Shown: positions 1 through 21,823 of the stretch, piece by piece
Layout: each line of letters begins with the position of its first letter
How positions within the stretch are numbered: position 1 is the stretch's first letter
Source: Chthoniobacteraceae bacterium
GTDB lineage: Bacteria; Verrucomicrobiota; Verrucomicrobiia; Chthoniobacterales; Chthoniobacteraceae
DNA: 21,823 nucleotides
NCBI GenBank assembly: GCA_031409335.1
Contig: JANNWY010000280.1
Span: 1 to 21,823 of the forward strand
Direction of reading: 5' to 3'
Notes under the pieces: generated by a model
The model's database searches: none
Seen by the model: only the letters and a program-made list of their open reading frames with translations
Told to the model about the DNA's origin: nothing
Program-made: the position numbers and the translations under genes

Positions 1-662
1 CCGCTGAGTTCCTTCGTGAGCAGATCCTTCAGCCCGTGCTCGGACTTGAAGCGCTGGCCGTTAAGCGTGAGCGTCAGCCCGCGATTGAGGAACGCATATT
101 TCCACAGCATGTCCTCGATGAACTCGGTGCGGAATTTGAAGTCCTTGCCGAAGAGCGCCTCGTCCGGCGTGAACTCGACGAGCGTGCCGTTGCGCTCCTC
201 GGTCTTCGTCACGCGCGACTGGTTCTTGAGCTTCCCCTTTTCAAAATCAACGACCTTGCTCTCGCCCTCGCGGATGGCCTGCGCGCGGTAGTTCAGCGAG
301 AGCGCGTTCACCGCCTTCTGCCCGACGCCATTGAGCCCCACGGCCTTTTGGAAAGTCTCGCTGTCGTACTTCGCGCCCGTGTTGATGATCGAAACGCAAT
401 CCACGAGTTTCCCCAGAGGAATCCCGCGCCCGTAGTCGCGCACCTTCACGCTGCGATCCGTGATCTCCACCTCGATTCGCTTCCCCTGGCCCATCATGAA
501 TTCGTCGATGGAGTTATCGACCGTCTCCTTGAGCAACACGTAGATGCCGTCCTCGGCGTGCGCGCCGTTACCGAGCCGGCCAATATACATGCCGGGTCGG
601 AGGCGGATGTGCTCGAGTGAGCTGAGGGTCTTGATGCTGGCTTCAGTGTAGTTGGATGCCAT
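1..662 (-). CDS. parE: DNA topoisomerase IV / gyrase subunit B, N-terminal GHKL ATPase part (runs off the window edge)
   Basis: Not in the ORF track. Manual translation from ATG at 662-660 gives MASNYTEASIKTLSSLEHIRLRPGMYIG...LLKETVDNSIDE...VRDYGRGIP...TGAKY...GLNGVG, the GyrB/ParE signature motifs. parE versus gyrB cannot be fully resolved from this fragment. Confidence 0.9.
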   Translation of the reverse strand, partial: MASNYTEASIKTLSSLEHIRLRPGMYIGRLGNGAHAEDGIYVLLKETVDNSIDEFMMGQGKRIEVEITDRSVKVRDYGRGIPLGKLVDCVSIINTGAKYDSETFQKAVGLNGVGQKAVNALSLNYRAQAIREGESKVVDFEKGKLKNQSRVTKTEERNGTLVEFTPDEALFGKDFKFRTEFIEDMLWKYAFLNRGLTLTLNGQRFKSEHGLKDLLTKELS

Positions 663-1102
663 GGATTTGTGGGGCGGAAAAAGAGGGAAGCCGAGGCGCG
701 CTGACAAGCGCAATCCCCCACTACACACGCGCGCCGCATCCCCAATGCACTCGCGGTCGAAATGGACCAGCCCCTATCGGTGCATGCGCACGGACGCGGG
801 CCAATCGTTCACTGCGCCGAAGGCCAAATCCTCTGAGAGTGGCGCTGCGCGCGCGGTCTTGCCATGGCGCTACGGAGCGACGCCATCCACCACCTCGCTA
901 TTCGATCGTTGCAATCTTCTCTGTCCAGACGGCCTCCGAAAACTGCTTCCGCATGGACCTGGATTTCACGCCACCCGTTCCCGAGTCGATGCCAATCGGT
1001 GTCCGTGCAGCCATGACTGAAAAGCAGCCGATGTTTTCGATCGCACTTGATCGAACGTTCAAGCCGCTTTCAACTCTCGGTCCGCAACTTCCCATTTCAT
1101 CC

Positions 1103-2176
1103 ATGCAAGATTTCACGGCAGGCGCACTCTCGACCACACCCGCGCGCACACCCACTTGTGGCGATGCCGCATTTGACAAACGCATCAAGGAACTCGTTCG
1201 CGACTACGGCTGCGACGTGCCGCCGGAACTCGTCGAGGGCATCATGATCACCGCGTTGAAATTCGCGCGCGACAAGATCGGCGTGGCTGACATGAAGCTG
1301 GCGAATCGCTCGCTCAACGAGCTGCGCTACGCGGCCCGCACGTTTGCTCCTTTCCGGCATATGCGGAAGGTGTGCGTCTTTGGCAGCGCCCGCACCGCGC
1401 CCGATGCCGGCGAGTTCATCGCCGCGGAGGAGTTCACGCGAAAGATGCGCGAGCACGAGTATATGACGATCACAGGCGGCGGCGACGGCATCATGGGAGC
1501 CGCGCAGCGCGGGGCCGGGCGGGATTTTTCATTCGGGCTGAACATCCGGCTCCCGTTCGAGCAGCGCGCCAACGAGACCATCCATGGCGACGACAAGCTG
1601 ATTAACTTCAATTATTTTTTCACGCGAAAGCTCAACTTCGTGAAGGAGTCCCACGCGATCGTGCTTTTTCCCGGCGGCTTCGGCACGATGGATGAAGGCT
1701 TTGAGGTGCTCACGCTGATGCAGACGGGCAAGGCGCGCATCTTCCCGCTCGTGCTGGTGGATAAGCCGGGCGGCACCTACTGGCACACCCTCTTCAAATT
1801 CATCACCGACTATCTGCTGAAGCTCGGGCTCATCTCGAAGGATGATCTGAGCCTCTTTTACGGCGCCGCCGATGTGGACGATGCGGTTGCGCACATCCTG
1901 CAGTTTTACAAAATCTACCGCTCCTACCGCTGGGTCGGGAGTCGCATGGTAGTGCGCCTCCAGCATCGTATTTCGGAAGCCTCGGTGAAAAAGTTGAACG
2001 CGGAGTTTGCCGATGTCATTGCGAATGGTGCGATCGTCCAGACCATGGCATTGCCCGAGGAGGCAAACGAACCGGAGATCGCCAGCCTGCCGCGCCTTGT
2101 CTTTAGTCCGCATCGGCGGAATTTCGGACGCATCCGGTGCTTGCTCGACGGAATCAACCTCGCCGAACCAGCGTGA
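1103..2176 (+). CDS. LOG family (TIGR00730-like) nucleotide monophosphate nucleosidase
   Basis: Motifs VFGSAR, ITGGGDGIMGAA, FFTRKLNF and PGGFGTMDE. The start is placed at ATG 1103 because the upstream in-frame extension (656-1102) looks non-coding. Confidence 0.9.
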   Translation: MQDFTAGALSTTPARTPTCGDAAFDKRIKELVRDYGCDVPPELVEGIMITALKFARDKIGVADMKLANRSLNELRYAARTFAPFRHMRKVCVFGSARTAPDAGEFIAAEEFTRKMREHEYMTITGGGDGIMGAAQRGAGRDFSFGLNIRLPFEQRANETIHGDDKLINFNYFFTRKLNFVKESHAIVLFPGGFGTMDEGFEVLTLMQTGKARIFPLVLVDKPGGTYWHTLFKFITDYLLKLGLISKDDLSLFYGAADVDDAVAHILQFYKIYRSYRWVGSRMVVRLQHRISEASVKKLNAEFADVIANGAIVQTMALPEEANEPEIASLPRLVFSPHRRNFGRIRCLLDGINLAEPA

Positions 2177-2276
2177 CGAGCGAGGCGTGTCGGACAAACG
2201 CTTACATTAAAATCGGCGGACGGGCTCTTCCCAACGCGCAAATTATCGGCGACAAACTCATCGCTTGATAACAAAT

Positions 2277-2369
2277 CTCCATCGGCACTCGAACTGTCAT
2301 GTTCGCCACAGCGGCGGGTTTCCCGCTGGAGTGTATCCCGCGGTGATGGTCCCGAGATCTCTGGTGGAG
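2277..2369 (+). ncRNA. Candidate structured intergenic RNA (rod-like hairpin), family unassigned
   Basis: Nested pairings CTCCATCGG/CTGGTGGAG, CTCG/CGAG, ACTGTCAT/GTGATGGT and apical GCGGG-TTT-CCCGC, with several G-U pairs, lying just upstream of a strong terminator. Confidence 0.35.
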
Positions 2370-2395
2370 CCTCGATAACACTTTCCTCCCCGACG

Positions 2396-2438
2396 AAGGC
2401 CCGCTTCGACGTCCGGTCGAAGCGGGCTTTCCTTTTTT
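2396..2438 (+). terminator. Rho-independent terminator
   Basis: Perfect 12-bp stem GCCCGCTTCGAC / GTCGAAGCGGGC with a 5-nt loop, followed by TTTCCTTTTTT. Confidence 0.85.
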
Positions 2439-2484
2439 ATCAGGCGCGCGCATTTTTTCGCGTCATATTCACGCGCTCACGCCC

Positions 2485-3633
2485 ATGTTTTACCGTCTTC
2501 ATGCAGCGGCCGTCGCCACCGCTCTCGCGCTCATCACGACCGCGAGGGCCGAGTTCACCGTCACCTCCACGAACTACGTCATCGTCGGTCCCTCGGCCGA
2601 AGGCATGGCGCAGCGCCAGGCGCAACTCGAGTGGTCGGCGCGGATCTTTGAGACCCTGCTCGGCGTCCGGCCTCCGCGCGGTCGGGTGGTCGTTTCCGAT
2701 GCGCCAGTCGGCAGTGTGGTGAGCATGAACGGTGACACTGCCGCGCTGATCAACACGATCCCGCTGACGCCGCAGCCCCCGGCGGCCGATGGTTCGCTGT
2801 GGAATCTTTCGTGGTTTGCCAATGAGAAGACTGGCAACGGTCGCGGGCCAAAATTCACCGCGATCACGCACGAAGCAGCTCATCTTCAGCTCGTCATGAC
2901 GGTGAACTTTCACGCTAGTGATGAATTGAAGGCGGCGTTCAACGGCTACGGTTCTTTCCTGCCCGACTGGCTCGATGAAGCAGTCGCTGTATTCCATGAG
3001 TCCGACACGCTCAAGCGCGCGCGGCGGGAGCGTTACAATCCGGCCGCGCGGATTCCCCTGAAGAATTTTTTTGTGATGAGCCACCCCGGCACGCCGTCCG
3101 CCCCACAGATCCTCACCATCGATGCGAAAACTCCCGAGGAAGCGCGCAAAAAATTTACCGCCTTTAAGCAAAGCCAGCACGCTGCGCTGAAGCGGACAGT
3201 GGACTCGCTCAAGGCCGACGCCGCCTCCGTCGATCTCTATTACAGCCAGGCGCTCGCGGTCATCGAATACCTGATCGCCCGCGGTGGGCCGCCCTTTTTC
3301 CGCTATGTCGTGATCGAGCAGAATCATGGAAAATCCTTCGATGAAATCCTGCGCACCTGGCGCACCAAGTACCAGGAAATCTCCGCCCAGCGCGTCAGCG
3401 TCGAACGCGGCGCCGCGAAGTATAGCCAACCGCCACGGAAGATCGCGCCCGGCGATACCGCGGGCCCGCCGCCGCCGCGCGCAAACAAGATTGCCGGCGT
3501 CCTCGTGCGCCCGGGTGAAGTGGCGAATCAGATGCCGCCATCGCTCGAAGTCATGGACGCGGATTTCGTGAACTGGATCACGAAGAACTACCCGAAACAT
3601 CGTCCGGCGCTGCCGCCTTTCCCGGGCAAGTGA
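2485..3633 (+). CDS. Secreted putative zinc metallopeptidase (gluzincin / peptidase MA-like)
   Basis: N-terminal signal peptide (AAAVATALALITTARA), HEAAH zinc motif, downstream PDWLDEAVA third-ligand motif and a YSQA motif. Confidence 0.7.
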   Translation: MFYRLHAAAVATALALITTARAEFTVTSTNYVIVGPSAEGMAQRQAQLEWSARIFETLLGVRPPRGRVVVSDAPVGSVVSMNGDTAALINTIPLTPQPPAADGSLWNLSWFANEKTGNGRGPKFTAITHEAAHLQLVMTVNFHASDELKAAFNGYGSFLPDWLDEAVAVFHESDTLKRARRERYNPAARIPLKNFFVMSHPGTPSAPQILTIDAKTPEEARKKFTAFKQSQHAALKRTVDSLKADAASVDLYYSQALAVIEYLIARGGPPFFRYVVIEQNHGKSFDEILRTWRTKYQEISAQRVSVERGAAKYSQPPRKIAPGDTAGPPPPRANKIAGVLVRPGEVANQMPPSLEVMDADFVNWITKNYPKHRPALPPFPGK

Positions 3634-3655
3634 ACCGCGAAATCTTCGCGGTTCA
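3631..3655. repeat. Perfect inverted repeat overlapping the stop codon (hairpin, no U-tract)
   Basis: TGAACCGCGAA-ATC-TTCGCGGTTCA, an 11-bp perfect stem. Confidence 0.6.
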
Positions 3656-3728
3656 TCACGCCCGAACTGCACTCGTCAGGATTTCCCCACTTGCCCGCCG
3701 CGATGCTGTGTGTTCTCTAAACGCATCC

Positions 3729-4304
3729 ATGAAAAAGCTCATCCTCCTCCTCGCCATCGCGGTGCCAGCATTCGCCCAAGTCACGCCGACAACGCCGGCA
3801 ACTCCGGGGGAAGGCGCGCCTGGAACTCCGCCAGTTCCGGCCACCACCGCCAAGGCAAAACCACTCACGGCAGTTGACAAAAAATTTGTGAAGGACTCGC
3901 TCGAAGGGATGTATTTCGTGATGGACCTCGTCGGAAAAGCGAAGACCGGCGCGAAGATGGAAGTCACCAAGACGGAATCGAACGCGCTCAAGGCGAGCCT
4001 CGACAAAGTGTGGGCGGAAGTGGCCGGTTTCGCGAGCAATCACGAAGAGAAGATTCCGGCGGAACTGACCGGTGGCGACAAGGGCAAGTCGGAACGGCTG
4101 GGAAAAGCCGGGGATAAGTTCGACAAGGAATTTTTCAAAATCGTCAACCGTGAGGTCGATCGGCTGGCGAAAACTTTCGGGAGCGCCGCCAAATCCGCGC
4201 AGGATCCCGCGGTGAAAAAAATCGCGGGAGACTGGGAGCCGACGCTGAAGGGGCACTCCGCAAAATTGGACGCCGCGGAGAAGGAAGCCGCGAAGACCAA
4301 GTAA
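3729..4304 (+). CDS. Secreted DUF4142-like (ferritin-like) protein
   Basis: Signal peptide MKKLILLLAIAVPAFAQ, a Pro/Thr linker, then LTAVDKKFVKD...FDKEF...AQDPAVKKIA...PTLKGH, typical of DUF4142. ATG at 3729. Confidence 0.7.
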   Translation: MKKLILLLAIAVPAFAQVTPTTPATPGEGAPGTPPVPATTAKAKPLTAVDKKFVKDSLEGMYFVMDLVGKAKTGAKMEVTKTESNALKASLDKVWAEVAGFASNHEEKIPAELTGGDKGKSERLGKAGDKFDKEFFKIVNREVDRLAKTFGSAAKSAQDPAVKKIAGDWEPTLKGHSAKLDAAEKEAAKTK

Positions 4305-4408
4305 CCATGCGGGTTCCCGGTCCATCCGGGCATCCGCCATGCAGGCATTTTCGATGAGCGCATTTGCCACGCGCTCCGCACCGAGTAGTCTTTAACGCAT
4401 CCAAAACA

Positions 4409-6082
4409 ATGGACGCAGAATCCTTCGAACTTACTCCAGACGAATCCTTGCCCGGCCTTCTCGAAAGGCTCGACCAAACCATCGCCGCGCTGCCGCCGGG
4501 CGACATGGTGCGTGAAGAATTGCTCTCGCTGCGCGGCGATGTCGCCGAGCAGGAGGACATCCTGATCGAAGCGCGCGAAGCGCTCGAGAAATACGAAGCG
4601 ATCGTGAAAAAGCTCAGCTCGCCCGCAAATCGAATCGGCACTTTTCTCGGCGCGCATCAGCGGGATACCGCGCAAATCGTCGTGGGCGGGGCGGATTATT
4701 TTTGCAACCTCGACCCGCGCGTGGACCTCATGCATTTGCGCCGCGGCACGCGCGTCCTAGTCAATGAAGCGTATGTAATCGTCGGCGATCTCGGTTACGA
4801 CAAGACGGGGCCGGTGGTGAAAGTGACCGAGGTGCTCGGGCCGGATCGCCTGCGCGTCGGCAGCGAGCACGGACAGCAGTCGATCGTGATCCAGCGCGGG
4901 GATTCCATCGCCAAGGAAAAGCTGAAAGTCGGCGATGAAGTGCGCGTGGATGCCAACTACAAAGTGGGCATCGAAGCGCTCGCGAAGCCGCACAGCGACG
5001 AGTATTTTCTCGACTCCGTGCCGGAGTTGCCGTGGGAAAAAGTGGGCGGCCAGCAGGAGGCGCTCGCGGCGATTCGCGATGCGATCGAGCTGCCGCTGCT
5101 GCACCCGGATTTGTTCGCGCGCTTCCAGCACGAGACGCCAAAGGGCTTCCTGCTCTACGGCCCGCCCGGCTGTGGAAAAACGCTGATCGGAAAAGCGACC
5201 GCGTACAATCTGACGCAGCAGCTCAAGCGCGAATCCGGTGAGGAGATGCGCGAGTATTTCATGCACATCAAGGGACCGGAAATCCTGAACATGTGGGTGG
5301 GCGAAAGCGAACGCATGGTCCGCGAAATCTTCGCGACCGCGCGGGAGAAACGCCGCGAAGGTTATCTGCCGTTTCTCTTCATCGACGAGGCGGAGAGCAT
5401 CCTCGGCACGCGCCGCGCGGGCCGCTGGTCGTCGATCCTCAGCACGCTCGTGCCGATGTTTTGCACGGAGATGGATGGCATCGAATCGCTGAACGAAGTC
5501 GTGATCATCCTCGCGAGCAATCGCGCCGATTTGATCGACCCGGCCATCCTGCGTCCCGGACGCATCGACCGGAAGATCAAGGTCAACCGCCCGACGCGGG
5601 ACGGAGCCAGCGAAATTTTCAGAATCTACCTCACTCCCGATCTGCCGTACGATCCCGCGCTCATCCGCGAGACCGGCAGCGTGGAAGCGGCCATCGCGTC
5701 GGTCGTCGAAAAAATGACCGAGCTCGTCTTCGGAAAACGCGAGGAAAATAAATTCCTCAGCATCACGCTGCGCAGCGGAAAAAAAGACACGCTCTACCGC
5801 GGCGACCTCATCAGCGGTGCGATCATCGCAAGCATCGTCTCGCGCGCGAAAGGGCTCGCCATCAAACGAGCGATCTCGACCGGCGATGAAGAGGGAATCA
5901 GCGAAGCCGATCTGCGGCTCGGCTTCGAGGCGGAGTACGGCGCAAACGATATTTTCCCGCCGAGCGACATCACGGAAGACTGGCTGCACCTCATCGACTA
6001 CGACGCGGAAAACGTGGTGAAAGTCTCCCCAATCCGGCCGGGCGACGCGGCGAAGGAACGGCGGACTGGCGGCGTGATCTGA
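4409..6082 (+). CDS. arc: ARC/Mpa-like proteasome-associated AAA+ ATPase
   Basis: N-terminal coiled coil, OB-fold region (RVLVNEA), IELPLLHPDLF, Walker A GPPGCGKT, IKGPEILNMWVGESER, Walker B FIDEAE and SRH ASNRADLIDPAILRPGRIDRKIKV. Confidence 0.85.
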   Translation: MDAESFELTPDESLPGLLERLDQTIAALPPGDMVREELLSLRGDVAEQEDILIEAREALEKYEAIVKKLSSPANRIGTFLGAHQRDTAQIVVGGADYFCNLDPRVDLMHLRRGTRVLVNEAYVIVGDLGYDKTGPVVKVTEVLGPDRLRVGSEHGQQSIVIQRGDSIAKEKLKVGDEVRVDANYKVGIEALAKPHSDEYFLDSVPELPWEKVGGQQEALAAIRDAIELPLLHPDLFARFQHETPKGFLLYGPPGCGKTLIGKATAYNLTQQLKRESGEEMREYFMHIKGPEILNMWVGESERMVREIFATAREKRREGYLPFLFIDEAESILGTRRAGRWSSILSTLVPMFCTEMDGIESLNEVVIILASNRADLIDPAILRPGRIDRKIKVNRPTRDGASEIFRIYLTPDLPYDPALIRETGSVEAAIASVVEKMTELVFGKREENKFLSITLRSGKKDTLYRGDLISGAIIASIVSRAKGLAIKRAISTGDEEGISEADLRLGFEAEYGANDIFPPSDITEDWLHLIDYDAENVVKVSPIRPGDAAKERRTGGVI

Positions 6083-6113
6083 GCCCGTGTCGAAAAGGCG
6101 GGGTTCGCTGAAA

Positions 6114-6186
6114 TGTTCCCGCCGGGAATTGAACTCGGATAACCGGTTTAGGAAACCAGTGCTCTATCCATTTGAGCTACGGGAAC
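6114..6186 (-). tRNA. tRNA-Arg(CCT)
   Basis: Reverse complement GTTCCCGTAGCTCAAATGGATAGAGCACTGGTTTCCTAAACCGGTTATCCGAGTTCAATTCCCGGCGGGAACA folds as a cloverleaf with anticodon CCT. One A-C mismatch in the T stem; CCA is not encoded. Confidence 0.93.
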
Positions 6187-6294
6187 GAAATCGCCGGAAT
6201 TTTCAGCGGATTTCCCAAAGGTTCAAGGCCGAAAGATTTCCAAGGCTCTGCCCATTCCTTGCGCTTTCGCGGGCGGGCGGCGTATTTGCTGGGG

Positions 6295-6708
6295 ATGACG
6301 ATTTGTGAAAAACAAGACGCGCTCGTCGCGCGCTACTCGATCATCGAAGATGCGCAGGAGCGGCTGGCTGCGATCGTGGCGCGGGGGCGGAAATGGCCGG
6401 GCGTAGGCGATGCGGAGAAGACGGATGAGAATCGCGTAAAGGGATGCGTTTCGCAGGTGTGGCTGGTGGGCGGGGCGGATGGTGCGGTGTGCCGCTTTCG
6501 GATGAGCGCGGAGTCGCCGCTGGTGCAGGGTCTCGCGGCGTTGGTTTGCGAGCTTTACGACGGTGGGGCAGTGGATGAAGTCGCCGCAGTGGAGCCAGAG
6601 TTGATGGAGGCGCTGGGGCTCGACCGCCAAATTTCTCCGACGCGGCTCAATGGCCTCGCGCACATCCGCCGCACGATCCGCGAATTCGCCACCGCCCATT
6701 CCACATGA
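6295..6708 (+). CDS. sufE: SufE family sulfur-acceptor protein
   Basis: ENRVKGCVSQVW with the conserved Cys, plus SPLVQGL and ISPTRLNGL. ATG at 6295. Confidence 0.9.
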   Translation: MTICEKQDALVARYSIIEDAQERLAAIVARGRKWPGVGDAEKTDENRVKGCVSQVWLVGGADGAVCRFRMSAESPLVQGLAALVCELYDGGAVDEVAAVEPELMEALGLDRQISPTRLNGLAHIRRTIREFATAHST

Positions 6709-7481
6709 AGCGGATCGACGCGCACAATCATCTCCACGATGCGCGGCTGGCAGCGATCCTGCCGACGCTCGATCTAGGATGCGCCGTCGTGAATGGGACG
6801 AGCGAGAGCGACTGGCCCCGCGTCGCCGCGCTCGCGGCTGCGCATGATTGGGTGCTGCCGTCGTTCGGCCTGCATCCGTGGCATGTGGCAGCGCGGTCGG
6901 CGCGCTGGCTCGATGTTTTGCGCGAAAATCTGGCCGCGCATCCTGGCGCGGGGATCGGCGAGATCGGGCTCGATGGCTGGGTGAAGGATCACGACCTGGC
7001 GGATCAGCGCACCGTTTTCACCGCGCAACTCGCTCTCGCGGCGGAGCGCGATCTTCCGGTCACGATTCACTGCATCCAGGCCTGGGGTGCGCTGTGGGAT
7101 GTGATTCGTGCAGGCCCGCTTCCGGCGCGGGGCTTCCTGCTGCACGCATACGGCGGCTCGCTGGAAATGATGCGCGGTTTTGCGGAGCACGGAGCCTATT
7201 TTTCCTTTTCGCCCTATTTCCTGGATGAGCGAAAAGCGGCGCAGCGAGCCGTCTTCGCCGCGATCCCCGAGGATTGGCTGTTGGTGGAAACGGACGCGCC
7301 GGATTTGCGTCCGCCCGACGAGCAAAATCCGAATCCGCTTTGCGGCCCGGACGGCGAGCCGATCAATCATCCCGCGAACATCGCACTCGCCTACTCGGCT
7401 CTCGCGAAGATTCGCGGCGTGCCGATAGAAAAACTGACGGAAACTGTCGCCGCAAATTTTCAGCGTTGGATCGGGCGGTGA
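6705..7481 (+). CDS. tatD: TatD family metal-dependent hydrolase/DNase
   Basis: DAHNH, GLHPW, GEIGLD, IHC, LHAY and LVETDAP motifs. ATGA overlap with sufE. Confidence 0.9.
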   Translation: MKRIDAHNHLHDARLAAILPTLDLGCAVVNGTSESDWPRVAALAAAHDWVLPSFGLHPWHVAARSARWLDVLRENLAAHPGAGIGEIGLDGWVKDHDLADQRTVFTAQLALAAERDLPVTIHCIQAWGALWDVIRAGPLPARGFLLHAYGGSLEMMRGFAEHGAYFSFSPYFLDERKAAQRAVFAAIPEDWLLVETDAPDLRPPDEQNPNPLCGPDGEPINHPANIALAYSALAKIRGVPIEKLTETVAANFQRWIGR

Positions 7482-7621
7482 CAGAAAATCCGCGCATTTT
7501 GCGGATGCAAACCGACCGGAAGTGAAGCAGCGTCCGCAGCCCCCTGGACGTGATGAGATTCCCAATCGCCAAACCCCATGCAGAACCGAGCGCGCCGAGA
7601 CTTCCCCGCAATTCTCGCTCG

Positions 7622-10042
7622 ATGGCGAGATTGCTTTTTCTGCTGATCTTTTGCGCCGCAACGTGCGCGACGCGCGGGAATGGCGTGATTGAGGACTTCT
7701 TAGTGGACTCTCTGGGCGACACAGGCGCGGGGTTCGGGATGAAGGGCGATCTTCGCTACTGTCTGGCGCAGGTGGCTGGCACCGGCGGGACGATCACCAT
7801 CCGTTCTCCCGGAACGATCGTGCTCACGCGTGGGGAGCTTCGGATTCGGGGAAATGTGAAGATCATCGGGCTCGGCGCGGATCGGACGACGGTCGATGGG
7901 AACGGCGCGAGCCGCGTTTTTTTCGTGGAGCCAGGTTCCACGGCCGCCATTTCCGATCTGACGGTGGCAAACGGAAAAACCCGTGCTGAGAACGGAGCGG
8001 GCATTTTTAACGATCGCAGCGTCGCCACGATTCGGAACTGCGCGATCCGCGGGAACCGTGCGGAGGGAGCAGGCGGCGGGATTTTTAACAACGGTGCGGG
8101 CGGCAGCGCGCGGATGACGATCATCAATTCCACCGTCAGCGGGAATGCGGCGGCGAGTTCGGGCGGGGGTATTTTTAACGAAGGATCGAACGGCACGGCG
8201 ACGCTCGGCGTAATCAATAGCACGATCAGCGGTAATACGGCGCAGGCAGCTTGCGGAGGGCTTTTCAATCAGGGTTTCAGCGGGGCGGCACCGCTGACGA
8301 TTCTGAACTGTACTTTTGCCGGAAACACCGGCTCGGTGGAAAAACCTGGTGGCGCGCTCTGGAATGACACCCCGGGGGGCGGCGGCGTTTTCACGATCGG
8401 CCACACGCTTTTCGCGGGGCGCAGTCCGCGGGGGAATTATTTCGGACGGGCGGATTCCGTGGTCATCGTGCAGGGCCGGAATCTTTCCGATGATGATAGC
8501 GCGAGTGCGTTCGCCGGAGTGGCGGATGTGCGGCTCGGCCCGCTCGCGGCGAATGGCGGCCCGACGCAGACGCATGCGCTGCTGCCGGACAGCCCGGCGA
8601 TCGACGCCGGGCACAATGCAGTCATCCCGCTCGATCCGGCGACGAATCTGCCATTCACCACCGATCAGCGCGGGGCGGGAAATCCGCGCATTTTGAAAGG
8701 CCCCGCCCCGACGGCTCGCGTGGATCTCGGGGCCGTGGAGTTTCGCCACTCGGGCGATGACTTCGTTTTTACGAGCGGGAATGTCGCTCTCGACATCGAT
8801 GTGCTGGCGAACGATCCGCTCGATGGCGCGTTGAACCTCTTCACTTTCTCGCCTTTGGCCGGTTTCGCGGACGTTTACCCGAACAAGCTCGTGCATTTTC
8901 GCAGCCGGGATGCGCTGCCATTGAGCGGCGACCGTTTCACCTATCTATCCTCCAACGCCACCGCGAGCGAGACAGCCACGGTGACGATCGTCAATTTCCT
9001 CAACTACCCCGGAAATCTCGACGGGCTCGTGACGCATGGCTCCGGCAATTTCGATCACGCCGGATATGTGCGCTTCGCCGTCACGAGGACGGGCGTCTTC
9101 AGCGCGGTGCTGACGTTGGGCGGGCGGCATTTCCTTTCCCGAAAACCGGGCGGCGACGGTTTTACCCGTCACAGCATCGTCGGACGGTTTGATGCGACCG
9201 GGCGTTCCCAGCATGTCATCGCGCGTCCGCCGCTCGCGCCTTTGCGGGTCGCACTCCGGCTCGACCCGGTCGGATTCGGGATCACGGGTACGGTGTCTTC
9301 CCTCAATGGAAACAGCGACCCGTTCACGTCGGATTTCACCGCGTCGCACCCATTCGCCGACCCGGCGTTCGCGGGAGCGTTCACGATGCTGCTCGATCTT
9401 CCCACCCAGCCCGACTTCGGCAGCGGCTATGCCGTGGGGAAAGTGACGGCGCAGGGCGAGGCCCGCATCATCGGCGCGCTGCCGGACGGCAGCCGGTTTT
9501 CCAGCGACAGCTTTCTGCACACGAGCGGGCTCCCTTTTCACGCCATCTTCTACGGCGATGGTACCTCGGCACGTGGCGGGTTCAACGGCACTTTGACACG
9601 CGGGAGCGGATTTGTGAAAAACGCCAGTGGCACCCTGCGTTGGCTGAAACCGCCGCGGCCTGCCGATGCCATCCATCCCGCCGGTTTCGATGTGCCGGTG
9701 AACGCGCGGATGTTTCGCTACCAAGCGTCCGAGCCCGCCAACGCGCTCCAAAGCACGCTGCCCCCAGCGACGGCGGACTTCCGCATCGGCCCCGCCGTGA
9801 CCGGAAAAGTCACGATCGACCGCGACAGCCGCGTGGCCGTCGTCACCGCAAATCCCGCGCAGGCCGCGTTCGCGTTTCAAGAATCCACCGGCTTGTTCAC
9901 CGGGCGTTTCGTGAATCCGGCCAATGGCAAAATCACGCGGCTCCAAGGCGTAGCACTGCAGGGTGATAGACGCGCGGGCGGCTATTTCCTCGATCCCGTC
10001 GGGAGGACGAGCGGGACGGTGTGGATTCTCCCGCCACCGTAA
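7622..10042 (+). CDS. Secreted/surface protein with Pmp-like beta-helix repeats and a choice-of-anchor-Q-like domain
   Basis: Signal peptide; repeated GGGIFN and NSTVSGN units; LGPLAANGGPTQTHALLPDSPAIDAG...DQRG...DLGAVE; DVLAND cadherin-like segment; Gly-rich beta-strand C-terminal domain. Confidence 0.8.
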   Translation: MARLLFLLIFCAATCATRGNGVIEDFLVDSLGDTGAGFGMKGDLRYCLAQVAGTGGTITIRSPGTIVLTRGELRIRGNVKIIGLGADRTTVDGNGASRVFFVEPGSTAAISDLTVANGKTRAENGAGIFNDRSVATIRNCAIRGNRAEGAGGGIFNNGAGGSARMTIINSTVSGNAAASSGGGIFNEGSNGTATLGVINSTISGNTAQAACGGLFNQGFSGAAPLTILNCTFAGNTGSVEKPGGALWNDTPGGGGVFTIGHTLFAGRSPRGNYFGRADSVVIVQGRNLSDDDSASAFAGVADVRLGPLAANGGPTQTHALLPDSPAIDAGHNAVIPLDPATNLPFTTDQRGAGNPRILKGPAPTARVDLGAVEFRHSGDDFVFTSGNVALDIDVLANDPLDGALNLFTFSPLAGFADVYPNKLVHFRSRDALPLSGDRFTYLSSNATASETATVTIVNFLNYPGNLDGLVTHGSGNFDHAGYVRFAVTRTGVFSAVLTLGGRHFLSRKPGGDGFTRHSIVGRFDATGRSQHVIARPPLAPLRVALRLDPVGFGITGTVSSLNGNSDPFTSDFTASHPFADPAFAGAFTMLLDLPTQPDFGSGYAVGKVTAQGEARIIGALPDGSRFSSDSFLHTSGLPFHAIFYGDGTSARGGFNGTLTRGSGFVKNASGTLRWLKPPRPADAIHPAGFDVPVNARMFRYQASEPANALQSTLPPATADFRIGPAVTGKVTIDRDSRVAVVTANPAQAAFAFQESTGLFTGRFVNPANGKITRLQGVALQGDRRAGGYFLDPVGRTSGTVWILPPP

Positions 10043-10056
10043 AAGCCCAAGGCTCT

Positions 10057-10084
10057 GGGACTGCGGTGATTCCTTCACCGCTTT
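10057..10084. repeat. REP-like hairpin downstream of the gene
   Basis: GGGACT-GCGGTGA-TTCCT-TCACCGC-TTT; could also act as a weak terminator. Confidence 0.4.
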
Positions 10085-10198
10085 GGGAAAACGCGCCGCT
10101 TCAAATCCTGGCGACGCGCTGCCGAAAAGCGTGGGGGTAGCCGCAAAAATTCACAGCCGAAGCTGGCAGAGCGGCGCTTTGTCCTGTAAGCTCTTGAT

Positions 10199-10663
10199 GT
10201 GCAACAAGATAACTGCCAGAGTTCCAGCGCCGCTCCGCCGACAGACTGTAGCGACCAGCCGCTGCTCTTTCAAGACCTTGGCGCGCGCAAGGTAGTGGCG
10301 GATTTTTCCGACGGACACTTGAGCAGCGACGGCGGCGCGCTGCTCTTGCGCCAGCTCGACCTTGCGGCCACGCGGATGAGCACCCCCTGGATGGCCAGTA
10401 ACCAGCTCCGGCTCTGGCTGACTGCCTTCGGCCCCTTCGACAGGCTCAGGGCCTTCGGCTACCTGCTCCTGGAACGGCTGCGCGCGCTGACCCCGCAAGG
10501 CACCGAACTGGCGCGCGCCAGCCTCGGGACGATCCGGCTGCGGCTCTTGAAAGTGGCCGCGCAAGTCCACGTGAACGTGCGGCTGGCCTCGGCCTACCCG
10601 CTGCAGCCGCTCTTTGCGCACTGCCACGCGCGGCTCCTGTGGCTGGCCACCGCCGTCGGCTGA
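10199..10663 (+). pseudogene. IS1380 transposase remnant (N-terminus fused to C-terminus, catalytic core deleted)
   Basis: The N-terminal motif RKVVADFSDGHLSSDGGALLL is joined directly to the C-terminal motif ASNQLRLW...GTIRLRLLKVAA...LASAYP; only 154 aa. Confidence 0.85.
10433..10459 (+). repeat. Micro-insertion element copy 1 (18-bp core + 9 bp)
   Basis: Core CCCTTCGACAGGCTCAGG (10433-10450) flanked by the direct repeat GCCTTCGGC (10424-10432 and 10451-10459). Confidence 0.85.
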
Positions 10664-10862
10664 ACCGCTCCGGCTCGGTTCCCCCACCTTCCCCCGTCCG
10701 CCGCCGCAGCCAAGAAAACGCCCCGGTGCAGCGTCACTCCTCCTACCCGCGCCGCGAAATCGCCCAGAAACACCAATCACGACTCGGACGGTGAGTTATG
10801 CGGCCTAGTGTGCTGGACGTGAAATAGCTATACAAAACAAAACGGACGCGTTGGGTTAGGGC

Positions 10863-12038
10863 ATGGCCCGTCCGATTCGCGTTCTCTCGCTTGATCCCGT
10901 CCAGCACCGGGAACTCCAAACCATGATCAAAAGACCCAAGGCGCCCCAACGCGAGGTGCGGCGGGCGCGCATCATCCTCGCCCGCGCCGCAGGTCTTAGC
11001 CAGCAGCAGACGGGGGATCGGGTGGGAGTCAACCGGCCGGTGGTCGCCAAATGGGAGGCGCGCTTTTTGCACGCTGGCATCCCCGGTCTGGCCGAAGCCC
11101 GGCGCTCCGGGCGCAAGCCCTCGATTGCCGCCGCGACCCGCGCCGCGATCATCACCCAGGCGACCTCGCCGCCGCCAGGACGCACCCAATGGTCCTCGCG
11201 CACCATGGCAAACGCCAAAGGGGTTTCCCACAACACGGTGCAACGGCTGTGGCGCGCCAACGACATCAAGCCGCACATCACGCGGACCTTTAAGATTTCC
11301 AACGATAGGAGTTTCGAGGCGAAATTTTGGGACGTCATCGGGCTCTATCTCGATCCATCCGAACGCTCGCTGGTGCTCTGTTGCGACGAAAAAAGCCAGT
11401 GCCCGTTTCGACAAGCTCAAGGCCCTGGGCAGGCGCTGGAGCGCACCCAACCAGGCCCGCACGGTCCTGAGCCTGCCGAAGGGCTGCCCTTGGGGCCGCA
11501 CCGGGTGCGCACAGGCACCCATGACTATATCCGCCTCGGCACCCTCACGCTCTTCGCCGCCCTGAGCTATCTGGACGGAAAAATATTCCGCCAGACGGAC
11601 GGGCACCACACCCACAAGGAATGGCTCTTGTTCCTCAAGCACCTCGAAAAGCAAACCCCCGCCGGCCTGACCCTCCACCTGATCATCGACAACTACGCCA
11701 CTCACAAACACCCGGCGGTCAAGAGTTGGATCCAATGGTGCAACGCGCGTCATCGCAAAAAGCACGGGGTGGAGCGCATGGTCCTGCACTTCACGCCGAC
11801 CTCATCCTCTTGGATGAACCTCGTCGAGCGCTTCTTCCGCGACCTCACCGTGGATTGCATTCGCGACGGCAGCTTCGCCAGCATTGGTGAACTGGTGGCC
11901 TCGATTGAGAGCTACCTCGCCCAGTGCGATCTCGATCCGAAGCGCTACGTCTGGAAAGCCAAAGGGCAGGAAATCCTCAGGAAAATCCAGCGGGCGAAAG
12001 GCGCCCTCACCGGAGGCGTCACGCAGAATTATTTATGA
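10863..12038 (+). CDS. IS630 family transposase (two 9-aa in-frame insertions)
   Basis: N-terminal HTH, FKISND, and the DDE triad CCDEK / IIDNYATH / WMNLVERFF. Confidence 0.92.
   Translation: MARPIRVLSLDPVQHRELQTMIKRPKAPQREVRRARIILARAAGLSQQQTGDRVGVNRPVVAKWEARFLHAGIPGLAEARRSGRKPSIAAATRAAIITQATSPPPGRTQWSSRTMANAKGVSHNTVQRLWRANDIKPHITRTFKISNDRSFEAKFWDVIGLYLDPSERSLVLCCDEKSQCPFRQAQGPGQALERTQPGPHGPEPAEGLPLGPHRVRTGTHDYIRLGTLTLFAALSYLDGKIFRQTDGHHTHKEWLLFLKHLEKQTPAGLTLHLIIDNYATHKHPAVKSWIQWCNARHRKKHGVERMVLHFTPTSSSWMNLVERFFRDLTVDCIRDGSFASIGELVASIESYLAQCDLDPKRYVWKAKGQEILRKIQRAKGALTGGVTQNYL
11404..11430 (+). repeat. Micro-insertion element copy 2
   Basis: Core CGTTTCGACAAGCTCAAG plus GCCCTGGGC; splits the expected KSQC-QALE motif by 9 codons. 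Confidence 0.75.
11457..11483 (-). repeat. Micro-insertion element copy 3 (inverted)
   Basis: Reverse complement CCCTTCGGCAGGCTCAGG plus ACCGTGCGG; splits the expected TQPG-LPLG motif by 9 codons. Confidence 0.8.
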
Positions 12039-12060
12039 ATAGCTATTTAACGCCCAGCAC

Positions 12061-12535
12061 AAGGCGGGGGTGCCGGGGGTGATGCTGCCAGATGCGCTGG
12101 CGGTGAAGCAGCCGGGGGCGGGGGAGTCGTGGCCGTAGTATTGGATGTTTCGCTCGGCGAGCCTTTCGGAGGACCCGAGGGTGGGGGCAGGGAGGACGGC
12201 CGGCGGCGAGGGCGCGGCGGAAACTTCGTGCGACGGGGGCGTCGCAGCCACGAGGCGGCGGCATCATCTGCACGAGGTCGGCATTTCACGGGAGCTGGCG
12301 CGGGCGGGGAAGATGGCGGGTCTGGCAAAGCGGGTGACGGCGCATTGCCCCGTTCGACTTCGCTCAGGGCCTAACGCTGCGGCACTCGTATGCAACGCAC
12401 CTACTACTAAGGGGCGTGGATACTCGCAGCATCCAGGGGCCTGCTGGGGCATGCGGATGTGCGGACGACGGATATCTATACGTAACTGGCGCGGGCGATG
12501 CGGGGGAGATCACGAGTCCGTTGGATGATTTGTGA
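12061..12535 (+). pseudogene. intI: Integron integrase (IntI-like), 3' half, degraded
   Basis: Reconstructed across frames: GVMLPDALAVKQPGAGESWP*YWMFRSASLSEDPR...RRHHLHE...KRVTAH[28-bp insert]TLRHSYATHLLLRGVDTRSIQ/LLGHADVRTTDIYT*LARAMR/EITSPLDDL*. It contains the IntI-specific insertion domain, with stops at 12136-12138 and 12483-12485 and three frameshifts. Confidence 0.85.
12349..12376 (+). repeat. Micro-insertion element copy 4 (28 bp, frameshifting)
   Basis: CCCGTTCGACTTCGCTCAGGGCCTAACG lies inside the integrase HxLR motif; exact boundary ambiguous by about 3 bp. Confidence 0.75.
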
Positions 12536-12675
12536 GGGGCGGTGAGGGGTGCTTCAAACCGGGTCGAGTTGAGAAACCTTGGGGTAGATTGCTGGATTCC
12601 TGTGCCCTTGCGTCGGAACGGTGTTTTCAATCCTGTGATTTTCCGCGCTGATGGGTTATCGAGGTCGGGCATTTT

Positions 12676-14121
12676 ATGAATCTTCAAGCCGATCTCCTGC
12701 AACATCAGACGCGCCGCCAATTTCTAAAGAAGGCGGGGCAATTCAGTCTCGGCGCGATCGCGCTGGATGCGTTGATGGCTGAAAAAGCGGGCGGTGCGGT
12801 GGTGAATCCGTTTGCTCCACGTCCGCCGCAATTTCCCGCGAAAGCGAAGCGCGTGATCTATCTGCACATGTCGGGCGGGCCGCCGCATCTCGATATTTTC
12901 GACTACAAACCGGAGCTGGTGAAACGCGATGGGGAGCTCGCGCCGGATCAGTTTGTGAAGGGGAAGACGTTCGCGTTTACCTCGGGGACGCCAAAGCTGA
13001 TGGGCACGCCGCGCACTTTTTCGCAGCATGGGACGGGGGGAATCTGGATGTCGGATGCGGTGCCGCATTTTCACGGGATCGCGGACGAGCTGTGTGTGAT
13101 CAAGTCGATGAATACAGATCAGTTCAATCATGCGCCGGCGGAGCTGCTGCTCTTCACGGGATCGCCGCGGCAGGGACGTCCGTCGATGGGTTCGTGGGCG
13201 ACGTACGGGCTGGGCTCGGAGAATGAAAATCTGCCGGGATTTGTGGTGCTGATTTCGAGCGGTGTGCAGCCGAGCGCGGGGCAGAGCGCGTGGGGGAGCG
13301 GATTTTTGCCGTCGGTTTTTCAAGGCGTGCAGTGCCGCTCGAAGGGTGATCCGGTGCTGTATGTGAGCGATCCGCCGGGGATGGATCGCGCGATGCGGCG
13401 CAGGACGCTGGATGCGATGCGGGATTTGAATGAATTGCAGGCGAAGGAATTCGGGCACCCGGAAACGGCAACGCGGATCGCGCAGTATGAACTCGCCTTT
13501 CGGATGCAGGTGAGTGTGCCGGAGGTGATGGATATCTCGCGCGAGCCGTCGGAAATGCTGGCGGCGTATGGGGCGCAGCCGGGCGAGGCGAGTTTTGCAA
13601 ACAACTGTCTGCTCGCGCGCCGCCTCTTGGAGCAGGGCGTGCGGTTTGTGCATCTGTTCGATTGGGGCTGGGATTTTCACGGCACGAATCCAGGCGAGGG
13701 CATCCGCGAAGGGCTGACGAATAAAATGAAACGGACGGATCAGCCGGTCGCCGCGCTCATCAAGGATTTGCGCCAGCGCGGTTTGCTCGATGACACGCTG
13801 ATCGTGTGGGGCGGGGAATTCGGACGCACGCCGTTCCGCGAAGGCCGCACGGCGGCGAGCGCGGTGTACGGGCGCGATCATTTCCCCGATGCCTTTTCGA
13901 TCTTCCTCGCGGGCGGTGGTGTGAAACGCGGGATGACCTACGGCGAGACGGATGAACTCGGGTTTTCGATCGTCGAAAACAAGGTCCACATCCACGACTT
14001 GCAGGCGACGATCATGCAGCAGCTCGGGTTCAATCACGAGAAGCTGACGTACCGTTTTCAAGGCCGCGATTTCCGGCTCACGGATGTGCATGGAAAAGTC
14101 GTGAAGGATATTCTTGCGTAA
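12676..14121 (+). CDS. DUF1501 domain-containing protein (Tat-like signal)
   Basis: TRRQFL twin-arginine motif, AKRVIYLHMSGGPPHLDIFDYKP, CLLARRLLEQGVRFV, WDFH, GEFGRTP, GRDH and GRDFRLTDVHG. Confidence 0.92.
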   Translation: MNLQADLLQHQTRRQFLKKAGQFSLGAIALDALMAEKAGGAVVNPFAPRPPQFPAKAKRVIYLHMSGGPPHLDIFDYKPELVKRDGELAPDQFVKGKTFAFTSGTPKLMGTPRTFSQHGTGGIWMSDAVPHFHGIADELCVIKSMNTDQFNHAPAELLLFTGSPRQGRPSMGSWATYGLGSENENLPGFVVLISSGVQPSAGQSAWGSGFLPSVFQGVQCRSKGDPVLYVSDPPGMDRAMRRRTLDAMRDLNELQAKEFGHPETATRIAQYELAFRMQVSVPEVMDISREPSEMLAAYGAQPGEASFANNCLLARRLLEQGVRFVHLFDWGWDFHGTNPGEGIREGLTNKMKRTDQPVAALIKDLRQRGLLDDTLIVWGGEFGRTPFREGRTAASAVYGRDHFPDAFSIFLAGGGVKRGMTYGETDELGFSIVENKVHIHDLQATIMQQLGFNHEKLTYRFQGRDFRLTDVHGKVVKDILA

Positions 14122-14188
14122 GGGTGCGGTTCAAAGTCGGGAAGAGGAATGCGTGGGAGTGTCACCCTAACGTCGGGAGGTAGTCCGC

Positions 14189-14404
14189 GTGAGCGGCAGT
14201 GGCGTTGTAGGCGGACGTGAAGGTGCGGATGCCGGCGGTGATGCCGGTCACGGTGCCGCGGGTGCCCTGAGCGGAGTCGAATGGGCCGAAGGGAAGGCAC
14301 CGCTGGAACCGCTGCCGTAGGTCAGGATTGCGAAGACGTCGCTCACGCTTGGGATGAAGTTCGTCGGGCGGGCAATGTTTAGTGTGCCGATGATGGCGGC
14401 GATG
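14189..14404 (-). repeat. Repeat A3: degenerate copy of the giant gene's 3' end
   Basis: IAAIIGTLNIARPTNFIPSVSDVFAILTYGSGSSGAF[insert]GTVTGITAGIRTFTSAYNAT; the last codons are lost. Confidence 0.85.
14259..14293 (-). repeat. Micro-insertion element copy 5 (35 bp, apparently compound)
   Basis: CGGGTGCCCTGAGCGGAGTCGAATGGGCCGAAGGG interrupts GTGCCG-AAGG, which is contiguous in the other A repeats. Confidence 0.7.
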
Positions 14405-14411
14405 GTGGGCG

Positions 14412-14498
14412 GTGGGGATGGCTCACACGCTCACGATCACGCCTTGGGTCACGAGCGCGGCGGGGACGAGGATCGTGCCTTGGTTGAATTCGCCTGAC
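14412..14498 (-). repeat. Repeat B2: orphan 3'-end fragment of a second gene
   Basis: SGEFNQGTILVPAALVTQGVIVSV* (stop at 14423-14425); near-identical to 16279-16362. Confidence 0.85.
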
Positions 14499-14874
14499 TC
14501 ACCAACTTACTCGCACCAAGCCGGAGACCTTGTCGAAGTGTGCGTTGCGGCTGAGAACTGGGAGTTGATGCTGGCGCGCGCGCGGCGATCCAGACATCGT
14601 TTTCCGGGATGGGTGTCCTCGCCTTTCTCAACTCCTCGCGCACATCGCCATAGTGCCGCGCCGTAATGCTGTGTGCATCGAGCACTGGCAAAGCCGTTTC
14701 CATTCGCTCCAGCCATTCCTCCCGCGCCGCGCGGTCTCGCGTCACCTTGATGCCAAAGCGATATTCGCCGAGGACGATGACAGCCAGATACAAGGGACGG
14801 TCGGACGGCAGCACGGCGAGAAACTCACGGTCGTCGTCGCACCACGCGGAAAGAGCGTTGGTGTCGAGGATCAC
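14499..14874 (-). pseudogene. vapC: VapC-like PIN-domain toxin, frameshifted
   Basis: MILDTNAL...VLGEYRFG...PIPENDVWIAA, then a frame change in a GC dinucleotide run (~14574-14585). The natural tail RQHQLPVLSRNAHFDKVSGLVRVSW* continues in another frame to TGA at 14501-14499. Confidence 0.85.
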
Positions 14875-15113
14875 CGCCAGGTTTCCAAATCGATTCGCCC
14901 GAACTCGCTGGCGATGCGCCGCTCGACCTGGCGCGACTCCGCTTTATCCACCTTCGGCGGAGGCACCGGCCAGATCTTTCGCTTCCTCGCCCCGCCACCG
15001 GCGAGCCTTGCCCTAACCGCCCCGGCAAAAAAGCTCCCCACGGAAACACCGTGTTTGCGTGCCGCAGTCTGCGCGTCACGGAAGAGTGAATCGGGAATTA
15101 CAATGCTTTTCAC
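14871..15113 (-). CDS. Putative RHH/CopG-type antitoxin
   Basis: GTG start at 15113 gives MKSIVIPDSLFRDAQTAARKHGVSVGSFFAGAVR (strand-helix-helix pattern); GTGA overlap with vapC. Confidence 0.7.
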   Translation of the reverse strand: MKSIVIPDSLFRDAQTAARKHGVSVGSFFAGAVRARLAGGGARKRKIWPVPPPKVDKAESRQVERRIASEFGRIDLETWR

Positions 15114-15119
15114 GGCTGC

Positions 15120-15149
15120 ATCATCTCCGCAGAAACAAGCTCCCGTCAA
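15120..15149 (-). promoter_or_regulatory. Candidate sigma70 promoter for the antitoxin-vapC pair (leaderless)
   Basis: TTGACG-18 nt-GATGAT-6 nt-GTG on the minus strand. Confidence 0.3.
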
Positions 15150-15206
15150 GAGCCGGCAAGGAATAGGAGCGGTCAACCTTCGCGATTTACGCCGCTTCTC
15201 CCCGGA

Positions 15207-15390
15207 TCACGTCACGTTGAGGGTCAGATTGGTGGCGGTGTAGGCGGGGGTGAAGGTGCGGGGGCCGGCGGCGGTGCCGGTCACGGTGCCGAAGCTGCCG
15301 GCATGACCATAGGAGTAGGTCAGGATCGCGAAGGCGTCGCTCACGCTCGGGATGAAATTCGTCGGGCGGGCGATGTTCAGCGTGCCGATC
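15207..15390 (-). repeat. Repeat A2: copy of the giant gene's 3' end
   Basis: IGTLNIARPTNFIPSVSDAFAILTYSYGHAGSFGTVTGTAAGPRTFTPAYTATNLTLNVT*, open frame with its own stop. Confidence 0.92.
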
Positions 15391-15475
15391 AATGCATCGC
15401 CCACTACCACGTCGAAGCCAGCCGGACACTCAATCGCTTCAAATTCACGCGATCCGCGATTTCGGCATTCTAAAT

Positions 15476-15805
15476 TCAGGTCGCATCCTGCCGCACCACC
15501 GTCAGCGTCCCCGGTTTGCAGGTTGCGAGAGCGGCGAGAACCTTGGGCATCAGCGGACGAGTGTCCGCCAGGCGATTGCTTTTCGCCTCGAGCGCGATGA
15601 CTGCGATTCGGAAACGGGTGAGGTTTTGCTGGTCATCCATATTGCCGTCCATCGTCACCAGCACCTCGAACCGCTTTTCTGCTTCCCGCAGCAACGCGCC
15701 ATTCTTCAGTCCGGCCCAGCCGATGAGCGGCACGGACTCGACGGTGTGACCCAGCAGATCGCGTCGCAGCCGCCAGTCGAGGTTCTCATCGAGGAGGATG
15801 TTCAA
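15476..15805 (-). CDS. DUF5615 / Mut7-C-like PIN toxin (VapC45-like)
   Basis: MNILLDENL...GWAGLKNGALL...FEVLVTMD...QQNL; lies directly downstream of DUF433. Confidence 0.85.
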   Translation of the reverse strand: MNILLDENLDWRLRRDLLGHTVESVPLIGWAGLKNGALLREAEKRFEVLVTMDGNMDDQQNLTRFRIAVIALEAKSNRLADTRPLMPKVLAALATCKPGTLTVVRQDAT

Positions 15806-15806
15806 C

Positions 15807-16019
15807 TCAGGCGGCGTGCAGCAGCTCTTTGCGGAATTCCTCCAACACCGCGATCACCTGCTCGCGCTTTACGCTCGGAAAGCCTTCGAGAAAGTCACCG
15901 ATGGAATCGCCCGCCTCCAAATGGTCGAAGAGGCTTTGCACCGGGACGCGAGTTCCGACGAAAACAACCGTGCCCCCTAATATCTCCGGGTCCACATGAA
16001 TGACGGATTCGAGTTTCAT
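15807..16019 (-). CDS. DUF433 antitoxin
   Basis: DPEILGGTVVFVGTRVPVQSLFDHLEAGDSIGDFLEGFPSV, the canonical DUF433 pattern. Confidence 0.92.
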   Translation of the reverse strand: MKLESVIHVDPEILGGTVVFVGTRVPVQSLFDHLEAGDSIGDFLEGFPSVKREQVIAVLEEFRKELLHAA

Positions 16020-16025
16020 AGTGCG

Positions 16026-16053
16026 AGGCTACGTGAATCGACAGTGTGTTCAA
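16026..16053 (-). promoter_or_regulatory. Candidate sigma70 promoter for DUF433-DUF5615 (leaderless)
   Basis: TTGAAC-16 nt-TAGCCT-6 nt-ATG on the minus strand. Confidence 0.35.
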
Positions 16054-16075
16054 GCTGGCCTTTTTGCGAACCACG

Positions 16076-16272
16076 TCACGTCACGTTGAGCACCAGGTTG
16101 GTGGCGGTGTAGGCGGGGGTGAAGGTGCGGGGGCCGGCGGTGGTGCCGGTCACGGTGCCGAAGGTGCCGCTGTGGTTGGTGTAGGTCAGTATTGGGAAGG
16201 CATCGCTCACGCTCGGGATGAAGCCCGTCGGGCGGGCGATGTTCAGCGTGCCGATGATGGCGGCGATGCCGT
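16076..16272 (-). repeat. Repeat A1: copy of the giant gene's 3' end
   Basis: GIAAIIGTLNIARPTGFIPSVSDAFPILTYTNHSGTFGTVTGTTAGPRTFTPAYTATNLVLNVT*, open frame with its own stop. Confidence 0.93.
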
Positions 16273-16278
16273 GCGGTT

Positions 16279-16362
16279 GGGATGACTTACACGCTTACGA
16301 TCACGCATTGGGTCACGAGCGCGGCGGGGACGAGGATTGTGCCTTGGTTCAATTCGCCTGAC
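16279..16362 (-). repeat. Repeat B1: orphan 3'-end fragment of a second gene
   Basis: SGELNQGTILVPAALVTQCVIVSV* (stop at 16287-16289); near-identical to 14412-14498. Confidence 0.85.
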
Positions 16363-16406
16363 ATTTACGACTCATCCGCATGCAAGACTCACGGCTCATG
16401 GCCTTT

Positions 16407-17057
16407 TTATTTTGATGGGGCTGTTCCTGGCCGGGTTCGCAACGGCCGCGAGCAGAAGCGCCTGCCGCGATACCACACGCACCGAACTCCCTGCTCATTT
16501 TCTGGATCAGTTCTAAACTTCGACTCGATCTTTTCACGAAGACCGTCGTAAGTGCGAACCTCGCAGAAACCACCGCGCTCCAGACTGAGCGACTCAAAGC
16601 GTTCTTTGCGGCGCACGTTACTGATTGAGTTTCGGCGTCCGACGACCAGGAGCGATTTCACGACAAAGAAACCCGCCTTCGTTTCTCCTGTTCCATAGTA
16701 GAGAGGTGCAAAAAGCGACGAAAGCTCATTTTGGTGGCGGGCGCCCCACACCGTCCAGTCCCGGACCTGTTGGGCAGCATGATTGAATTGCGCAGTAAAC
16801 TCATCATTGGCGGTGAAGAACGTTAAAGAGGGCGACTCCAACTCGATGAGATGCAGATAGGTTGGTCCCGAAGTCGGCTCGATGAAGGCGAAGTCTGCTC
16901 GGAATTCAGTTCCAAGACGCAGTTGCGATACGACTGTATGCGCCAGGACGTAGCTTGACTCCACGAGCAAGTGGGGATGCCGTTCAAAGAATCGCTGAAT
17001 AGGTTTCTCGGCAGCCGGACCCCTCAGCAACTCATCAAATTCAGTATCGAGAGGCAT
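16407..17057 (-). CDS. DUF4263 (Shedu SduA-like) PD-(D/E)xK nuclease
   Basis: EKPIQRFFERHPHLL, RADF, LIELESP, AAQQVRDW (QxxxW), LVVGRR and VRTYDGL; lower GC than the flanks. Confidence 0.82.
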   Translation of the reverse strand: MPLDTEFDELLRGPAAEKPIQRFFERHPHLLVESSYVLAHTVVSQLRLGTEFRADFAFIEPTSGPTYLHLIELESPSLTFFTANDEFTAQFNHAAQQVRDWTVWGARHQNELSSLFAPLYYGTGETKAGFFVVKSLLVVGRRNSISNVRRKERFESLSLERGGFCEVRTYDGLREKIESKFRTDPENEQGVRCVWYRGRRFCSRPLRTRPGTAPSK

Positions 17058-17133
17058 CTTGCGATACAGTGCTTTTGCTCGTCGTCTGCTGCCAGGCGTT
17101 GAATGAGAATCGATCCATGCTCTTCGCGTCGGG

Positions 17134-20100
17134 CTATATTACATTGAGCGTCAGGTCGAGTGGGTTATAGGCGAGGTTGAAGATGCGGGGGCCGGCGGTG
17201 GTGCCGGTCACGGTGCCGAAGGCGCCGGTGTGGCCAGTGTAGGTCAGGATTGCGAAGGCGTCGCTCACGCTCGGAATGAAGCCGGTCGGGCGGGCGATGT
17301 TCAGCGTGCCGACGATGGCGGCGATGCCGTCCACCTGGATGCGGCCAAATTGCGTGATGGCAGTCCCGGTGATGTCCACGGTCACACTGCGGTTGGAAGC
17401 CATCGTGAAATTGCCGAGAGCGTGCAGCAATCCTCCCGCATGAATGGCGATGTCGGTCTTGTCCGCGGTGAATGTGCCGACGGTCATTGTTCCGGCGGAT
17501 ATATCAAAGCGTGTGGAGCCAGTGCCGATAATTGTCGCAAGGCTGTTCATGTTAATCTGCCCGCCGGTGGCCACGTTGAAGTCGAGCCGGTCGTAGCTGT
17601 TGCGTGCCGGTGCCGTAATCGATTGCAAAGCATTCATCTCGATCACCCCGTTACTGCTGGCGCTCACCGTATGGACTCGCCCGTTGTCATCGTCAAACCA
17701 GCCATCGTTGAAGACTTGCAGATTGGGGAAGCTCAGCCTGGTGCCATTGCCCGCCACCGACATCAGCGTGTCATTGAGGAACGGCAATCCATCCGCCCGG
17801 TAACTGGACGCCGGAATGCTCAACTGCGCTCCGCCGCTCAGCAGGAAACGGCTGTTGTCCACGTTGGTGAGCAATGGCGCATCAAAGACTGAATTCGTGC
17901 CGTTGTAGTTCAGAGTTCCGAACGTGAAGAACTGCAGCGTCGGGAAGTGGAAGTCGCCTCCGCGAACTGAGATCAAATCACCGCCGTCGAGCAAGGCGTT
18001 CTGCGCGGTGAGGCTGGCGTTGAGGCCGTCCACGATGAGGTCGGCTCCGTTGCTTACTTTCAGGATGCCGGCGATGTCGGAGGCGCCGGTGAGGGTGAGC
18101 GAGCCGCCGGTCACTTGCAGGGTGTCTTCGGTGAGGATGCTTTGCACTTTGATCGCACCGCTGGAGATGGTCACCGCTTTGCCGGGGTTCAGGGGCAGGG
18201 CGACGATGTCGCCGGCGGTGGGCAGGGTGCCGTTTTCCCAGTTGGCGAGGCTGTTCCAGTCGCCGCCGTCGGCGTTGATGAAGGTCTTGGTCGCATTGAC
18301 CACGCTGAAGTGCCGGTCGAGCGGGGTGGTGCCGAGGGCGTTGCCGCTGAGGTCGTGGAGGTTGGCGGCGTCGAGGCGCAGGGTGTAGGCGCCGGCGGCC
18401 AGCGGGTCGAAGGTGAGGGAGACTTGTTTGCCGAGCTGGCTGAAGGTCACGGTCTTCACGGGGACGGTCGCGCCGCCGGGGCCGGTGAGCGTGAAGTGAT
18501 CGGCTGTGAGGTCGGTCTGGGTGAGGGCTTCGTTGAAGAAGAGGCGCACGGTTTGCAGGCCGCCGGAGCGGGTGCCGCCTTCGGCGGGGTTCGAGCCGGT
18601 GAGGGCCGGGGCGGTGGTGTCGGCGATCAGGTCGAAGGTGAGCGTGTTCGAGAGGCCCACGTTGCCGCCGGTGTCGGTCGCGCGAATCTGGAGCGCGGTC
18701 TGGCCGCCCGCGGTGAGGCCGGCGGGGATGGCGCCGAACTCGAACGGGAACGAGGTGTCCGTGCCGATGACCACGCCGTCCTTGAGCAGTTCGACCGAGG
18801 CCACCTGCGTGTCGTCGGCCACGGTGAGTTTGATGGGAATGAGAGAGCCGGCCTGGACTTGCACGCCGGGCGCGACCGGGTCGCGATCGGCGCCGGTATG
18901 GGTAAGCGTCGCGGTGGGCGGCACGCCGGCGGTGTCGGCGGAGAGATAGTTCACCACCACGAGCCCGCCGGTGCCGTCAGCGATGAAGGCCATGCCGTTG
19001 GCAATGGTCACATCTTGGGGATCGGCGGGCAGGGTAAATTGCGTGACAAGGTTGTTTGTCTTCGTCACGTCCGTGACGCGGAGCAGATGGACGAGGTTGC
19101 CGAGAACGGCGGGGCTGCCGACGGCCACGGCGAGACCCGAACCGTTCAGCGCGATCCCATGCCCCGCGATGTTGATCGCATCCACGCCACTGAGCAGTGT
19201 CAGCGCATTGGGATTGGAAACATCCACCGTCGCATAACCGCCAGCCGCGCTGTTCGTAGCCGACTCCGTTGAGATGTAAGCGACGCCATCACCCACTGTC
19301 AGCTTTCCACCGCCCACCGGTGCGGTAATCGAACCCTGCTTTACGACGGACGGTCCGCTGAGGTTGAATACCGTGAGATGGTTCCCGGCGTCCATTGTGT
19401 AAAGATGATCGCCCTCAATGGCGATCCCCGTTATCGCATCGTTTCCGACCGAAACGGTCTGAAACAATTCGCCCGTTTCGAGGCTATAAGCTCGGATGAC
19501 CGTGCCGTCATTCGCGTAAGCAATCCCGGCGTGAATTTCGACTTGAGTGGCATTGATTGGGATCGAGTGAGTTAGGACCGGCGCACGGGTGTCCACAATG
19601 TCGAGAAAGTTTAAGCCGCCCACACCGGCTGCCACCGCAGCAAGTGCCAAACCAGAGTCAACTGCAACATCCACCGCATCCCCAGAAAGGTCTATCTCGG
19701 ATATTACTGCTGGTGCCGCTCCTATTCCCGCAGACACCACAGCCAGTCCACCGCTGCCCGATGCGACGTAAGCAAGAGGCTGAAGTCCATTCGGATTGCT
19801 GATAACGACTGCTTTCGCTTCGCCATTTAGATTTACCGAAGAGATAATCCCTGTATTTGCAGATCGCCCCCCAATTGGACTCAATCCCGAGCGAACCTCC
19901 GGTCCGTCCTCAACCCCGTCATGGTCCGTGTCGGCTAATGAATTAGAAGTTCCAAGGACCAGTTCTGCGGCGTCGGCAAGCCCATCGGAATCTAAGTCTG
20001 GTAGCTCGGAGCAAGAGGCAAGTATCGGTCGATGCCACCCATATCCAAGCCGAGTGTCATCGTATCCAGGGCCCCAAGAAACACTATCAGTAATGCGGTC

Positions 20101-21690
20101 GTAGAACCCTGCCGCGACGACTTTGGAATCCGACGGAATGAAAATCTCTAACTTTCCATACGCTTGCGTCATTCCTCGGAATATCTGGCGATCACCACCG
20201 GCACTTTCGGTAACGATCGCGTAATTCATCGGGTATCCTGGTTCGTTACCGAGGGTGTCGTTCCCTTTTTGCCGCAGGCCTTCCGTTATTTCGCCAAAGA
20301 CACTATTCAGATAGGAAAGCAGATCACTGCCGACGATCGCTTCCATCTGTGCCAACAATCCACGAACTTGGTTTTCAACTCCAAAAGGAACCGTTTCCTG
20401 TTTGACAACAAATGGATACACGACGTCCAAAACTTGGGTGGCGAGTCCTGAAATAGCAGCCCAAATTCCGTTACCTACGGCGGTGCTCGCAACTGACGCC
20501 AACCGTGGAGTACTGCCGCCCAGAATGCACGGTGGAACATTGTCGCAGTCGGCAGCTGAAAGTCCGCTCAATATGCATGACAAAACAGTGACCGCTATTC
20601 CAACAGGATTTCCTCCACCACCGGTGGCGAGTCCATAGCCACATACTAATCCGCCGCCGATTGTGAACAGACCACATTTCGAGAAGTCAGGGTTTGGCAC
20701 ACTTCCGGGCGGACAGGGGTTATTCGGTAATGGCGGTGGGGGATTCGGAGTAGGCGTGCCATTCGGGGTGGCAGGAGGAGTGTTAGTTGGGACTGGTGTG
20801 GGCGGCGAGGGCACCGGTCGTCCAGCCGGTGCTACATGTGTCCATCCAGGTTTCGTAACGCCACTGCCGGGATCTGTAACAACACTAAGACCGTCTGGGG
20901 AAACTGTCGCCGTTCCATTGAGTTCCAGCCGTCCTGTTGTGTGATCGAAACTCATGAGGTTCAGTTTCGTTCCCGGAGCAGCGTTAAATAAGTTCGGAAA
21001 CGAAATCTTGAGTGGTTCTGCGAACGTGGACGCATTCGGCGCCTGGATAGTAATATCGAATGCGTGCTGAAGCAGGCCAGGCGGGAGCATGTCCCGAATT
21101 AGCTCAGGCGGGACGGTGCTGATGCCAATTTGAGGATTGCTTAGCGGCTGTCCGTCGGCACCCAACACACTGCCGGGTTGAACTTCCAATTGCAGAAACG
21201 GACGCTGGGCGTCGGTCAGGTTTGGGGCGGACTTGGCATCGACGCCGATCATCGTGTTTCCAATCGCGCTTACGTCTTGCAGGATCGAGGTCTGCAAGCG
21301 CGGGAGATAGACTTCCTTGCGGCCGGCGTTGGCGATCTGGTCGGCGGTTTCGCCCATCGAATCCATGACGGTGTTGGCTGTGCCGGGGACGATTTTCAGG
21401 TCCATGACCATCTCCGGGAAGTAGAAGCCGGCGGGCTTGTTCGTGGCGGTGTTGCCATCGATGGCGAGCTTCACGTTTCCACCGGGGACGCTCGGGAGGG
21501 TGAAATTGCCCTGGGCGTCGGTGGTGGTGAAGACGGTGTTTTCCAAGCCGACGACGAAGACTTTCACGCCGGCGATGGGATTGAGGAAGACGTCGTCGGC
21601 GGTGTGCGCGATGCCGTCGGGGCCGGCGCGGAAGTCGTCGAAGGTCATCGGCTTCAAGTCGATGCCGGGATCGACGACCTTGCCGCTAAC
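17134..21690 (-). CDS. Giant multidomain surface/secreted protein, 3' portion (interrupted at 21690 by an IS, so probably inactivated)
   Basis: About 1,520 open codons: carboxypeptidase-regulatory-like Ig region, Pro-rich linker, Cys/hydrophobic segment, DxDxDG Ca-binding repeats, LVIVD-like propeller, Ig-like domains, beta-helix-like region and a C-terminal beta domain (A0, 17134-17330). Confidence 0.8.
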   Translation of the reverse strand, partial: VSGKVVDPGIDLKPMTFDDFRAGPDGIAHTADDVFLNPIAGVKVFVVGLENTVFTTTDAQGNFTLPSVPGGNVKLAIDGNTATNKPAGFYFPEMVMDLKIVPGTANTVMDSMGETADQIANAGRKEVYLPRLQTSILQDVSAIGNTMIGVDAKSAPNLTDAQRPFLQLEVQPGSVLGADGQPLSNPQIGISTVPPELIRDMLPPGLLQHAFDITIQAPNASTFAEPLKISFPNLFNAAPGTKLNLMSFDHTTGRLELNGTATVSPDGLSVVTDPGSGVTKPGWTHVAPAGRPVPSPPTPVPTNTPPATPNGTPTPNPPPPLPNNPCPPGSVPNPDFSKCGLFTIGGGLVCGYGLATGGGGNPVGIAVTVLSCILSGLSAADCDNVPPCILGGSTPRLASVASTAVGNGIWAAISGLATQVLDVVYPFVVKQETVPFGVENQVRGLLAQMEAIVGSDLLSYLNSVFGEITEGLRQKGNDTLGNEPGYPMNYAIVTESAGGDRQIFRGMTQAYGKLEIFIPSDSKVVAAGFYDRITDSVSWGPGYDDTRLGYGWHRPILASCSELPDLDSDGLADAAELVLGTSNSLADTDHDGVEDGPEVRSGLSPIGGRSANTGIISSVNLNGEAKAVVISNPNGLQPLAYVASGSGGLAVVSAGIGAAPAVISEIDLSGDAVDVAVDSGLALAAVAAGVGGLNFLDIVDTRAPVLTHSIPINATQVEIHAGIAYANDGTVIRAYSLETGELFQTVSVGNDAITGIAIEGDHLYTMDAGNHLTVFNLSGPSVVKQGSITAPVGGGKLTVGDGVAYISTESATNSAAGGYATVDVSNPNALTLLSGVDAINIAGHGIALNGSGLAVAVGSPAVLGNLVHLLRVTDVTKTNNLVTQFTLPADPQDVTIANGMAFIADGTGGLVVVNYLSADTAGVPPTATLTHTGADRDPVAPGVQVQAGSLIPIKLTVADDTQVASVELLKDGVVIGTDTSFPFEFGAIPAGLTAGGQTALQIRATDTGGNVGLSNTLTFDLIADTTAPALTGSNPAEGGTRSGGLQTVRLFFNEALTQTDLTADHFTLTGPGGATVPVKTVTFSQLGKQVSLTFDPLAAGAYTLRLDAANLHDLSGNALGTTPLDRHFSVVNATKTFINADGGDWNSLANWENGTLPTAGDIVALPLNPGKAVTISSGAIKVQSILTEDTLQVTGGSLTLTGASDIAGILKVSNGADLIVDGLNASLTAQNALLDGGDLISVRGGDFHFPTLQFFTFGTLNYNGTNSVFDAPLLTNVDNSRFLLSGGAQLSIPASSYRADGLPFLNDTLMSVAGNGTRLSFPNLQVFNDGWFDDDNGRVHTVSASSNGVIEMNALQSITAPARNSYDRLDFNVATGGQINMNSLATIIGTGSTRFDISAGTMTVGTFTADKTDIAIHAGGLLHALGNFTMASNRSVTVDITGTAITQFGRIQVDGIAAIVGTLNIARPTGFIPSVSDAFAILTYTGHTGAFGTVTGTTAGPRIFNLAYNPLDLTLNVI

Positions 21691-21823
21691 AGCCTGTTGA
21701 AAAACCTTCCAACAAGGCAGAGCTAGAAGGATAGATAGAGGCAATATGTTTGAGCGACGCGAAGACAGCGAAAAACAAAAAGAACTCTGGGTGCTTGCAG
21801 GAGAGTTACCCGAAGCCACGCCC
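21690..21823 (+). mobile_element. Left end of an IS1182/IS5-like insertion sequence
   Basis: Abrupt compositional break at CTAA|CAGCCTGTTGAAAAA (TIR-like sequence), followed by a GAGG RBS and a new ORF. Confidence 0.7.
21746..21823 (+). CDS. Transposase N-terminus (IS1182/IS5-like), partial
   Basis: MFERREDSEKQKELWVLAGELPEATP resembles the QxELW...ELP N-terminus of DUF772-type transposases; runs off the window edge. Confidence 0.6.
   Translation, partial: MFERREDSEKQKELWVLAGELPEATP

Follow-up and report, generated by a model that had tools for sequence, protein, structure and literature searches.

Orphan copies of a predicted surface-protein gene end separate a Shedu-family nuclease gene and two toxin-antitoxin pairs in a Chthoniobacteraceae genome

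The locus and its cargo genes

The window, that is, the whole stretch of 21,823 nucleotides analysed (contig JANNWY010000280.1), carries on its minus strand the 3' half of a giant gene followed by an array of a Shedu-family nuclease gene and two toxin-antitoxin (TA) pairs, set apart from one another by orphan copies (A1–A3) of the final ~62 codons of that gene (Table 1). The order is giant gene end (A0), DUF4263 gene, repeat B1 joined to A1, DUF433/DUF5615 pair, A2, small ORF and PIN gene, and B2 joined to A3, and all cargo genes lie in one orientation, which is also that of the tails. This order and co-orientation had been claimed in a preliminary description and are confirmed by ORF, repeat, BLASTN and Pfam data. 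The units of the array measure 0.9-1.1 kb, with inserts of about 0.7-0.9 kb between tails. No integrase or transposase was found in any unit, the cargo belonging to SduA and TA families only (Pfam, PADLOC).

Table 1. Features of the array and its surroundings (positions in the window)
Feature	Position	Strand	Basis
Giant gene, 3' half; predicted surface protein, Ig-like/LVIVD	17134..21689	-	Pfam Big_5, Big_7, LVIVD
IS end (multicopy), interrupting the giant gene	21690..21823	.	Same sequence at 9 contig ends
A0, attached gene end = repeated stretch	17134..17330	-	BLASTN/alignment; last 42 nt = divergent allele
Cargo 1: stand-alone Shedu-family (DUF4263) nuclease gene, predicted, 216 aa	16407..17057	-	Pfam SduA_C, PADLOC SduA
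B1, ~90-nt repeat joined to A1	16277..16362	-	89-92% to B2
A1, orphan tail, open frame and stop	16076..16272	-	88% to A0 over 191 nt
Cargo 2a: DUF433 antitoxin-type gene	15807..16019	-	Pfam DUF433, E 1.1e-17
Cargo 2b: DUF5615 PIN-like toxin-type gene	15476..15805	-	Pfam DUF5615, E 2.8e-7
A2, orphan tail, open frame and stop, one added codon, different upstream junction	15207..15389	-	85% to A0 over 176 nt
Cargo 3a: putative antitoxin, 80 aa	14871..15113	-	Position before PIN gene; no Pfam/NCBIfam match
Cargo 3b: PIN/VapC gene, frameshifted near 14573	14500..14874	-	Pfam PIN, E 2.4e-7
B2, second B copy, directly behind VapC stop	14409..14499	-	Repeat comparison
A3, most decayed orphan tail, broken	14198..14404	-	38-nt REP-like insert at 14264-14301
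Integron integrase gene, decayed 3' half	12043..12541	+	TIGR02249 below cut-off; tblastn to IntI on C166

The giant gene is split by a multicopy IS at the contig end, with TTAG duplicated on both sides of the IS. Its 5' half (63% to the ortholog) lies on contig C24, as does the other end of the IS. Longer relatives of the giant protein number 252, at 2,653-5,000 aa. The 1,562-aa frame present here contains no Rhs or haemagglutinin family by Pfam. The predicted structure of the tail had a mean pLDDT of 45 and was not used.

The identification of the first cargo as DUF4263/Shedu is borne out by Pfam SduA_C (E 5.5e-16, covering residues 17-173 of 216) and by eight PADLOC SduA models (SduA E 1.9e-27). 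It has the DUF4263 domain without an N-terminal sensor, and five homologs are of similar size (210-220 aa). In an alignment of six proteins, with PD-(D/E)xK motifs II-IV assigned by eye, D55, E72 and Q96/Q97 are invariant. The protein is a predicted stand-alone Shedu-family nuclease with putative anti-phage activity. It resembles type 2 Shedu, as outlined in parts of bioRxiv 10.1101/2023.08.10.552793, in consisting of the DUF4263 nuclease domain alone, but the motif III lysine position is occupied by glutamate (E74, E-x-E) in all six aligned proteins.

Both TA pairs place a small antitoxin-type gene directly before a PIN-type gene. The claim of two type II pairs stands for DUF433–DUF5615 and for the PIN gene, which have Pfam support, but not for the proposed RHH identity of cargo 3a, for which neither Pfam nor NCBIfam gave any family. 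In relatives, genes that precede members of the same PIN family match the C-terminal half of cargo 3a. The VapC homologs are 125-130 aa, and a related contig differs from the window by a 2-base indel at the site of the VapC frameshift.

The surrounding region is rich in IS and decayed genes. An Rfam scan yielded one tRNA, at 6114-6186, and a scan for promoters and terminators no excess over shuffled sequences.

Tail copies, repeat B and assembly support

Searched against the 7.9 Mb genome by BLASTN, the tail copies were recovered at E values of 2e-63, 1e-47 and 6e-26, and none was found on any other contig. As proteins, the orphan tails are 74-84% identical to A0 or close to that. Translation upholds the earlier statement that A1 and A2 keep an open frame and stop, whilst the most distal copy, A3, is also the most decayed; a motif of the REP-like insert that it carries has 28 matches across the genome. 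Homology to A0 starts at 17330 (A1), 17326 (A3) and 17312 (A2). The near-identical starts described earlier are real, falling within 18 nt, but they are weaker evidence than they look, because the B|A junction is the same one in A1 and in A3.

The attached end A0 is a divergent allele. At 20 sites it is unlike both A1 and A2, and there the ortholog L074 has the orphan state at 17 and the A0 state at one; the orphans thus resemble the tail of this ortholog. The differences between A0 and A1 amount to 6/77, 6/60 and 16/42 sites in successive 5' to 3' segments. Such divergence is expected if incoming DNA brings a new gene end. There is little third-position excess (8/10/11 differences by codon position for A0-A1 and 7/6/9 for A1-A2), so part of the divergence among the copies in the window may be neutral decay instead of allelic difference.

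Could the repeats be an artefact of mixed strains in a metagenome assembly? The genome is a 326-contig assembly, and the runs concerned also contain related strains. Without any difference from the window, Logan contigs from X1, which may be the source sample, and X2 extend over 14252-15258, 15242-16127, 16135-17213 and 17193 onward. These contigs break inside identical stretches of A, and no single one spans the whole array; the junctions are thus confirmed, whilst the order of the units is not independently bridged. In both samples, contigs show a tail on either side of every cargo, at similar depth over the array (about 6-9 in X1, 10-13 in X2). The copies diverge by 12-26%, and identical stretches between them reach at most 17-43 nt. 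Contigs of two runs thus reproduce the cargo-repeat junctions, and an artefact is scarcely credible.

Repeat B is present in units 1 and 3 and absent from unit 2. A third copy, at C227:2587-2683, continues into the first 11 nt of A and lies directly behind a tyrosine-recombinase fragment (Phage_integrase, E 0.0014), relatives of which gave only weak, unrelated matches. Outside this genome, B had no pattern match in the genome contigs collection; in 150 family genomes a DNA search returned only short matches of at most 49 nt and a peptide search none (0/150).

TA genes are common integron cassettes. The array might be the decayed cassette array of the nearby intI remnant, with B as a degenerate attC. 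The remnant, which is cut by an IS630-type element (10809-12061), lies 1.7 kb from the array and points toward it, and matches an intact IntI elsewhere in the genome (on C166; tblastn 41-45%, E 1e-16). Furthermore, a 7-nt inverted repeat is present in B2, as is an RYYYAAC-like heptamer that directly follows the VapC stop. However, the array is located on the 3' side of intI and is separated from it by a 1.4-kb DUF1501 gene, and beside the array only the decayed 3' half of the gene was found, not an intact intI with attI. B folds no better than shuffled sequences (z -0.9 to +1.3), and a custom pattern scan of the window, run without a positive control, found no attC sites; B as a hairpin or attC is rejected as far as folding and this uncontrolled scan go. 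Unit 2 has no B, and the gene tails would be left unexplained. An integron origin is thus very improbable.

Recurrence of the tail and of orphan gene ends

Tail-only proteins are encoded in other assemblies as well, where 39 further examples were found; two unrelated cluster members (P0167 and P0169) were excluded. At least six have the same upstream B|A junction. The set shows at least four different start points, all within about 60 nt, and combines junction type and REP-like insert in various ways. The B|A junction is common to at least six unrelated assemblies, a pattern that a site-specific recombinase would also give.

In related contigs, from runs belonging to three studies, the tail adjoins cargo of the types present in the array: a VapC-B-A joint at ~85% (X1, record 2), a joint of tail and DUF433 at ~91% (X5, record 23), and VapC with the start of B and a tail end (X9, record 24). 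In the genome G130 an orphan tail stands in front of a convergent DUF5615-like gene (assigned by eye), and the same gene follows the attached tail in L074. This distant ortholog has a single tail, a different downstream gene and none of the array cargos within 8 kb; no empty-site/filled-site pair from one species was present among the data. Searches by DNA of 150 other family genomes found three close tails, one copy each, and no second multi-copy array, and 400 genomes sampled at the level of the order added no close tail. A 130-aa tail search of the genome contigs collection returned nothing. A tail profile found one locus in genome contigs, one in metagenome contigs (a single frameshifted attached end, then IS630) and none in viral contigs, and a plasmid search a DUF433 match only. 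Among 27 loci with the giant-gene core, the end of the frame is visible in 12, and these have no downstream orphan copy of the last 600 nt; the repeats found lie inside the frame or upstream.

These data bear on a purely local origin, in which a [tail-cargo-B] block was tandemly duplicated by unequal recombination in one lineage and the TA and Shedu genes were acquired or exchanged separately at a later stage, with the tails as decaying duplicates and not displaced alleles. Units 1 and 3 do share B, the third-position bias among copies is weak and the region is rich in IS and decayed genes. TA modules can also move on their own: those of the array types lie without a bracketing gene-end repeat at nine of nine loci in other genomes, and PIN matches number 31 in this genome. 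However, the orphans agree with the end of a distant ortholog at 17 of 20 sites and not with the attached end, the three cargos differ with no remnant of a common one, A1 and A2 retain frame and stop, and the tail-cargo joints recur in other studies. Local duplication is therefore distinctly unlikely.

Orphan gene ends are not confined to the giant gene. A census of 4,786 genes identified 23 with an orphan 3'-end copy downstream on the same strand (lepA, pdhC, glgE and others, named by eye), whilst five have such a copy upstream and three downstream on the opposite strand. Copy lengths range over 61-508 nt; the copies terminate at or close to the stop codon and show no common junction motif by eye. 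Some of the 23 are probably decayed paralogs or repeats. The cargo is mixed and includes no integrase or resolvase among the 68 proteins scanned (68 of 90 ORFs, 28 loci), and none of the genome's 18 tyrosine-recombinase matches lies inside the intervals. TA or defence-type cargo has Pfam support at six of 28 loci, and one locus besides the present array carries GmrSD. Of PIN genes, 2 of 31 lie inside such intervals, against 72 of 5,798 genes (p=0.058). The displaced lepA copy begins at query 203 in G092 and at 107 here, with a PIN gene between; second matches in G097 (which looks like a foreign contig) and G113 (a separate contig end) were left out of this comparison. A restriction of the architecture to the surface-protein gene or to defence cargo is thus not supported.

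The census also bears on the possibility that the units are relics of site-specific integrative elements carrying a replacement gene end. On this view B would derive from an attP arm or from the terminal part of a gene of the element, the core site would correspond to the 11-nt overlap, and the recombinase would have been lost or act in trans. A restored gene with a displaced fragment is a standard island signature, as parts of PMC4383910 describe. The recurring B|A junction (in A1, A3 and at least six tail-only proteins elsewhere), the clustering of tail start points, the recombinase fragment before the third B copy and the number of tyrosine-recombinase matches would all fit. Against this, units of such small size have no integrase, A2 and other tails have different junctions, B was detected in no other genome, and the same scar occurs at many unrelated genes with no shared motif. 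Such an origin appears unlikely.

Together, the data favour, with a probability of roughly 0.6, the view that the orphan tails are scars of successive homology-anchored insertions of [new tail + cargo], the old tail being pushed downstream. DNA from a related bacterium would bring its own version of the gene end and a small downstream module, and recombination within the final ~190 bases of the resident gene would move the old end downstream. The first B|A joint may have arisen by illegitimate recombination at the 11-nt GC-rich microhomology, either in homology-facilitated illegitimate recombination or on closing a circle. With two tails flanking a module, host recombination between them could excise, move and re-insert [tail + cargo] units among relatives, in which case the same junction would be inherited and not re-cut. 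Several observations weigh against this view: the same TA modules occur in other genomes without bracketing gene-end repeats, the B|A junction common to unrelated assemblies would also fit a site-specific recombinase, and neutral decay may account for part of the divergence among the copies. Contigs from six runs, which drop rare forms, contained no excision joint or circular form. A search of the genome for Ku was negative, and closure of circles by a Ku-dependent route is thus unsupported. The genome does carry ComEC and DprA genes, but they are matched in 10 and 11 of 14 control genomes and are no evidence of competence.

Successive insertion would represent a known integrase-free route which this gene tail appears to have used unusually often; the recurrence is what stands out, rather than the architecture. 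The earlier proposal of a conserved 3' end as landing pad thus gains from the recurring insertion point and the divergent A0, but not as a property unique to this gene or to defence. The cargo is likely to be of TA and defence type since small modules of this sort are common, move readily and are not easily lost, and not because a dedicated machine chose it. A possible though doubtful extension is that the last domain of the giant protein serves as a cassette dock throughout the lineage. Circles made up of a tail and a module, all with a fixed B|A junction, would then pass from species to species among these sediment Verrucomicrobia, and anti-phage and TA genes would accumulate behind the gene in an integron-like, coding-sequence-based exchange system without attC or dedicated integrase.

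Comparison with known systems

If successive insertion holds, the array would document cleanly, in three steps, how small defence and TA modules enter a chromosome without mobile-element machinery. An orphan copy of a gene end would be a simple genome-wide signature for finding such insertions, and the cargo behind other tail-only copies would supply a small set of candidate defence genes from a phylum that has received little study. The locus would also be a tractable case for a question left by the Rhs and type VI secretion (T6SS) papers discussed below, namely growth by circles and single crossovers versus homology-facilitated illegitimate recombination.

Insertion with long target duplication was reportedly described by Nobusato et al. 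in 2000. The preliminary description knew of no system of this form, a claim that does not hold, since related architectures are described in parts of Furuta, Abe and Kobayashi 2010 (PMC2853133), Jackson et al. 2009 (PMC2935791) and Kirchberger et al. 2017 (PMC5361080). In the first of these, to judge from the sections concerned, a small insert without mobility genes lies inside a direct repeat of >30 bp, which often spans a start or stop codon and leaves the target gene intact; it is described for restriction-modification genes, the survey's search criterion, mostly as single events. The array is similar in having direct repeats of >30 bp on both sides (here 176-191 nt, 85-88%) and inserts of <20 kb without integrase or transposase. 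It differs in its three stacked units, its Shedu and TA cargo with no restriction-modification genes, its diverged repeats and a junction shared across lineages.

In Rhs 'C-terminal displacement', as presented in parts of PMC2935791, the variable toxin tip is both part of the gene and payload. The array shares with Rhs/CDI orphan arrays its co-oriented orphan fragments of the 3' part of the upstream gene. Here, by contrast, it is the tail that is conserved, and the payload, which has no relation to the host gene, follows after the stop codon; the 1,562-aa frame has no Rhs or CdiA core of the kind that carries a variable toxin tip with an immunity gene. Vibrio T6SS effector-immunity arrays are attributed, in the relevant part of PMC5361080, to homology-facilitated illegitimate recombination that took place repeatedly, with a conserved gene upstream as its anchor; Kirchberger et al. 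liken them to integrons and point out that there is no integrase. T6SS displacement removes the previous effector and lets immunity genes accumulate, whereas the array keeps the whole old module and the old gene end.

Islander islands, in the account given in parts of PMC4383910, have a restored gene at one end and a displaced fragment at the other and may form tandem arrays, features which the array shares. Island members each have their own integrase gene, whilst the units here are ~1 kb and none has one. Islands have one fixed crossover point; among the tails one junction recurs (A1, A3 and at least six others), beside at least three other junctions. A literature search for gene-tail arrays with TA or defence cargo, covering mainly papers available without subscription, found nothing relevant. 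The general architecture is already in print, which limits the surprise, and the array represents a stacked Shedu/TA variant of it with a junction that recurs across lineages.

The tail array and its cargo

The assembly from which the window is taken comprises 7.94 Mb in 326 contigs, the window being one entire contig (C280). The preliminary description had read the minus strand as the end of the giant surface-protein gene (A0), a DUF4263 gene, B1 with A1, a DUF433/DUF5615 pair, A2, a VapC pair, and B2 with A3, and the same order was found on re-inspection. A BLASTN search of the genome against A0 (about 190 nt) recovered A1 at 88% over 191 nt (E 2e-63), A2 at 85% over 176 nt (E 1e-47) and A3 in two pieces of 89% and 84% (E 6e-26), and no further copies elsewhere in the 7.94 Mb. 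Decay is polar along the array. Translation of A1 and A2 gives a frame that stays open through to the stop, and A3 is interrupted by a REP-like insert of 38 nt as well as by an indel.

Most of the stretch is also present in two sequencing runs (X1 and X2), freshwater-sediment metagenomes of one study, whose Logan contigs reproduce each of the three cargo blocks, junctions included, with 0 differences. These contigs end within identical stretches of A, and so the order of the units is known from the original assembly alone. The array is real, and that its repeats are an artefact of assembly is extremely improbable.

The first cargo gene encodes an SduA_C domain (E 5.5e-16) and matches eight PADLOC SduA models; the motif III lysine position, as assigned by eye, is occupied by Glu in 6/6 aligned proteins. 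DUF4263 alone constitutes Type 2 Shedu, according to the Shedu preprint. The second cargo is a DUF433 and DUF5615 pair. The third is a PIN (VapC) gene with an 80-aa partner, for which no family match was found; compared with a related contig the VapC gene carries a 2-base indel, suggesting that it is probably dead. Toxin–antitoxin (TA) modules of the same kinds lack a bracketing gene-end repeat at 9/9 loci in other genomes and are thus not dependent on this gene tail.

The closest cores of the giant gene among named records are from Verrucomicrobia. The terminal 134 bases of the contig belong to one end of an insertion sequence (IS) that recurs at nine contig ends, and the 5' half of the gene lies at the left end of contig C24, where it runs into the opposite end of the IS, TTAG being duplicated. 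From this we infer that the gene is interrupted by a multicopy IS in this assembly; its halves, when joined, would encode about 3,000 aa. The middle of the gene is lower in GC than the sequence downstream and may be an exchanged internal segment. Behind two decayed paralogs, on contigs C153 and C66, there are likewise ORFs of foreign appearance and TA pairs, and the C153 tail homolog bears the same REP-like insert as A3. The REP-like motif has 28 matches genome-wide, and within the window it has entered both transposase genes.

Features of the window and of related loci
Feature	Location	Strand	Remarks
AAA ATPase gene, then tRNA	4364-6186		ATPase proteasome-associated (ARC/Mpa) type by eye
tRNA	6114-6186	-	
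REP-like sequence in coding regions	10433-10453; 11463-11483; 12333-12370; 14264-14301		also hits intI remnant and A3
Integron integrase, decayed 3' half	12043-12541	+	cut by IS630-type element; carries REP-like insert
VapC indel	near 14573		
A0	17134-17330	-	attached 3' end of giant gene
Middle of giant gene	19500-21000		GC 0.51-0.56 vs 0.66-0.70 downstream; Pro/Cys-rich stretch missing from alignment with ortholog
IS end	21690-21823		
Intact intI	G000:C166:399-1334		close to contig end; G000 is the window's genome
Giant-gene paralog (L037)	G000:C153:26000-37000		Phd-PIN pair behind
Giant-gene paralog (L039)	G000:C66		ParD/ParE-like pair (by eye) behind
Intergenic palindromes, arms of tandem 7-mers	G000: C16, C71, C152, C192, C195, C197, C205, C297, C307, C311		at least 10 contigs
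TA genes and fragments alternating with three direct repeats (L127)	G001:C1:143000-153000		repeats 79-234 nt; another genome

Origin of the attached end and proposed displacement of the old one

Pairwise identity among A0–A3 is 74-84%, similar to the 76-82% found against the tail of a distant ortholog of the giant gene (L074). Differences between A0 and A1 affect 6/77, 6/60 and 16/42 sites from 5' to 3'. Where A0 is unlike both A1 and A2, which is the case at 20 sites, the ortholog matches the orphans 17 times and A0 once. This distribution, together with the gathering of A0–A1 differences at the 3' end, indicates that the attached end is a mosaic newcomer and that the orphans carry the common type. 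Such a pattern fits displacement and not an outward duplication of A0, and local duplication as the source of the array is quite unlikely. The third-position excess among the A copies of the window is weak, and part of their divergence may therefore be decay.

We favour, with a probability of roughly 0.6, homology-anchored insertion of a new tail with its cargo, the old tail being displaced downstream. Donor DNA from a relative would pair with the end of the resident giant gene, and its far end would be joined to that gene through a short stretch of microhomology some 190 nt ahead of the stop, or the DNA would first close into a circle. The end of the giant gene would remain complete, with the former one pushed downstream. 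Once two tails were present, recombination between them could move whole units, whose junctions would then be inherited. The repeats had been proposed to share their breakpoints, and they do have a near-common start; most of the evidential force of this is lost, however, because junctions would be inherited and A1 and A3 represent one junction. ComEC and DprA genes were found in the genome and Ku was not; neither the presence of the former nor the absence of the latter bears decisively on the mechanism.

Repeat B, of about 90 nt, precedes A1 and A3. The first and third units have it in common with different cargo, so that one exchange of cargo between tail and B is needed. A third copy on contig C227 lies directly behind a tyrosine-recombinase fragment and continues through the initial 11 nt of A. 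No integrase lies within a unit, and construction of the array by a site-specific recombinase, since lost or acting in trans, is unlikely. No folding of B was found, nor was B found in other genomes by DNA pattern, family DNA or peptide searches. Both a decayed integron integrase in the window and an intact intI elsewhere are present; a relic of an integron is nevertheless a very improbable account of the array.

Orphan gene ends in the genome and recurrence of the tail

A similar scar is found across the genome. A census compared 4,786 genes from our own hexamer gene caller with the whole genome, taking orphans within 15 kb. Orphan 3' ends lie downstream on the same strand of 23 genes, upstream of five, and downstream on the opposite strand of three, and orphan 5' ends upstream of ten and downstream of six. 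Copies of 3' ends measure 61-508 nt and finish at or near the stop, with no common junction motif by eye; some of the cases probably represent repeats or paralogs in decay. Judging by their translations, we take the hosts to include lepA, pdhC, glgE, priA, argF, ubiD, an ABC-F gene and prfC. Displaced 5' ends were also seen at prfC and two cas1-like genes (by eye; L091, L093 and L094), two of them with TA-like cargo.

Cargo was scanned for 68/90 ORFs from 28 loci, and no integrase or resolvase was found among the 68. Pfam-supported genes of TA or defence type occur in 6/28 loci (GmrSD; Phd with nucleotidyltransferase-HEPN and HNH; HNH; Uma2; PemK; PIN), the remainder holding ordinary or unknown genes. 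PIN genes inside census intervals number 2/31, against 72/5,798 called genes (Fisher p=0.058), and tyrosine-recombinase genes 0/18. A displaced copy of lepA on the same contig was found in 1/135 other family genomes with a match (L119, G092:C58); it is a 110-nt end, starts at a different base from that in the window's genome, and has a PIN gene between.

The tail of the giant gene behaves as a recurring insertion site. The ortholog locus L074 has a single tail, and within 8 kb there is no array; a match in genome G140 is the same locus and was counted once. Close tails are present in 3/150 other family genomes, one copy each, and two of the three are orphans: that in G029 is decayed and lies behind a PEP-CTERM gene, and that in G130 stands before a convergent DUF5615-like gene (by eye), the same gene as lies behind the attached tail in L074. 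In three other assemblies (L078, L073 and L125) the tail adjoins a palindromic repeat with 17-nt arms, which lies before the tail in G130 and behind it in L073 and G029.

Joints between tail and cargo also recur in contigs of relatives from three studies: VapC-B-A at about 85% (X1), tail with DUF433 at about 91% (X5), and VapC with the start of B and the end of the tail (X9). A profile search for short tail proteins returned 40 of 64 candidates, one being A2 itself. The same B–A junction peptide starts six of the 39 others and may be shared by two more; others start at three or more different points. About nine have the REP-like insert at the position seen in A3, variously combined with junction type. 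Ten fall into four groups on same-size contigs (2,843, 1,523, 1,354 and 1,273 bp), which suggests, at the level of protein records, multi-copy arrays. Not every short tail protein is an orphan: P0148 clusters with one whose contig has the length of L073, and there a frameshifted attached end gives a short frame.

Relation to known displacement arrays

Insertion with long target duplication has been described, in which the repeats often span a start or stop codon and the target is left intact (Furuta et al. 2010, PMC2853133). For strings of Rhs orphans circles and single crossovers are proposed (Jackson et al. 2009, PMC2935791), and for T6SS arrays homology-facilitated illegitimate recombination is proposed (Kirchberger et al. 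2017, PMC5361080). In Islander an integrase is required for each tandem member (PMC4383910). A literature search, mostly without subscription journals, found no published account of such a layout carrying cargo of TA or defence type. That a dedicated stockpiling system lies behind the gene tail, as the preliminary description had imagined, is doubtful. By the features tested the locus belongs neither with the Rhs/CDI loci nor with the integrons or integrase islands, and it resembles the displacement arrays in its working. The layout is a variation on these arrays, new in its giant surface-protein host gene and its three stacked units, and there are signs of a further new point, the lineage-wide reuse of the tail with a shared junction.
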